In this document: positions 1 to 64,000 of the stretch, piece by piece
Position numbering within the stretch: position 1 is the stretch's first letter
How the letters are laid out: the number at the start of each line of letters is the position of its first letter
Assembly (NCBI GenBank): GCA_004022145.1
Contig: RCNU01000003.1
Origin: Paecilomyces variotii
Taxonomy: Eukaryota
DNA length: 64,000 bases
Reading direction: 5' to 3' (one strand)
Program-made: the position numbers and the translations under genes
Notes under the pieces: model-generated
Seen by the model: the letters and a program-made list of their open reading frames with translations, nothing else
The model's database searches: none
Told to the model about the DNA's origin: nothing

Positions 1-1265
1 AGTCCCTTTTTTAGGGCGAGTGGAGTGAATTCCCACCATAGTTGAAAATTCCATGCTGATTTTCGATCTGACATTATTATTGTCCACAGCCAGGTACACA
101 CCGAACTAAGAGAGACCTCCACAACTCCGCACCAGTATTGGGGGGGGGAGTCAGAACAATCTGGAAAATGTTGGGGACGAACTAAGCAGAGCAGTGTGCT
201 GTGTCGCGGACAGACAGGCTGAGAAGTTAGAACAGACAACTCATCGTCGTCGACACTGAGCATAGGAGGTTCTTCGATCACCTCCACTTCATTATTGTAT
301 GCATTTTCTCCGACTGGGGAAACAAAAAAGAATAAAGTAAAGTAACGGTGAGTGCCGAGTCTCGGCAGAAAACGGAACGGTCCTTTCAACGCAATATATG
401 GTAAACTCTCGGTGCGTCGCAAACCATATGCATGTACGGGATGCAAGCGTATGGACCTATCTAGTAGTTAGAGTCTATGTCAGAAAACACGAGCAATAAA
501 CTCCCAAGGTCAGAAGGGAAAACACAAAACGCACAGAAAAGGCGTCATGTGTTTAAAATCGCAAATTTTTATTGTAGACGTTACCGAGGCATATTAATCA
601 CGAGGACGATCCCCGGGTTTTTTTGCTCTTCTGTCATATGTACTGTACATAGCTTTTGTGATGGTCCTCATGAGCGAACATCGAGTCAGTTGTCCAAGCA
701 TCGATAGACGTGTTTGGCACATTATTACGATAGTTCTAGACATCTGACAATCTGAGGATAACACGAAAAAAGGAATCACAATATCACCCCTCCATGACCA
801 AATAGCAGAAAAAGCTCCGGTCTCCCTCAGCGATTGAATAGGGCTCTGGGGAAACGTTCGCTTTGGTCATGTATATGTGTTATTTTAAGGCCAGGGTTCA
901 AGTATCTTCCAAGTTATAGTAGTTCAGCTTCTACTTCGACGTTTGTGCCCTGTAACCCGGAAAGGGGGACCGAGGAAACTATCCAGAATCCTTATAATTC
1001 CCCTTGGTATCTGAAGGCTAAACCAATAATTCACTTCTAATCTCAAGACTTGTCTACAGAATAGGGGCCGATTAGGGCAAGTTATAGACAGTGTCTCACT
1101 GCGCTGGTGTTATATGTTGTATACCGATCCAGAAATAGACATAGGTATTTATAACAATTCGTTTTCATTCATGCTTCAACACCCAATTCTAGCGGGCAGT
1201 AAATATTCGTTAGTTATAACATTCATCATAAACAAAATGATACATATACTCAAGATGCAGTTCGA

Positions 1266-3139
1266 CTAAAGGGTATACTCGAATTCAGGGTTCTCCATGT
1301 CAGTGAGATCGAGCCATCTGGGTAATAATTGTTAGCTTTCACGTTCCTTTTTTTGTCTACGTGTGGGTTAAAACAAATGGCTGGTACATACTCTTGGTTC
1401 GCCAACCTGACATAAGAAGGATCCGCGCGAGTCTCGGCTTTCTGCGCATTCTGTCGACGGTACCACCACCAGATGAAGTACAAGTCCAGCAGACATACAC
1501 CCCAGCACACGATGATGGTGATTTCAGCTGGGACGTATCGTGGAGCATCTTGCGGACGGAAGACTTGGGGACCAATAATGTTACCGACACAGTATCCGAT
1601 CAAGTAGAATGCTGCTACCGTAGTCTTCTTGGTGTAGCCGGCAACGTTACTCGAGACGAGAGACAGCAGCGCCACGAATGGAGTTGGGCTTGCCTGGGTC
1701 ATGTAATATCCGATCAGACGACCAACATTGTTGGACAGCGGCAGGGCGACAATGAGAATCATTCCAACGATCGAGCACACCAGGCCTCCAGAACCGCAAA
1801 GAAGTCGCTGTCCGAAACGATCTCCAAGATATCCGTTCAAAACCAAAGCGACGACTTCCACCGCTCCACCTGGAACTCCGTATAGCAGACTCTGTTCAGA
1901 CGTATAGCCGAAACTCACAATCTATAAAGTAAGATTAGTAGCGATACAAGAAATACTTAACATTGTCTCTTGACTTACCAGTTGGCTGAAGAAGTTGCTA
2001 ATACCGCCATTGGGAATATCAGCCACGAGGGCGTAGAAGAAAAATGCCCACGTCATGGGGTCGAGAAGAGCCTCCTTCAGCTGATACTTCTTGAAGTGCT
2101 TGTTGCCAATTCCTTGCTGGTTGACGCGCACACGTGCAACGGCGAGAATCCGGTCTTCTTTCTTCAACCAGCGTGCATTCAGCTGGCTGTCAGGGATGAG
2201 ATAGAAGAAGTACACTCCCATGGCGATGGTCAGGAGGCCGGTGACTAGGAAGATGATCTTCCAAGGTTCGATTGCTGATCCATGTTTACGCGCACCAACG
2301 GCGATACCATATGCCACCAAGCCTCCAAATATCTGACCCCAACCGTTGAAACTGAACCAAATACCGACACGGGTTCCTTGCTCTTTCTTAGTATACCACT
2401 GGCGGTATCGTAATCGGTCAGCACATGCGAACAACCGTATAGATTGGGCCGAAGACTAACCTGAGAGGTGAGAAGGGCGAACCCCGGTGTCACTGCAGCT
2501 TCGAATATACCCAGGAAAAATCGGATCGCAATTGCGCCAGAGTAGTTACTAACTGCCGCAAAGCAGCACAGGATAAGCCCCCACAGGATGATGCAGCATG
2601 CAGAATATTTTCCCAGAGGCAATCGCTGGAGAAGCTGACCCGTGGGATATTCCCAAGCCAGATAGCCTGTATTCTATGAGTACCAAGGTTATAGATTCGT
2701 CATTGGATGTTGTTACCAAAGTAGAACATGCTACCAAGCCATTGATAGTCATCTCCCGTCAGGCCAATATCCGTCTTGATTCCCATAATGCTTGCATATG
2801 ACAAAGTCGTCTCTATATTCATGAGGGATTAGAAAAATGTACTTAGGACACCAGAGTCCTAGGCGAAAGGTGATCCATACTGTCAAGATAGTTCAGGCCA
2901 TAGATAACGCACATCAATGGCATCATATGCCGGTCAATGATCCTCAAGAGTCTCTTGTTGGTCGCTTCATCGACCTCGATCAATTCTCCCTCGAGCCCAG
3001 AAAAGGCCTTCAAGGCCTCATCGGCGTCGTGTGAATGCTGCAGGACCTTCTCGTCTGGATGCTTTTCCACCGGACTGCTCTCGACATCGGTCGCCGCCAC
3101 CGCTGCCGGGGTGGGGTTCTTCTCGTCGACCGTTTCCAT
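1266..3139 (-). CDS. MFS allantoate/dipeptide permease (Dal5-like, anion:cation symporter family); about 5 introns
   Basis: Exons give METVDEK..LLRIIDRHMMPLMCVIYGLNYLD, RFFLGIFEAAVTPGF, QWYTKKEQGTRVGIWFSFNG and SSNVAGYTKKTT..GNIIGPQ. The last exon ends in DLTDMENPEFEYTL*, with the stop at 1266-1268. Confidence 0.88.
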
Positions 3140-3334
3140 AACTGCGTACCTCTATAGTAGGAAATGCGTCTGTCAGGATGTCCTTTCCCGGGGTCCGTCA
3201 CCAGGATTGTAGCCGTCTTTCCAGGCTGGAGAGTACTCTCAATGGAAAGGTGCTGGAAGACGCAATGTGCCCGGGAGGTCTGGACAGTGGGAGCAATAAT
3301 TCCAAGATCGCAGATTACTTTTAAGCCAGGACTG

Positions 3335-4103
3335 TTATCTTTTGCCTGATCTGTGCCACCCTAACTTCGGCCCACGTCGACAGCTGAGTTTCCCGATTAG
3401 TGTAGGTAGCTCGCGTTGACGAATCCGATGCGTCAGATACAGAGATAACGATCCCCGAGCTCCTTATCACGATATCTTGCCAAACGCCTTCTGGACAACT
3501 GCAAAAGGTTGAAGTATTATGCCATCTATGCCATCTATCCTCCTATATTTATATATCAGCCAGATACCATCCTGCGCCATGAGTATAGCCAGTGGAATCG
3601 GTACCCGGGTATGGGAGGAGAAGGAGGAGGAAGAGGGGTTGATATCCATGTGGAGGACTAATCGGGAAGGTCGATGCCACTAAACGAAACCCACAGCTTT
3701 GCCACGCTTCCCCGGATCGTGAGAGCCGCCAGTTTTGGTGATTGGCGTCCTCGCCGGAGGAACATTCTCTGCACGATAATCCTCGGCTATGGAGTGTTTT
3801 CCCTATCAAGCACAGTCGGCACCATCCGCCGCCTCCAGGATACAACGCTACGTGACACTTGTGGGGTTGTTGCGGAGCTGGAACCATAAGCTTATTCGAA
3901 GGTGGGATGAATGGTGAGAATCTTAAACACGCCTAGGGCGCCATTCTACCGGCCGCCAAGGGTAGCTTTATCAGGCGAGATACGTACCGCCCGCGATAAC
4001 TGGCAAACAAAAATAACTAAATGATTCGAGTCAATAATAAGGGTCTGACGCACTGAACTTTCTGCGACAAAGCACTGTGCACTAGGATTTATCTCGGTGA
4101 TAA
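3335..4103. promoter_or_regulatory. Cluster of HGATAR (AreA-type GATA) sites upstream of the allantoate permease
   Basis: Sites on either strand at about 3335, 3443, 3464, 3774, 3803, 3968, 3994, 4089 and 4098. This fits nitrogen catabolite control of a Dal5-like gene (inference). Confidence 0.4.
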
Positions 4104-5513
4104 TTGACCTTTGACTTCTTTACCCCAACTTGCAGCAGTCTCTCCTCTCCGTTATGACTCTATATCGCTATCGTCCGGATACGCAATCGTTGGAGATAAG
4201 ACCGTCTCCCCAGGTTCCTGTCAGCGTACAAAGACGTGAGCAGGTGATCAATCGTATCATCCTTTTGCAGCATGTTCTTAACGGGGATTTGAATTCTTTG
4301 CATAGTTAGGAGATAAGCATGGGGACGGCCTCCTCCTAGACCTGGAATCAAGCACGCAACTAGCAGTGAGCTGCTAGACGCTCAAGACATAACCTTGCTT
4401 CCGTGATATTTAGGATTCAACAATATGACGATCGAGTCTGAAGTCAGACAGAAGGTAACAGTGACAGGGGGGATGACAATCCAAAATATGGAGCCTGAAT
4501 CGACGTAATCGACCTTGTAAGTTTGCGGCTGGAGTCATACAGGCTGAAAATTATTATTTTTTTCTTTCGAGACTACAGAATACATAGCCGCTGAAGGCTT
4601 ATTACCAGGGCGAACGCATTCATTGACCGGTCAATGTTCAGCCCTTCGAGCAGGTGAACTATGTCAGGATCAAACATATCTAGTATCTGGCAACGGCTTT
4701 CTTTGGATTCAGCCTTAATGGCAGTCAATAAATCCGTATGCGATTTCAGTTACAGCAAGACCACGTACCAGCTGCAGTTCTCCATCGACGTTTGTGCGAC
4801 CCACGAGAGAATGAGGAACAATGTGGACTTAGTAGAAGGCTAAAGCTTTCTGTCCCTCCAGGAATTAATCGATTGCAATCATTGTCTGTCAGATTAAATC
4901 CATACATTTTTTTTTTTTTTTTTTTTCATAACTTCTTCGCCTTCCGTTGCATAAAACACCCTTGTTACGACACATGGATGGCGGTCTCTTTTGAGACAAA
5001 TGTGCCCGCAGATTTGACAGTCTCTCAATGGGCTGTTCGAAAGTAGAGGCCTAGGGTGAGACGCTGGTGAAGGTTGTTGGGTCTCTAATTTCACTAGATT
5101 GAATTTAGTCTTCGGCATTTATCTCTATAATATAGACTGACAGTACGGGCTCAATTTAACCCGACACTCTCCACGAGTCCACCTTCAACTTAGCCAACAA
5201 GACTATATTCGCATCACCCTTCCCCAACTTTCCCGGTATCTCGGAGAACTCAAGGACAGCAAATCCCTGCCCGTCACTTTGCATACGTGAGCTCAGCTTC
5301 CCTTGAATGTTACAGGAGAGGTCGGAGGAAGTGATGTCTTTTTCTTTTCGCTATTCGGCATATTGGAATTTGAAGTAGGTAGAAGGTTTATTTCGTATTT
5401 GGGAAATACCTTGTTGAAATCATCACGTGGCATGCATACTGTATCTGGGTCACAAAAGGGTTATATAGCCACGACTCTGCTACAAATATAAAAAGACAGA
5501 TCATAGAATATTC

Positions 5514-6439
5514 TCACTGCTTGCCAACCCTAGCCTCATATGCCTCCCAACCCTCCTGCTGGTAGCGCTGAACAGCCTCAACAGGATCCGGCGCAGCGTA
5601 GATCCCACGACCAGCAATAATAAAGTCCGCACCGCGGCCGATCGCTGACTGAGGTGTCTGGTACTGCTGTCCAAGTTTATCACCCTTCGACGACAGATTG
5701 ACACCGGTGGTGAAAACCACAAAGTCCTCATCATCCGAAGCCGTGGTCACGTCCGATTTGATCTCCGACAATGCCCTCGTCGAAACAAAGCCCATGACGA
5801 AGTCCTTGTACTTCCTGGCATAGTCGACTGAGACCTTCGTGTACTCTCCCGTGGCAAGGGATCCCTTGGAGGTCATCTCTGCTAGAATAAGCAGTCCCCT
5901 CTCCTTTCCGTATGGGAAATCTGGCGACGAAGCAGTTTGGGCGAGAGCCTCGACGATACCCTCACCGGGGAGGATGGCGCAATTGATAATGTGGGACCAC
6001 TCAGATATCCGGAGAGCTCCACCATGGTACTGCTTCTGGACGGTGTTACCGATATCGATGAACTTGCGGTCCTCAAAGATGAGGAAGTTGTGCTTCTTCG
6101 CGAGCGCCGTCAGGCCGGAGATGGTCTCTTCGCTGAAGTCGGACAGGATGTCAATGTGGGTTTTGATCACGGCGATATAGGGGCCGAGACCTGTATAGGA
6201 CAGATATATTGTCAGCTTTATAAAAAAAAAGACATTGGAATGCGCGCATGTGTGTAATTGAGAGCGATAAGTGTTAACTTACGGTCAGCTAGATCCAGCA
6301 GTTCCTTCGTAGTCGTGACATCGGCAGATACAGTGACATTAGTCTTCTTTGCCTCCGCTATTTCGAACAGCTTCTTCGCGAGCACGTTAGGATGCTTTTG
6401 CGCTCGTTCAGAGTACCTCAATTGCGATCTGGAAGACAT
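5514..6439 (-). CDS. pyrG: Orotidine-5'-phosphate decarboxylase; one intron at 6191-6282
   Basis: [23 protein letters not shown]; catalytic motif [32 protein letters not shown]. The intron is GTAAGT..CTGAC..CAG. Confidence 0.97.
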
Positions 6440-7019
6440 GGTCGTTCAATGCAGATAGAGGGGTAAATTTGGAGGGGCAGGATGGAAAATATTCTGTCCT
6501 ATCCTTTCTCCGAAGCTCTGCTTTGGGTTTAAAGGAGGATGAATGGTCAATTGAATGCAAGAGGAAACTCTCGTCTTGGCCGTTCTATCTGTATTGACAG
6601 GAGTTCCTTTCAGAATTAATATTGTAGTTGTAATGCATCAAAAATTCGCTGAATTCACGAATGCGGCCCGCGATGACGGTGCCCCACTTCGATTGGCTGG
6701 CCGCCGATACATGCAAGTAAGTATGGTACTTATCTATCTAGCTCCCCTGGCAGAATCCCTGAAGGTCTGGAAGCTGCTGATCTAAGATCTTGTGTTTATA
6801 GCGGATCCTGGTCTATTTATTGTTTATGCTGTAGTTGGAAGAAAGTCTACAGTGTATTTTCATATGGCGACAACAGACCTCGTGGCTTAGCCATATATAA
6901 AGCACTATTTTCTGCAATGTAAAGGTCAGGTTTTCAGGAATATTCCATATCTTCATTTCTGCAGGCATCTACGTGGCCTTTTTTTTAATCCTATCAGTTC
7001 ATACATATCTATACACAGT

Positions 7020-7637
7020 TTAGAAGGTCACGAGGTCCTTCGCGACCCCAAGAGTCAATGCCCAAAGGGCTCCCTGGACAAGCCAGAACATGCCACCCAT
7101 CATTCGGCCCTTTCCCTGGGGCTTTCCAGAGTATACGTATCCATACAGGAAGAGCGAACGGAAGAAAACCCAAGCTGCGCCAGCGACTGCAGCGGCGTTC
7201 GGGTATTTCAGACCGGCGACCAGGGTGAAAAGCATCGTCTGGGGAGCATTCTCAAGGAAATTGGTATGCGCACGCTGAGCGCAGTTGAACTGCTCAGCCT
7301 TGGGCTATATGAGAGAGAAAGATTCGATTAGCATCGTATCGCCAGACTGGCTTGAGAGGGATTCGTGGGAACCCACGTTGGCCTTGCATTCCTCGACACT
7401 GGCGTAGCTGTGAGGATAGGGAACCTTGGCTGCCTTTCGAGTACGGCCGGTAACAAAACCGTGGATAAAACCAAGGACAGGAATCGCACCCAGTGCGACG
7501 GCGATGGCAGCGCTGATACATGTCAATCAGCAGTTCCTTGCGCGGAATATTGCCCACCTGGACTCCAGATACGAGGCGCGAACAGTCATGGAGAAGGGCA
7601 CTCACCCGTAATTCTCAGGGAGTGTGATAGTGATCAT
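7020..7637 (-). CDS. MAPEG family protein (microsomal glutathione S-transferase 3-like); 2 introns
   Basis: MITITLPENYG | AAIAVALGAIP..RKAAKVPYPHSYAS | KAEQFNCAQRAHTNFLEN..GYVYSGKPQGKGR. Confidence 0.9.
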
Positions 7638-8413
7638 CTTTGCTCAGTTCAAAGTTAGCCCGGACAGAAACCGTAATGACAAAGGTGCAGATGGTGAATA
7701 TTCAGTTTGCGACAGCTGCCTGGATGAATGAATCAGATGAGTTCAATTGCTAGGGGAGATCCAGGAATATTATTAAAGGGGACTATCTCCAACCTTTAAA
7801 CGTGGAATTTGTCCAGTGGACGTAATAACTGGTTGCCTGGTCGGGACTCGGGGCAATTATTGTAGAAGCCCAGCCGTGAGGCTATCCACTCGGGACCCCA
7901 GACTGCCCGAATCCGAGTGGCCCGGGCGCCAAAACATGTTCCCCTGTAGAACCCTATCGTTGCCTGTGGAATTGATCGTTTTGGAGCTGATCTTGGGTTC
8001 TTCTGTTTGGGTATCGTTGTAACTCTTGGGATCTAGATTCTTTGTATGACTAGGAGATAAATACGGGTTCACGAATTTATTAAATTTTGGATATAATACT
8101 ATGGCAATCTAGCGACTAGCTAGGAGGATCAAACCATAACTAGCTACTATTGCTTCCGTGCTTTGGATTCGGGATCCCTTTCTTGGTTATTGATATTGAA
8201 GACGTGTAGATCTGTTAAAGCAGAACTTTTGAAGTCTCTTCATTACAATTCGTTCAAGATCTGTCAAGGAAGCTGCTTGCTGAAGAGCGTAGAATAAACA
8301 AATGGCAGAGTTTGATATAGGCGATATTCGATATAGGTCGATAATGTATTTATAAATTCGTCCGAAGTAGGCTTCAAATCAAACTAACCCATGCAAACCT
8401 CTGCAACTGCACT

Positions 8414-10083
8414 CTAGACTGTAGGCGTCTTGCTCACGCTTCCGTATTTGGCTTGCCACGCAAAAAAGTACAACAGCGCACCCAGCGGCTGGCCAACGAG
8501 GCAGAAGCTCACCCAGAAAATTGAATTGCCCACAATTTTACTTAGAGAGTCGTCCATTTTCTCCAACGGCAGAGTAACTGCGATGAGTGGCACTTGAAAC
8601 ATCATGCCAGCAAATGCAACGCCTACGCAAGGATCAGCAATATGACTTTAAGGACCAAAGTACGGAAGCATACCGATTAGATTATGAGTTGGAACCCCCA
8701 CCAGTATCTCATGGAGTATGGCCGAGAACGTAAATGTCACCATGCCTGCCATAAAAGGGCTCCAACCTCTTCCCACCAGCGGGGAGTATATGTGTCTCTT
8801 CATAAAGAGATAGACGGGTTTGTTCCATGACCTCCAATAGATACCAACGCTTGGGCTGTTCCACCAGTCTGAGTAGAAGTCGCGATCTCCGAAGCGCATC
8901 ACTTCAGCTAATGCGTTGAGCAATGATTGGAAGAGCGCAAAGAAACCAGCAAGCCATATGACCAACGAGATTGTGGAAAGTTTCATGACCCGTTCCAAGA
9001 TCGAGGCGACGTCAAGGACCGCGATTTTGTCGAGCGAATTCCGGAGAACAGGAGCAGCGTACTGCGCTGAAAGAAGCCAGATGAATACAGACAACCCGAG
9101 AAACTCCGCTACGCGTTTTGCCACAAAAGACCAACGGATGTGCGATGTCCTGGGATAAACTGGCTGGTAGACCAGGGTAGGAGCTAACCAAAAATATGTC
9201 AAGTTTCCGACGGTGATGTTCTGAGGATATGGACACGATGAATAGATCTCCGGGAGCATAGACTTAGCAGACGGATTTAGCAGTGCATGTCGCAGGTCCC
9301 GATTGGTGAAGGCATAAGAGCAATTCTTGAGCCAGACAATGATCGCATGGAACTCGCACAGAGTCCCTATACCTGGATGATGGATATAAAAGTATACGAC
9401 AAAGTTAGTAACAACGAGACATAGCGTGGCATTGATAGTATGAGCAAATGCCGCCAAGCGCCAGGTCGACTGGAAGGCTCTCTGCTCTCTCTCGTTTTCT
9501 TCAGCAGAACTATCTTTCTTCATGCGTCCCACGGCACCCTTGACCTGTTGGGCGGCAGCCAATTCAATTATATAGGCAACGAACAGATGACATGGAACAA
9601 GGGCAAAGAGAATAGCACCAAGTATAAGGTCCTGTTTCCGGTAGTCGTGACATCGGATGCAGATGAGAACACCGTACTAAGTGCAAGTGAGTATCAACAC
9701 CACCTGCAGGAACATAGAAACAATAACTACCTTCATGAAATTTTCAATGACCAGGCGCAAGTTCATTACAACTGTCCCTCAGTCAGCACGTGCCTCCATC
9801 CCATGAGACGGATCTCAACCGTACCTAAAACAATAACCATGAGATTCCGGAACCCGACAAAACTCGGCGTAACCTCTGACTCTCGGCTGAGACAGGAATG
9901 CTGTATCTTGCTGTGATAAGCCGCAATATGGCGATACTTTGACCTGGCCTTTTGCGCTCGAGGAACGGGAGATTTTCCGGGCGCAGCACCTGATCCATTC
10001 TGTGTCTCTTGGTGGATGGACTTCGGATCTGATAGCTGCACGTCATGGCCGGAGGTGACAGCACTATCTACCACGGCCGCCAT
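8414..10083 (-). CDS. MBOAT acyltransferase, diacylglycerol O-acyltransferase 1 (DGAT1)/sterol acyltransferase-like; 3 introns
   Basis: SFVGFRNLM, APTLVYQPVYPR, FGDRDFYSDWWNS, WNKPVYLFMKRHIY, SAILHE (catalytic His) and GNSIFW..GQP. Confidence 0.9.
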
Positions 10084-10689
10084 TCTGGAAGATAATGAAC
10101 AAAGCTATCCAGATGATGTTAAGCGTCCAGATAGTCTCCCGGTCTGTTAAGAACAGAATAAGATTAGACGTAGATAGCGTTATTACAGTTGTCAACAGAT
10201 GGTAAACGTGCCAAATCACAATAATAACGATACTCAATTGGGAGAATTAAGACGACAACTAGCAGGCCAGAGCAGGCACTCCGCCGCCAGTTCAGTTAAT
10301 CAATGGCCACAGAGAGACATCGATGAAGACCTGGTAGAGAAGAGCAAGGGCAGGCGGGGTTGTTGTACCGCAATGGCGAAACAAGGCAAGGTTGAGAGAG
10401 CTGTGACCTCCGGACTTCCTGGTACCGCCGACAGCTGTTGGACCAATGACGGCCGACGCCAGCAACATCAACTCCGCGGTTTCTGCTCAGCACGCCGACT
10501 ATCTAACCGCTGCACGCGGACGAACCTACAAGGCCCGATCGCGCGGGTTACAGAGTTTCTGCCGATTTTCAGTCGCAGATCAGGAGTACGTGCTAATGTG
10601 GTGATATTTTCTTGATATGTTTGCTGTCCTTCAAGCTCTTACTCCGATCGAACATTCGCGTTTGGGCAATTTCTTGTGACGGTGTTGCG

Positions 10690-12790
10690 ATGGCCCTCTA
10701 CGACGAGTCCGCCAGCGACTCGCAATACGCCACGAGACCTGCAAGGCCATATGAAGGCGGGATTGTAGGGCCACGGAGGCCAAGTATGTCGCGATTCCAA
10801 TATATCATGTACCTGGCTATGCTGACGGTGTGATTAGGACCGGTCACCGATTATGGCTCATCAATGCTACAATGGATGCGCACGAGGCGCCCGCGATACA
10901 AGGGAGCTCATAGGATGGAGGCCGAAAGGCCCAGCGCAAGCTACGTAGTGGATGTGAGATGTTCACCTCTTGGACGTATGGATTCAGCGACTGATCTGTC
11001 CCTAGATGGTACCCCCCTTGGCTCGAATCCACTCGCCTGCGGACACGATCCCCGTTCGACATCTACATCAATCAATTGGAAAGTCAAAAAAGCCCATTAC
11101 TGTTGTGAGATGGACACCGGAGGGTAGGCGGTTATTGACAGGTGGACATACTGGAGAATTCATGTTATGGAACGGCACCGCGTTCAATTTCGAAACCGTC
11201 ATGGATGTAAGGATAATTGTTCGTGATCTTGGAAATTCTTTTTGGCTGACACCAATCTAGGCACACTATGACCAGTACCAAGCAGGTGTTACTTCAGCGG
11301 CATGGTCTCATAGTCATGACTGGCTTATTTCCGGAGGGCAGAAGGGTGATGTGAAATATTGGCGTCCCAATTTCAACAACGTTGAGACCGTGGATGACGC
11401 CCACCATGACGCCGTTCGTGACCTGTCATGGAGTCCCAGCGATACCAAGTTCCTCTCGGCTTCCGACGACACGACTTTGAAGATCTTCGACTTTACGGCA
11501 CGCATGTGTGATACTGTGCTCACCGGTCACAATTGGGACGTCAAATCTTGCGATTGGCACCCGACAAAAGGTCTACTCGTCTCAGGATCCAAAGATCACC
11601 AGGTTAAATTCTGGGATCCTCGCACTGGACGATGTTTAACAACACTACACAGTCACAAAAACACCGTGACTACAACGAGGTTTTCGAGAGTGAACAACAA
11701 CCTCCTAGCTACGTCGTCGAGAGATCAGACCGCGAGGATATTCGATCTCAGGATGATGCGAGACATCTGTATCCTCAGAGGCCATGAAAAGCCCATTTCA
11801 TCGTTGACATGGCACCCCGTCCACAGCTCTTTGGTATCGACGGGGAGCGAAGATGGCTCGCTATACCACTATCTTCTGGACGAACCAAATGTACCAGCCG
11901 GACACGTCCCTACGCTTGCACCATGGGACAGCCCCGATCCGCAGAATTGTCCAGCACAGGTTATCTATCCAGCTCATCGTATCCAATACGCGCACGGTTC
12001 TACGATCTGGTCATTAGATTGGCACCCTCTGGGTCATATCTTGGCCTCCGGTTCAAAAGATAATTTCACTCGATTCTGGTCTCGAGCTAGACCAGGAGAG
12101 ACAACATACATGAAGGATAGATTCCACATCGGGGAGGAGGCGGCTGAGGCACAAGGCACCTGGAGCAGAGGGGTTGGAAGACGGCAAATGCGTGAAGAAG
12201 AAGAGCAGGAGTTGCAGGACGAAGCGGAAGGTCTTGTCGACCAGAAGCCTGCAGCACCATCTCTGCTACCTGGTATACAAGGTGCCCCTCCCGGCCTTTC
12301 TTTCACAGACGGCTCTGGCGTACCGGGCTTAATCCCAGGCATTGGCGGAGCGCAGCCACCACCCCCGCCATCGCAGGGCCTGCCTATGTCCATGCCTCAA
12401 ATGGACCCATCTCATCTGGCGTCGATGCTGGCCAACGGCGTTCCACCACAGAACAAAGGTCAGAACCCGCAGAATTTCGGTATTCCCGGCTTTTCGATGC
12501 CACCACAATTTCCCCCCATGCCAGCGAACCTCAACCTTGCCGAATTGCAGAAACAACTTCTCTCTCAAGGTATTCAATTACCTCAGCATTTCCCGCCTCC
12601 AAACCTTCCCCCCAACAACGGTGCCGCGGGACCTCCCATGGCAGGAGGCATTCCTGGTTTGCAAAGTGGCTTTGCCGACAACGGATCTAACGAAGATGCT
12701 TTCGGTATTCGCAAGAGGGGTCCACTCCCTAGCCAGTATGATAGTCTGAAGGAGGAACAAAGGAGAGGAAACTGGCGTACTGCGAGATAA
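10690..12790 (+). CDS. pfs2: Polyadenylation factor subunit 2 (WD40, WDR33 homolog); 3 introns
   Basis: [20 protein letters not shown] and [11 protein letters not shown], followed by WD repeats ([38 protein letters not shown]) and a Pro/Gly-rich tail. Confidence 0.93.
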
Positions 12791-13131
12791 TCTTTCTGGG
12801 CTTGTAATAAATGGGGGTTGTTGGGCGCACTGTGTCGAAGGTATTATGTCCAAAATGCGGCGTTGGGTTCTCGTTTATCTATGCCCCCGGAAGGGGGCTT
12901 TAGATCGTCTCGGTATGACGGCTTTGTTATCTGTGTCATATTGCGCCATACAGTTTGACAGCAGCTATGGTAGAATCCGCCCTCATCGAGCGGCTTCCGA
13001 CTGTCGTGTGTTTCCAGGGAGTAATCGTATGTCGTAGCAACGATCCCTTGGGGCTCTTCAGGCCCGGAAGAGTAATCGAAGTACGTAGCTCCTGTGGGCT
13101 TTATACGCACTCCCTGTCTAGTTATACCATC

Positions 13132-13605
13132 TTATAGACCGCCCTGTGTGGGAAAGCTTGATAATATCAATACGAGAACGTTGATTCCACCCCAAACCAA
13201 GGGGATCCAAGTCGACATCGAAAAGTTCCCTGCTTCATAAACAGCCCCAAGGCTGCTCGACACACATTAACATCCATGATATACATCGTAGCATCACCCG
13301 GGGGAAACTCACAGTAGGCCAACTATACTGCCAGCCAAAAGTGCTTCCAGGCCGCCAATCACCCCATAGACCAGGGGCGTTATCCAGATAACACGCCAGT
13401 TACGCCATTGCATAAGGATCGCACAGCCAGCGACCAACAGATGTGCACCACCGCTCAGTAGGAGCGTCCAGAAAAGCGTGAAGCGCCATATATCGGAGGT
13501 GTAGTAAAGGTAGTTGGCGTCTCCGGATCTGGCAGCAAACACGGGGTCATACAGCGATGGGAAGGATGGCACAACGTAATCGAGCGGAACCCGATTGCTG
13601 GTCAT
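13132..13605 (-). CDS. Small integral membrane protein, TMEM170-like; 1 intron
   Basis: PSFPSLY..YLYYTSDIWRFTLFWTL..AGSIVGL | LGAVYEAGNFSMSTWIPLVWGGINVLVLILSSF. Confidence 0.75.
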
Positions 13606-13968
13606 TTGTACTCTGTGGCGAGATTTTTCAAACGGGTAAGCGATCAGGATGTGGAATATTACGCACCATCGTGTCCTTGGGGAAGGGATGTCTTTGAAAC
13701 AAACCGGCGCGTAAGTATTTGGACACGGACACGATAGCTGTCTGAGTACTTCTCCGCACGAGCTACGGAGGCTGCTCAACTTTCAAGTGACGCGGCGGAA
13801 AGCGGCGGCGCGGTTTGCACCGTTTGGTTCTTAGCTTCCGCCATCTAACGATACCTCGGCTGCGACTCATCTGGGGTCGTCGGCGGATTTAGCATCCCGA
13901 TATCTGGGGCGGGATAGCAAGGCATCTGTCTGTTTTATTGATGCTCTTATCGGCCTTTGTTTGCAAGC

Positions 13969-16203
13969 ATGGCGACCGAGCGCTCTTTAGCAAGGCTCTT
14001 GCGATCGCTTCAGACCGCGTCCGAGCTTGAAGACGCCTACGCGTAAGGAAGATAACCGGGAGAGCCGGAGTATATGAATTATTACTGACATGTGCTCAGA
14101 TTGCTTCCAACTGCGACCAGTTTCCTGGCGATTCTTACCAACCCCCTTAATGTGACCCTTCTTGCGTCTCAGCTGTTGAGCTCTCCTGCGATCTGGGATA
14201 ACCGGGTCGATCTGCAGACATGCCGCCGGATCATCAGCGTGTTTAACACAGCCGCAATTACCATCCTACAGCAGGAAGAAACAGATACGCCCAGAGCACC
14301 GTATGCGACACGGAAAGGTTTAGATCGCGAGGCTTGGGTGAAGGCTGTGGTAGCTGGAGCAGATGAGAGGTCTCCGCGATGGAGGCATCTGTTACTGCTT
14401 GGCGGGGTCCTGCTCGGGTTCGAAGGTCAGAACAGGCAGGGGCTGCCTTCACATATTCGGACGAAACTTGAGTCAGGACTAGTTAAAGCTACAGAGCTTT
14501 CATTAAATGAACTGAAACCGGTAGATGATATTGATGGATATGCTATAACAATGGTCTTGAACCACACATTCGAACTATTGTCGGATTTCGAAAGGAGCCA
14601 GCTCAGTTACGACCGTCTGCTTCCGGTCATGGTCCGCGCTACCTTCCTTTCAAAGGAGGGGCTTGAAGGGGGATACTTTTTGGGTGCAATCGATCGTGAC
14701 GTTGTTGAAGTCCCTGGCAAGAAGTTCCTGTGGTCGGCAGGATCAGCCAGTTATAGACATATGGAGGCCATCTCTTCCAAACCGCTAATATCCGCACTTG
14801 GGCCTCTGTCGCGACTGATCGCTTATGCGGTAGAGAATGTCCATGATCGCTCCATCATATCGGGAACCGTCGATTACTTGGCAGACTTCGTACGAACTTT
14901 GATAGTCCAATGGCGGCAAAACAAATTGTCGGAGATTGACAGATCCGAGGAAATTGATTTCTTGGAAGGAGAGTCTTTGAAGACGACCGTTCCTGCTCTC
15001 TGGAAACTGTTACGCACATGCATGTTTTCAATAACTATAGTTTTGCGGGCTGTTCTCGGGAGAGTCCTGAATGACCGCGTGTTGGCGGCCAATGGAAGTA
15101 AGTTCGCCTTGAAAATGCTCCTTCTGATTCATGTGATTGACTGTGCTAGGTGCTCCATTCTTATCGATGCAGGTTCTGCACATCCTTCGCAATCTTTACT
15201 TCGTGTCGTCACGCATCGGTCAAAACGCATCTTCTCAGTATTCGTTCGTGTACCTGACCGCCATCGATATATTATCGCAGTATACAGACCTCTCTGAGAA
15301 TTTCCTGCGGAGTATCAAGCCTGCTGAACTGGGTCAGATACCCGCGCATCCTCTGGAGAGAAGTCTGGATCTTTTCTTTCTAAATACGGCAGAGCACTTT
15401 ACTCTGACTGTGTCACCGGAAACAAGTGAAGAACTCCTTATTCCTGCTTCTCTCCCGTACCTTGCCAAGGGTGGAAACAACCATCTCTTGGAGATATTCG
15501 AGGCTGCCCACAGTGTCGTTCTCGCAGTGTTGGCAGCACCTAAGAGTGCCAAAATCGCAGCAAACCACCTACCGTTCTACATTGACAACCTCTTTGCCGT
15601 AAGCCTCCTGCGGTCTTGGTGATATTTCCATTGCTCACACCGATTTAGGTCTTCCCACAGAATCTCTCTACCCGCCAGTTCCGTCTGGCTTACAAGACTA
15701 TTCTTCGAATCACCGCTCCCCCCTCACCCCTGGCGAACAGCCAGCCACTTTTGCCTTCTACCCTCCTAGAGCTCCTTCACGATCGCGCACAACGAGCAAG
15801 TTCAGATCCTCTGACTCCACCGAAGCAGTCTTTGACAGCAGAAGACTTGACCAATCCCCCACCCCCGGTCTCCGAACAATCGGCTTTGACCCTTGCTTTG
15901 ATTGACTGTCTATGCTTCCTCCGGGTGGAAGATTTGGAGGAGTGGCTCCCTCTGACGGCTCATCTGATTAATAAGATTCAAAACCCCGATATGCGAGTCC
16001 CCTGTGTTGAGCGCTTCTGGGAAGCCCTCAGCGACGGTGAGATGGACGTTGAGCGTGCACATTTCTGCGTTCTTTGGTGGAGCACCAGAGGGGGTAGGGA
16101 GCTTGTCCTCTATGGTGCAGAGGGAGATGCAAGCCCCAACGTCGAAGATGGGCCGTACATGAGCGGCGCTATTGGCGGTGCTGCTCGCGAAAACAAGCTC
16201 TAA
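13969..16203 (+). CDS. pex8: Peroxin Pex8; 3 introns; C-terminal PTS1-like -NKL
   Basis: MATERSLARLL | LTNPLNVTLLASQLL, WRQNKLSEID, FEAAHSVVLAV, FPQNLSTRQFRLAY and WWSTRGGRE; the protein ends in ENKL*. Confidence 0.85.
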
Positions 16204-16614
16204 GACCGGGGAGGATCTGGTAACTTGCCACTGTCAATTTAGCCAAGGGTGTCTGGCGCTATATACATTATCTTCAACGTTTTCATTACACATGTAAATA
16301 TTATTTACTTCTATCACCGTCTACCGGGTATCCCAGTTGGGAAATACGGATATCCAAATCCAACGTGTTCTGATTCGACACATCAATAGTAACCTAATTC
16401 AATAGATATATCCATCCCATAAGCAGGCACGAGACATTCTGACATGTCCTTCAGATAGCAAACTCCAAGCCTTCAGGGTATCAAATTAAGAACCATCCTT
16501 CACATACACACAGAAAAGAAAAAGGCCTTCTTCAAGTCCACCAGAACCAACACTTATACCACATACCATGCAAAAGCGCAAGCAAACAAATCCTCACAAT
16601 CAGACCACACCCAT

Positions 16615-17358
16615 TCATACCACACTACTACCCCGTCGTCCACTAATCGCCAGCGACAAAACCCGCGACAAAATGCCCTTTTTGTCGTAATTCCCTCTTT
16701 CATCCTCCGACATGAACTCGCATTTCTCGATATCCCGCTCACGAGACATATCCATAATAGGAAAGGATTCGTATCCTTCCTTTGGAACGACCCTAAGATG
16801 ACGAGCCCGTGATAATTGGCGTTGCTGTTTCTGTCGATATTTAACGGTATTGTTATCCTTGCTCTTCTTCGCCGTAGAAGAGATCTGCTTTGTGAATTTT
16901 CGTGTCGTCACAGAACAAGGTATACTACTACTACCAATGATCTGCTGTGTAATACAACCTCGATCAGAACCAGCAGCAGAATCATTACAGAAACCCCTCC
17001 CTTTATCCCTGCTCTGCAAAGCACGAACTCTTCTCCGGAACCCAAATCCATCAAATTCATCCCATGCCCCATCTGGCGCTCGGGGCGGACCCATCACAAG
17101 TCGAACGTCCCTCTCGAGGACGCGATGAGATCGACAGGGCGCCGGGTCCTGAATGTCGGGAAAAGCGTAGAAGGACTTTCGACATAGGAATAGATGGCGC
17201 GGTGTGTATAGGGGGTTTGAGATGGTGTCGGTCGTGTATCGGCGATGAGTGGCTTTGAGGGTCTGTGGTGGAGGTTGGATGGGGAAGGATGGACAGATGT
17301 AGATGTGGGAAGTGGTGCAGCCGCAGGGTTTGTGGATGTGGCTGCGGCTGCGGCACAT
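16615..17358 (-). CDS. Hypothetical orphan protein (247 aa ORF)
   Basis: ATG-initiated 247-aa ORF behind an AT-rich upstream region; N-terminus MCRSRSHIHKPCGCTTSHIYICP; no family recognised. Confidence 0.4.
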   Translation of the reverse strand: MCRSRSHIHKPCGCTTSHIYICPSFPIQPPPQTLKATHRRYTTDTISNPLYTPRHLFLCRKSFYAFPDIQDPAPCRSHRVLERDVRLVMGPPRAPDGAWDEFDGFGFRRRVRALQSRDKGRGFCNDSAAGSDRGCITQQIIGSSSIPCSVTTRKFTKQISSTAKKSKDNNTVKYRQKQQRQLSRARHLRVVPKEGYESFPIMDMSRERDIEKCEFMSEDERGNYDKKGILSRVLSLAISGRRGSSVV

Positions 17359-18074
17359 TGTGTCTTTTTTTTTTTCTCTCTCTTTAGATATAGATTGTTT
17401 TGGTGGTTTGGTTGGTGGAATTAGGTTTCGATATTGAGAAGGTAGGTAGATGTAGTATACATCTACAGATGGTGGTGCTGGTGCGGGAGGTTGGTTTCAA
17501 ACTCTATGGTTGTTCCGGGTCTTGATTTGTGGTATTATATAATTCTGAGGGGGTTGATGTTGGGATATAATAAAGAATAAGTGGAGTCTCAAGTGATATG
17601 TCTTGTCAGTGATATAGAGAAATAAGGGTGTTTAAATAACTAATGATAATAGGGCAAGTTTGTTTGAGAAAGGGAATTCCTATCCCGTGTAACCATCTAG
17701 CCTGAAACGCTAGATGAGTTGGCAGGTAATGAAATGATTGCACTGATTGCTTGGTGAAAGGGCAAGTTTGTCAAAGATTGCCCTGGAGTAGTGACAGAAT
17801 GACTGTCAGCAGGAGTATTGACTTATTCAAATTAGAAATTAACTTAGTTGGACCATGTACCACTGGAAATGTTTCCGGCAAACGCTTAGAGCAGATTTAG
17901 AAACAAGACATTAGACAGCGGTCTATTTGCATGTAGGCTTGTATAATACCGATCACAAGAGTGGGCGTATCAACAGGAAAATGTCTTGAACATATGCAGT
18001 GGAAGATATTTGAAGGAATGATAGGGTTCTCGTATTGAGTCTTAGAGATCCATGTGATCATGCAATCATGGCAA

Positions 18075-19016
18075 TCAATGAATCCCGGGGATTCCAACAC
18101 CTGTGTGCTTTTTGTATTCTAGATATTCCTCACCGAAGAAGTGGATGAGGTACGCCTCCTCTCCTATGATTGTACCGAGGTCAACGTTTCCTGTCTTGAT
18201 TTGGTGTGGGGTGAGGGTTATAGCTAGCTTACTTTGTATTCGAGCGGAGAAGAACTTCCACAGGATGATGGCGTAGGTCCAGAAGCAGACCATGTTCCCC
18301 AGGACCAGCTGTGATCCTAATCCCCACCAGAAGAACCCGAAGTAGCTAGGGTGTCGAAACAAGCTGTACACACCGCTCTTCACCAATGTGTGTCCCTCCT
18401 TGCGCACCACCTGGACTGTGTGGTTGAAGTTGCTGCCAGCCTGGGCCATTGCCAGCGTCCTGAACACCTGGCCGACGATCATAAGAGCCAACCCCACTAA
18501 CACCTGCAGGTTGATTCCAGCGAATGTTATGGTCGTCCGTTCAAAGTAGCTCTCGGGAAGAAACAGACGAGAGAGTATGCATTCTGCCACGGCAGAGCCG
18601 TGCGCCACGTTATATGCCCATCCATTTGCGCTCAGGAGAAACGCAGAGATCGATGCATGGCGGGTATTGTATCGTGCCGTAACGTAGTATTCCAGGAAGT
18701 GGAAGAGACACAGAGCAGCTATGAAGAAGGGTACGCGCCATAGCGTGGTCGACAGCAACAACAGAAACACTGTCAGGCACGTAGACACCCCAAAGCCGAT
18801 TCCCAGGCAGAATGCCCTCAAGGATATCCCCGATAGAGACTTCTTCCCTCCCGGATAGTTGGACGGGTCAAGAGTCGAAGAAGGGTTTGCGGATCCGTCG
18901 CCGGCAGGTCGGACAGGCGGCCACTCTGTTCTCTCGACAGGACGTTCCATAGGCCATGAGATGTTGGAGTTGCCAGCATTCGGATCAGAGCCAGAAGAAG
19001 TTGCTGTGTTCGACAT
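18075..19016 (-). CDS. ste14: Isoprenylcysteine carboxyl methyltransferase; intron at 18164-18232
   Basis: LFHFLEY, RTLAMAQAGSNFNH, GVYSLFRHPSYFGFFWW and RI..EEAYLIHFFGEEY. Confidence 0.92.
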   Translation of the reverse strand: MSNTATSSGSDPNAGNSNISWPMERPVERTEWPPVRPAGDGSANPSSTLDPSNYPGGKKSLSGISLRAFCLGIGFGVSTCLTVFLLLLSTTLWRVPFFIAALCLFHFLEYYVTARYNTRHASISAFLLSANGWAYNVAHGSAVAECILSRLFLPESYFERTTITFAGINLQVLVGLALMIVGQVFRTLAMAQAGSNFNHTVQVVRKEGHTLVKSGVYSLFRHPSYFGFFWWGLGSQLVLGNMVCFWTYAIILWKFFSARIQSKLAITLTPHQIKTGNVDLGTIIGEEAYLIHFFGEEYLEYKKHTGVGIPGIH

Positions 19017-19602
19017 GATTATCGCGTGGGGGGAAGATCGTGGGGCAGCTTATCGCTGAAACGATGATCTTAAGTAGACGGTCAGGGTACCTCAACGACT
19101 TGAGTAGAAGCAATTGTAAAGATGAACATAAGGCCAAGCCAAAGAAGTGCCCATTGAGTCTATGTGCGACCTACTCTCTGCCTATCCGACTCCAGCAGCC
19201 CGGGGAGCGTAGGTATTTTTCTGGCTTTTCAGCGTATCGCGCCGACACGCGACCCAACGGGCTTAATGTTGTCACTTGTTGCTGTCAGTGCTTGGCGGAC
19301 CGGAGCTCATGTGGAACCGTCAACGGCTAAGGCCGCCTGAACCCTGAAGGGTCAGACTAACTAGTCTATCTAGTGTACGTGGCTACAAGGAGTGAAGAGT
19401 CCGATGGAAAGCTCCATGATAGCTTGTACCATCTGCTGGTTGCCTCGATAACTAGATCGTGCGGTATTACCTTGCATTGGGCCCAGGGGCAACTACCGTC
19501 TCCTTTCAGCATCGACTACTATCTATCTACGAGACATACTCATTGTTACTTACGGCGGGTCCTGTCGAATTTCCTTCTCCGGCTAGAAAGATATCTAGGA
19601 AG

Positions 19603-20449
19603 ATGTCCGACTCCACAGAAAAGGATAAGATGCTCCGTGGAGAACTGTTCCATGCCTTTACCCCGGAGCTAGTAGCCGCACGGGCACGCTGCAAACATGC
19701 CTGTACCAGGTACAACAATGCAGGCGATGTTCCACGCCGACGGTTGGTCGAGCTTTGGAGAGAGTGAGTAGCAGTACTAGTGGTCGACAGTTCGTCCATT
19801 CTTTCTTTATTCTTTTTGATTCTTATCTCCGAAATCCCCAGATGATCTGGTGCTATTCCCCAAACTAGAACTGGCTAGCCACGTTCTCTTCAATGAAGCT
19901 AATTCTCGACGGACAGCATCGTGGAGGATAAGACGCCTCTTCCTGAGCCAGTAGCCGATCCGGTCCAGGACGAACTACAGTTTCAACATGAGCCTTGGGT
20001 TGAACCACCGATCCGTATCGACTATGGATTCAATGTGAAGCTGGGACAGGGCGTTTTTATCAATTTCAACTGCGTCATCATCGACACATGCCTAGTCACA
20101 ATTGGCTCCCGGACTATGTTTGGTCCCAATGTCAGTCTCTTCAGCGGTACGCATCCGCTCGATCCTGCACTGAGAAATGGTACAGAGGGTCCAGAGTTAG
20201 GCAAAGAGATTCATATTGGTGAAGATTGCTGGATTGGAGGCAATGTTATCATCTTGCCGGGGGTTACTATAGGCAAAGGAGCCACCATCGGTGCAGGAAG
20301 TGTGGTAACGAAGGTGGGATAAGACGACAACCGAAGATTTCAGTGACATCGCTGACAAATGCTCTTCACAGAATGTGCCTGCTTTCCATCTTGCCGTTGG
20401 CAACCCGGCAAGGGTCATCAGGAAAATCGAGACTTCTATGACTGACTGA
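19603..20449 (+). CDS. Maltose/galactoside O-acetyltransferase (hexapeptide-repeat, LpxA-like fold); 2 introns
   Basis: EKDKMLRGELF, EPPIRIDYGFN, IGEDCWIGGNVIILPGVTIG and GAGSVVTK|NVP..GNPARVIR. Confidence 0.9.
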
Positions 20450-21937
20450 TCAGCACGTGGCCACTAGGAGTCATCATATTCTTTCTAGATGTATGAGATG
20501 GATAAACTGAATCGCAATCAGCAGCACTTCTAGAGAAACCGTTTAGTTGACTGCTCTATCTGTATGCTTCCGCGGGTACGTCTTGAGCGACAAGAGTTTA
20601 GCATTGCATTGCCTGGAAAAGAATCTCGATAGAGGTTGCTATTTGTATATAAATGGCTAGACATGAAAAGTCTCAGAATTTCTAGTCCATCATCCTGCTA
20701 AATTTGTGGTGTTACATACCTCATATGGCTCTCATTTGTATCAGGTGTATATGCTATTGCGCGGGGGAGACTAAGGAACATGTGGGGTCAATGTGGCTTC
20801 TGGAACAGCGGTTCGGTACCAGGGCACATTAATCAAGGACTCTTAAGCCTTATGCCCCTGATGTCCATACAAGCCAGCATATTGCATCCGAAAGGTCAAT
20901 GCGCTGGTTTACGACAGCAGGCCAGGATCGAGAGCGGTGCTATGACAATAAGCGCCCATAGCGTAATACTTACTTACAGTACCCGGCAGTCCTTTGTCTT
21001 GTGGAGGGATCTCAAAACGCGTCTTGAGGGTGGTGATGTGATCCCCCAGCGTCAATCCGTACGGACACCAGAGAAGTGGTATCTCAAGTACGAGTGTTTT
21101 TGTAACCATTTATCCTGGTTGCCGTTGTAAATCATGAGAATGGCCGTAGTAAACGTACAGGCGTAATTGGGTGCGCGGCAAGGCTGGCCAACATCAGTCC
21201 CTGGGCGTGTAGGGAAACCAATCGGCAGCCCGCGATACCTTAGGCTTGGCGGCTGGGCAAGCCCGCTGCCTGGACTCTGGAGCTTCTGGCAGTAGTAGTG
21301 GTGGGTACGCCAGCGTGTGGGAAAAAAACAGATCCTCCAGCAGCTGCGGACTCACTAAAGGGCTAGCTGGGATTTTTTTGAGCTATGGCTAGGTAAAAAA
21401 AAAAGAACAAGCTGAATGAGCCACGACAGATATCCTTCTCAGATTGCCTTATTTACATATCATTGATCAGGGTACCGCTGTTTCTGTGTATTACCCTCAG
21501 AGCACCCATGGCCCGAGTGTCCCTGTTCCGCCACCTCCAACTCTGATTCCTTTAGCATTCATCTTGCTGTGAACAAACACTACAGCGCGCTGGCTGCTCT
21601 AGCTTCTCCCCGGCTGCCACTTTTTTCCCTTCTGGACTGCTCTAGAGTGAGCTTGGTGATTAAGGTAGTGGTCCCCGCTGTTTGTCCACGCCAGAGCCTG
21701 TCCAATTCGTCACTGCGGCTGTATCTCTCCGCCCGCACGTCAGTGCGATACTTACTGCTCACTCCAGCTGCTCTCCGCAACTTTGAGGCCGCTGCCTGAT
21801 TTCTCTTCTCCCACAACACACTACCACTTCACCAGGCTTCCGCCGTGAACTCTGGGAAGTTCCGTCTTCTTTCCTCTTTCCCTCGAACCCTCACTTGCTT
21901 GTCTCCGACAACTCTCAGGTGGGGTAAAAAAAATGCC

Positions 21938-24900
21938 ATGGCAGGTGCTCCGCTAGAGAGCTCTAGCACCCCGCCTGATATCATATCAACACCACCTCAC
22001 CAGACAGGCTCGCACAGTATCTCCATGGACGATACTGATCCACAGGCTACGCGGAAACGACCCCGTCTCGACAGTGGCAGTGGTGCTCGCGAGTCGATGT
22101 CGACGCCCGGCTCTCCCAGCGATCCAGTGCCCGAGCAGGCTGCGGCTTCTCCCACCGCGGACCAGGAAGCTCTTGCCCAACAGCGTCCAGCGAGCAGGGT
22201 GACAATCAACATGAAGTCCCCCGCGACGGTAAAATCCGACTCCGCGACCGTGGAGTCTCAGCCCGAGCAGTCCGACGCCTCCCCGCTCCCCCGTCCGAGA
22301 CAGTCCGCAGAGATCAATCCGCAGTCGTCAGCAGCCATCTCGATATCGTCCTCTCCCACACAGAGTCCCGAGATCGAGGTCGCCGATGTGGAGGAGATGG
22401 ACCAGGATCCCACCACAACAAATTGGAGGTCGTTGGGTGATGCACTCCGGGGTCAAGCTGCTACTGAAGTCGTACGGCTGCATGAACAGCTATCGCTACC
22501 AGAGGCCTTTCCTAAACTGCGAGGAAATCTGGAACTTCGGGAGGCCATAGAGGAGATGGGCGCGTTGATTGAAAAAGGTAACGTACCACAGCATGAGTCA
22601 CCTACGATAAATGCATACTGAACTCCCATCTGTCTAGGCCATCCACACGATGCAGCGATCTTTGTCGCCATCAAGAATTGGCTCATCGACGATTGTTTAA
22701 ACAATCTGGAACTGATCACTCTTGATACCTTCCTTGAGGAACGGGAGTTTTGGGAAGAGCTTCCTACAGTAGTGGAGGGGCTTTTACGAAGAGGGTAAAC
22801 GCCATCTAGACTCCTTGCGATTGTCACAGCAATGCTGACAGGTACGCAGACTAGATTTTCAGCCCAATGATGGGAACGGCACATGGAGATGTCTGGAGGA
22901 CTTTCTGCTTGCCTTCGCTCAGTTGGCGTTACACCTGCTCCGCCTAGATACCTTAACCCTACAGAAGTACCTTGAGGAGAAAGATGCCCCAGCGCCAGAA
23001 TTAATGTCGAGGGTCTATTTACCGTCGCTTGGCTGGATCTTGCAGACGGCTTCCATTCCATTTTATCGAACAATGGACAGACTGTATAGCTCTGAGCTCG
23101 GAACCCTCGTAGCTCGCCTCAACGATCAGGTCGCCGCGTCTCCATTCAATGCGATGCAGCGTCTATCTGAGTTCAACTCGCGTCTCATGGAGGCGCTTCC
23201 CCGATGGCCACACTTGGCACCCTTTCTGGTGGCCGTCGTTACCATCACTCATAGCATGGTAGAATCAGGCAATGAACGAAAGAAGCTCTCCGCTGATGAC
23301 ACCCTTCTGGAATCTCCCGTTTTAGTGCAAACAAGAAAGGCAGCTTATACTCTGATTAGGACCATTGACGATCAGTACCAAGAGCATATATCCAAGAAGT
23401 CGCCCTGGATCACGAGTGATACGAGCGAATCCGTACTCCGCTATATCTCTCTAACCTACTATAGCCTATCCAGCCAGGTTGACGACATGGCCCTACAAAT
23501 CGCCCAGGACTTGTCAATACGTTTCCCGGAGAATGCAACGGCCTCCGATTACCCACAGATAATACATTGGGCTTGGAAGTTTGCTCTACTCAAGAAAAAT
23601 GTCATGGAAGGGCGGATGGAGCTCAGAGTTCATGGGATGGAGACCATGCAAAACGATCTTGTGAATCTTTGGAGGCAGCATATCCAGAATAACCCCGCGG
23701 GGATCGACTATCCCATCACTCAGTACATGGTGAGGTTTCTGAGAGAGAACAAGATCGTCGAATATATCGTCGGCGTCGGCTCTCATCCTCAGTTGATCAG
23801 TCGAAGCGGGAATATTGTCGGTTTCCTGGTCGTGACCTCAACCTACACTGATAAAGATACGGACACCATCTGGCATGCTGTCACCGAGAGCCAGGACCCG
23901 AGAATCGTGGGCGAGATTCTGGGTATGCTCACGCGCACTTTTGCCATGCACCAGGCTTCTTCTAATGCGCTCCTCTATCTTTGTTCCAAATTGCTCGAGC
24001 TCCCACTCGAGCGGTTTGATGCACGAATGGTTGACTTTTGCGAACAACTTCTCCACAACGTGCGAGAAAAACACAGCGAGAGAAGTCGACATGAGCCGCT
24101 AGAGATGATGCATGTAGATGCGATCCCACTGCGGCTCTGCGTGCGATTGATTCGCGAGACTACCGCGCTCGAGGGTTCCTCTGATGAACACAAAGCTTTC
24201 TTGCAGAAGTTTGCCAGCACGCAACTCAGCTTGTTCCTCAGTATCGGCTTGACTGCATCGGACAAGATGGACATGTACGAACGATGCATCCATGACATCG
24301 CCGAAATGAATCAATATACGGTGGGAAGCATACAAGCGCTGAATGCCCTTCTTCCTGCCTACGATCCACAGGAAATCCGAAAACTCGCATTGGATTTTGA
24401 CCTGACCTATCTAGTGATCAGTGAGTTAGCTCATGCTCTGGATACGGTGCAGTCAGATTTCAGTGACTCCTTCTCAAAAAACGGACTTTTCTCGCGCATT
24501 CAATTACTCCACCGCCTCATCGACAAGGTTCCAGACACGCTCACGCCAGATCTCAGTGATACGCTTTGGCACAAAATCTTGATGTCAAATAAAGTAGTTG
24601 ATCTGGGAAGGAAAGCTTTGTGGGACATGTTGTGTAAAGTGGCGGCCCGGTGTGGGAAGAGAAACCCGTTCATCGAACGCTGCATTCACGAATATATTCC
24701 CAGTCTCTCGCCGGTGGATTACTCGCAAGAAGTCCTAGCTTTTGCAGAGCATACCATTGGCTATGAGATTCGCTTCAATCCTCCGTCTATCGCCGGTGAA
24801 GGCGAGATCATTTCGATACCAGGAATGGATCGGATATGGCACTTCATCCTGACGGCTCCACCGGGCACAATTGAGGCGAAAGCCACGAGCTACGCTATTG

Positions 24901-27900
24901 AAGTTTACCTCGATCATGTACTGATCAGGAGAGCTCCACGATCAGCATCGGAGGCAACACATATCTCTCTTGTTGATCGTTCCGTAGAACAACTGAGATC
25001 TGCAGCTACGAAGTTGAAGTCTTTCAGTGACGGTTCTGCCAGTGGCGAAGATGAGCCGATGGTCATTGTGGCTGCAGAAGGAGAGATACGCCAAGAAGAA
25101 CTCAGATTTAGCCGGTCTCTGTTGTTTCTACGCCAGTTTCTCCAAGGCTTACGCAGTAGACCGCAATACAGCCCTCCACAGATATCTCCACCTGAGCTCC
25201 CTGAGAGGACAGGCAAAGGCGAGGTCATTGAGATCACGTATCAGTGTTTCAGTGGCGGTGCCCCATCCAAGATGCGCACTCTTGCCATTGGGGATCTCTC
25301 TACCGCTTCCGAGCTGGTAGACAGACTTGTCCGGCTTACCGGGTTCACCAAGTTCGACACTATCTATGGGGGACAGAAGATTGATCTGCTAAGCGCACCA
25401 CAACGCACTCTCCGAGAGCTGAAACTCCGGTCAGGACTGCTAATTGTCAGGAGAGTGGGAGAAGCTCAGGAAGCTTCTATTCCCGGCAGACGACACTCCC
25501 TCACTCTGGTAGATTCGGAGGTCCTGAAACATTTTGACGACCTCTATGACTTGCTAGGTCTCGAGGATAAACTAGCTCGAGAGATATATGACTTCCTCGT
25601 CGTCTTCCCACCGCAAAAACGTGTACGTGACTTGGTAAGGTCTGAGGCAAACACCGCGGAAGAAATCTTTCCTATGGATAAGCCATACAAACTGCTCTAT
25701 TCTGTCAACGCCCTTACGACATGCCTAAGGGAGGAGTCGACCGAGGAAGAACCGAACCGAGCCTTCCTCCATCATAGCATACAATGTCTGGTTGCGGCGC
25801 TGACTCGCCCCGAACTGTCCGAAAATATGCAAGAGAGCTCTCTGAAACTTTTGTTCGCTTGCAATTTCGTTGAAAGTTTGCTGGTCGCTCTCTCCGTGCG
25901 CTCTGTCCCTGGAGATAGCTCACTTAGGCTATCTGATCCAACGGACTTGGTTAGACAGTTGCTCAAATTTATAAGCACGGCACAGAGTCTAAAAGCGAAT
26001 GTTCTCTCTGAGACGGCTGTTCAGAAACTCATTTGCAACTCGTTTGCCGTGCTTATCGAAGGGTCTTTACATGACAACGTGTTTTGGGAGATTGTCAAGC
26101 AAAATGCGCAGTTTGAGAAACTCATCTTCGCATTACTTTTGAACGAATCTCGTCAACCCATTCGAAAAGAAATTGCAGATAATATTGCCATTATCTGCGG
26201 TCCAACGAAATCGCGGAAGAACTCGAAGACTGTGAATAACGAGACTGAAAGACTCGATCCCTCACAAAACTTTACCGTGGTTGACATCCTGGCAACACTT
26301 TGGGCCGCGTTTGCACAGAACTTCGATCGAACACCTCAGTATATGCATCATTCTCGGGAATTTTTCGAAGTAGCTCTTTCGGTTTTCCGCTCCGTTGCCG
26401 AAAAGTCTCCTCGTGATCTTGTCTTCGGAGAGTATCTTGCTCAGTGGAGCGCGATCATGCTGAGCCATAAGACAGAAGAGTTTGTAGGTCGTGAGACCGT
26501 CGACCATGTGGTCTTGGGCTTTGCGCGTCTCATAAGGCTGTGTTTGGAACTGGCAGAAATAACAGAGACGACCGTCAATCCCTCCGACATCATGGAGAAT
26601 GTATTCAACAATTACCTCTTCCCAGATTTGTCTGCTCCTAGCGAAGGAGCCATGGCCCCCCAAGTGCCCGTCATGCATACTGAAACACGTCAGGAGCTCT
26701 ACAACATCCTTGTCTTGCTTTCCAAGAACGATGAGAATTACCCGAAAATCATCGAACTACTGGAAGACCTCATTCCTCAGGACTATACATACGCTCCGAA
26801 TTGGTGTTTCGAGCGACAAAAGACCATTCGGTCCCCGGAGGGATACGCAGGACTTAAGAATTTGTCCAATACTTGCTACCTCAACTCCCTGTTCACGCAA
26901 CTTTTCATGAATGTTGGGTTCCGCGATTTCATGCTTCAGCTTCAGGTGGAGGAGCCAAGCGGCTCACAGAGGCTCCTTGATGAGACCAAGAAAATTTTTG
27001 CTAATATGCAAGAGACTTGGTTCAAGAGCGTCGACACACAAGGCGCAGTGGATTCCATTCGGACTTACGACAATGAACCCATTGATATCACTATTCAGAT
27101 GGATGTGGACGAATTCTACAATCTGCTTTTCGACAGATGGGAAGCCCAGATTATCGATGCAGAACAGAAGAAGAAATTCCGCTCCTTCTACGGTGGACAG
27201 TTAGTCCAGCAAATTAAGTCGAAGGAGTGTCCTCACATATCTGAGCGACTGGAGCCATTTTCTGCCATCCAGTGTGAGATCAAGGGCAAGGCAAGTTTGG
27301 AAGATAGCCTTAAGGCGTATGTGGAAGGTGAGATAATGCAAGGAGATAACAAATATTCTTGCACGTCATGCGGACGCCATGTCGACGCTGTGAAGAGAGC
27401 ATGTCTCAAAGACCTTCCCGACAATCTGATCTTCCATCTGAAGCGCTTCGATTTCGACATGCTTACTATGATGCGGAGCAAAATAAATGACGAGTTCCAA
27501 TTTCCTGAGCGAATTGACATGACGCCGTTCAAAGTGGAGTATCTCTCAGATCCAAATGCGTCTGTTCCGCAGGACGTGTTTGAACTGGTCGGCGTTCTAG
27601 TGCACAGCGGAACAGCTGAATCAGGCCATTACTACTCTTATATTCGGGAGCGACCAACAGCAGATGCAGCTGGGTCCTGGGTCGAATTTAACGATGCAGA
27701 CGTTAGCCGTTTTGACCCCTCAAAAATCGCCGATCAGTGTTTTGGTGGTCTGAACGATTCGCTTCATGGCCCGGCTGTTGGGCAAGTGCGATTTAACAAA
27801 GTCTGGAATGCCTATATGTTATTCTACCAACGCGTTTCAAGCATGGAAGCGGCAAGGGATATCTATGAGCCAGAGAAAAGCGATATTCCAGTGCGGGTTC

Positions 27901-29727
27901 CCGTGCCAGTGGCTCTTGGAAATCACATCGCTATGGAGAATGAACTATTCATACGGACGTACTGCCTTCTGGATCCCTATCACGCTTTCTTCGTCAGATG
28001 TCTACTTGGCCGTTCCAGAGCCCTTGTGAAATCCGGGAAACCGGAAGCCTCGAAGCTGGAGAAGTCGGCAATTTTCATTGCCCTAGATACCTTGGAGCAA
28101 CTCGTGTCGCGAACAAGGGAACTGATCGAGCTTGAAACGATCGTATCTGAACTTGCGAAAGCAATAGCTGAGAACCCGAAAAGTGCCTATCGGTTGATTC
28201 AATGGACGGCAGAACGCCCAACCGGAATTCGGAACCTCGTCTTAAAAAGTCCTCATCCGGATGTTCGCAGTAAGACCTCTCGGGTGGTTGCCTCTGCCCT
28301 TGCAAGACTGCAGGATATGCAGGACGATACATCGCTGGGTGAAGTCGAACGCGAAAAGTGGCAGGTCAGGTTTGCAAACTCTTTTGAAAAAGTGGTTGTG
28401 ACGCTCGAGAGTTTATGGCCTATCCTCCACACGGCCAGCCGGTCATGGGACGATTATTTCGACTTCCTCCTCCTGCTAGCAAATTTCGGACCGTACCAGG
28501 CTGGTGTTGTTCTCGACCATGGTTTCTTGCTAAAGTGCTTGGAGATAATCTGGCTTGACCGTGATAATACCAAGTTAAAGCGACAATATCTTGCTTATTA
28601 CAAGTTGGTTGAGAGAGGGCGAAAGTTCTCGCATAGAAAGCTCATGGATCTTTTCTTTGTCCTTATGCAGCATATCGACTTGACCCTTCCTGCTACTCCC
28701 GATGATGAGCGCCGAACTTTCCATGAAGGAAAATACTCTCTTACTGCCACCGAAAGCTCCATGATACGGCCTCTGGGCAGGAATAATGAGTTGCTATTGC
28801 TGAAGAGGATCCTTGAGCAGCATAGTAACCCCCCAGCATGCAGAAACCTTGTCGCCTTGTTTCTGGAATCTGAACCGGATGCTGGCTTGCTGGAGCCCAT
28901 ATGCAAGCTCTTAGAAGACGGCTTGAGAGTGGCTCCCGCAGCGCTTTGTGCACCCTTTCTAGAAGGGACCTTAGTCTTCTGTCGGAGGAGTCCGGACGAA
29001 GACCGAATAATAGCGCTGGTCGACTATGTTGCGAAGGGCGTCGAGTCCATCAACAACAGTGGGGGTAGAGAGCACCTTGCTTTCTTCACGAACCTCATCT
29101 CTCTCCGGAATGACAAGATTGGCAAGGATGAAGTATGGTTTACGGCCCTGGTCACGGAAAGAATACCGGACTGGGCGCCTACACTGCTGATGTATGCCGA
29201 GAAGACCGTCCGAAATATGACGTTCGAAGTCCTACGACACATGCTATTTATGAAGGGGCAGGAAGAGATGTCAGACGAATCCCGAATGTACTATACCAAG
29301 GTCGGTAAAGAGCTGGCTCACGCGTGCGTTGACAAGCTGAGAAAGACATACCTTGTAAACTCTTCACAAAGCGTTGAAGCGAGGGTCGTCGAGATTATCA
29401 TCTGGGTCATTTCTCACTGTCTGGAAACATACTATGATGACAGCGAAGAGGACGCTGAGTTTGTGCATCAGGCAACTGGTCAGTTCCACACTCTATACTT
29501 ACCGAATATTGAAATTTCCTACTAACACCTCTCTAGCTGTTAATACGGCCATCGAGGAACTCTCTGTAGATTTGCCTGACCCAACTTCAGGTAAGTCGCC
29601 CTTTCGTATGTCCACATCGTCTTCTGACTCTTGGCTTCCAGAATCTGATTTGCCTTCTCCAGAGGATTGGGAAGATAATTCTATGATGGCAAGTGACTCC
29701 GAGGTGGGGCTCGCTGGCTCACCATAA
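21938..29727 (+). CDS. Large ubiquitin carboxyl-terminal hydrolase (USP34/USP9-like); about 4 introns
   Basis: Cys box GLKNLSNTCYLNSL, QMDVDEF, His box GVLVHSGTAESGHYYSYI, WVEFNDA and NAYMLFYQR within a 2200-aa ORF. Confidence 0.92.
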
Positions 29728-30893
29728 ATGAATACAATAACCAGGGCGGAGGATTGATTGTCTATGGAGACAGGAGGATTCATGACACATGAGCGATGAT
29801 CATCCTGAACCTTGTTTACTTGCTTATTGCATAGAGCGGCGTTTCACGACTGCATAACCCTGTTAGAAAGGGAACGAACTCAGTGCACATTGTTCAAGCG
29901 ATTCGCGGTTATGTTGATCGGCACGGCTGGCGTTTGGATGCTCCTCATTGTATGATCGGCCTGACCAACTGTTGTTTTCTTATCTGTGCTTCGGGATTGA
30001 AAGGGGCAATTACGGCGACGGGCTCGGAATACTGCAGCAAAATGAATGGGAGAGTGAGATTTGTTGGCGAATATCACATTGATTAGGCATCTACGCAGAT
30101 TCACCGAGTGCCATCCTGGGTTATCAAGACTGTGGTGTGATTTTTGTAGCCGTGTATTGCTCTTGTTGAGAGGGTTAAGAGTCAATCGCAAGCTCCAAGA
30201 TTAGATGTAAAACTAAGGCAGTCTCTTAGCAGATACTTTTATCGTTAAGCCCTTCAATTGACCCGTCTTTTGTTCTTCTAATCTACTCTCGTACGACCGA
30301 ATCATTTGTTTCCTTTCAAGAGAACTATCTCCTCGAGAGAACGAATGTTGCCGACTGTGCTGTCTCGTAGGCTAGAATCGCTACATATGAGGGGCGTACA
30401 CATCTAGAGGGAGGCACATTTCAAACTTGCATTTATTTTATTTTTTTCTTCCCTTTCTTCTCAGAACATACACATGATGCTTGCTTCGTTTTTGAACAAG
30501 GAAGAATGGAAAGGTCTTCTTCCATTATAATGGAAAGATCTATTAAAAAAAAGCATCAAAAGGACTGTAGCGCCTGCGCCGGGGTTAGGTGAAAAAAAAA
30601 AAAAAAAAAGTAATAAGTCTTGCAAGATCGCTATCGCCTCTGAATATGGAAGAATTGCTTTAAAAGCATTTTTTGTGATTTTACAGAATGTCGCTTTCAA
30701 GGGTTTCTTCGTGGTAAACTCTTTTTTTATAGGACATTGAAGCTCAAATTGATACTGCTCCTCGGGGGGTGGAAAGAGGAAGTGAGTGTGCTTCATTCAG
30801 ATGGAGGTTTATTGTAGTTGATGATTGATGATTGATTGATTGTTTTGTTTGTTTCGATTGAAAGTTGAGGGACGGTTGGAATGGAAGGGAAAC

Positions 30894-32382
30894 TTAGACG
30901 TCTTCGAATTCTTCGTCGTCTTCGTCTGATTCCTCTTCTCTCTTTACCGTGGGTGCATCTGGTTCCACCTTGACCTTCTTCGCCACTGGACCCTCGTCCG
31001 CGGGCGTAGACGGGGTGGCTACGGCTGTCTGGGGTGCGCTGCTGCTGGATTCTGAGTCTAATTCTCTCTTCACCCCGGCCGTGGGCGAGGGTGCGGCTGG
31101 AACGCTCGTCGCAGCTGCGACGGCAGGAGTGGCAGAGTCGCTGGTAGATAGACCGACGTCTTCGAACTCGTCTTCCTCTTCGTCCGAGTCTTCTGCACTG
31201 CTGACATCTCGTTGGGCTTGTAGCTCGTTCTCTCGAGCCATTTCCGCGTAGTATGCGGCGACTTTATCGTCGAGCGCATCGATATCCGGCTTCTGTTCCT
31301 CTTCCTTGATTTCTGACTTGACGACGCCGTCCGTCTCCGTCTTGATCTGGGTAAGATTGCCAGCACTAGTACTGACAGTGGAGTGTGTGTGCCAGACTGG
31401 AAGAGCGTTTTGCTTCTCCAACGCAGCCTTCCGTGCCGCTTCCTCCGCCTGTTCCGCAGCGCTCTTCTCCGCAGATGATGTAAGGGAGACCTCAAGGGCC
31501 GCAGCGTCAGTCCTTGCTATTCCCCGTACGGTCTGTTGCTGCTTAGACGGAACAGCCACTGCCTGCCTGGTCGGGTTGATCTGCTGGTTGCGCACGACAT
31601 CGATCTTGTGATCCCAAGCCGTCTCGAAGTCGTTCGGAGGTACCTCGACGGAGTCGATCTGCTTCAACAACTTCAACATCTTGTCCAACTGGGCCATGAG
31701 CTTGCTGTTCTTTTCGTGCCCCGTACGATCGATACCCTCAGCCCCTTTCACATCTTCGGTCCGCTCGAGAATCGCACCGCAGTTCTGACATTCGAATCCC
31801 TCCTCTCCCACCAAGCTAAGCACATCAAGCTCCGTCCATTCTGCCTTGCACCTGAGACAGATATATTCCTTCCTTTCCTGACTGGGGGTATACTGAGCCT
31901 TGATTGTCGAGGTCAACTTGGAGACCCGGTACTTGATCGCATCGATTACTGGATGAAGCGGGATATAGTAGTATTCACGGTTGACGGGACGAGTAGAGCC
32001 ATCGCGAAGTTCAGTCCGCGTATGACTACACGATCAAAACAGAATAAATGTCAGCCATAGACTGCCAGAAAAGCGAATTATCCGAGACAAAGAAAAAACG
32101 AAAGGGAGAGGGAAATGCCATACACCGCGATAAGGCGATCCTCGCGCAGTCGACCGCAGAGTTTTCGCAGATCTTTCTGCTGCATGCCCAGAAGATAGGC
32201 CAGGTCTTCTGCATGAAGTCTGTTCGGAGACATTAGCCACAAAAATCTCAGTAAGACTTCATGTAGCCTTGGCAAAAGGAATCATACACGGAGTGTATGA
32301 AGAGCGCATCGACCACCAGGATGTGGCGCGTCTCGTAGAAAGCACGCACCACGCTGCGGATGAGCGTATTGGCGAGATCCAT
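30894..32382 (-). CDS. tfa1: General transcription factor TFIIE alpha subunit; 2 introns
   Basis: MDLANTLIRSVVRAFY | LHAEDLAYLLGMQQKDLRKLC | YYYIP..DAIKYR; zinc ribbon YICLRC..FECQNC; NALPVWHTHSTV; acidic tail EEFEDV. Confidence 0.93.
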
Positions 32383-33424
32383 GGTTGGGAAATGGGGATC
32401 GTAAGCCGGAAACGAGATAATGATCTATACGGAAACTGCGCGCCCAGCGGGCTTCGTTTGCGACTTTCAGTTCGGGGCGAGTTCGAGCGCAAGCTTCGTT
32501 AACACCGAAGTTCAAAGGCAGACAACGGACAAACACATCCTTCTCCTGTCCCGCAGCAGCTAAGCTGAGAGTGAGAAGATGAGATAAAACGAGCGGTGGG
32601 AGCGGCGGACTGGGAAGACGGCCTGCTATTGACGGCGATCGAACAATAGAGGCTGCTCGCAGTCGAGGAAGCGCAGGATCAAGTCCGATGCGGGCGATCG
32701 AAGCCGAACTGCGCAGCATCAGTGGTGGTTTTCGTCTGCCGTAGGGTGAGTCAGCAGTCTGTTCGCATTCTGTCTGGATTCTGTCTAGGATGTTACAGTA
32801 ATGTGCTTTATATTTTATTCATTCGGATGGTAATATGCATGCTGTACTTTAAAATAATCATTGGTACCAAAGTTCCAGTATAGAAAGCTGTTCATACTAC
32901 CTTGTGTAATTGTGAGAGTGTATATATATAGTTCGGAAGTTACTCCGCAGCTGCTCTTCCTCCGGAGTCGAGTCCTCAAATACATTGGAAGCTGAACACG
33001 AGAGAAGCAAGTAATCACACTATTCTAAACACATTATTGCTTTATTCAAGCTCAATAATATCAGCTTCACAGTGACTTATGTAGTTTAGGTAACTATGTA
33101 CATACAACGACGACATTGCGGCGGCTTAGTCATCACGACGACCATTGATTGGTGGCTTTGCGGGGAGAAAATGGAAATCCGCAAGAAAGAAATAATAACT
33201 ACAGCCGACTGTCGCGACATCGAATTCTCCATGCGCGCCTCTGTCCTGCTGGATTTGACAAGAGTCGGTCGACCTCTGGAACCCTTACATTCTACTATTC
33301 GTGCTCTCTCCCGACGTCCTTCACGTTCTGCATTTTGTCACCCTTCGATTCATCAGCGCAGGTACCTACGAAACCTGACCCTGACCCCGTCGCAAGCCGG
33401 ACTCCGCTTCGTTCGTAAACCAAT

Positions 33425-35379
33425 ATGGCCGGAGGCGGAGACGGAGGAGGTGGAAGCGGTAAGAAGAGAGATCTGGGAAGGGCAGAGTGGAGGTGTGTTT
33501 GCTTTGTGACAGCCAGTTTTTTTTCCTGTTTCCCGACTAACTAAGCAAGTCGGCAACCATTAGATAAAAGAGAACGGAATGAACAGCAGCAGGAAGCGAA
33601 ACGACGAAAGCTTGAGGCTGGAGAAGAACTCCAGACTCCGATCTACGCGACTCATTTCTCGCAGGAGGAGATCGCCGCGGAGGATAGACGCCCCAAGAAG
33701 AAGGTTGCGGTTTTGATGGGATATTCCGGCACAGGATACCATGGCATGCAATTGTACGATGGCATCTGCTTCTTGACCCCCAATGGATCCAGATGATTAA
33801 TAGCAATTCGCAGGAGTGATAAGGAGAAGACAATCGAGGGGGAGCTCTTCCCAGCATTTGTCGCAGCCGGCGCAATCTCCAAGGCAAATGCGGCAGACCC
33901 TAAGAAATCGTCGCTCGTCCGCTGTGCCCGCACAGACAAGGGTGTGCATGCGGCTGGCAATATCGTTTCTTTGAAGTTGATCATCGAAGACCCAGACATC
34001 GTTCAGAAAATCAATGAGAAACTGAGCCCCCAGATTCGTATTTGGGGTATCCAGCCGACCAACAAGAGCTTCAGCTGCTACCAGATGTGTGATTCCCGTA
34101 TATACGAGTACCTGATCCCGACACACTGCTTCCTACCGCCTCATCCGAGCACATACCTTGGCAAGAAGCTCACGGAGATTGCGGAGAAAACAGGCGATCT
34201 CGAGGGATTGAGAACAAGACAAGAAGAAGTTTCTGGTTTCTGGGACGAAGTTGACGAGAAGCATATCAAACCTATTCTAGTGAGCCTTCCGGAAGATATC
34301 CGGAAACTGGTAGGAAAATCGCTCTATCTAGAAGAACAGGAGAACGCATCTCCCGATGCCGATGTACCAGCGCCTGAGAGCAAGGGACCAGAGGCTCAGC
34401 CCACCGAGACGAAAGCAGAGGAACAGGCAACAGAGAACAAGCCCGCGGACGAAGGAAAAGATACTTCCTCAAAGTCCGGCCGAGGACTTTCCGAGGAGGA
34501 AATGGCACAGAAACAACTCGTCAACTCCGCCATCAAATCCATCAAGTCAGCCTACCTCACCGCAAAACGCGCTTATCGTATCCCTAAAAAACGTCTTGAG
34601 CGCCTCCAAGAGGCTCTAGATCGATATGTCGGTACCAAAAACTTCTACAACTACACCATCCAGAAGACCTTCCGCGACCCTTCCGCCAAGCGCCACATCA
34701 AATCGTTCAACGTGAACCAGGAACCTATAATCATCAACGGCACCGAATGGGTCAGTCTCAAGGTCCACGGCCAAAGCTTCATGATGCACCAGATCCGGAA
34801 AATGGTTGCGATGGCAGCACTCGTCGTCCGATGCGGCTGTGACCCTGAGCGTATTGTCGACACTTACGGCCCCACGAAGATCGCCATCCCCAAGGCTCCT
34901 GGACTCGGCCTATTACTTGAACGCCCCATCTTCGATTCATACAATAAGAGAGTCACGGATTTTGGCAAAGACCCGATCGACTTCAGCAAGTACGAGAAGG
35001 AGATCAACGAGTTCAAGCAGAGAGAGATCTACGAGCGCATCTTCCGCGAGGAAGAGGAGAAGAATAGGTAAGTTATCGAGCTATCTGTTTATCAGATACA
35101 ACATGCACGCAGCAGAGAAATCAATATTACTTGAAACTGACAACGGCATCCAGCTTCGGGGCGTTCTTCAACCACATCGACCATTTCCCCGAGGACAATT
35201 TCCTCTACGTCACCTCTGGTGGACTCGCCGCAGCGAAGCCAGCTGATCAGCCAAAGGGAGACGATAGCGGAGACTCGAAAGAACAGAAGCGTGGGAAGAG
35301 TGCCAGACAAGCCCTAGCAGATGTCGAGGGTGAATCAGAACCCGAGGGCAACATCGGTAATGGTGAAGAAGGTGGTTGA
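33425..35379 (+). CDS. pus1: tRNA pseudouridine synthase 1 (TruA family); introns at 33493-33549, 33753-33813 and 35068-35153; possible alternative start at 33231
   Basis: KKRDLGRAEW | RRPKKKVAVLMGYSGTGYHGMQ | KTIEG, ARTDKGVHAAGN (catalytic Asp), GTKNFYNYT and GQSFMMHQIRKM. Confidence 0.92.
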
Positions 35380-35963
35380 TGGAATGCTCTTGGATCAAGA
35401 ACGCATTTTTGGACGCGACGCGGTTCCCCAGGTCCCGCGCGAAATTTTATGTCATGCCCTTTTGTGGACGAGGTCTTACATCTCTCCTTAAAAGGCAAAA
35501 TTGAACGCTCTAGCAGCAGGAAAATTCGAACTGTAAAAAGTAGCTACTGTCTACAATAGTCGACTGCAACAGCATGTTGAAACAAATAAAATATTAGAAT
35601 TTTCGTCATTGACTCATTGAACAGAACATAACATTAGCATACAATAGAAGGGAAAGGAAAGAACGGATGAAGCATGAATGTTTGTGAGGACAGTTCAAAA
35701 CCGCATCGTCTGTTCCGATTTATCATAAGTCCATCGCTTGAGCAACTGTAACATAGCATAAGAAACGTCGATAGACAACCGTGAACACCAACGGCCCAGG
35801 TAAAAACTGGCAGAGACACCAAACATAGGGATAGAGAAATGAAAGGCCAAAGGAAAGCATAGGGGAAAAAGGATTCCAACAGAAATATGAAAGCTGGCAT
35901 GATCGAGCCGAAATAGTGGACAAAAAGAATCAAATATGTATAATCGCACGAGAAAGAGATTGA

Positions 35964-38900
35964 TCACCAGATCAAAGATCGGGTCTTTTGTCTGCGGACA
36001 TCTGGATTACGGGCTTCAGGCGATGACAGAGTGTGCTGATGTCTTCTCTGCGGTGGAGGAGGAGCAGGGGCTTTCGAGGCGACGGGTTTGATATTATCTT
36101 TCTTCGGTGGTGCGGGACCGTTACCAAGAACGCGCTCTGCATCTCGGCGAATGCTCAGGCTCTTCTCGCGCTTGAGGACAAGCTCTGTCCATGCCTTCGT
36201 CGGGCCACTGCTGGCGGATTGGCCCTTGCCTACCGTCTCTGCGAGGACCCTCATCCAGGCTTCCTTGTCTGAAGCGCCATCAGCGTAGAAATCGATGACT
36301 TCGCCATTGCCGAAGCGGATACGGAAACCTTCCTCGACGAACATGTATCCTTCTTCTTCTTCGGCGAAAGCAGACTTGCGTCGGCCGCCGCCTTTGGTAG
36401 AAGTTTCCTTCTGAGTGAGTGAGGACTTATCGTCGATTAGCTTCACAGCTTTGGCCAGGTTGATTGTCGCGCGAGGTTGACGGGTAGTCTCATGGTACGC
36501 AGTAAGCTTGGATCCCTGGAGACGGAAAAAGCGGCGACGCCAGTACTGTGGTTTGTTTTATCAGTGGATGCGCACTCTATATGGATCAAGAGGGATGAGA
36601 CTCACGGGACAATCACCACCCTGCTGTGATAAGAAACCTTCAAAAGAACGAGCTGCTGTGTTCTCCGCCTCTCGCATTTCCCGAATGCAGGCATTCATGC
36701 TCTTAGGCATGTCTTCATCCTTGGCCCCCTTTGGCTTCGGCACGAAGAGAAGTTGCAGTTCGAGATTGCCAATCTTATATGGCGGCTTCCTCTGAGAGCC
36801 GGAACTGGAAGAACTCTTCTTGCTCTTGACGCTGCTCGATTCTTCAACAGCCCATTCGTTGAAACAGGCCACATCGACACCGTATGGACGGCCAAAAGCA
36901 TGCTTCTCATGGTCACTCAAGCAGACATATGCACGGCCAAAGCTGCCATCACGAGCGATCAGTGTCCGGAGTTTCTCCCAAGCCCCAGAACCAGCTTTAC
37001 TCTCAGCCTTTTGTCGTTGTTGGGCCTCGAGCTGCTGTTTCAGATCCATCTCCTTACGTTTCTTTGGGGATGCAAATACTCGGCTGAAAGTTGAAGTCTT
37101 CTGCCTCGTCGGCGTGGCAGGAACAGATTCCTGCGGATAAAGCTTTGCCTCGTCGACCTTCATCTGGAGAGTCAACTGGAACTCAAGGTCATTCTGGACA
37201 ATGAGTTCAAATTCCTGTCCAATCGGAGCAGACTTTCCTAGCTCGAGCCATGCTGTAGTAACGCAGTGCAGGCCATTGTCCAGAGTAAGCGCGAAATACG
37301 ATCGCTCGCCTGCGGAACGTTAGCAAATGGCGGTTTCAACATCTCACTGTCGTACTCACCACGTGGTAGAGGCAGGTCAAGATCTTTGATGCCGACCACT
37401 TTGACAAAGAGCCTTCCTCGTTCTTCTCCTTCCTCGAGGGTCTCATTAAGGCCGTTATTCTCAAGCTCCTCAACAGCTAGAGCCGCTTCTTGGACATTGC
37501 TCGCCTGACCTGGGAGCGGTGGCACTGATCCACTGGCGGGCTTCTTTTTACCGGGTGCACCAGCTAGCTTGATGCTCTGTCGGCGATGGCCCTGCCAAGG
37601 CTCTGTGGTCCATGTTGGCTGACTGGCCTTGCGTGAGGATGAGCTCGCTGGTTTCGTTTCGCGTTGCTCTGGATTTGGTGGTGCGCTTTCTTCGTCGTTC
37701 TGGCTGCTAGCAATGATGACCTTGGTGTTCTGGCGCATGAGGTAACCTCTCTGTCTCGGGGAACTCCTGTTAGCGAGATTCTCATGTAATGGGATCGAAC
37801 TATCATATTCAGTGTCCTTGGGTTCTGGGTTTTCGCTTGTATGTCTATCCTGGGTACTTTGGGGCGGGAAAGAATGTAAACTCTGGGAAAGAGAGAGTTC
37901 AAACGCAACCTTTTGGGCTTCGATAACACGGTCGAATTCTTTATCAAGTCCGAAGAGACTATCATCATTGCCTGTAACTGGGATATCGAGTTTCACGAGA
38001 CTGCTCTGACGCTGCGGGGCTCCAAGTCCGATTTCAAGTTTAGGAATATTGTCTCCTAGTTTGGGGTGAGAAGGCGCGTTGCTACCATCTTCAGTCGAGT
38101 GGCTAGATCCGTTCGAGATCTTCTTCGTCAGGGCTGGCATTGGATGTTCCTGGTAGCTCACCTTGCGGCGAGTGGCCGCCATCGTTGCAGTATCTGCCGG
38201 GGTGAGAGACGGTCTAATCTTGAAACCTGTTCCAGGTGCTTTCACGGTCGCAATCGGATCTGGTATCGACTCCGGGTCGGATTCTGCGTCTGAATATGTC
38301 TCTTCAATCGGATGCCGAATTACAGATTCCGGAGTCGAAGGCTCCTCGTCAGAGTCATCTTTCTCCCCTGCTTCTGGGGTCTGCGGACGCTGAAGGGATT
38401 CCCTAATGTCGTTCATGTGAAGAGCAGATTCAGTCTCATTGCCCGCAGTAGAAATCTCTGTGGTTTCCTCAGACGGGCCCTGAACAGTTATCTCAGGCTT
38501 GTTTTCTGGCACTGGAGTGCTTTGTCCGTCTGATGAAGTGCTAGAGTTGAACTTTTCCTTTTCGGCCTTATCCTCGGAGTTGCGAGAATAGTGGCTGTCA
38601 TCATCATTGTCAGGCGTTGTCTGCTGTGATTCGCCTGGGGCAGTGTAGTCATGAGGTTGCTGGTCATCATATTCTGGGATGTCGTAGATATCGTAGTCAT
38701 CGTCGGTCATTTCTTGCTTGATCACGCTGCCAGTCTCCATATCATCGTCACTGTCGTTCTCGAGCGACGGGATAGGGACATCGGGATCAAAGTGTAGATA
38801 GTGGTCCGGGCTGGATTCACGCTGCGAAGACGCGCTGAAGTATTCAAAGGGCTCATCTAGAGTGATATCGTGGTTCTTGATGTTGCGTAGGATGGACTCT

Positions 38901-40398
38901 CTTGAGATACGAGGGAGTAAAACATCGTCGAATGACGCTCGGCGCCGGACTTCCTCAGTTCCCGTAGCTCTGTTTGTCTCTGACTTCTTGCCTTCGACTT
39001 CGTTGTGGGGAGTCTCGGTGCCGTCGGAAACCTCGTCGCGCTGGGAATCTTCCTTAGTCTGCTCATGATTCTGACCGTCTTCGCGGAGCATCATCAAACG
39101 TAGTCTGTCTTCTAGAGTCATGGAGCCGCCGCCGAGTTCATTAATGTCAGCTTTGGAGTACGAAGCTGGCTTAGGAGGAGATGGAAGAACTCGCTGCCCG
39201 CTGCTTACACGCTCAATCGCAGCGGAGAGCCGTGGAGACCCAGCACGACCCAGTTGATTATTCGCAAACGGCAGAGGAGGAAGCGGCCGTCGCTCACCAT
39301 TCGAGTCCAAAGACTCGACTCTAGATTCGCTTGCGTTCGAGTGGCTAGAATGAGGTCGCACCTCCGGTCCAGGGCTTCCAGCGCCGGGAGTTCCACGCGC
39401 ATCCGTGAAAGGGTCCTCTTCCGATTGAGCCAGCTCATCGTTGGCACTGGCAGGGCTCATGAATCGCCAGTCGTCAGGCAGTACAACCGGTGTTTTCTCA
39501 GTGTCTTCCAAAGATGCGTCAAAGCTGTCGTCCGCCCTGTCATATGGCGAGCCTGTATCAAAGCTGATCTCCGCAAATTCTTCTTCCGAATCATAGCTTC
39601 CGTCGCGCGACTCAGATGCGATAGAAGACGGGTCTGGTGTTGTCATTTCATATTCATTCACCTGCGGCGGTGCGTTGTCGAATGTAACGCTCTTGGCATG
39701 TCGGTGGTGGCTTTGTCCATTGACTGCGTGCTGTGACGCAGTGCGATCATCCGACCAGATCTGGCCCTGGGGATCGAAGTCATTCCCCTTGGCCCCAAAA
39801 CGTGTCGCCTTTGAAAGAGATGATTTAGCCGGCGAGGCTTGATCCTTGGTGGGAGATTGCTGTGGAAGACTGTTTCCATTTGCAGCGGGACCCTGATCGC
39901 CATTGCTCTGTTGACTGCTCAGCCTTGTCGATGGGTCGCCGTCCAGGCTACTGGTGCTTTGGTTGAAGGCTCTTCCGGTAGCGAGGGGTCGTTCCAGGAC
40001 GCGAACATGGGCAGGGTCGTATTCTTGTTTGTGTTCACGGGCGAACATGCTACTGTTCTTCACACGAGAAGCACGCTTCAGGTTCTCGATGGATGCGCGC
40101 TTTGGAGAGACGATAGGTGCTTCCGGGTCATATGGAGCTGTGTTTTCCATGCTGGTGCGGAAGGGGGATCCAGAATCACGTCCCTGCCAGAAGAGACGAG
40201 GAGACGAGTTGAAAGGGGAAGAGCCGAACGGCGACGAGTCCCCGTGGATCATTTTCTGCACGCCTAATTAGCATGGAAACACGGAAGATTGATCAGATTT
40301 TAAGCAACCTTAGTGGCTTGGTTCCAGCTAGGAGAGTTTCGTCTCTGGGCCACTGGACTCAGTTCCGACAGCGGACGCTGCCCTGTGATACCTCCCAT
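35964..40398 (-). CDS. bud4: Bud4/anillin-like septin-associated protein with a C-terminal PH domain; introns including 40256-40308
   Basis: Exon 1 is MGGITGQRPLSELSP. Later segments include RASIENLKRASRVKNS, KSVTFD..PPQVNEYE, RGYLMRQNTKV, GRLFVKVVGIKDLDLPLP and EGFLSQQGGDCP|YWRRRFF..FRIRFGNGEVIDFYAD. Confidence 0.88.
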
Positions 40399-41149
40399 TT
40401 TTGGACGCGAAAGACCAAACGAAGTGCCTTGGTACGTAAGAAGACTGCAAACAGGACGGGTCAGCGACCTCTCTGTGTGTCCACGTCTTTATTTCAAGAC
40501 AGCACACGTAATGTGAGGGGAAGAAAAACACGCGGGATGTTCAGATGTCTTCATACCTTCAAATTTTAGTGTCTATCAGAAGGATGGAATCTGCCACTGG
40601 CACGTCACGATTGAAAGTGCTGTGACAGCCCTACTGTTTGCCGGAGTCCCTGGTGGCAACTGAGATCCGTCAATGACAGCAGGAATGTGACAAGATAATA
40701 ATTTGGGGTGATAATGTTGTGCGGCTGTACACAGCGGAAGGCTGCTGCGTTAGATCCCGCAGGCTGCAAAAAGACACTGTACGAGATAAAAGAAATGCCC
40801 CAGTAGGGTACAGACAAGTTGCCTGCAGGACGAAGAGTAAATACACGGGAAGGAAAAGAAGACGAAGGGATGGATGAAGGAGGAGTGAATGAAGGTGCAG
40901 TTCATCAAGGGAGAAGAGTTATGACGGTGTTGACAACCTATCGCCATCTCCATAGCAACGCGCCAACTGATAACCGCATTGGCGCGCTAAGCCCGTCTAG
41001 CGCCGGCCTTGTTTCTCCGCGATCTCTGGCTTTCTTTGGCTCGACCCGGACGATCTTGGTCGCTAATTTACTCTAGTCGCCCTGCGCTATCGAAACTTTT
41101 TCGGACTTCACCCCAGGCTGCGAGATAGCACATCTGCGCTGTCTTCGAG

Positions 41150-43048
41150 ATGTCTGCTCCGAGTCCCATCTGTCTGCTCTGTCAGACCAGGGTCAATATC
41201 CTGCGGGGCCCTGTTCTTCCTCCAGGATGGCAGAGCTCGAGGTCGATGGCTTCTGCCAGGCTGCGCCGCAAGCCAGCAGCACGCATGGCGCTGTCGCCCA
41301 GTGTCTCAAAGGACACTTTGAAGCCGTCACGCGGTCGAGAAAAGCCTGGACCATGGGGTGGCATGAACCAGACGCATGCGAATATTCCGGGAACACCACG
41401 AGCGAGGTCGCAGGCAGAGATTAAGCGCTCCTACGCCGGACGGGAGGCGAAACAGCCGGAGAAGAAAGAAAGTCCATTGTACAAGGCGCTGAAGATGCAG
41501 ACCGCTCTGGCGCCGGTGACATACCGCCAGAGGACTACAGTCAAAGAGAGGATATCGGAGATTACGAGCTTCGACAAATTTCAGCTCTTACCAGCTGTGC
41601 GCGATGCGATCTTCTCTCAGGCTCTTCCGGGACTTGTGGACGTAACGCCTACGCCGATCCAGCGTCTGGCGATTCCTGCTCTGCTTGGGACGGATATCAA
41701 AAAGAAGCCAACAAAGAAGCTGGATGAAGGGGAGCTTGGATTCGAGCAGTTTCTTCTTGCAGCGGAAACTGGATCTGGTAAAACTCTTGCATATCTGGTC
41801 CCGACTATCGATGCTGTCAAACGGCAAGAGGCTGTTGAGAAGGAGGAAACAGAGAGACGAGAGAAGCAGAAGGCAGAAGAAAAGGCGCAGAGGATGAAAA
41901 ACAGTGCCTTCGAACTTGAGCCGCCTGAAGTCGAGACCGATTCTGATGCTGGTAGACCCAGGGCCATCATTCTGCTTCCAACGTCGGAGCTGGTCGAACA
42001 GGTTGGCTCAATGGTGAAGGCATTCTCCCATACAGTGAAATATCGCTCAGGCATGATTTCGTCGACATATACCCCTCGAAGAATCCGAAATATTCTCTTC
42101 AATCCGAATGGAATTGACATTCTCGTTGCCACACCACATCTGCTAGCGTCCATCGCGAAGACCGATCCCAACGTACTCAGCCGAGTGACGCATCTTGTCA
42201 TCGATGAAGCGGATTCCCTCATGGACCGATCTTTCGCTCCGACAACAAGCGAGATCATCGACAGAACTGCGCCTTCGCTCAAGCAGCTCGTTTTCTGCTC
42301 CGCCACTATTCCTCGCAGCTTTGACTCCCTCCTACGCAAACGCTACCCTGATGCCCGTCGACTGACGACTCCCAACTTGCACGCTATTCCCCGTCGTGTG
42401 CAACTGGGTGTTGTCGATATCGAAAAGGATCCATACCGTGGTAACAGGAATCTTGCATGTGCCGACGTCATATGGTCGATTGGCAAAGCCGGTGATCCAT
42501 CCGACTCTCTTGGACAGTATTCATCGTACGCCGGTAGCAAGGACAAGAAAATACTTGTGTTTGTGAATGAACGTGAACAAGCCGAGGAAGTGGCGAAATT
42601 CCTGTCGTCAAAGGGCATCGATGCAATTGCGTTCTCTCGTGATTCCAGTGATCGCCGCCAGGCAGAGATCCTCTCGGATTTTACTACTACGACCCCTCCC
42701 CCATCGCCAGAGGACATTATGCTCGCCCAGAAGAAGCGTCGCCTTGAAGATGCCGTCCCCTTCGAACTCCCGGATCGGGGTCAGCAAGAGGGACCTTCGC
42801 GTACACTGCCCAACACCAAAGTTCTCGTGACGACAGACTTGGGATCTCGTGGCATTGACACCCTTGCAGTCAAGACCGTCATCCTGTACGATGTCCCACA
42901 TAACACCATCGACTTCATCCACCGCTTGGGACGTGTCGGCCGCATGGGCAAGCGTGGCCGTGGAATTGTTCTTGTCGGCAAGAAGGACCGCAAAGACGTT
43001 GTGAAGGAAGTCCGTGAAGCTATGTACAGAGGACAAGCTCTGATATAG
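41150..43048 (+). CDS. mrh4: Mitochondrial DEAD-box RNA helicase
   Basis: Single ORF with PTPIQ, AETGSGKT, DEAD, SAT, RGID and HRLGRVGRMG; basic presequence-like N-terminus. Confidence 0.88.
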   Translation: MSAPSPICLLCQTRVNILRGPVLPPGWQSSRSMASARLRRKPAARMALSPSVSKDTLKPSRGREKPGPWGGMNQTHANIPGTPRARSQAEIKRSYAGREAKQPEKKESPLYKALKMQTALAPVTYRQRTTVKERISEITSFDKFQLLPAVRDAIFSQALPGLVDVTPTPIQRLAIPALLGTDIKKKPTKKLDEGELGFEQFLLAAETGSGKTLAYLVPTIDAVKRQEAVEKEETERREKQKAEEKAQRMKNSAFELEPPEVETDSDAGRPRAIILLPTSELVEQVGSMVKAFSHTVKYRSGMISSTYTPRRIRNILFNPNGIDILVATPHLLASIAKTDPNVLSRVTHLVIDEADSLMDRSFAPTTSEIIDRTAPSLKQLVFCSATIPRSFDSLLRKRYPDARRLTTPNLHAIPRRVQLGVVDIEKDPYRGNRNLACADVIWSIGKAGDPSDSLGQYSSYAGSKDKKILVFVNEREQAEEVAKFLSSKGIDAIAFSRDSSDRRQAEILSDFTTTTPPPSPEDIMLAQKKRRLEDAVPFELPDRGQQEGPSRTLPNTKVLVTTDLGSRGIDTLAVKTVILYDVPHNTIDFIHRLGRVGRMGKRGRGIVLVGKKDRKDVVKEVREAMYRGQALI

Positions 43049-43999
43049 AGCTGCATATGTGATTCGGAACTGTATAATCTACGACGTGCATATAGATCGG
43101 CGTTGGTGGACCTTACTCTTTTGGATGTCCATCCGTACCAGGGACGGTACGGCTGAAAAAAATCAATACCCAGCTCAAATGAATACATACGACAAATCAT
43201 GTATAATATATTGTATAGTCACATGAACATAGGAAAGGAAATTCAGTTTCAATCATTTCTACCCACATTCCCTCCCACTATCACCCGTAGAAGTTGGCCA
43301 TCGAAACAAGATGAACGGGGAACCCGGCGACAAGAGTTCTGGAACTTAATAATACCAAACAGCACTGAAGCAGGAAGAATCCCTACCCTTGCCTTCCAGC
43401 CAGTACAGATCGCTCACCTGTCCACTATACTTGGCTTTTAAACCCACTCCAGACCCTGCTAACTAGGTACCCAGAAGTCACGACTAACAACCACCACACC
43501 CGAACTCTCCATCCAATTTTGGAAAGAAAGAACTCCACGTAGAAATTCAAAGGACGGAAATACTTCTTTCAACGGCGGCACCCATTTCTCTTGTTAGAAC
43601 AATATTGTTAACAATAACCGCCATTTCTGTGATAGCTCAAGACTCAGCCTACCTACCGCTCGGGTACATCAAGGGAAAGAAAAAAAGAAAAAGAAGAAGA
43701 AGAAGAAGAACAAGAAGGATAATAATAAAATGCATTACGTCCTTGTCGAGGCATTATAATATTCATCGAACTCTTTGTTGATCCTATAGCCGAATCCCAT
43801 CTGTTATTATATATATTTATGGATACTGCCATCTTCTAGGAATTCTTTATCTACGGAAAAATATATATTTATCAAGTTCACACTCCAGTCTCCCAGTATG
43901 ACAGAAAACACGATATCGATATTTAAGAAGAAGAAAAGAACAAATATACATACCTACCTATTCGTTAAAAATCCAGCAAAACCTCCCCCCTTGAACAAT

Positions 44000-44849
44000 A
44001 TGGGTCGCTCAGGAACATCTCACAGTTCATCCCATCGCTGCAGCCACCGCTGCGAATACGACTGCGACGACGGACACCATCACGTCCATCGACACCGGCA
44101 TAGTAGTCGCCATCGCTCCTCACACCGAAGCAAAAGCCACCATGGGCGAAGCTCAGCACTCGTGGACAAGGAAAGTGAAGTGATGACCGATCTTATGAAG
44201 ACGGCAGGGGTGTTTCTGAAAGAGAAAATCAAGGACATGCGTAAGCAGCGCGAGGCGAAAGATGAGGAAGAGGAAGTGATTATCGAGGAGAGTCATGGTT
44301 GTGACTGTGGTGAGTTGGAGGAGGAGGAGGATGGAGAGAGTGCGGATGGGGATGGAGGGTGCGATTGTGGGGGTTCGGAGTATGAGTCTGAGTCGGATTG
44401 CTGTGATTGTGAGGATTGTGGTGAGTTTTTTTTTACTTGGTTCTATGCCTAATTTGCGTTACGCGATTTGAAGAGCTTACAGATATATGAAAGCTATAGA
44501 TGACTCGCAGTCAGAGACACCGCCGACACCTCCGCCAGCAGGCTATTCTACCTGCACGAGGATAAAGACACGGCATAAGGGAAATTCCCCAGGGCAGACA
44601 CGGGTGACTACTTACGTCGTTTCGCCTGGGGACACAAGCAGGAAACGAAGCACTACAGTGCAAGCGTCTCGAGAGCCATCATCTGGTCAGAATGGAAATA
44701 AGCGGTCTGTTAAAACGGTGGTGAAATGTAAGCCTAAGCCACCACCCCGGTCAGGTTGCAATTGCTCCTCGTCATCTTGTTCATCGTCTTCGTCTTGCTC
44801 TTCGTCTACTACCAGAACAACCACTACAAGACGTTCACGATATATCTGA
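44000..44849 (+). CDS. Hypothetical low-complexity His/Cys/Ser-rich protein; intron at 44421-44499
   Basis: Two ORFs are joined in frame by GTGAGT..TAG (G|AT = Asp); no family recognised. Confidence 0.5.
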
Positions 44850-45378
44850 AGCAGGATTCTGGCAGAGGAAGGAAGATAAGAGGGGGTTTTCTGTATGGAG
44901 GTAGTTCAATAGTCCGAAACTTGCGTCGTGTCATAGGATCTCAAACATGAATATAGAGCGTAAACGCGTCTGGAAATCAATATATCTCGCCAATCATGAA
45001 GAATCTGAAATCATATGACAACGTGACATGAATATTCTATACTTTGGTTACACAAGATCTTCTATTTTGCCTTTGATCACATGAAGTTGATCGCTAGCAA
45101 ACATTTCCAGTGTATTATTTATACGAGAACGCATGTCCATAGTCAACAATGACTGAGAACATATAATAAGATTGGTCTTCCACCTCCGTTATTAACGTCG
45201 CCCACGTCCTTGATAGACATACTCGATCACAGGCTTCTTTCCCGTGCGCATCGTTTGACGAAAGCCTCAACAGATCATTTCAAGACCACCAAAAACCGAA
45301 TCATCCCCCAAGCTCAGATACCTAGCGAATCTGAAATCCTACAATACCAAACCAACAAACCCAGACTCTCCTTGGGAT

Positions 45379-45777
45379 ATGTTCCGCTACAACCTGCACA
45401 TCCCCGATGAATCCACCACCGAACGACTCTCTCGCATATCCACAACTCCTCCTGAATTCTGGAGCCGAAAAGACTGGATGGAATCGCGCCGTCTGCGCGC
45501 CAAGCGCGGCCAATCGATCTGGAGAGCAGCTCGACAGGGAAGAAGGCTCGGGATGGCCACGCGGAACTATCCCGAAGGACCATTCTGGCCGCAGACTCCG
45601 AGGTATAATCCGCAGTGGAAAGTTGATGCGATCAAGATGAGGGTGTTGGATGATGATTTGCTTAATCTGTGGGAGGAGGGTTACGCGGTTTATCAAGGGA
45701 TGGATGGATATTATCGAGTACAGGATCCGTGGACAGGGCAGGTTTTCCCAATGATGTGGGGTCTGGATGAGCCCTGA
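45379..45777 (+). CDS. Hypothetical orphan protein (132 aa)
   Basis: ATG-initiated ORF of normal amino-acid complexity, rich in Trp/Arg, with a C-rich to G-rich gradient. Confidence 0.4.
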   Translation: MFRYNLHIPDESTTERLSRISTTPPEFWSRKDWMESRRLRAKRGQSIWRAARQGRRLGMATRNYPEGPFWPQTPRYNPQWKVDAIKMRVLDDDLLNLWEEGYAVYQGMDGYYRVQDPWTGQVFPMMWGLDEP

Positions 45778-46098
45778 TGGGGGAGGAGAAGGGTGTGGAA
45801 CGAGGAGATGTGTGAAAATAAATAGATCGTTGCATTATCCCATTAAGGGAACCTAGTAGTACACTATACAAGACTGCAGGGAATATTAAAATGGTCACTT
45901 TCCCTGAAATATCAAAGATTTGCACCCCATAACCCCACCAATATGTATGCTTCGATAGGAAACGCATGCGTAGAGGTCGAAAGATGGATTCCCAGCAATA
46001 TCCCAGACTCCAAATAACCCATCTCACAAATGCAATGGCCCAAACTCCCCATCGTGCCCCATGATACATTACAAGTAGATTAAAAATGAGAGATCAGC

Positions 46099-48086
46099 TC
46101 ACATCGTCATCCTAAGCTGGCGGTCTCTCCTCCGGCTAGCTCTGGTGTTGCGTCTGTCATTGCCAACATCACTGCTGTCTGTCTCAGTTCTCGCATCAGA
46201 AAGTTCAGGCGTAGGCGTAATGCCAAAGCTGACTCCGCGACTCTTCCGCCGGACACGGGCTTCGTCTTCTGGAGCGATGAAACGATGAACCGTCCTATGA
46301 TCCATGACTCTTTCTTCATCATCGTGCGGTCCTTCTTTATCGGTCTTTGGCCATTGAAAGCCATACAGCTTGGAATGACGCTCGCAACGAGGGCATTCCT
46401 TTCGAGTCTGGTAAGAATTCTCCTGGACAAACCAGGCATTGCAAGTCTGGCAGTCTACCCATCGATCATAGCGCTGGGCGAGTAGTTTGGCCGTCTTCGT
46501 GTAGTCGCCGGGGACACGAACACCAGGGGTGTCATCTTCGACCGATGCCATGACCTTGCGTTTCTGGCGTGACACGCTTCTGCCCTTGGGTACGACGGTT
46601 TCGAGGTGGTCGTCTAATTCATACGAATCAGATAAGTCTGAAAGCTCACCGGCGTCACTGCCGCTTAGGCATGACTTTGGATCTGGATGGTCTGTACCTG
46701 ATTGTTCGGCCTGGAGAGTCTCAACAGCCGCAGACTCACGTACGGACATCTCCACTGACTCGACCTTGATTTTAATTCCCGCGTCGGAGACCGACGTAGC
46801 GGCAGTTGACGCCGAAGACCGCTGAGATTCATCTATACCGGTTGATTTGGGCGAATCACTGTCACTTGGGAGTTGTGGTAGAGGTGCCTCGCCCCCGGAT
46901 TCTCTAGATTGCGGACGTTCGGGCCTACTCTCAGACTCACCGCTAGTCCCGTTCGTGCGATCTTCAGCCGCTACAGCGGAAAGAGAGTTGTCTAGAGCGG
47001 AGACAAATGACTGTTCAATCGATGATGCGAGTTCTGGTAGCGAAATCTCCTCGCGTAACTTGGAGCTTTGGCGCTGAAACTTGCCCCTCTTGCGCGGCGA
47101 GACAAACGCTGAAGGCTCAGAATCAGTATCAGGGTCATACTTCCTCTTCATACGAGGAGTCCCGTTATCAGGAATGCTGGCTTCGTCGTCAGGCGCAGGA
47201 GTAGAGGCGGCGCTCTGCGAGGGAGAATCGAATCGAGGAGCCCAGCCATTCCTTACAGCTCGCTCACATGTTAGGCAGAGACATTCACAGTTGTCCTCTC
47301 CAAAGTAATCTTCGCCGTAGGAGACGGTTATTTCCTCCCCAATGTGGATATCACGAGCTGCAATAACCTGCATGCCCTCCGAACCACGCGTCACCAATCG
47401 CCCGTTCGCGTTACAGTCATGGTTTGCGAAGCGTGCGGGACCAAGAAATAGGGAGGGTGTCTTTTTGCGGCTGGACATGACAATGCTGAAATCTTTGCGA
47501 TTCAGGTCCAGATCCATCTCCTCTTCTCGGGTCATGGCCACGAGTGTGCCACTGAGATACTTGATCTCTTCTCCTTTCTTGATGAACTTTCGCGCACATA
47601 CGGCAGCCTCATGCTCCGTGATGGTGTATCTATTCGTCGTGGTAACCTCAAACGGACATTCAGGGAGGTAGATCAGGATATACTTCCGTAGGTGTCGACG
47701 GAACCACTCCTTCTCCCTGTCGTTGGGCAGCTTCGCCAAGTACTTGTTCAGACCCGAAAGCGCAAGTAGTGCTTTCTCCGCCTTGGCTACATCTTTTGCG
47801 ACGATCACGTCGTGGAGAAGGATTCGGGCCACGTCGTCGTCTTTTATTCCTCTCGCCGCGTTATATTTCGTGCGATTCTTTCGAATGTTCGTCCAGAAGT
47901 ACGCCTGCGCAAGAAACCACTGTCAGAAGAGGCGCGACACACACGGTGTAGGATGCGAACGGAGAGACAAACACGATCAACCAATGCGTCCGTCGCTACA
48001 TCGTCGTAACTGGCCAATTTCGCGAGTGTAAGGCGTTCGCGCCGGTCGACTGCCGGGGACGCCCTCGAAGATTTGGGGGCAGGCAT
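46099..48086 (-). CDS. set9: Histone H4-K20 methyltransferase Set9; intron at 47905-47962
   Basis: LTLAKLASYDDVATDALVDR|AYFWTNIRKNR; SET motifs LFLGPARFANHDC and EEITVSYG; post-SET CECLCLTCE. Confidence 0.93.
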
Positions 48087-48598
48087 GATATGTCGTTATG
48101 AAACAGTCCAAGTGCACAGAGAAGGATGCACCGTATAGGGACAGGGAGTGAAATCAACCAAAGGATCCAATGAATGCAAGTAACTAGTACGGGAAATCGA
48201 AACGCAGTGAATCCAAATGAATGTAGTGTTACGGATGAAGCCGTCGACCAAGAGAGAACTGAGTCGAAAACCAGATCAGCCGCATAATTGAGCCAATGCG
48301 ACGGACGACGAGGTCGCAGACTGTGATGCAGCCTGAAGCGCTGAGTAGAGATGTGGCTGGGGGGATTCGCTCAGCTTTGTTCCTTAACTACCGGGCGTGC
48401 CGCATGGCATCCCGGTTAGTTTAAGGGGATTCGCGCTGTGTTTTGCGATCCGCGCTCTCTTCGGTCTGGGGTCGGCGATCGGCAAAACCTGTCCGGCGGC
48501 TGCGTCGGCGCATCAAATCTTTTGGACGACCAGAACAACAGGCCAGCAAGGGCAACCAGCGTCTCCAGGGCTTCTCTACCCGGTGATATGCGAGCAAG

Positions 48599-49197
48599 AT
48601 GATCCAGCTAAAGGTCAGAATGGGCTATTCCGCCCGGAAATATCGCGCGTGAAGCTGACGGGAGGCTAACACGGGTCCTGCAGACGATGCTCAATTGCAT
48701 CGACAACTCCGGTGCCGCAGTTGTCGAATGCGTGAACGTCCTCAAGAAGCACTCTCCTGCCACTATCGGTGCGTTGAAATGAAATCGAATGAGATACGGA
48801 AAGGAATTTACTGATGAATTCCTGCCCCAGGTGACCGCATCATCGTCGTCGTCCAGAAGCAGCGCAACTTCGGCCCGGAGAGCTCAACCAACAGCGGTAT
48901 CGCCAACAAGGTCCGAAGAGGAGACATCCGACACGCCGTCGTTGTCCGTGCTAAGAAGGAGGTTCAACGGCCCGATGGAAGCTTCATCAAGTTCGATGAC
49001 AACGCCTGCGTTCTGATCAACAAGTCAGGAGACCCGATCGGAACGAGATTGAACGGTACGTTGCGCCTTGCTCTTTTCCGGCACCTTACAGGATGTCGGT
49101 CTACAAGATACTGATCTGCGATACAGGTATTGTGGGAGCGGAGCTACGAGGCAAACAATGGTCCAAGATTTTGTCATTAGCACCTATGCATTTGTAA
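48599..49197 (+). CDS. mrpl38: Mitochondrial ribosomal protein uL14m (YmL38); 3 introns
   Basis: [16 protein letters not shown]..|[44 protein letters not shown]|..[12 protein letters not shown]. Confidence 0.92.
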
Positions 49198-49385
49198 ACT
49201 AGTATAAGAATCAATCAAGAAGTCCATCTCCAAATCAACGCTTCCTTATTTTTATTTGGCGCTCCCGAGCTATGCATAACGAGCTCGAACCATCAACAAT
49301 TTATCAATATCCCAACAATCGCCTAAAACTCCAAACAACCTCCTGAAACTATAACCGGGGTATCGATAACCGGAAAGGTCTGGTA

Positions 49386-50080
49386 TCATGTAAACACATT
49401 ACCGCAGGTGCAGCAGACATAGTAGAGTTTCTGTCCAACAACACATTAGAGCAGTCACAAGTATAGTCCACGCTGGGGGTGTCTTACCATTCCAGTCTCC
49501 GCAGATCGCTGTTGCGACTGGAAGAACACCGCCTCGTTTTCACCGCAGCTCGGGCAAAGCTTGTTCGACCGGGGCAGCTGTGGAGAGAAACAGCGTGTTA
49601 GCCATGAAAGAATGACAAGTTTTCCCTTAGGACTTTTGTGCATGTGGCCATTATGAAGACGCATCCGACTCCTCATAATCAGAGCTTTCCGTGTCTCCGC
49701 AAATGGAGCAGGTGAGTTCTTCACCGCAGTAGAGGCAGAGCTCAGGCACACCAACCGTAGGATCTGATGCGACATCCTGAGTCACACCAGCTGTGTCTCC
49801 CACTTGACTGTTCAGCTTGTTCTGGTAAACGCAGTACGAAGATGCAGGCTCGGCGACATGGCAGGTTCGGCAGGTAAACATCAGGCGGTTGTTGACACGG
49901 TCTTCCTTCGGGTAGAGCAAGTTGGAGCTGAAATGTATCCGTTAGCAAACTCGCTGATCGATACGGGTATACTGAGGTGCGCAGATCAGTTACTTACCAT
50001 TCGCGACAGAATCGAAAATGAATCTGATCGACGTTCTGCTTAGAGTCGCCACCGGTCGACGAGGCAGGACTGGCGGACAT
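49386..50080 (-). CDS. rpb9: RNA polymerase II subunit Rpb9; 3 introns (second at 49578-49755)
   Basis: FRFCREC|SNLLYPKED..CRTC..DPT|LPRSNKLCPSC..AVFFQSQQRSAETGM|KLYYVCCTC. Confidence 0.95.
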
Positions 50081-50518
50081 CTTGTGTGGTAGTGGTATTA
50101 ATCGGTGGGAACAGGAGTCTGAAAGATAGTTTTCGAGGTTATGTCCTATTCGGGTGTTTTGTTTGGGCTTTGTATCTCTCTTGAGAGCTGGCAGATCAAG
50201 AATACTGGATGTTCTTTAACGTTGTGGTCATCGATCGAGCAGCGCAGAAGTCTGAAGAGGCAAGCTAGACGCCGCAGACACTAGACCAAACTGGGCCGGA
50301 ACAGCGCACGGACCATCAGCCCTACCGCGGCAACGGCTGTCCCTCACTCCCCGCAGTTGGAATCAAGTTGAGATCGAGTACGATTTCCTCCCTTGCCGAG
50401 ACTTCTATGACCCTCCTTTGACTATAGACATCCTGAGATAGTCGCTACTATCATCCTTTCTTCGGTTTATACCAGATTCCTCTTCTTTATACCATCCTTC
50501 GTTGCGTATTCGCTCAAA

Positions 50519-51240
50519 ATGGTAGGCACTGCCCCTCATTCGAGCTATTAGCTGCTATGATCCCTTATGGCATCATATACCTGACTATGGAACAATAGGT
50601 TGACGCAGGCCTTCCAGCGGGCTGGGAAGTCCGTCACTCCAATTCCAAAAACCTGCCGTACTACTTCAATGCTTTGACGAAAGAGTCGCGCTGGGAACCC
50701 CCGGCCGACACCGACACTGAGAAGCTAAAAATCTACATGGCCACGCACCACAGCGCCCCTGCTGCCAACGCATACAGTGCTGGCCACGGAGAGGGCAAGA
50801 TACGAGCAAGCCATCTGCTCATCAAGCACAGAGACAGCAGACGGCCCAGTAGCTGGCGGGAGGCAGAGATTACAAGGTCCAAGGAGGAGGCATATGAGAT
50901 CCTGCGTGCCCATGAGAAGCGTATCCAGTCGGGCGAGGCTAGTCTGGGGGACATCGCTGTTTCCGAATCGGACTGCAGTAGTGCTAGGAAGAAGGGTGAC
51001 CTGTATGTTTATACTTTTTGCGAAAACTGCAACGAGCCAAAAGCTAATTCGAACCTAGCGGTTTCTTCGGACGAGGTGAGATGCAGAAAGAGTTTGAAGA
51101 TGCCGCATTTGCTCTTCAGCCGGGCCAGGTGAGCGGCATCGTGGAGACTGCATCTGGTCTTCACCTGATTGAGCGGTAGGCAGCTTCTTCGGAGTCCTGA
51201 TTCGCAGCTGCTAACGCAAAATCGTCACAGAGTTCAGTAG
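50519..51240 (+). CDS. pin1: Parvulin peptidyl-prolyl isomerase with WW domain (Pin1/Ess1/Ssp1); 3 introns
   Basis: [33 protein letters not shown] (WW domain); [38 protein letters not shown]. Confidence 0.95.
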
Positions 51241-51699
51241 AGACAGCATATAAGTCCTTTTCGGTGTATTTAGTGATGTGACATGAAAAAATCAATATGT
51301 CCAGCTGGCAATTGATCCGCATCTGCAATCATGAAGAGCTATCTTTTCCTATGACTTTCGATCGAAATATTAATATACATACTTTCTCATGTTCTCTCTC
51401 TGTAGGGTTCGACGTTGCAATGTATACTTATCAAGAAGCCAACGAGCTATTCTCATTTTTATACGGCACTTCCCGGCTCAAAGTCTACCAAGCCATTCTC
51501 TGGTTTTGTCCAAGTCCACAATGGTGCACCTATGTCCGCGTTACTCCTACTTCTTACCTCTTTTTTCGAGAAAGGACAAAACAAGACGCGTCTTTCAAGA
51601 CCATCCTCGACTATGGTTTTCCCTTCTTCTCTCTGTACATACAGTTGATACGCGTTTAACACCCTCTTCCTCTATCTCATCCAATATCCCCTCTCCACC

Positions 51700-52431
51700 A
51701 TGTGTGTCTCCACTAATATCCCCTTCTTTCCCCTGGGGAAAGCCTACATCCCGCTCGAGACCCGTGTGACCAAATTCGTCTTCGATAGAAACAACCTCGC
51801 CATCCCACCACATCTCCAGCCCATGACACCCAAACGAGTCCACGATGAGCTCCGCAACGTCCGCGAAACCGCCACGACCACATTCAACTTCCTCAAAGCT
51901 CTCGACCGTATCTACCACACGCGTTTCTACCACATGTGTCCCAAAACAGATCGCACCCAATACTACCTCCACCGCGAATCCATCGACTACCTCCTCAACT
52001 GGGAACCAGACTCCATCCACCCTTACCTCCAAGCCTCAGCCGAAGCGCGCGGATATCGCATCCTCCCCGTCGTCGCCCCCACAGCAAAAATCCCCCCATT
52101 CATCCTCCACTTCCACATCGAGGAGGAAACATACACGGCCTTCCAGATCGAATATTCCCGTCTCCGCATGGAGTATCTTCGAGGTCCGTACATGCGCTGG
52201 ATCGACGCGAAGGCGAGCATGGAAAAAGTCCTAAGGGGATGTGAGAGTGAGATGGGCGATATGGACTATCGCGCTTGGCGGAGGTGGTGGGATCGGATTT
52301 TTCTGAGGGAGATGGATAAGTGGGAGCATAGAGCGCAGGAAATCAAGATGCCGGCGTGGAATGAGATTGTTAAGGAGTTGTATTGTTTGATTCAGGAGAG
52401 GGTTGATTTGGAGGGGTTTTGGGAGGAGTGA
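51700..52431 (+). CDS. Hypothetical protein (243 aa)
   Basis: Uninterrupted ATG ORF with protein-like composition and a C-to-G codon gradient; no family recognised. Confidence 0.6.
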   Translation: MCVSTNIPFFPLGKAYIPLETRVTKFVFDRNNLAIPPHLQPMTPKRVHDELRNVRETATTTFNFLKALDRIYHTRFYHMCPKTDRTQYYLHRESIDYLLNWEPDSIHPYLQASAEARGYRILPVVAPTAKIPPFILHFHIEEETYTAFQIEYSRLRMEYLRGPYMRWIDAKASMEKVLRGCESEMGDMDYRAWRRWWDRIFLREMDKWEHRAQEIKMPAWNEIVKELYCLIQERVDLEGFWEE

Positions 52432-53233
52432 ATTGTGGTTGGTTGGTTTGATGGATGATGGTATTGGGATGGATGTTGGTTTTCGATATCGATACGAGTC
52501 GCTGAGGACGTGGAGCATATTATTGGACTGGATGTTGCAGTACAAAGGAAGTTGGCAATCATTCATCCTTTTATTGGAAAAACTACACTCGACACAATGA
52601 ACATGGGTATGGTGAACATGAAAAGAAGCAAAAAGGAAAGGAAGGGAAAAACCGAAAGGACGGAGACCATATTATGTACGATGTACGATGTTTGACATCT
52701 ACCTTTCGTTCTTGATGTTTCTGGCACTGATCAAAAAGTTTCTACTTTGGGTGACATCAACATCCCATCTATACAGTTAATCTTAATGAATTTGTATTTT
52801 ATTATCACACTATTACAATGCAGCAGAACTTATTACACTGCACTCTCATTGTTCGAAGATATCGCTTCACAGGGCATGGTCATAAAGATCACGTGATGAG
52901 TAAGCCCTATTCCATGAGCTGGTTGTTGGTAAAACTCCCATGCGAGGCAGATAGGTATCTAGCTAGAATAATACACATTTTAGTATAGTATCACGAAATT
53001 AGGTACGCACGATTTGAAATAATAAATGTCGTCGTATTCCTATCTCATACACAAAGTTCCCATACAGTTCCTACCCCAGCGCTAGACTCCCTGCGGACAT
53101 ACAGTGAAGAAGAATGAAACTAGTAAGTTCATAGTTATATAAGTCAAGGTATCATGATCATTCCACGCGTCTATAAAATAGAAGCAAGTGGATCATCTGT
53201 GCCCCAGGAACCGGGCAGTTGCTGTTGCATGGG

Positions 53234-55003
53234 CTAGTGGGCCACAGCAACGGTCTTGTTGTTCTTTAGTCGCTCCTTGATAATGTCCTTGCGCTCCTTG
53301 CGGAGCTTAAAAGCGTACGGAACGCCGAATCCGTGGTTGAAGACCTCCTTGATCTCCTCGAGAGTCAAGCCCGAGACTTCAGGGTAGAAGAAGATGATCA
53401 AGATCCAACCGACACCACAGATACCGGCGTAGAAGCCAAAGGCACCGGACGGCGTCCAGGCCTTCATCATCGAGAGGAACGTGCTGGAAATGATCACGTT
53501 GCTGCCCCAGGAAGAGCAAGCTATCCACATTGTTCCCATAGCGCGGACTTCCAGTGGGAAGAAGTCGGTGCTCATCCAGGCAATGTTCCCGACGGACACA
53601 CCGTAAAACACGACGAAGAAGATGATGAAGACGAGGACGGCAATAGCTGCTGGAGGGATCTTGGTTGATTCGACAGCCAGTGTATCGAGGTTGACTGGGA
53701 TGTAGAGGAATGCGATGGCAATTGCGATCAGTGAGGCGGACATAGCCCAGACAGTGCATAGCATGATACGACGGCGTCCGACACGGTCGACGATCACCAT
53801 GTTGACCCAAGTCATTATAAAGTTGACTCCAGCGACTACAATTCCCACTGCGACGGGGTTATTGAACCCGACCAGCCCGAACAATGTTCCAGAGTAGTAC
53901 ATCAAGCTGTTGAAACCGGACAGCTGAGAGATGACCATCAGGCCGGTGGCACTGAGCAGGGCGCGGAGGTTGGCTGGGTTGGTGTGCATCTGCTTGATCT
54001 TAGACCACCGGCTTTCACCTTCATTCACCTCCTTGGCTTCATCACAGGCGATCATGATTGAGGTCACCTTGCTAGCAACCTGCTCGTCGGTGGCGCCCTT
54101 GTAGATCTTCTGGAGCACCACCCTGGCCTGGTCTACCTTGCCATGGTAGATGAGATGACGAGGTGATTCCGGACAGAACGGCAGCAGAACCGCAAGCGTA
54201 ATAGCAGGGACAGCTGCTAGGCCCACCATATATCTCCAGCCATTAGGCACATTGGCAAAGGCTGCCCCAATGGCATAGGAGACCACCTGACCTCCTGTGA
54301 TAGACATATTGTTCAGTCCGATAAGACGGCCTCGCACCTTGGTCGGAGCGATCTCTGCGATGTAGAGGGGCACGACCATGGCTGCGGAACCGACACCGAA
54401 TCCGATCACAAGACGTCCCACGGACATCTGCGCGATGGTGAACGATGCAGCTTGCAAAACGGCACCAATGGTGAACAGACCACAGCCGATATAGATTGCC
54501 ACCTTGCGGCCGTACTATACACTGTCTTAGCCATGCGATCAATAATTCGGGTTGTATATGATTTAACATACCCTGTCTGCCGTGAGGCCGGCGATAATGG
54601 CTCCCACAAAAGCACCTCCTGAGCATAGTGAGGTGATCAACTCCTTTTCGCTGCTAGACACAGGCCGGTTGTTGAGATCGTTACCCAGATACACGAGGAC
54701 GGCAGATATAATTCCAGTATCATATCCAAACAATGACCCAGCAATAGACGCTGTTAGAGCCACCAGCCAGACGAACTTGCTTGTTGGTAGGGAGTCGATA
54801 GAAGTATCGTCGGACTCCCATGCACTGTGTTCGATATCGCCGTCAACCTTGTCCGCATGGACGACGTCGGGCTTGTCGAGGCTCATTCTGTCTGCTGGAT
54901 ACGAATGTATCTTGCCTGTAATGGGTCGAGCGTGTTCGATATGCCGGTACTCTTCGCGCTTGTCATCTTTACTCTGCGTCTGCTGCTCATTTTGAATTGC
55001 CAT
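53234..55003 (-). CDS. Sugar-porter family MFS transporter, myo-inositol transporter-like; 1 intron
   Basis: LFGYDTGIISAVLV, DR|YGRK, PLYIAEIAPTKVRG, PESPR, VDRVGRRR, FFPLEVRA and PEVSGLTLEEI. Confidence 0.85.
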
Positions 55004-55298
55004 GGTGGAATATATCACGTGGCGGTGACGACGTATAATGGATATAGAAACAGTAAGAATCAAAGATCCCTCATAAATGTATTATTGGAAAAAGCAATCC
55101 TATCATTCAGGTAGATAAGTGTTTAATGAGATGAGCAGTGGGCAGATCTGGCAGGTAGCTCTTGGTGTCGCCGACATGAACGGCAGGACACATGGTGCGT
55201 AGCACCGTATAAATAATACTTCGGTAGGGAGACCAGACGACGACGAGTATGGACGTGACATGATCATTGGACACGGAGAGACTAGATGGTGGCTTTTT

Positions 55299-55808
55299 GC
55301 GGGGGATAAACGGTGTCTGGAGAGAAAGCTGGGGTTGTGGAGCGGACTTCCTGACTTGGGAGTATGATTCGACTGGGAATGCCTACTTTTGCTTGCTGGG
55401 AACTTTCCTTTCTTTGTCTTGGGCTGGCTTTCTTGGGATGGGATTCCCCAGAGTAACTGGCCCGGAGACTCTGCGCCATTTTCCCCGAATCATACCCTGT
55501 GCTGTAGGTACTGTACGGTAGTACTTACTATCCACCATGGATTGTCTTGTAGACACTCCAGACTGTCGTACGTTCATACTGTCTGTGTAGAGCAGGAATG
55601 TGTATCAACGTCGACTCAATGCCAATCCTCTTGAATTCCATGTCGTCATAATTTTCTTCTAGTGTATTTTTCCCCGCAAAAAGCCGCGATGGTGTGGAGC
55701 ATTCATTATTGTAGGAGAAAAAAATGCGGGGGGAACTAACGAAGAGGAGTAAAGTCAAGACATCTTCCCCAACCATACCGTTTCTCCCAATACCCGCGTC
55801 AACTGGAG
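55299..55808. promoter_or_regulatory. Cluster of SYGGRG (CreA-type) sites in the divergent transporter/regulator promoter
   Basis: Matches at 55299, 55317, 55329, 55337, 55672 (reverse), 55694, 55726 and 55803. Confidence 0.4.
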
Positions 55809-56111
55809 AAAGTGTCGGCTAACCGGTCACCTCAACCGAGGACATCATTGGTGTGTCGCCCGATCCCAGTCAAACTGCAGCGAATTATCTCCTCTTCTAT
55901 GGAAATTGTCAGCCCGAGCAGAAATACCCTGGGCAGTCCCAATTGCCGACCTCATCCAGCGCCACAGTGGACTGGAGGCACATTTAGGCAACTTGTCGCC
56001 GTGTTTTCGCTCGATCGATCGAGGACGATGATCACGATAAGTCTATAGGGCTTATACCCTTTCTGTCGCTGCGCCGCGTCAATATCGATGGCTGAGTCTC
56101 GCCCGGGGAAG

Positions 56112-58408
56112 ATGTCGGCGGAAACTCCACGACCGCGACGAGGGCAATTCGACTCTCTACTGCCTTGCAATAATTGCAGATAAGTTATTGGATCCATCCG
56201 ATTGCCTGGAGGACCGTGAATATTGACTGGCTGCCCACACAGAGAAGCATGTGAAATGTAGGTATTATGCCACGAAAGATCATGGACCATTGATGGACAA
56301 CCAGAGAAATCCTGACCAGCGGAACAGGTCACTACGATTCAGATGGCCAATGTCAACGGTGTAAGCGTGAAGGCGAAGAGTGTGTGCGCGAACGAACCAG
56401 GATCCGATTCCGTCATGGTTCTCGTGGCAGCTTCCATACCACCTTCGCCGAAGACCAGCCCTGGGTGGGCACGGGAGGTAATGCTTGTAATCCATGCCGT
56501 TTGTTTGTATCCGATGGCCGCAAGTATAGGCGCTTAATGCATCAGTGAATAGGGATATTCCAGTTTGTCAATGAGACGGCTGGGGTTGTAGCAAGTTACT
56601 TGCAACAAGAGGGCCCCGATAGAGAATCAGATGCCGTGGTGGAAGACGAGCCATGGGGTGATCACAATGTCCGGTTATTGACAGGACAGACACCGGCAAG
56701 CGGTGGCACCAAGAAGCAGCCTGAGTCCTCTGCGTTGGTAACCTGTGCGAGAAATGTACCAGGTGCATCTACGCCAAGACGTTCGTTCTCTGGCAGCATC
56801 TCCTGCGAGCCATCGCATGGGAGGAACGAGATCGATAGGGAGCAACCGACAGGCAGAGGCATGAGTGGTCATGCTCAAGAGCCAGCTTCCACACCATTAT
56901 CATCATCGTCGTCGTCGCAGGCCTTCCCTCTTCCGCGCTACCGCCCCAGGGTCCCGTCATATTCGGCCCCTCGAACACCCTCTGATTATCCTTCTGTGTC
57001 TGATTTCTCCAGCCCAGGATCAGCGTCTGCGTACCAGATTTTCCAGCAGGCTGTCCTTCAAGATCCTACTACAGACCCTTTCTGGGACGACCTAGTGAAA
57101 CGACCCGCCAGAGAAACGTTCCACGATGGCCACGGCCGCCTGCAGGCAGTACTTCTTCGTTATTATGCAGAAGAGATTGCCGACCGGTTCGACCTCTGCG
57201 ATCCTGAACGCCATTTTGCTCGGGTGGTCCCTCAGCGAGCGCGCTCCTGTCCGCCTCTGTTAAACGCGATCTTTACCACATCAGCCCGCCATCTCACACG
57301 GCTCCCAAGGCACCGTCATGCAGCAGGGGCAGTGGAGTGGAGAGGCAGCCTTCTTCCTGATCTGACTGAGGAAGTAGCCGTGTATTATCATAATGAATGC
57401 ATCCGAGATCTGTTGAGATTGAGTGTTGACCCGGAACAGATTCACGATGAGAACCTTCTAGCTGCGGCGACCATCCTCCGGACGGACGAAGAGATGGATT
57501 CTCCGGTGCGGGATGGCGACGGTGACCAGGAGGTGTTTCTGCAGATGTTGAACATTTTCATCAACGCACAAGTTCCAGCTGTGACAGCGACTTCTCAGCC
57601 GCGACCTGGTTACCTTGAGCAGCAGATCAACAACAACACCGCGAGTGGCATGCAGGCTTTTGAGGGGATGGGCCATGCTCACCCTGCCCAGGATCTTCAC
57701 GTCCAAGGCCTGCGGCAAGCTGTCATCCGGATTGCCCTCCGCCAGGAGCTCTTCACATCGTACATGAAGCACCGTCCGTTGAAGTTCCCTCCCTTCCATT
57801 ATGAACCTTTTCGTGGTTTCTCCCCAGCTGACGACACCATGTGGGCTCATCGTCTTGTGATTTTCTGTGCCGATGTGTTGCAGTATTGTTATGGAGCCAA
57901 CGACGCAGGGACACCTCATCACTCTGAGATACAGTGGCAGGAGCTAAAGCGCTACGGTGAAGAATTAAGACTGGCACTGCCAGAGTCCTTTGCGCCCATT
58001 TTCTATCGGCCCCCGAACATAGAGACGGAGGAGATCTTCCCAGAGATCTGGTACCTGCAAGATTGCCATGTCACGGGAATGATGCACGCAGAACTGGCAC
58101 GACTGTTACTGGCAGTATACAATCCCACCCGACCTCGATTGGGTCATGGATACGCCGCCAGCATGCGGGAGCTCACCTTCGAGCTTCAAAAGACCGTGTT
58201 GCGGCTCTGTGGGATTGCACTCAGTAACCGCCAGTTGCCGTCCGTGTTCATCGAGGCATTCATGGGCATTTCCACGTACGGGGAGTATTTTGAGGACCAA
58301 AGGGCACAAGCAGCATTACTTGGCGTTCTGGACGTGATGCACGAAGAGCATGCTTATCCCACCGCAAAGATCGTCCAGGCGTTGAAAGAGGCGTGGGGTT
58401 GGGTTTGA
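56112..58408 (+). CDS. Zn(II)2Cys6 transcription factor; exons 56112-56179, 56241-56257, 56328-56477 and 56553-58408
   Basis: The spliced N-terminus gives CNNC-REKHVK-C-HYDSDGQ-CQRC-KREGEE-C followed by IRFRHG. The C-terminal fungal TF domain has FDLCDPERHF, CPPLLNAI, ENLLAAATILR and FPEIWY. Confidence 0.82.
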
Positions 58409-59161
58409 GATTCAATGACTATTCAGCATGCAGGAAAAGGCACAATCTTTGCTTGCAGATCGAAAAGAAAAGAAAAGATGTCGAGTTATAGCGAGTCTAC
58501 TCTCTTTATTGAATCACGCAGCAAGTCAATTCCAGTTGCTAGGCTTTTTTATCTATCTTCCTGATGACAGCACGATAACTAGACACTCCAGACCCGTCCG
58601 GAAATCATTGCTGCCGCTATGGCCTGACTCGAGGAGGAACTGTAGCAGGAGTCCATAGGTGATCGGAAATTGTTTACCAGGATCCATCACATGGTCAGCC
58701 ACCAGCAGCAGTAAGGCTGTATCTTCCCCTCTTCCTCTCGTTGCTTAAGTTAGTATGTTATGTGTTGATGTCCCGCAAGGCCATCGGAGGCAGTTTCCCG
58801 GTTGCTGCCAAGACAGGCAAGTGCCGCCGCCCGACATTCCCCACGGGGCAACTCCGCGCGGAGTAACAGTGGGCCTATCGCCCGCCCCGGTTTTCCTCTT
58901 TGGGCCGCACGGCGATTGAGCTTCGAATTTCCTTTTCCGAATGTCAACAAATCGGGCCATTTGGTGTAGCACGAGAGATGGACGAGGTACGCGGAGATTG
59001 TAGGGGACGCTATATCTAGGTAATGGTCTCGCTGGTCTGAAAAGGGCTGGATTGTCATCGAAGTGCATTGTTGGCGGATCTCTCCCAAGTAAACGGTTCT
59101 TTGAAGACGTCGTTGCTGCTTGAAAATCTCAGGGAATTCCCACACTAACCACCACGTCGCC

Positions 59162-60402
59162 ATGTCTACCAAGCTCAAAGTCGCTATCGCTGGTTTGGGC
59201 CGCATGGGCTCCCGCCACGCGAACCACTTCTACTCCTACACTCCCCGCGCGGAAGTGGTAGCGGTCACGTCGCCCGTGCAGAATGAATTGGACTGGGCGA
59301 AGACCAATCTCGGAAATCCCCGAACATACCTCGACTTCGATGAGCTGCTGGAGAAGGAGAAGGATCTGCAGGCGATTGTCATCGCGTCGGCCACTTCCGT
59401 GCACGCAGAGCAGGCCATCAAGGCGATCAACAAGGGACTCCATGTTCTGTGCGAGAAGCCCCTGAGTACGAACATTGAAGAGGTATACTTGGATTTGATC
59501 TAACTGAAGATAATGTCCTATGGGTAGTGGTGATGAGAGGTAGTTATGCTAACGAAGAAACTCAATCGTACAGTCCCAGAAAGTGGTCGACGCCTACCAC
59601 GAATCGCTCAAGACTCGTCCCAACCAGAAGGTCATCTGCGGTTTCTCCCGTCGCTTCGACGCCTCCTACCGCGATGCCTTTGAGAAGCTCCAGTCCGGGC
59701 TGATCGGCCGTCCCAGCGTCTTCCGCTCCCAGACCTGCGACAAGCTGGACCCGTCCGGATTCTTTGTCGAATACGCCCAGTTCTCTGGTGGTATCTTCGT
59801 CGACTGCTCCATTCACGATATCGATCTGGCGCTCTGGTTCTTCGGTGAGGACTCAGTCGTCAAGTCTGTTACTGCCGTTGGTATCACTGCCGTGTCTCCT
59901 GAACTGAGGAAGTACAATGATCGCGACAATGCTCTTGGGATCGTGGAGTTTCACGATGGAAAGATTGCCCAGCTTTTCTGCAGCCGCATGATGGCTGCTG
60001 GCCAGGAGGACTGTGAGTCATTTTCCTATTGAATACTCCCTACTTTCAATCATATTTCAAACAGAGATATTAACATGATTTTCAATAGCCACCGAAATCA
60101 CCGGCACGGCTGGCAAACTCGCCGTCAACACTCAACCGGCGGCCAACCTGGTCAATATCTACGAACCCACCGGTATCCGTCGTGAGATCCCACCCCATTA
60201 CTACGGCCGCTTCCGCGACGCTTTCATCACCGAAGCCAACGAATTCACCGCCTCCTGCCTGGACAACACCCCGCCTCCCATGAAGCTCGAAGGCGCAGTG
60301 GCTGCCGTTCGAATTGGATGCGCTCTGCAGGAATCCCTGATTACTGGAAAGAAGATCGACTTTGATGAGAAAGGAAACCGGATCACTCTGGCGAATCTGT
60401 GA
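59162..60402 (+). CDS. Gfo/Idh/MocA oxidoreductase, myo-inositol 2-dehydrogenase-like; 2 introns
   Basis: GLGRMG Rossmann motif, HVLCEKP, GFSRRFD and SGGIFVDCSIHDID. Confidence 0.88.
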
Positions 60403-61354
60403 TCCCCCGTCCCCTGCCCTAACGGATTATTTTATTTTCTTTCTCCACATCATAAGGCGTAATAATGGCGATGATGATGATGATGATGTCTGCTCTTCTC
60501 TTGGTTTTCATGACTACTTCCTTTGATTATTGGGCATCATGATAGAGACTAAAAATAAAGTAGTAAATTCGTTGTCTCTGCTTGATACTGCGGAATATAA
60601 ATCGAAATCGTCAGCGTTGTCTTAACCCTTATCCAAAAAAAATAAAATAAAATAAAATAAAAAGAAAAAGCAATAAGCAAGACTTCTAAAGACTTCAAAT
60701 GAACACAGTACTGTGCAATATCCAATAATAACAAGTTATGCGATACTTTCGAGGAACGCAAGACTCCAAATAACAAAGAGTATTGTAATAATCACCTAAC
60801 ACCAATTCAATTGGTCCTTTCATTCTTTTGGACATGAAGCTAAACATCCATGAAACCAATAAGGATCCGAAAAATGACCCCCAAGGCGCGCGCGAGGTAA
60901 CGGTCTGAGGTATTCTTACTTCCCGCTAGTTCGATCGCGAGCTTGCTTTCTTCTCCTTCTTAGGACTGATAAAATTAAATGCACTTAACGAATATTTCCT
61001 ATTCAATACCTGAAGGTAAAGGATCCAAGATATCCATGGATGTCTTTGCCCGTCTGGCCCCTAGCTTAGCTCGCGACAGAGGACCTTGGAGACAAACTTA
61101 TCTACCTACCTAGTTAGTCTGGTCTGGTCTGGGACCCCGTACCTAATTAAGGACCTAACGTTTATTATCTCGAGCTTAAATATAGTCTAAATTCACTTCC
61201 GAAAACAGCATATACTTGGAACGGATAGCAAGATCGGGATTGAAAAGAGAAGGTTTCTCCTCTCCAAAAAAGAAAGCTAAGTAGAATTCTATTTAGGAGA
61301 CTTTCTATCTATCTACCTCCCTGAAAGGGACAAAGCACGATTCGCATATCTACT

Positions 61355-63656
61355 TTAAGTGAATGCGCTTTGGACCGATCCGTATCTGTTTATGAGGTCA
61401 GAATTCCAACATTCTGCTGGAATAAAATAAAAAGAAAGACAGAAAGAAAGAAAAGCTCAGACTCACCCTTGTGGGCATTGACTTCCCAATGCAACGCTTC
61501 CACTGCGCATGTAGCAGATTCGTGCTTCTTGACAGGCAGTGTTGGTGCAGTTGGGACTCTGTGTGCTGGATTTTCCCTGGTAGGTATTCTGTAGAGTGAC
61601 CAGACTGATATTCTTCGCCATAGCCTCTGTCACTTGGAACCAGAACGTTGCGTTGAGAGGCTCGTCGGCACCCCATGAGACAGCAGGTCCGTATGTTTCG
61701 CGTGTTGAATATTCCAGGCTGTAAGTCGGGCCTGTCCCGTTCAGTGATGAGAATGAAGACACATTGGAGACAAAGGTGTAGGCCTCGTATATGTTGAAGT
61801 CGCCCGTGTCCACTTCATACAGTCGGAATCCGCTGTTCAAGTTCGTCAGCGGTGTCACACTGGGTCCGATCCAGCCGGTGGTCAGAGCAGTGTCGGCACT
61901 TTGCACGGTTCCGTTATTAGCAAAGTAGATCATAAACTGGTCCTCATGGGTGTGGCCGAAGAAGATATTAGCAATCACGTGCGGCGAGTATCGGTCGACA
62001 ATCTGATAGAAGAGGTTTGTCGGGTTGGGGATCGGGTTGGTGCCGTCCCAGCCACTCAGGACGTGACCCATGATCCAGACGCGCTCACCGGCATCCTCTG
62101 CTTTCTGGAGTTCCTCGATTAGAAACGCCAGGATCCCCGAGTTGTCGGGGTTTTCAGCGTTGATGAAATTGAGATAATTGCTCGAATACCAGAAATCTAG
62201 CAGTGTGTCAGCTTTGTCCTCTTCTGACTTTCCCGCCCTATCACAAGATATGCGTTTTTAGTGAACTTACCAGTGTTAAGGGTGATAATGCGAAGACCAT
62301 AGTGGTTCTTGATTGAGTATGCACCGTAGTGCGTGGCAGCAGTACGGGCGGTCTCCGCATCAATCCATCCCTCATGCTGCCACAGTCCAGCAACGTGATC
62401 ATAATTCCAACTGAGCTCCGCTCCAACTGTGCCTCCCAATTTATGCGGAGCGTCCATATTGGCTGGGCTGGTGTCATGGTTTCCCAAGGCTGCGAAGACG
62501 GGCCCAGTGAGGTACAGCTTGAACATCTCAAAAACGCTAGTCTCGGTGTATTCGACGTATGCTTGCGAGAGCTCTGGCTCAGGGTCATGAGAGACCAGGT
62601 CTCCCGTATATAGGGTCCACCCCAGCGACTCTTGCCCCCTTCCCTTTCCAGTCCCAGTTAGAGGACCGACGGCCTGCAGAACCGCAAGCGCTAGATCGTA
62701 AGGACTATCGCACTTAAACTCGCCATAGGGGGATGCTGACAGGAGGACCTGGTCAGGCGATGCAGTGTTCGGGTTATTGGCCCGACAGCATAGACTGGAT
62801 GAGCAGTTGGCTTCAGCACCCACTGAATATCGTGCATCCAGGTGTAGGTCAGACATATGCAAAACTTTGACGCGCTCCCCGCTGGCCTTGGGGACGCGAG
62901 CCGTAGCATTGGCCGGCTTTGGTTTGGGGAAAAGATTCTCTGTGTTCAGAGGGCTCGTCGATGGACGACTGCAGTAGCTCGAGTTGATCGCATGGCAGAT
63001 GTACTCTCCATCGAGCCCAGTGACATTTGCGTAATACAGGACCTGGGTCCAGATTGCGCCAAAATTGGTCGCATTATACGACGACTGACACGATGAATTA
63101 GAGGCAAAGTGGAAGCTTTCACACAGCGATACCATGGCGCCGGGGACGAAAGATGGTGCATACCAGGCCGCTGGTTGGGCGGCAGCCAAAGCAGCCTGGC
63201 ATCTTTGACAACTACTCAGCGAGCTATTGGACTTGATCACTTCGGTCACATTAGCAATGGTTTCCCTGATAAGGTCCTTGGCTTGCGCATGGGATAGAGT
63301 CTTCCTTGCTGGGGGATATGCCACGGGATCCGAATTGACGGTGGGAAAGTTGGTGGGGTCTGTTAATTCGAATGGGTAGACCGTGTGCAATACCGGGTCC
63401 GATATTATCGGCTGCGGTTCCTGAGTTGGAGATGCGGGGAGAATATAGTATGAGCTATATTTATCCGGCACATCAGTATTAACAAGTTAATACACAAACA
63501 TGAGACCATAGCCGGTGGAAATACATACGAGAACGCGGTAGTTGGAAAGCCTTCAGGCGCCACGAAGGACGACTGCCCGGGGATGGATGAAGCGGCTGCA
63601 GTGGGTGAAGGCACGAATCCCACAGCCAAGAGGCCGCTGAGAAGAGGGAGCTGCAT
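61355..63656 (-). CDS. Secreted acid sphingomyelinase-like phosphoesterase (saposin-like domain plus calcineurin-like metallophosphoesterase); 3 introns
   Basis: Signal peptide MQLPLLSGLLAVGF; metallophosphoesterase motifs HMSDLHLD, TGDLVSHD, LGNHD, MGHV, FFGHTHED and GPSVTP. Confidence 0.9.
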
Positions 63657-64000
63657 GCCGGGAAAACAACTAAGTATTCCCAGCGAAAAATAAGAATAAA
63701 AATAAAAATAGTAATACCCTCTGTACAATTCCTTTCGCCGTGCCCGACGGAGATCCCTGCAATGCACGCGTGGTCGTCAATCAATCCGGGTGCAGAACTT
63801 CAGTCCGAAGTCAAGGCGCCCTGGAAGGAGAAGGAACACCCTGCAACATAAGCGCGCTCCGGGAACTCCTAGATGTCTATATAGCTGTGGCTGCTACCAC
63901 AAAATTGATTTCAGCAATAATCTGAAGTCCGCGTCATTGTCGGATGGAACCGAATTCCACTGAGCTTCTCTCACGCGAGCGAATTGCGATAGAGACAAGC

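Follow-up and report, generated by a model that had tools for sequence, protein, structure and literature searches.

The human pseudouridine synthase gene PUS1 gives nuclear and mitochondrial isoforms, which are said to arise from in-frame alternative starts. In Saccharomyces cerevisiae the job is shared by nuclear Pus1 and mitochondrial Pus2, with Pus2 acting on U27/28, as described in PMC5699540. According to the account of Wallace et al. (2020, PMC7049704), Pus1 of Cryptococcus neoformans (CNAG_06353), a single gene in place of yeast Pus1 and Pus2, is a candidate dual-localised protein with a weak and a strong AUG. A splicing choice at the 5′ end is described for PTC7 of S. cerevisiae, which yields a mitochondrial and a nuclear-envelope form (Marshall et al. 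2013, PMC3597508), and tandem splice sites that lie a few bases apart, at a distance that is not a multiple of three, are described for SRC1/HEH2 of budding yeasts and Aspergillus fumigatus (Hurtig et al. 2020, PMC7491326). Here we describe a locus of Paecilomyces variotii in which one Pus1 gene probably gives rise to two proteins with unrelated N-termini, one mitochondrial and one nuclear, from a single first exon by the combined choice of splice site and start codon. A search of the main texts of openly accessible papers found no account of such a Pus1 arrangement.

The window, a stretch of 64,000 nt from contig RCNU01000003.1 of P. variotii, carries the Pus1 gene on the plus strand. All coordinates and frames given in the earlier note were verified base by base. 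Both predicted products match Pfam family PF01416 (PseudoU_synth_1), with 47 bits for P0003 and 46.7 bits for P0004 (curated cut-off 23.3). Named matches in the protein search were tRNA pseudouridine synthase 1 and PUS2, and the nearest solved chains were 7r9f/7r9g (tRNA pseudouridine synthase 1; 7r9f at E 5.6e-117) together with 4iqm (tRNA pseudouridine synthase A, mitochondrial; E 1.4e-67). An RTDKGVHA-type motif, CARTDKGVHAAGN, is found in exon 3, and residues R130, T131, D132, G134, V135, H136 and A137 are invariant across 18 Pus1 orthologues. We take this motif to carry the conserved catalytic Asp of TruA-family pseudouridine synthases. Judged by its sequence, the gene is a TruA-family pseudouridine synthase and a Pus1 orthologue, with predicted activity at tRNA positions 27/28 and at further ones. 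Sequence and RNA contigs define the common part of exon 2 (33564..33753; DKRERNEQQQEAKRRKLE ... GYSGTGYHGMQ), which is followed by the 60-nt intron 2 (33754..33813), skipped by the RNA contigs X1, X3 and X8. Exon 3 (33814..35067), supported by RNA contigs, orthologue alignment and Pfam, holds the catalytic core with the motif and the PF01416 domain. The 86-nt intron 3 (35068..35153) was placed from the sequence and from the RNA contig joint listed at 35065/35152, with the cut moved by +2, and exon 4 (35154..35379, from sequence and protein model) ends with the stop codon TGA at 35377-35379.

The first exon can be read in two frames, which we call the M frame (that of the ATG at 33231..33233, where the NCBI models P0004 and P0005 start) and the N frame (that of the ATG at 33425..33427, where P0003 starts). 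The two ATGs are 194 nt apart, which is 2 mod 3, and thus lie in different reading frames; reading the sequence by eye, we saw no ATG in any frame between 33234 and 33425. The upstream start codon has a weak context (tctccATGc), the downstream one a strong context (ccaatATGg, with A at −3 and G at +4). The stretch 33231..33424 (MRASVLLDLTRVGRPL...) codes in the M frame only, and its product is presequence-like, being basic, rich in Ser, Thr and Leu, and poor in acidic residues. It is followed by a dual-coding overlap of 68 nt (33425..33492) that reads MAGGGDGGGGSGKKRDLGRAEW(S) in the N frame and (I)WPEAETEEVEAVRREIWEGQSG(D) in the M frame. That the upstream frame is open from 33231, as the earlier note had stated, was borne out, but this is not its farthest in-frame ATG: the frame is open back to 33096, with further in-frame ATGs at 33096 and 33171. 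The region 33096-33220 was reached by none of the RNA contigs X1, X3 and X8, which has little bearing on whether longer transcripts occur. Within 33231-33424, contig X4 differs from the window at no fewer than six positions, and four of the six differences listed are synonymous, which we note as a hint.

Exon 1 is left at 33492 by X1, X3 and X8 alike, in front of a common 5′ splice site GTGTGT (33493..33498; GAG/GTGTGT). A branch-site consensus ACTAAC is located at 33536..33541, with the candidate branch A at 33540, 9 nt from a proximal AG and 23 nt from a distal one. The proximal 3′ splice site, AAG at 33547..33549, is near the branch and has a weak consensus; it gives the N-type mRNA, which corresponds to the junction of X8 and to P0003. 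The distal site, TAG at 33561..33563, agrees with the YAG consensus and gives the M-type mRNA (junction of X1 and X3). All four of these elements are present as had been claimed. The 14 nt between the two acceptors (33550..33563) are exon in the N-type and intron in the M-type mRNA, and code for S-R-Q-P-L and the first base of the following D. Unlike NAGNAG acceptors, which are 3 nt apart and in frame, this pair is spaced by 14 nt and shifts the frame.

Translation of the four combinations confirmed that each ATG enters the catalytic frame through one acceptor only. Starting at ATG 33425, junction 33492^33550 leads to ..AEW-SRQPL-DKRERN and a product of 583 aa that is letter-identical to the NCBI protein P0003, and junction 33492^33564 reads AGA TAA and stops. 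Starting at ATG 33231, junction 33492^33564 leads to ..GQSG-DKRERN and 643 aa without internal stop, 99% identical to the NCBI models of other strains (P0004/P0005), and junction 33492^33550 reads G/TC GGC AAC CAT TAG. The TAG at 33561..33563 thus has a second role besides that of distal acceptor: on the N-type mRNA it terminates the M frame.

The two splice sites, 14 nt and hence not a multiple of three apart, are both used in RNA assemblies. The contigs X1 and X3, which stem from two studies and are 100% identical to the window, skip 33493-33563 and join 33492^33564, so that the TAG acceptor is in use as predicted; this GT..AG junction was recovered independently with depths of 16 and 364. 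X8, from a relative with about 98% identity, skips 33493-33549 and thereby uses the proximal acceptor, with a C replacing T33550. The two junctions were not seen together within one run: among X1, X3 and X8 the proximal junction was found only in the organism of X8, and the two runs of the window's organism gave the distal one only. Since contig assembly drops minor variants, X1, X3 and X8 give no isoform ratio. The short form of 583 aa is presumably also made in the window's own strain. For A. fumigatus, the Logan-derived open reading frames P0023 (132 contigs), P0013 (20) and P0026 (1) start with MKSVRRGIWEGQNGDKR, which represents the distal junction in the upstream frame (153 contigs). Others start with MVDKR, namely P0020 (286 contigs), P0016 (2), P0025 (2), P0019 (1) and P0021 (1), which implies that the 14-nt segment is retained in those contigs. 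In each of the cDNA-like contigs L008 and L017, which come from other fungi, the two ATGs are found alongside the proximal junction.

Considering these data, a conserved system with two keys, splice choice and start-codon choice, most likely makes mitochondrial and nuclear Pus1, so that a single gene would supply both compartments from one first exon. Splice choice would be made at intron 1, where one donor (33493) and one branch site would serve two acceptors. An mRNA starting 5′ of 33231 would carry two out-of-frame AUGs, a weak cap-proximal one at 33231 and a strong one at 33425. On the distal-spliced mRNA, initiation at AUG 33231 would give the 643-aa form, whose first approximately 65 residues resemble a mitochondrial presequence and would be followed by the overlap, read as an acidic linker, and then by the enzyme; ribosomes that begin at AUG 33425 would terminate after 23 codons. 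On the proximal-spliced mRNA, ribosomes leaking past the first AUG would start at 33425 and produce the 583-aa form with its conserved basic head KKRD(L/M)GRxEW-SRQPL, which is presumably nuclear, and those starting at AUG 33231 would end at the unused distal TAG. The output of each form would then be the product of splice choice and start-codon choice. As the overlap is read in the other frame, the basic N-terminal head would be kept out of the mitochondrial form. We infer that both forms are translated and reach these locations, that leaky scanning takes part, and that keeping the head out is the purpose of the frame shift.

In order to follow this arrangement across fungi we used 58 unique fungal metagenome loci and the window (59 in total). 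From 80 initial loci we left out seven in which the tblastn match starts after the DKR site (L048, L054, L060, L064, L067, L069 and L071), 14 exact duplicates, and L062, which is at a contig end. Four loci had no donor by the N-tail motif, the cDNA-like L008 and L017 as well as L014 and L055. The distal YAG is kept, at a synonymous position, in 48 of the 59 loci, where D(K/R)R is preceded by a codon ending in YA (CTA 17, GTA 9, TTA 7, ATA 7, CCA 6, ACA 2); the amino acid encoded there changes between loci, whereas the AG persists. Compared to a baseline of 21% for an A ahead of a codon starting with G (n = 10,943 codons), this has a binomial probability of 7e-23, a value that ignores relatedness and, the loci being kin to one another, overstates their independence. 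The distal AG is absent at that site in 11 of 59 loci. Exactly 14 nt 5′ of the distal AG, a second AG is present in 44 of 48 loci (44/59 overall). Of these 44 pairs, 32 have AAG as the proximal site; the distal site is TAG in 36 and CAG in 8. In 36 of 43 loci, 8–10 nt separate the branch A from the proximal AG. In L022 and L038 a CAG 3 nt upstream is used instead, which results in an 11-nt variant with unchanged frame class. The pair is present in most deep clades of a quick tree and extends to the Pleosporales, to which locus L040 was assigned; for L010 a protein search gave no finer placement than Ascomycota. Thus, the frame class of the shift is conserved (14-nt pair in 44/59 loci, 11-nt variant in L022/L038), and so are both frames, with the motifs KKRxMGRxEW in the N frame and (V/I)Rxx(I)Wxxxx(G/I) in the M frame. 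The two motifs share coding bases, and resampling demonstrated no independent constraint on the M frame within the overlap.

Conservation of the distal AG by itself also fits unproductive regulatory splicing, in which the distal acceptor would only lower nuclear Pus1, the upstream ATG would open an inhibitory overlapping uORF, and no working 643-aa enzyme would be made. The immediate stop of the ATG-33425 frame on distal-spliced mRNA is what such regulation would need, and according to PMC7049704, regulatory upstream ORFs typically open with an ATG in weak context. This explanation has to accommodate that in every case the frame of the upstream ATG is the one which the 14-nt shift (or the 11-nt shift in L022/L038) joins to the enzyme, and that the distal form was assembled in two P. 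variotii runs and in 153 A. fumigatus contigs, which is much for a decay target. The properties of the upstream peptide bear on it as well. Scored by charge, composition and helical-moment counts, the first 30 aa of the upstream frame contain, in the median over loci, 5 basic residues and 0 acidic ones, and a net charge of at least +3 with at most one acidic residue was found for 40 of 51 upstream-frame peptides versus 1 of 51 in the other frame. Compared with peptides from synonymous resampling of the overlap codons, the real ones had fewer acidic residues (0.25 versus 0.65; lower in 24/28 loci). In Eurotiales the presequence-like part is entirely 5′ of the second ATG and open for 52–114 codons, and the other two frames of that DNA carry stops, 3 and 1 over 194 nt in the window.

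Part of the presequence character is nevertheless to be expected. Random GC-rich open reading frames are often rich in Arg and Ser, and the resampled peptides were already acid-poor, so that the presequence look stems partly from the composition of the other frame. Synonymous resampling of N-frame codons predicted that the upstream frame would lack stops in 36.2 of the 54 loci, and it did so in 43; the openness of the overlap is largely a matter of composition, as the regulatory explanation would have it, and is not counted as evidence. Between ATG and donor, the openness of the M frame is given by construction. A third-frame control (median open run of 102 codons for the M frame and 10 for the third frame, which has 233 stops in 4,227 codons) was dropped after the synonymous resampling. 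In the window itself, the M-frame peptide has 6 basic and 2 acidic residues in its first 30 aa, and 11 basic and 2 acidic residues in its first 60. The view of the earlier note that it is acid-poor and presequence-like agrees with the basic character over 60 aa, but D8 and E17, both within the first 17 residues, make it fail a strict rule that tolerates no more than one acidic residue among the first 30. The M-frame-only stretch 33231..33424 had no Pfam family matches. A search with residues 1–105 of the long form matched only two P. variotii clusters, because the presequence is too divergent for such a search. Between strains, 1–3 aa differences were found in the 87 upstream-only residues and 4–5 in the remaining 556; these differences would fit a presequence and equally a weak constraint. 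In relatives, protein models and metagenome loci show an upstream frame that is open and presequence-like. On this reading the long (643-aa) form would go to mitochondria, and we consider a purely regulatory role of the distal acceptor unlikely.

The context of the two start codons differs in a conserved manner, being weak upstream and strong downstream. In the 51 loci, position −3 of the upstream ATG is C in 19, T in 17, G in 11 and A in 4, with G at +4 in 4/51; for the downstream ATG, A (33) and G (12) prevail at −3 over T (3) and C (3), and G is found at +4 in 41/51. In 40 of 51 loci the upstream ATG comes before its downstream counterpart (median gap 26 nt). A coupling of the isoforms to the choice of transcription start, as suggested earlier, was not supported in this form, as L008 and L017 hold both ATGs; together with the weak and strong contexts these contigs favour leaky scanning. 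The 5′ ends of the RNA contigs (X8 33221, X1 33229, X3 33249) define a likely transcription start zone at 33221..33249, although a contig end is no substitute for a mapped start site. Transcripts do extend to 33231, since two of the three contigs (X1 and X8) include this ATG, and as the zone straddles it, start-site choice may contribute. X3 begins 3′ of ATG 33231, yet carries the distal junction. If its 5′ end, which is adjoined by Illumina adapter sequence, were genuine, such mRNAs would encode neither long product.

Public protein models of both kinds exist for P. variotii, P0003 with 583 aa versus P0004/P0005 with 643 aa, and for A. fumigatus, P0014 versus P0018, with conflicting lengths of 577 and 630 aa. 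P0018 and the A. niger protein P0045 are upstream-frame models and are both named 'variant 2'. A clean upstream-frame junction was present in 15 of the 240 matches listed, including the Pleosporales proteins P0211 and P0214. Models and RNA assemblies together thus support a dual-coding exon tied to the 14-nt acceptor shift. In Aspergillus section Nigri, hybrid Pus1 models occur; these are probably wrong, and two models per gene probably right. The models could also be read in another way: the 643-aa form would be the main or only enzyme in P. variotii and serve both compartments through its presequence and the internal basic EAKRRKLE, and the 583-aa model would be a minor variant or a matter of annotation choice. 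Both contigs from the window's organism, X1 and X3, are indeed distal-spliced, and the NCBI clusters of the long model have 6 and 13 members, that of the short model 2. Gene predictors tend to favour the longest frame, so that such counts are no evidence of use. The N-frame head KKRD(L/M)GRxEW and the five residues coded by the 14 nt are conserved from Eurotiales to Pleosporales, and 130 of the 240 matches listed have this combination. The strong context of the downstream ATG in most loci and the assembly of the proximal form in a relative with about 98% identity also argue against a single working product, which we regard as somewhat less probable still than a purely regulatory splice.

That the second open frame and its AG are a coincidence in a GC-rich exon coding for Gly and Arg, where a stop-free +1 frame is to be expected, and the distal junction an assembly error, is hardly credible, given the same GT..AG junction in two independent studies (depths 16 and 364) and again in A. 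fumigatus contigs, and an AG at a synonymous site kept in 48/59 loci, with the 14-nt spacing in 44.

Going beyond the single gene, we tentatively consider the two-key arrangement an ancient device, shared by the Eurotiomycetes and Dothideomycetes at least and probably by most Pezizomycotina, in which two independent controls, the choice between a near weak AAG and a far consensus YAG and leaky scanning past a weak AUG near the cap, set the mitochondrial to nuclear ratio of Pus1, with the removal of the nuclear-directing head by the frame switch as the likely reason. This wider reading is possible, and we hold it with clearly less confidence than the origin of two proteins from the one gene. 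It would make the device a natural, tunable link between the fidelity of second-step splicing, translation initiation and mitochondrial tRNA modification. A two-key Pus1 gene would in itself account for the way in which filamentous ascomycetes provide both nucleus and mitochondria with the enzyme from one gene. The first exon would also represent a long-conserved overlap of coding frames in a gene of a cellular eukaryote. With a near weak and a far strong acceptor at fixed spacing, the gene would lend itself as a natural reporter of leaky scanning and of the choice between 3′ splice sites in fungi.

Among the known systems close to the P. variotii locus is Pus1 of C. neoformans, which, as presumably here, is a single gene and, like other 'dual-AUG' proteins in PMC7049704, combines a weak first AUG and a targeting peptide with a strong second AUG. 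The transcript 5′ ends of Cryptococcus Pus1 also flank the first AUG, and leaky scanning has been proposed (PMC7049704). A weak AUG followed by a strong one on one mRNA is found here as well (counts in 51 loci; L008 and L017). The Cryptococcus AUGs are in frame and, as far as PMC7049704 describes them, involve no splicing choice, whereas those of P. variotii are out of frame. With AUGs 2 mod 3 apart, the gene is not a member of the in-frame DualAUG class, even if the scanning step may be similar; together with the 14-nt shift, this means that the two forms share no N-terminal residues. S. cerevisiae PUS1/PUS2 and human PUS1 belong to the same family, and pseudouridine at 27/28 occurs in nuclear-encoded and in mitochondrial tRNAs according to PMC5699540, but in the yeast two genes do the job. 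PTC7 resembles the locus in its 5′ splicing choice, but the mechanism described in PMC3597508 is intron retention in one frame, without a second start codon or frame overlap. SRC1/HEH2 shares the tandem splice sites and has one exon read in two frames, with frames and frame class long conserved (PMC7491326). For SRC1 that paper describes a single start and a downstream exon with two reading frames, giving a full-length and a truncated protein. In Pus1 it is the upstream exon that is read from two starts, and the shift converges on one downstream frame, for which we propose a role in targeting, not in truncation.

On its + strand, the window carries the Paecilomyces variotii (Byssochlamys spectabilis) gene for a tRNA pseudouridine synthase of the Pus1 type. 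Exon 3 has its best database matches in P. variotii proteins (99–100% identity), and the Pus1 protein of the window matches Pfam PF01416 as well as the solved chain 7r9f, which is named tRNA pseudouridine synthase 1 (E 5.6e-117). The gene structure was fixed from RNA contigs: exon 1 ends at 33492 and intron 1 starts at 33493, introns 2 and 3 span 33754–33813 and 35068–35153, and the stop codon is located at 35377–35379 (all + strand). An earlier note had claimed that exon 1 is open in two frames, each joining the enzyme through its own 3′ splice site, and all of its coordinates and frame statements proved right on the window sequence. Translation from ATG 33425 via the proximal acceptor AAG-33549 (junction 33492^33550) leads into the enzyme and gives a short form of 583 aa, letter-identical to the NCBI protein P0003. 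ATG 33231 joins the enzyme via the distal acceptor TAG-33563 (33492^33564) and gives a long form of 643 aa without internal stop; compared with the models P0004 and P0005, both from other strains, it differs by 5 residues and at 8 positions, respectively. If each start codon is paired with the other acceptor, a stop is reached within a few codons. The upstream frame is also open back to 33096 (45 further codons, 33096–33230, with in-frame ATGs at 33096 and 33171); this stretch is not presequence-like, and none of the spliced RNA contigs compared with positions 32900–35500 reaches upstream of 33221.

Within the part of exon 1 that is read in both frames (33425–33492), the Gly-Lys-Lys codons GGT AAG AAG create a second donor-like site, GCG^GTAAGA, at 33459–33464. 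Spliced to the distal acceptor, it would bring ATG 33425 into the enzyme frame (MAGGGDGGGGS-DKRERN), and the basic head would be left out. The fungal metagenome loci L004, L061, L063, L046, L024 and L029 show an equivalent configuration, and no contig of the four RNA runs uses the site.

Logan contigs of these four runs were aligned to window positions 32900–35500. Two runs from two studies (organism A) match the window exactly, with depths of 16 and 364, and each contains one contig that skips 33493–33563 (GT..AG), corresponding to the distal acceptor. A contig from the run of organism B, which is about 98% identical to the window, skips 33493–33549, corresponding to the proximal acceptor; at 33550 it carries C instead of T, which leaves the codon as Ser. 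The distal contigs together with the proximal contig demonstrate that both junctions are real. They were found together in none of the four runs, and assembled contigs mask minor forms and are not a measure of the isoform ratio in the window strain. The fourth run, from a metatranscriptome library, contributed an unspliced contig of 7,864 nt (X4) from a relative 90–99% identical to the window, representing either DNA carry-over or unspliced RNA. Within 33516–33531 of intron 1 it has 8 extra bases (6 + 1 + 1) and 3 substitutions compared to the window, all in the pyrimidine stretch just upstream of the branch site, and changes of this type could affect acceptor choice between strains. X4 and the organism B contig X8 also share a three-base insertion at 34356–34357, adding one Ala to an acidic, low-complexity insert of the enzyme; the same polymorphism appears as an additional A after residue 332 in P0005.

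The spliced contigs start at 33221, 33229 and 33249, on both sides of ATG 33231. In X3, the contig of depth 364, Illumina adapter letters immediately precede the first base at 33249, and this end may represent either a site where fragments often end or transcription that starts downstream of ATG 33231. Both forms are also represented among A. fumigatus ORFs from assembled runs in a protein collection, which are probably of RNA origin, since they are uninterrupted where the Pus1 genes of relatives have introns. Three clusters (132, 20 and 1 contigs) start with MKSVRRGIWEGQNGDKR, corresponding to the distal junction read in the upstream frame, while five clusters (286, 2, 2, 1 and 1 contigs) start with MVDKR and therefore retain the 14-nt segment between the acceptors.

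Scanning metagenome contigs with an 18-sequence Pus1 alignment resulted in 80 fungal loci, and tblastn positioned D(K/R)R, the site with which the common region begins, in 73 of them. A set of 59 was compared: the window plus 58 of these loci, with 14 duplicates and a single locus situated at a contig end discarded. In 48 of the 59, D is preceded by a codon with TA or CA as its last two bases, which puts a YAG precisely where the distal acceptor lies; CTA, GTA, TTA, ATA, CCA and ACA all occur, so that the AG is constant while the amino acid varies. The long exon of these loci provides the baseline for an A ahead of a codon starting with G, 21% (n = 10,943). A second AG lies exactly 14 nt upstream in 44 of the 48 loci (AAG in 32 of these), with TAG (36) or CAG (8) at the distal site. 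The proximal AG follows the A of a CTAAC, CTAAT or CTGAC motif by 8–10 nt in 36 of 43 cases. Two loci, L022 and L038, lack an AG at the distal position and have a CAG 3 nt upstream that preserves the frame logic. P values should be read as upper bounds on significance, given the relatedness among the loci.

In a quick tree of long-exon proteins the acceptor pair was found in most deep, well-supported clades, and the 12 rows without distal AG need about 8 changes, a number compatible with an ancient origin of the pair, which would then have been lost or remodelled several times. Locus L040, 90% identical to Paraphoma chrysanthemicola (Pleosporales), has the full arrangement, and both frames and both acceptors were confirmed by eye in its exon 1, so that the range includes at least Eurotiomycetes and Dothideomycetes. 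The arrangement is broader and older than the note, made from the window alone, could have recognized. One clade of the tree (L068, L078, L079, also L014 and L055) lacks the 14-nt pair. L014 has no intron at the intron 1 position. In L068, L078 and L079 the upstream frame is nonetheless presequence-like, and a second AG lies 2 nt (L068 and L079, TAGAG) or 5 nt (L078) further on; both offsets are 2 mod 3, would likewise rejoin the upstream frame to the enzyme, and may achieve the same end by another route.

The two start codons differ in their context, as seen in 51 loci. The upstream-frame ATG has A at −3 in only 4 loci (C 19, T 17, G 11) and G at +4 in 4, versus A at −3 in 33 (G 12, T 3, C 3) and G at +4 in 41 for the downstream-frame ATG. 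The upstream-frame ATG comes first in 40 of the 51 loci (median distance 26 nt), mostly with no intervening ATG. The window agrees (tctccATGc versus ccaatATGg), its two ATGs lying 194 nt apart with no other ATG in between. Two contigs from the metagenome collection, L008 and L017, lack intron 1, contain near full-length ORFs and behave like assembled cDNA; they were entered as having the distal AG only in the acceptor count and the tree, solely because this intron is absent. Each carries the proximal junction and both ATGs on one contig, with a complete ORF of 619 aa in L008 and an ORF of 585 aa in L017, where the upstream-frame ORF has 80 codons and ends exactly at the unused TAG.

Simple counts over the first 30 upstream-frame residues in 51 loci give medians of 5 basic and 0 acidic residues; the median position of the first acidic residue is 41. 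A net charge of at least +3 with at most one acidic residue was found for 40 of 51 upstream-frame peptides versus 1 of 51 in the other frame. The peptides are similar in character and unrelated in sequence between lineages; that of the window is a less clear case, with 6 basic and 2 acidic residues in the first 30 and 11 and 2 in the first 60. The coding stretch whose +1 frame corresponds to the upstream frame is rich in Gly/Arg and poor in hydrophobic residues. When its codons are resampled synonymously, a stop-free +1 frame is expected in 36.2 of 54 loci versus 43 observed, and the resampled peptides are themselves already poor in acidic residues (0.65 per 30 versus 0.25 observed, the observed value being lower in 24 of 28). 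We therefore rejected openness inside the overlap as evidence, and selection on synonymous sites can be credited with no more than a modest additional depletion of acidic residues. In Eurotiales, a long open presequence-like stretch (65 codons in the window, 114 in L004) lies wholly ahead of the second ATG, while the other two frames of this DNA carry stops. The case rests on this stretch, the conserved distal AG, the fixed spacing, the asymmetric ATG context and the RNA junctions. Unproductive, regulatory splicing at the distal junction, with the upstream ATG opening an ordinary inhibitory upstream ORF, would account for the conserved distal AG and the weak upstream ATG, but leaves the frame match, the presequence character and the abundance of the distal form unexplained.

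Annotators have already produced both forms without comment: public models have 583 versus 643/644 aa in P. variotii and 577 versus 630 aa ("variant 2") in A. fumigatus, and 611 aa ("variant 2") in A. niger. The sequences are therefore not new, while their reading is. Among the 240 proteins listed by two homologue searches, 130 have the short-form head and 15 a clean long-form junction, the latter including Penicillium, Talaromyces and the Pleosporales Paraphaeosphaeria and Lojkania; 69 begin within or after exon 2, and the remaining 26 are hybrid or truncated models. Eight models from Aspergillus section Nigri and relatives (P0035, P0036, P0038, P0039, P0044, P0062, P0064, P0065) read from the upstream frame into the 14-nt segment (..GIWDDPSG-E/A-SRQMVDKR), would require yet another splice and look like predictor compromises between two real forms. 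The view that the long form alone matters in P. variotii is opposed by the conserved short-form head, the strong ATG of the short form and the proximal contig of a near relative. Chance or artefact is excluded for practical purposes.

We consider it probable that the two Pus1 forms serve dual targeting, as the note had proposed. The core of that interpretation is supported, with gene structure and junctions demonstrated and translation, targeting and the rationale of the scheme inferred. A single pre-mRNA would yield two mRNAs, with exon 2 beginning 14 nt earlier in one than in the other. On the distal mRNA the weak first AUG would give a presequence followed by an acidic linker and the enzyme. 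On the proximal mRNA, ribosomes moving past the first AUG would initiate at the strong second AUG, and the product would carry the conserved basic head KKRD(L/M)GRxEW-SRQPL. Mismatched pairings of start and acceptor would end quickly, and reading the overlap in the alternative frame would exclude the basic head from the long form. The near AAG versus the far YAG would determine the splice ratio, and the weak cap-proximal AUG, perhaps with start sites flanking ATG 33231, the initiation ratio.

Full-text searches of openly accessible articles (main text) found no description of this arrangement for Pus1. Yeast divides the task between nuclear Pus1 and mitochondrial Pus2, which acts on U27/28 (PMC5699540). 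Dual localisation by leaky scanning, with a weak and then a strong AUG, has been proposed for other fungal proteins, with Cryptococcus Pus1 as a candidate (PMC7049704). The P. variotii gene shares this AUG signature, but unlike the type outlined there its AUGs are out of frame. It therefore does not belong to the in-frame dual-AUG class, although the scanning step may be common to both. PTC7 is another fungal case in which a splicing choice decides between a mitochondrial and a nuclear-envelope form (PMC3597508). Nearest in logic is SRC1/HEH2, where tandem splice sites give one exon two conserved frames (PMC7491326); Pus1 is its mirror image, with two starts and two upstream frames converging on one downstream frame.

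Follow-up and report, generated by a model that had tools for sequence, protein, structure and literature searches.

A conserved reading frame in intron 2 of rpb9 probably specifies a second form of the RNA polymerase II subunit Rpb9 in Pezizomycotina

Introduction

The RNA polymerase II (Pol II) subunit Rpb9 affects start-site selection, fidelity and elongation. In yeast, start-site choice, fidelity, contact with TFIIE and the turnover of Rpb1 after damage depend on its C-terminal zinc ribbon (Zn2). The rpb9 gene of Paecilomyces variotii raises the question of whether fungi also make this subunit with another C-terminal end. Its second intron, when read through in frame, gives four cysteines and an acidic stretch before the first stop. 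A first-pass annotation of the window, i.e. the whole stretch of 64,000 nucleotides analysed here (GenBank assembly GCA_004022145.1, contig RCNU01000003.1), had proposed that retention of this intron yields a variant Pol II subunit. We examined the gene, its RNA and its relatives in other fungi.

For yeast, the accessible part of one source has Rpb9 defining a subpathway of transcription-coupled repair (PMC13451438). The accessible part of another describes four introns in S. pombe rpb9, the role of which is unknown (PMC13300194).

Results

The rpb9 gene, its canonical product and a proposed second one

The gene is rpb9 and its features are listed in Table 1. The exon-2 ORF alone belongs to PF02150 (Zn_ribbon_RPB9) with 26.8 bits against a Pfam cut-off of 25.2, the first CxxC of the N-terminal ribbon being encoded in exon 1. 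The exon-3 ORF belongs to PF01096 (Zn_ribbon_TFIIS) according to Pfam, and CCTCG of the same ribbon is contributed by exon 4. With intron 2 spliced the product has 129 amino acids, with intron 2 retained the reading frame has 119.

Intron 2 had been described as longer than the usual introns of the window. The RNA joint gives exactly 178 nt, and the four other RNA-confirmed introns in 48700-50400 measure 62 and 71 nt (neighbouring gene) and 57 and 70 nt (rpb9), so that intron 2 is indeed unusually long here. The description of a GTTGGT donor at once after ..DVASDPT was likewise accurate, since exon 2 ends at 49756 and the hexamer occupies 49755-49750.

Table 1. Features of rpb9 in the window, listed in the direction of transcription. 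X3, X4 and X10 are RNA runs; P numbers are protein records.
Feature	Position	Strand	Remarks
Exon 1	49998..50080	-	ATG 50080-50078; 27 codons and two bases of a Cys codon; RNA joint 49927/49998 (X3, X4, X10)
Intron 1	49928..49997	-	70 nt, donor GTAAGT; skipped by RNA joint; uncovered by contigs of X3, X4, X10
Exon 2	49756..49927	-	Remainder of N-terminal zinc ribbon and linker, end ..GVTQDVASDPT; PF02150 E 4.9e-6
Intron 2	49578..49755	-	178 nt, spliced or retained; joint 49577/49756 in X3, X4, X10
Intron 2 donor GTTGGT	49750..49755	-	Non-consensus; Val-Gly when retained
Four-cysteine module CLYCGEELTCSIC	49699..49737	-	CxxC-x5-CxxC, read-through codons 7-19; 13 residues
Acidic tail GDTESSDYEESDASS	49654..49698	-	Read-through codons 20-34
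TAA stop of retained-intron frame	49651..49653	-	From the sequence
Non-coding 3' part of intron 2	49578..49650	-	CTAAC (49601-49597), pyrimidine run, CAG acceptor ending 49578
Exon 3	49488..49577	-	LPRSNKLCPSCGENEAVFFQSQQRSAETGM, canonical TFIIS-like C-ribbon, first half; PF01096 E 6.7e-10; RNA joints
Intron 3	49431..49487	-	57 nt, donor GTAAGA; RNA joint 49430/49488; contig cover in X3 alone (49402-49517)
Exon 4, coding part	49386..49430	-	KLYYVCCTCGNVFT and TGA, second knuckle of C-ribbon; matches canonical proteins P0026, P0044, P0085

A four-cysteine reading frame inside intron 2

The frame of exon 2 stays open into intron 2 for 34 codons, VGVPELCLYCGEELTCSICGDTESSDYEESDASS, and then meets TAA (49653-49651). 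Exon 2 and the 5' part of the intron lie in one continuous ORF of 96 amino acids (49651..49941, minus strand). The read-through is thus as it had been described, a CxxC-x5-CxxC followed by an acidic tail with the stop at 49651. The CTAAC downstream of the stop (49601-49597) is a likely branch site, going by fungal introns generally.

The cysteine pattern had also been called unlikely in random intron sequence. We shuffled the mononucleotides of the intron 2 body 200,000 times, keeping the donor. CxxC-x5-CxxC appeared ahead of the first stop in none of the 200,000 shuffles, which bears this out, and the looser CxxC-x(2-20)-CxxC appeared in 20. An open frame by itself is unremarkable, since 43,581 of the 200,000 shuffles were open for at least 34 codons; this speaks for the view that the four cysteines are a chance product of an open frame in a long intron. 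The absence of the pattern from all shuffles and its recurrence in frame across many species speak against that view, which is refuted by the conservation described below and has a negligible probability.

Spliced and retained forms in RNA

The RNA evidence consists of assembled contigs, the depths of which are a poor measure of abundance and in which introns 2 and 3 cannot be phased. The informative runs X3, X4 and X10 represent three separate studies, X4 being listed as 'RNA?'. Run X1 was dropped as splicing evidence; its locus is contiguous and genome-like, with all introns and intergenic DNA present.

A joint of 49577-49756 skips exactly the intron in contigs of all three informative runs. 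In X4 a 1,092-nt contig without any of the five local introns has a depth of 34.1, and a second contig of 207 nt (49559-49765), which includes intron 2 completely, has a depth of 6.7. For X10 a 237-nt retained contig (49549-49785) has a depth of 77 versus 74.8 at the spliced joint, and for X3 the retained contig 49549-49785 has a depth of 140.6 versus 31.2. The four other introns were checked for cover in each of these runs, and in 11 of the 12 checks there was none, the exception being intron 3 in X3 (contig 49402-49517); cover was judged by bins, and the depth inside the other introns is exactly that expected from exonic bases. Since the intergenic segment 50239-50400 has a depth of 0 in all three runs, genomic DNA cannot account for the cover of intron 2. 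The retained contigs reach 29–30 letters (X3, X10) or 10–19 letters (X4) into the exons, below the 31-letter bridging rule; overlaps of such a length would be expected if these contigs had branched off sideways in an assembly graph made of 31-letter words. At contig level spliced and intron-2-retaining forms were found in three of three informative runs, as an isoform made by retention predicts. Both forms of rpb9 RNA exist.

An exitron lies inside a coding exon, has a length divisible by three and contains no stop. Intron 2 is of another kind, with 178 nt and the TAA at 49653-49651.

Ten public gene models (P0039, P0054, P0060, P0061, P0064, P0087, P0102, P0192, P0202 and P0214) point to a different isoform, in which a second in-frame donor inside the intron joins the module to exon 3 and so inserts a knuckle between the linker and the C-ribbon. 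The only phase-0 GT ahead of the stop in the window's intron 2 is at position 7 (GTGCCT), however, and the contigs of the three RNA runs show the canonical joint and full retention only. The models may stem from gene prediction that favours open frames, and purifying selection acts also on the acidic tail beyond those donors. We consider an insertion of this type distinctly improbable.

Conservation of the intronic frame in other fungi

A first search, with the end of exon 2 and the intronic peptide as query, gave eight proteins from nine candidates. All eight read through ..DPT and seven of them carry CxxC-x5-CxxC. For the second search exon 2 alone (residues 1–62) was chosen so as not to select on the intronic peptide. 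At E<=0.001 it matched 138 proteins, and the best 120 of these were classified together with the earlier matches (125 in all). Among the matches listed, 81 of the 125 are read-throughs with CxxC-x5-CxxC (77 plain, 4 in models joined to exon 3), 15 have the first CxxCG only (12 plain, 3 joined to exon 3), 18 are canonical spliced models with LPR.. after DPT, and 11 have neither motif, some of these being apparently frame-shifted. The protein of P. variotii No. 5 has 119 amino acids and is identical at 89% over the end of the linker plus the intronic peptide and at 90% over the ORF. Within the Eurotiomycetes the named read-through records include many species of Aspergillus, Penicillium and Talaromyces as well as Onygenales. 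A widespread oddity of annotation is thereby explained: dozens of 'RPB9' models in public databases are without the C-ribbon or have an insert, since it is the intronic frame that they follow.

Metagenome contigs were scanned with exon-2 peptide patterns. The scan gave 171 relatives, of which the best 80 were taken; they were ranked by a query that includes the tail, so that this sample leans towards carriers of the module. The DPT motif is present in 79 of the 80, and 65 are unique, comprising 62 genomic loci and 3 that are spliced and cDNA-like. Among the 62 unique genomic loci from the best 80 of 171, the in-frame motif has all four cysteines in 40, the form CxxCGx4C in 18 and CxxCG in 3, with no motif in the remaining one; in one of the 62 loci the motif stands in another frame. 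Intron 2 measures 159–747 nt in the loci of the relatives (median 215.5). After DPT the frame is open for 21–167 codons in the 62 loci (median 57.5), versus medians of 32.5 and 18 for the other two frames. The distance from the stop to the acceptor has a median of only 60.5 nt (52 loci); intron 2 is therefore long because a coding segment lies inside it.

Exons 1 and 2 are fused and intron 2 is present in L069, P0195 and P0197. They may represent Helotiales transcripts that are spliced in part, or else genomes without an intron 1, and they were excluded from the RNA evidence. At the loci L033 and L042 exons 3 and 4 are divergent yet intact, which gives no hint of a gene of its own for the isoform.

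With a profile built from the ORFs outside the Eurotiomycetes, 1,185 proteins were obtained at E<=0.001; the best 120 of them were examined, and 119 of these were new. This profile included the module and its sample leans towards carriers, in contrast to the sample drawn with exon 2 only. Among the matches listed all 119 are read-throughs, with four cysteines in 88, three in 29 and two in 2. Named sources are Lecanoromycetes (lichen-forming; Lobaria, Xylographa, Gyalolechia and others), Sclerophora, and the Helotiales Lachnellula, Rhynchosporium, Tricladium and Cudoniella. The form seen in Helotiales, VGLPLCLLCGxVVMCEGR, has three cysteines and is without the fourth; it accounts for the 29 three-cysteine proteins among these 119 and for 18 of the 62 genomic loci. 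The module is not universal among Rpb9 loci. Across orthologous introns the cysteine pattern and the reading frame are kept in no fewer than three classes of filamentous ascomycetes (Eurotiomycetes, Lecanoromycetes and Leotiomycetes); this is a comparison that the first-pass annotation had proposed.

We also ran a profile of the tail only against 1.84 billion representative proteins. It gave 64 matches at E<=0.001. In 56 of them the tail is joined to exon 2 of Rpb9, a further 5 are short ORFs with the module at their start, and the other 3 are unrelated repeat proteins rich in Cys. Since nearly all matches attach to Rpb9 exon 2, the module seems confined to intron 2 of rpb9.

Many lineages have a longer consensus, PDFCTxCGQEIxCExCG-x5-G-x-hydrophobic-LEV-x-D, which is found in 40 of 214 four-cysteine tails; the lineage of the window is without the G-x-hydrophobic-LEV-x-D motif. 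Beyond the module the tails of the relatives have a median length of 44 residues and a median net charge of -9, the charge being negative in 97% of 207.

Selection on the encoded protein

The invariant residues are written with synonymous codons. In the unique genomic loci TGT and TGC occur 41 and 17 times at the first cysteine, 44 and 14 times at the second, 32 and 26 times at the third and 20 times each at the fourth, and the invariant glycine is encoded by GGC (21), GGT (17), GGG (13) and GGA (7). The mean pairwise difference in the core amounts to 0.41, 0.30 and 0.64 at codon positions 1, 2 and 3.

We determined dN/dS by a pooled Nei-Gojobori count over 18 independent pairs of related loci. 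The read-through ORF gave 0.25, the tail beyond the module also 0.25 and exon 2 0.09. Shifted-frame controls on the identical aligned bases gave 1.11 and 1.58, and the in-frame excess of synonymous changes over the 18 pairs is significant (Fisher p 1e-45). For the 11 closest pairs the read-through value was 0.15. A ratio below one had been named as the test of a conserved module, and with 0.25 in frame versus 1.1 and 1.6 shifted the outcome is clear. These values show that purifying selection at the protein level has preserved the intronic frame in several Pezizomycotina classes.

The same data bear on the reading that what is conserved here is an element acting as RNA or DNA (for instance a snoRNA within the intron, a structured RNA or an element that controls splicing) and that its open frame is incidental. 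The length of intron 2 and the conservation of its 5' part would suit such an element. Variation is highest at codon position 3, however, and synonymous codons are used at the invariant residues; furthermore, there was no Rfam match at E<=10 in 49000-50400, and intron 2 folds no better than its shuffles (energy z-score 0.01). We regard this reading as very improbable.

A conserved non-consensus splice donor

The donor of intron 2 departs from those of the other rpb9 introns throughout the 62 loci. It reads GTTGGT in 27, GTGGGT in 21, GTCAGT in 5, GTTTGT in 4, GTAGGT in 4 and GTGAGT in a single locus. G occupies +4 in 84% of these donors and T or C occupies +3 in 58%; the G at +5 and the T at +6 do not vary. 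The corresponding shares for introns 1 and 3 at those loci are 4–8% for G at +4 and 0–12% for T or C at +3, where 89–100% have A or G. All but one of the 62 intron 2 donors (61/62) therefore deviate from the GTRAGT type of introns 1 and 3. A conserved non-consensus donor fits inefficient or regulated splicing. Its form could instead reflect its second role as a codon pair for Val followed by Gly, Cys or Ser.

A donor that is non-consensus yet conserved would also suit retention that is regulatory and unproductive, where part of the pre-mRNA escapes splicing at the weak donor and the intronic stop sends it to decay and so tunes the dosage of Rpb9, the peptide being without function. Downstream of the stop there is another exon junction (exon 3/4), at a distance of some 160 nt, and the retained mRNA is thus a possible target of nonsense-mediated decay. 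The level of retention differs widely among the runs, and retention coupled to nonsense-mediated decay is known from filamentous fungi according to the accessible part of PMC9118705. What unproductive retention leaves unexplained is the protein: cysteines and a glycine that are invariant with synonymous codons, a dN/dS of 0.25 with the tail included versus 1.1–1.6 in shifted frames, and frames open for 21–167 codons past DPT in 62 loci. Retention without a functional product is for these reasons improbable, though regulation and a functional protein may coexist.

The nature of the module

Alignments A1, A4 and A6 show no variation at any of the four cysteines, which are the putative zinc ligands, nor at the glycine of the module. 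The Helotiales form, however, lacks the fourth cysteine. Pfam gave no significant family for 22 intronic tails and none for the module and tail of the window; the best scores, each in one of the 22 tails, were DUF7349 (E 0.039), zf-BED (E 0.052) and CLIP1_ZNF (E 0.085). AlphaFold2 predictions of the full isoform, with P0001 as the lead sequence, had a mean pLDDT of 50.7 with 26 sequences, the module being below 50. With 145 sequences the mean was 63.4, with 80–86 for the N-terminal ribbon (Zn1) and a modest 60–66 for the module; the last residues of the tail were below 50. An ESM Atlas search with the relative P0211 returned only 'Ascomycota' Rpb9 clusters, and one with the tail alone (P0003 residues 75–122) returned no usable match.

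Canonical Rpb9 (POLR2I; PF02150 plus PF01096) and the predicted retained product share the gene, the N-terminal ribbon and the linker up to ..DPT, and the spliced product is an ordinary Rpb9. In contrast to it, the retained product is without the TFIIS-like C-ribbon and ends in a 13-residue CxxC-x5-CxxC and an acidic tail that has no Pfam match.

The module resembles the C-ribbons of TFIIS, Rpa12 and Rpc11 (PF01096) in its four cysteines, its two CxxC knuckles and its position C-terminal of the linker. Its first knuckle, CxxCGE, is like that of exon 3 (CPSCGENE). Since only five residues separate the knuckles, the beta-hairpin of a ribbon is absent. The module is not a TFIIS-type ribbon, with no PF01096 match in the tail and a probability of 1% in hhalign against canonical Rpb9. 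An origin by duplication of exons 3/4 finds no support in the same hhalign value, obtained on so short a sequence.

The retroviral-type zinc knuckle has the pattern CX2CX4HX4C. Such CCHC knuckles are of similar size (13–14 residues) and have two close ligand pairs as well, so that a single zinc site is sterically plausible in the module. They differ from it in that its ligands are CCCC with other spacing, and no significant match to a Pfam zinc knuckle was found.

In fungi alternative splicing also yields cryptic peroxisomal targeting signals on glycolytic enzymes. STE20/PAKA of Trichophyton is a further case of alternative splicing, as reported in the accessible part of PMC6274995. These alternative C-termini and that of rpb9 have in common one gene with two C-terminal ends and a conserved choice of splicing. 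What sets rpb9 apart is that a core subunit of Pol II is concerned, that its alternative end consists of a conserved Cys4 module followed by an acidic tail, and that this end arises by retention of a whole intron with an intronic stop.

Discussion

These fungi probably make a second, previously undescribed form of Rpb9, because the intronic frame is preserved by selection across classes and is present in RNA. We put at roughly 80% the probability that one gene gives two mRNAs, one for canonical Rpb9 and one for a putative retained-intron isoform of 119 amino acids that is translated and incorporated into Pol II. The original proposal of an alternative C-terminus in place of the C-ribbon is borne out as coding potential under selection, given a dN/dS of 0.25 and the retained RNA; at the protein level the canonical C-ribbon would then be swapped for a Zn-binding module.

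We propose the following course. Splicing of intron 2 would give the canonical subunit of 129 amino acids with Zn1, the linker and the TFIIS-like Zn2. The conserved non-consensus donor would favour retention, in which case translation would pass ..DPT into the intron and end at the intronic stop. In the predicted product of 119 amino acids Zn1 and the linker would be followed by a CxxC-x5-CxxC knuckle of 13 residues and by a tail that is short and strongly acidic. We infer that this isoform is translated and would join Pol II through Zn1 and the linker, with the small zinc knuckle and the acidic, mostly disordered tail taking the usual place of Zn2. Since knuckle and tail would stand where Zn2 normally sits, the isoform would presumably be without the activities that depend on Zn2.

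Findings in yeast are compatible with such a division of the subunit. According to the accessible part of PMC9638876, residues 1–52 of Rpb9 (Zn1 and linker) restore autophagy and ATG1 transcription, for which Zn2 is dispensable. Mutations in Zn2 were without effect on either, and Zn1 contacts Rpb1 (PMC9638876, same part).

Going by the composition of the acidic tail and the position of Zn2, we guess that the tail has a basic partner to which it binds, or that at the polymerase jaw it competes with nucleic acid. That the ratio of the isoforms follows conditions by way of splicing efficiency is speculative. A wider picture, which we offer tentatively and hold to be rather less likely than its opposite, is that two kinds of Pol II differing at the jaw have existed since before the classes of filamentous ascomycetes split. 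One kind would contain canonical Rpb9 and the other an isoform in which a minimal Cys4 knuckle stands in for the TFIIS-like ribbon and anchors the strongly acidic tail, which in many lineages has the motif G-x-hydrophobic-LEV-x-D. The weak donor would set their ratio and thereby switch Zn2-dependent properties, and the tail would act as a nucleic-acid mimic or as a dock for a basic partner.

We found no description of an Rpb9 isoform of this kind in full-text searches, which covered the main text of articles outside subscription journals. A retained-intron isoform of Rpb9 is unmentioned in the accessible parts of PMC12692688, PMC13300194, PMC13451438 and PMC9638876. Subunit and mechanism are both known, and it is the conserved alternative domain that is newly described. 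Sequences of the isoform are already public as 'RPB9' models without a C-ribbon, in which the feature has been overlooked. If the proposal is true, splicing would regulate the composition of Pol II in a great many fungi, among them Aspergillus, Penicillium, the dermatophytes and the lichen fungi.

Variation of the intron-encoded module

In many lineages the four-cysteine module encoded by the retained rpb9 intron 2 is lengthened by a conserved G-x-hydrophobic-LEV-x-D motif about five residues beyond the last Cys, as in GFWLEVDDED. The motif was seen among proteins P0245-P0298 from the protein searches and in the metagenomic rpb9 loci L031, L033, L036 and L052; it is absent from the window's own lineage. 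A second variant is found in Helotiales-type loci (L044, L050, L053, L055, L058, L060, L062, L064-L069, L072-L076, L079 and L080) and in part of the proteins P0178-P0242. These loci read VGLPLCLLCGxVVMCEGR, Cys 4 being replaced, mostly by Arg, and the tail is less acidic, in many cases ending in ..MQKL. Purifying selection was still detected in close pairs of Helotiales-type loci.

Gene structure and splice sites

Ten public gene models (P0039, P0054, P0060, P0061, P0064, P0087, P0102, P0192, P0202 and P0214) are spliced from a site within intron 2 to exon 3. The predicted product of these models would be an Rpb9 with the module inserted ahead of the C-ribbon. In P0245, representing one lineage, Ala directly follows the exon-2 linker DPT (DPTASALSPAPDFC..), so that GT is missing where the donor normally lies; this lineage may use a GC donor or one at a shifted site.

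Intron 1 varies as well. The strain of run X1, 95-99% alike to the window, lacks 14 nt of this intron and shows several further differences close by. In loci L047, L049, L059, L069, L070 and L077, exon 1 runs straight into exon 2 (ITFRFCxECSNMLYPKED), so intron 1 is apparently absent from some lineages that keep the coding intron 2.

RNA contigs at the 3’ end of rpb9

The 3’ ends of rpb9 and its convergent neighbor overlap, each gene end being marked by poly(A)-like loose ends of RNA contigs, and a single contig of run X4 spans both genes. Run X3, which has the highest intron-2 retention among the runs, is also the only one with a contig covering intron 3 (depth 80.2, a poor gauge of abundance). 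The contigs do not phase introns; if introns 2 and 3 were both retained on one molecule, that transcript would have no exon junction downstream of the intronic stop.

Coordinates of features in the window
Feature	Position	Strand	Evidence
Missing 14 nt of intron 1, X1 strain	49952	minus	Run X1 contigs
rpb9 intron 3	49431-49487	minus	
X3 contig covering intron 3	49402-49517		RNA contig
Region of the rpb9/neighbor 3’ overlap	49127-49430	rpb9 minus, neighbor plus	RNA contigs
Neighbor gene end	near 49233-49240	plus	RNA contigs
rpb9 end	near 49152	minus	RNA contigs
Ribosomal_L14 domain of neighbor	48818-49054	plus	Pfam, E 3.2e-23

Follow-up and report, generated by a model that had tools for sequence, protein, structure and literature searches.

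An AT-AC intron, probably U2-dependent, and a 17-nt microexon split the zinc-cluster domain of an ARCA-like regulator gene of Paecilomyces variotii

The window analyzed here, a stretch of 64,000 nt of Paecilomyces variotii contig RCNU01000003.1, carries on its plus strand a regulator gene of four coding exons (Table 1), with a sugar transporter gene and a GFO/IDH/MocA oxidoreductase gene as its neighbors. The public gene model starts at the ATG at 56088, and a second ATG follows in frame at 56112. When the coding sequence is read from 56088 with the introns of Table 1 removed, it is identical over 704 of 704 aa to the public protein P0126, listed by its sources as RWQ96561.1 / XP_028486206.1 of P. 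variotii. Pfam comparison of P0126 returned PF00172 (Zn_clus) at 23.6 bits and PF11951 at 25.9 bits over residues 287-509, both above the cut-off of 21, and these are the two domains of ARCA-like Zn2Cys6 regulators. The nearest relatives, found in Aspergillus, Penicillium, and Chaetothyriales, carry the source names ARCA or arca-like. In A. nidulans, arginine catabolism is under the control of ArcA. Alternative N-termini annotated in other strains were considered as possible alternative exons and rejected, as they map to upstream ORFs at 55537 and 55899 and are prediction artefacts.

Table 1. Features of the regulator gene, in positions of the window
Feature	Positions	Strand	Content and support
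5' leader	55786..56087	+	X14 record 4 (395 nt, end 56180) reaches back to ~55786; contig coverage alone does not prove one single transcript
Upstream ORF in the 5' leader, 49 codons	55899-56048	+	ORF peptide at 55899
Exon 1, coding part	56088..56179	+	Cys1 and Cys2 (CNNC) and the two leading bases of an Arg codon
Intron 1, AT..AC, 61 nt	56180..56240	+	5' site ATAAGT; 3' end CCCACAC; sequence and X14 bubble
Probable branch site ATTGAC	56222..56227	+	Candidate branch A 56226, 14 nt before the 3' end; only NTRAY in intron 1
Microexon, 17 nt	56241..56257	+	Third base of the Arg codon, EKHVK, first base of the Cys3 codon; X14 record 7
Intron 2, GT..AG, 70 nt	56258..56327	+	GTAGGT..CTGAC..AACAG; X14 depth
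Exon 3, 150 nt	56328..56477	+	Two final bases of the Cys3 codon through Cys6, plus linker
Intron 3, GT..AG, 75 nt	56478..56552	+	X14 joint; about half retained
Last exon, with Fungal_trans_2 (PF11951)	56553..58408	+	Stop codon 58406-58408

Exon 1 terminates in TGCAG at 56179 and is followed from 56180 by ATAAGT, with a TAA in frame at 56181-56183 directly behind the exon, which closes the frame whenever intron 1 is retained. Removal of introns 1 and 2 gives CNNC-REKHVK-C-HYDSDGQ-C-QR-C-KREGEE-C, an exact C-x2-C-x6-C-x7-C-x2-C-x6-C that lies within the PF00172 spacing C-x2-C-x6-C-x5-12-C-x2-C-x6-8-C. A preliminary description of this DNA, made from its letters, had proposed that the zinc-cluster domain requires an AT-AC intron followed by a microexon, and its coordinates for both introns and the microexon, as well as the cysteine spacing, were all confirmed in the sequence. 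It was also right that ordinary splice sites are unavailable, as the sole GT within 56112-56181 lies at 56114-56115 and joining 56179 to an exon 2 starting at 56243 or 56245, behind the nearby AG acceptors, leads out of frame. The junctions 56179^56241 (AT..AC) and 56180^56242 (TA..CA) yield the identical mRNA, so that the junction can be placed in two ways, one base apart, and the sequence by itself does not decide between the two pairs of borders. We nevertheless take the AT..AC splice to be more than a chance arrangement because the coding sequence equals the public protein, the motif fits that of orthologues (with RDKHLK in Rasamsonia P0025 and RSKHLR in Aspergillus P0005), and the arrangement recurs in four homologous loci. 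The RNA around the intron showed no special fold, with z = 0.05 for the window and 0.70, 0.66, and 0.90 for the homologous loci L005, L006, and L009.

The expectation that gene predictors would miss the domain held for the most part. Cys1 and Cys2 are missing from nine of the 10 named P. variotii models, and neither of the two canonical ab initio models tested against Pfam (P0121 and P0122) matched PF00172. In contrast, the public P0126 already has the exact splice, and the zinc domain is therefore not unknown. The same two cysteines are also lost from several named Aspergillus and Chaetothyriales models (five of 50 further proteins inspected).

RNA evidence for intron 1 comes from run X14, whose contigs hold both arms of a bubble at this site, 59 nt and 120 nt long. 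The shorter arm (record 6, depth 18.2) lies on 56151-56179, continues on the letters up to 56259, and ends in 11 loose letters, while the longer (record 5, depth 33.9) carries intron 1 unspliced; their depths add up to the 52.1 found at 56258. Record 7 opens with the exact 17 letters of the microexon and then passes to 56328. Intron 2 is apparently fully spliced out in this run, with zero depth over 56269-56326 and a loose end, CACTACGATTC, behind 56259. Intron 3 is represented by a joint, 56475>56551, which skips 75 nt with GT..AG ends (cut +2) at a depth of 25.6, next to an unspliced contig at 28.6. A simulation at k=31 of the junction 56179^56241 together with the unspliced form produced two arms that begin at 56151 and run 11 letters past 56259, with lengths of 59 and 120 nt, whereas acceptors at 56243 and 56245 produced arms of 56 and 57 nt instead of 59. 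Among the three acceptors simulated, only 56179^56241 with the unspliced form yields the observed sizes. The junction that the preliminary description had suggested seeking in RNA is thus present in the X14 contigs, being deduced from the lengths, depths, and loose ends rather than from the letters of record 6. The list of joints for X14 has no entry for intron 1 or 2, presumably because the middle piece of 17-19 nt is too short. That the X14 contigs fit this junction and the spliced coding sequence equals P0126 both agree with a zinc-cluster domain that needs the AT-AC intron, although X14 may underlie the P0126 model and the two are possibly not independent. At this gene, the RNA libraries X12 and X13 hold unspliced, DNA-like contigs only, and the coverage of X17 begins at 56371, outside the intron 1 junction.

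The fact that the junction is deduced from short contigs of one run raises the question of whether reverse transcription or assembly could have made the 59-nt contig. We regard this as very improbable: template switching would need more than the one base (A) that the two sides of the junction share, the reading frame is restored exactly by the joint, and homologues keep the same borders.

These homologues come from metagenomes. Four of them (L005, L006, L009, and L039) have AT..AC at the same codon together with a 17-nt microexon, which makes four of the 16 loci that could be scored among 47, a set outside which lies the genomic DNA of the named orthologues (Aspergillus, Rasamsonia, P. lecythidis). 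The comparison of intron ends suggested earlier thus came out in favor of the AT-AC reading. The four loci represent three lineages besides the window, less than 50% identical. L005 also permits a weak canonical model, with a GTCTCT donor and a GAG acceptor, and a search with the L006 protein found matches at 87-99% identity, its closest named relatives standing at 53% (Chaetothyriales). In five other loci, L010-L014, the intron is GT-AG or GC-AG, lies 2 nt downstream, and is followed by a 15-nt microexon. A quick tree search, rooted at the midpoint, places every scored AT-AC row in a single clade (SH-aLRT 99), with this canonical clade (99) as its sister; the four intron states of the 16 scored rows take three changes, the direction from canonical to AT-AC being assumed. 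At the intron 1 site, none of the 16 scorable loci showed an intermediate with AT-AG or GT-AC ends. Its same codon position in distant homologues marks intron 1 as old. What is new here is that AT..AC borders and a 17-nt microexon are shared by distant homologues, with a canonical sister clade whose borders lie 2 nt away.

Any non-canonical site invites the default suspicion of a sequencing or assembly error, in this case a true GT..AG intron with miscalled letters at 56180 (A) and 56240 (C), and nothing positive speaks for such an error beyond that suspicion. When the two letters were checked in the contigs of X12, X13, and X14, of which X12 and X13 possibly derive from the window's own source, no other letter was found at either position and G at 56180 was absent. 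Moreover, the frame would be lost if a G at 56180 were paired with the AG at 56241-56242, and four homologous loci show the same AT..AC ends. The reading as an error is close to refuted.

Another alternative is a decayed domain. If intron 1 were not productively removed, the working protein would begin downstream and do without the zinc cluster, and in line with this, the unspliced arm is the deeper one in X14 and the zinc-cluster motif is absent from 98 of 136 family proteins and halved in 13, many of which are plain ORF calls on contigs. Against this, the spliced form accounts for about one third of the depth in X14, all six cysteines and their spacing are intact and consistent with those of orthologues, and the frame of the microexon is kept across lineages that are less than 50% identical. 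We regard decay as very improbable.

With the splice itself supported, the kind of intron could be considered. U12-type introns are classically known by their AT-AC ends, and an intron removed by the minor spliceosome, or a relic of one, would carry them. The 5' site of intron 1, however, matches the type II consensus ATAAGT without mismatch and departs from the U12 site ATATCCTT at four of eight positions. Across all five AT-AC introns, the mismatches to ATATCCTT number three to four of eight, those to the type II consensus none in the window, L009, and L039, one in L005, and two in L006. A U12 branch box of the TCCTTAAC type was found in none of the five, the best match having three to four mismatches (four of eight in the window); the U12 5' site /ATATCCTT is as given in PMC5029451. 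Instead, each of the five has a single NTRAY motif 11-14 nt from its end, TTGAC in the window and CTAAC or CTGAT, with the candidate branch A 11 nt from the end, in the four homologues. Two papers report that Ascomycota have no U12 splicing, with neither minor introns nor minor snRNAs (PMC2846911, PMC10639083), and the type II introns of metazoans have a strong /ATAAGT consensus (PMC5029451). A U12-type intron is accordingly a barely credible alternative. The ATAAGT site, the lack of U12 motifs, and the papers on Ascomycota support reading intron 1 as a natural U2-type (type II) AT-AC intron, as had been proposed, with removal by the major spliceosome suggested by these same features; the X14 junction and the retention of the borders in homologues agree with it.

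We consider it likely that the gene encodes an ARCA-like Zn2Cys6 regulator whose domain is split by a genuine U2-dependent type II AT-AC intron, followed by the 17-nt microexon and a GT-AG intron. U1 would pair with CAG/AUAAGU (the slash marks the cut), of which only position +1 departs from a canonical site; branching would take place at TTGAC, 14 nt before the 3' end; and the second step would take AC, with the first-base A pairing non-canonically with the last-base C. Splicing would then give the full six-cysteine domain, and retention would lead to the stop at TAA 56181.

The preliminary description saw in intron 1 a GTAAGT..CAG intron with both terminal bases changed. The sequence does not bear this out in that form, as a CAG still stands at 56240-56242, across the 3' border, and the canonical homologues cut 2 nt further downstream at both borders, which together point to a shift by 2 nt rather than to two substitutions. 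Since the mRNA across the junction reads AGAGAG, a loss of 2 nt at a G/GTAAGT donor would give /ATAAGT, and the frame would be regained once the cut moved from ..ACAG/ to ..AC/AG. The switch between the canonical and the AT-AC state would thus be explained by 2 nt lost at the donor. The AT-AC state has probably persisted because going back needs two coordinated changes, and not for the sake of regulation.

The opposite view is that a slow AT-AC intron and the microexon were selected as a regulatory gate on the amount of protein able to bind DNA, the retained form giving a short peptide or, if translation began further downstream, a product lacking the domain, in possible resemblance to the microexon that glucose controls in Xlr2. 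Of the summed k-mer depth in X14, about 65% retains intron 1 (33.9 vs 18.2), which fits a regulated and an inefficient intron alike; a stop (TAA or TGA) stands right behind exon 1 in four of the five AT-AC loci; and introns with a first-base A and a last-base C are spliced less efficiently (PMC1557818). Xlr2 has a 20-nt microexon within the Zn2Cys6 domain that is included only without glucose, with intron 1 retained (PMC11121469). The sugar transporter and GFO/IDH/MocA oxidoreductase genes next door would suit such a role, and they are the sole basis for the earlier idea of a link to inositol. However, retention is comparable, about 53%, at this gene's canonical intron 3 (28.6 vs 25.6, X14), contig depths gauge levels poorly, and the site is covered by one RNA run. 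The throttling of the DNA-binding form by intron 1 put forward in the preliminary description is thus not demonstrated, and long persistence is accounted for without selection if reversion takes two coordinated changes. We consider a selected gate unlikely. In its widest form, which we hold just as doubtful, it would be a conserved splicing gate predating a paralogue split within Eurotiomycetes, in which completion of the second step on an inefficient A1/C-last intron sets the dose of the DNA-binding regulator and the retained form serves as a decoy or a domain-less isoform, a non-canonical counterpart of the Xlr2 switch that may be linked to the neighboring sugar-transporter and dehydrogenase genes.

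Considered as a U2-dependent type II AT-AC intron, intron 1 is rare, yet of a known kind. A survey names such introns in human SCN4A and SCN5A and in TAF2 of human and fly (PMC1557818), and the rule relating first-base A to last-base C comes from yeast and human mutants (PMC1557818, PMC5029451), where a G-to-A change at the first base is rescued, at lower efficiency, by a G-to-C change at the last (PMC1557818). Intron 1 shares with the type II examples AT..AC ends on an otherwise canonical U2 5' site, /ATAAGT, the lack of U12 boxes, and borders conserved in homologous genes. It differs in that its host is a filamentous ascomycete, its length is 61 nt, it adjoins a 17-nt microexon, a canonical sister state lies 2 nt away, and its dependence on the major spliceosome is deduced.

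Fungal AT-AC junctions on record are, like this one, rare and in ascomycetes without U12 splicing. In SnowyOwl gene models for three fungi, A. niger among them, 0.03% of introns are AT-AC (PMC4084796); a single AT-AC was among the non-canonical sites that Sanger sequencing checked in Fusarium graminearum (PMC3577648); and yeast RPL30 has a nested AT-AC intron (PMC5029451). These records are counts or single cases with no family-wide comparison, whereas the P. variotii splice is conserved across lineages. The RPL30 form is a side product of 1-2% with an atypical 5' site; in the P. variotii gene, AT-AC is the only productive splice. No paper on an AT-AC intron in the ARCA-like family or in Paecilomyces was found among the matches listed.

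For the microexon, the closest likeness is Xlr2 of Trichoderma virens (PMC11121469), where 20 nt within the Zn2Cys6 DNA-binding domain compare with 17 nt here. The Xlr2 microexon was missed by the JGI consensus model, as the P. variotii microexon was by nine of 10 named models, and in both genes, part of the transcripts keep intron 1 and thereby meet a stop behind exon 1. In contrast, the introns flanking the Xlr2 microexon are canonical and the microexon carries two cysteines, whereas that of P. variotii falls between Cys2 and Cys3. Control by glucose is a feature of Xlr2; the likeness is one of architecture, and orthology is not implied.

The loss of Cys1 and Cys2 from gene models means that transcription-factor surveys may count ARCA-like regulators wrongly or put them in the wrong class. 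A natural test case is offered by a U2-type AT-AC intron that has RNA support and lies in a genetically tractable filamentous ascomycete, expected to lack the minor spliceosome. The contrast with its canonical sister clade, whose borders are 2 nt away, amounts to a natural experiment on the rule that links first and last base in the second catalytic step, and on the origin and fixation of AT-AC introns.

The preliminary description noted that the Zn2Cys6 DNA-binding domain of this ARCA-like regulator appears to require an AT-AC intron and a 17-nt microexon, and its coordinates, reading frame and cysteine spacing all proved correct. Exon 1 is followed directly by ATAAGT with an in-frame TAA at 56181, the sole GT in 56112-56181 lies at 56114, and removal of 56180-56240 and 56258-56327 yields the exact six-cysteine Zn2Cys6 spacing. 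Both nearby AG acceptors are out of frame when the donor is at 56179. The intron 1 junction can be written as AT..AC (56179^56241) or as TA..CA (56180^56242), because an A stands on both flanks.

Features of the regulator gene and its surroundings
Feature	Coordinates	Strand	Remarks
Exon 1	56112-56179	+	from ATG to ..TGCAG; second in-frame ATG at 56088
Intron 1	56180-56240	+	61 nt; 3' end CCCACAC
Microexon	56241-56257	+	17 nt; remainder after both introns are removed
Intron 2	56258-56327	+	70 nt; GTAGGT..AACAG
Intron 3	56478-56552	+	third intron; ends fixed to the base
Upstream ORF	55899-56048	+	49 codons; in 5' leader
Sugar transporter	53237-55081	-	Sugar_tr, 296.7 bits; divergent to regulator
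GFO/IDH/MocA oxidoreductase	59105-60029	+	opposite flank of regulator
Pin1-like gene	50599-51129	+	WW and rotamase domains; ordinary-looking
Calcineurin-like metallophosphoesterase	62200-63486	-	ordinary-looking

In a protein search, the large last exon matched one protein from P. variotii at 97% identity and one from P. lecythidis at 79%. The 90% cluster has 19 members, 10 of which are named among the 15 listed. One of these ten, P0126 (RWQ96561.1 / XP_028486206.1, named "Zn(2)-C6 fungal-type domain-containing protein" from P. variotii), begins exactly as the splice model predicts, and the window's coding sequence, spliced by coordinates from 56088, matches it at 704/704 residues. The other nine lack the first two cysteines; in these models the N-terminus derives from ORFs further upstream (55537 and 55899), which canonical splice sites connect to the AG acceptor at 56242 or at 56244. 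Pfam Zn_clus matched P0126 with 23.6 bits (cut-off 21) and had no match in two of these canonical models, and Fungal_trans_2 was matched in all three proteins (3/3). The Zn2Cys6 domain of the gene is real, and the expectation that gene predictors would miss it holds for most (9 of 10 named models) but not for P0126, which already has it. According to the genome paper, the strain of this public model was annotated with the JGI pipeline, aided by Trinity-assembled Illumina RNA (PMC6300479), which may explain a non-canonical junction in the model. Record 4 of RNA run X14 spans the 5' leader from ~55786. The upstream ORF in this leader, which one group of strain models (P0122) wrongly takes as the first coding exon, might influence how the regulator is translated. 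Named homologues from Fonsecaea, Exophiala and Aspergillus (P0140, P0159, P0161, P0165 and P0167) show odd initial residues followed by KHLKC-like motifs, or a skipped microexon, as one would see if predictors failed on the same AT-AC intron in those genes as well.

For RNA evidence, contigs of four sequencing runs (X12, X13, X14 and X17) were placed on 55950-56800. X17 coverage starts only at 56371, and X12 and X13, which may share the window's own source, yielded unspliced contigs only, in which position 56180 is A and 56240 is C. X14, which shares its organism code with the DNA sets X1 and X2, is RNA-like: depth is zero over 56269-56326, and a GT..AG joint bridges intron 3. Its record 4 ends at 56180 and then forks into two arms: record 5 (120 nt, depth 33.9) is unbroken over 56151-56259 and continues with 11 letters of exon 3 from 56330, and record 6 (59 nt, depth 18.2) lies on 56151-56179 and then again on sequence up to 56259. 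The placement of this second part follows from the seven records placed, two of which have an 11-letter loose end behind 56259, from the depth of 52.1 at 56258 (33.9 + 18.2), and from lengths that add up (29 + 19 + 11 = 59). Record 7 opens with exactly the 17 microexon letters and proceeds to 56328. In a k=31 simulation, splicing of both introns gave a 59-nt unitig from 56151 with 11 letters behind 56259, retention of intron 1 gave 120 nt, and acceptors 56243 or 56245 gave 56 or 57 nt. The X14 contig sizes thus fit the 56179^56241 junction for which an RNA check had been proposed, and they provide strong but indirect support, deduced from lengths, depths and loose ends rather than junction letters. 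Since X14 may be the data behind P0126, we do not regard the contigs and the model as separate lines of evidence. Separately, an X13 contig is missing the first four bases of intron 2 (56258-56261; GTAG then GTAT), a shorter allele that still starts with GT, and the X13 contigs are interrupted at 56192-56217, perhaps by a second variant inside intron 1.

For intron 1, X14 has more depth on the unspliced arm than on the spliced one (33.9 vs 18.2), contig depth from one run being a rough measure. No retained contig was seen for intron 2, and about half of the depth at canonical intron 3 is unspliced (28.6, against 25.6 spliced), so retention in this gene is not peculiar to the AT-AC intron. RNA folding around the AT-AC intron revealed no special fold. 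The closest functional precedent is Xlr2 of Trichoderma virens, whose 20-nt microexon in the Zn2Cys6 domain has canonical introns on both sides and is included only without glucose (PMC11121469). We consider it unlikely that the AT-AC intron and microexon act as a regulatory gate. The transporter, regulator and oxidoreductase look like a small catabolic cluster; inositol as its substrate is only a guess.

The 5' site ATAAGT has 0 mismatches to the consensus of type II, the U2-dependent AT-AC class, and 4/8 to the U12 site. No U12 branch box was found in intron 1, which has one NTRAY motif with its A 14 nt from the 3' end. In yeast and human, a last-base G-to-C change rescues a first-base G-to-A change with lower efficiency (PMC1557818), and neither minor introns nor minor snRNAs have been convincingly found in Ascomycota (PMC10639083, PMC2846911). 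Assignment as a U2-type AT-AC intron is well supported, and the major spliceosome presumably removes it. AT-AC junctions have been documented in ascomycetes, though very rarely: at 0.03% (PMC4084796), as one case (PMC3577648), in bulk counts (PMC7072748) and as a mention in fungal xylanase genes (PMC1557818). The window's exact splice is itself already in a public gene model.

A family-alignment scan of metagenome contigs gave 47 loci, with 140 stretches fitting a pattern, and exon structure of the DNA-binding domain was scored in 16/47, those with upstream sequence that were viewed by eye. Four loci (L005, L006, L009 and L039) are window-like: the AT..AC intron splits the Arg codon behind CxxC after its second base, and a 17-nt microexon with a GT donor comes next. 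They represent three lineages, L009 and L039 being almost identical. Five have a canonical phase 1 intron 2 nt downstream and a 15-nt microexon (L010, GC-AG; L011-L014, GT-AG; L013 and L014 similar in the scored region), four have no intron in the domain (L001-L004), and three have a GT-AG intron within the Cys1 codon and a 29-nt microexon (L021, L022 and L035). Proteins of the AT-AC loci are 40-46% identical to the window's, and to the eye nothing in their introns can be aligned beyond the ends and a branch motif, which is TTGAC in the window and either CTAAC or CTGAT in the homologues. A stop directly follows exon 1 in 4/5 AT-AC loci, window included. The L006 microexon begins with AT, so AC use is independent of an adjacent AG. 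L005 (186-240), the one locus without that stop, has a weak canonical alternative, with donor GTCTCT and acceptor each 4 nt downstream and cysteine spacing kept. The site also has another non-canonical form, the GC-AG intron of L010 (176-226, GCAAGA..TTTTAG); in L011, closely related to it, the intron there is GT-AG.

The mRNA over the junction reads ..TGC AGA GAG.. in AT-AC and canonical classes alike, the canonical cut being ..AGAG/GTAAG...AG/AG.. and the AT-AC cut ..AG/ATAAG...AC/AGAG... The would-be canonical acceptor CACAG persists in the window at 56238-56242 and would yield the sister clade's 15-nt microexon. A two-base loss at a G/GTAAGT donor may have produced /ATAAGT, and a shift of the 3' cut from ..ACAG/ to ..AC/AG would have restored the frame. 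Reversion to GT-AG would take coordinated changes at both ends, which by itself can account for AT-AC persistence. No AT-AG or GT-AC intermediates occurred at this site among the scored loci. In the literature as available to the search, no publication was found on family-wide conservation of the AT-AC intron and microexon or on its 2-nt offset from the canonical intron of the sister clade; these are what we offer as new.

A tree of the C-terminal domain was built by IQ-TREE quick search from 70 rows (the window, 41 loci and 28 named or representative proteins chosen among the 120 matches listed), with a midpoint root for drawing only; L039, L043-L046 (best match <250 residues) and L047 (missed the 1e-5 tblastn cut-off) were left out. 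Every scored AT-AC row falls in one 30-row clade (SH-aLRT 99), where L009 and L006 form the first branch, the next group joins L005 with Rhinocladiella and two paralogues from Aspergillus, the window is placed deep within the Eurotiales, and an intron-less Lithohypha group is nested. Its sister is a clade that unites the canonical phase 1 loci, Exophiala and Fonsecaea (99). On this tree, the four intron states over 16 scored rows need three changes, so each state arose once. Most simply, the AT-AC state would be ancestral to the 30-row clade, and it would then predate the duplications behind several Aspergillus family members.
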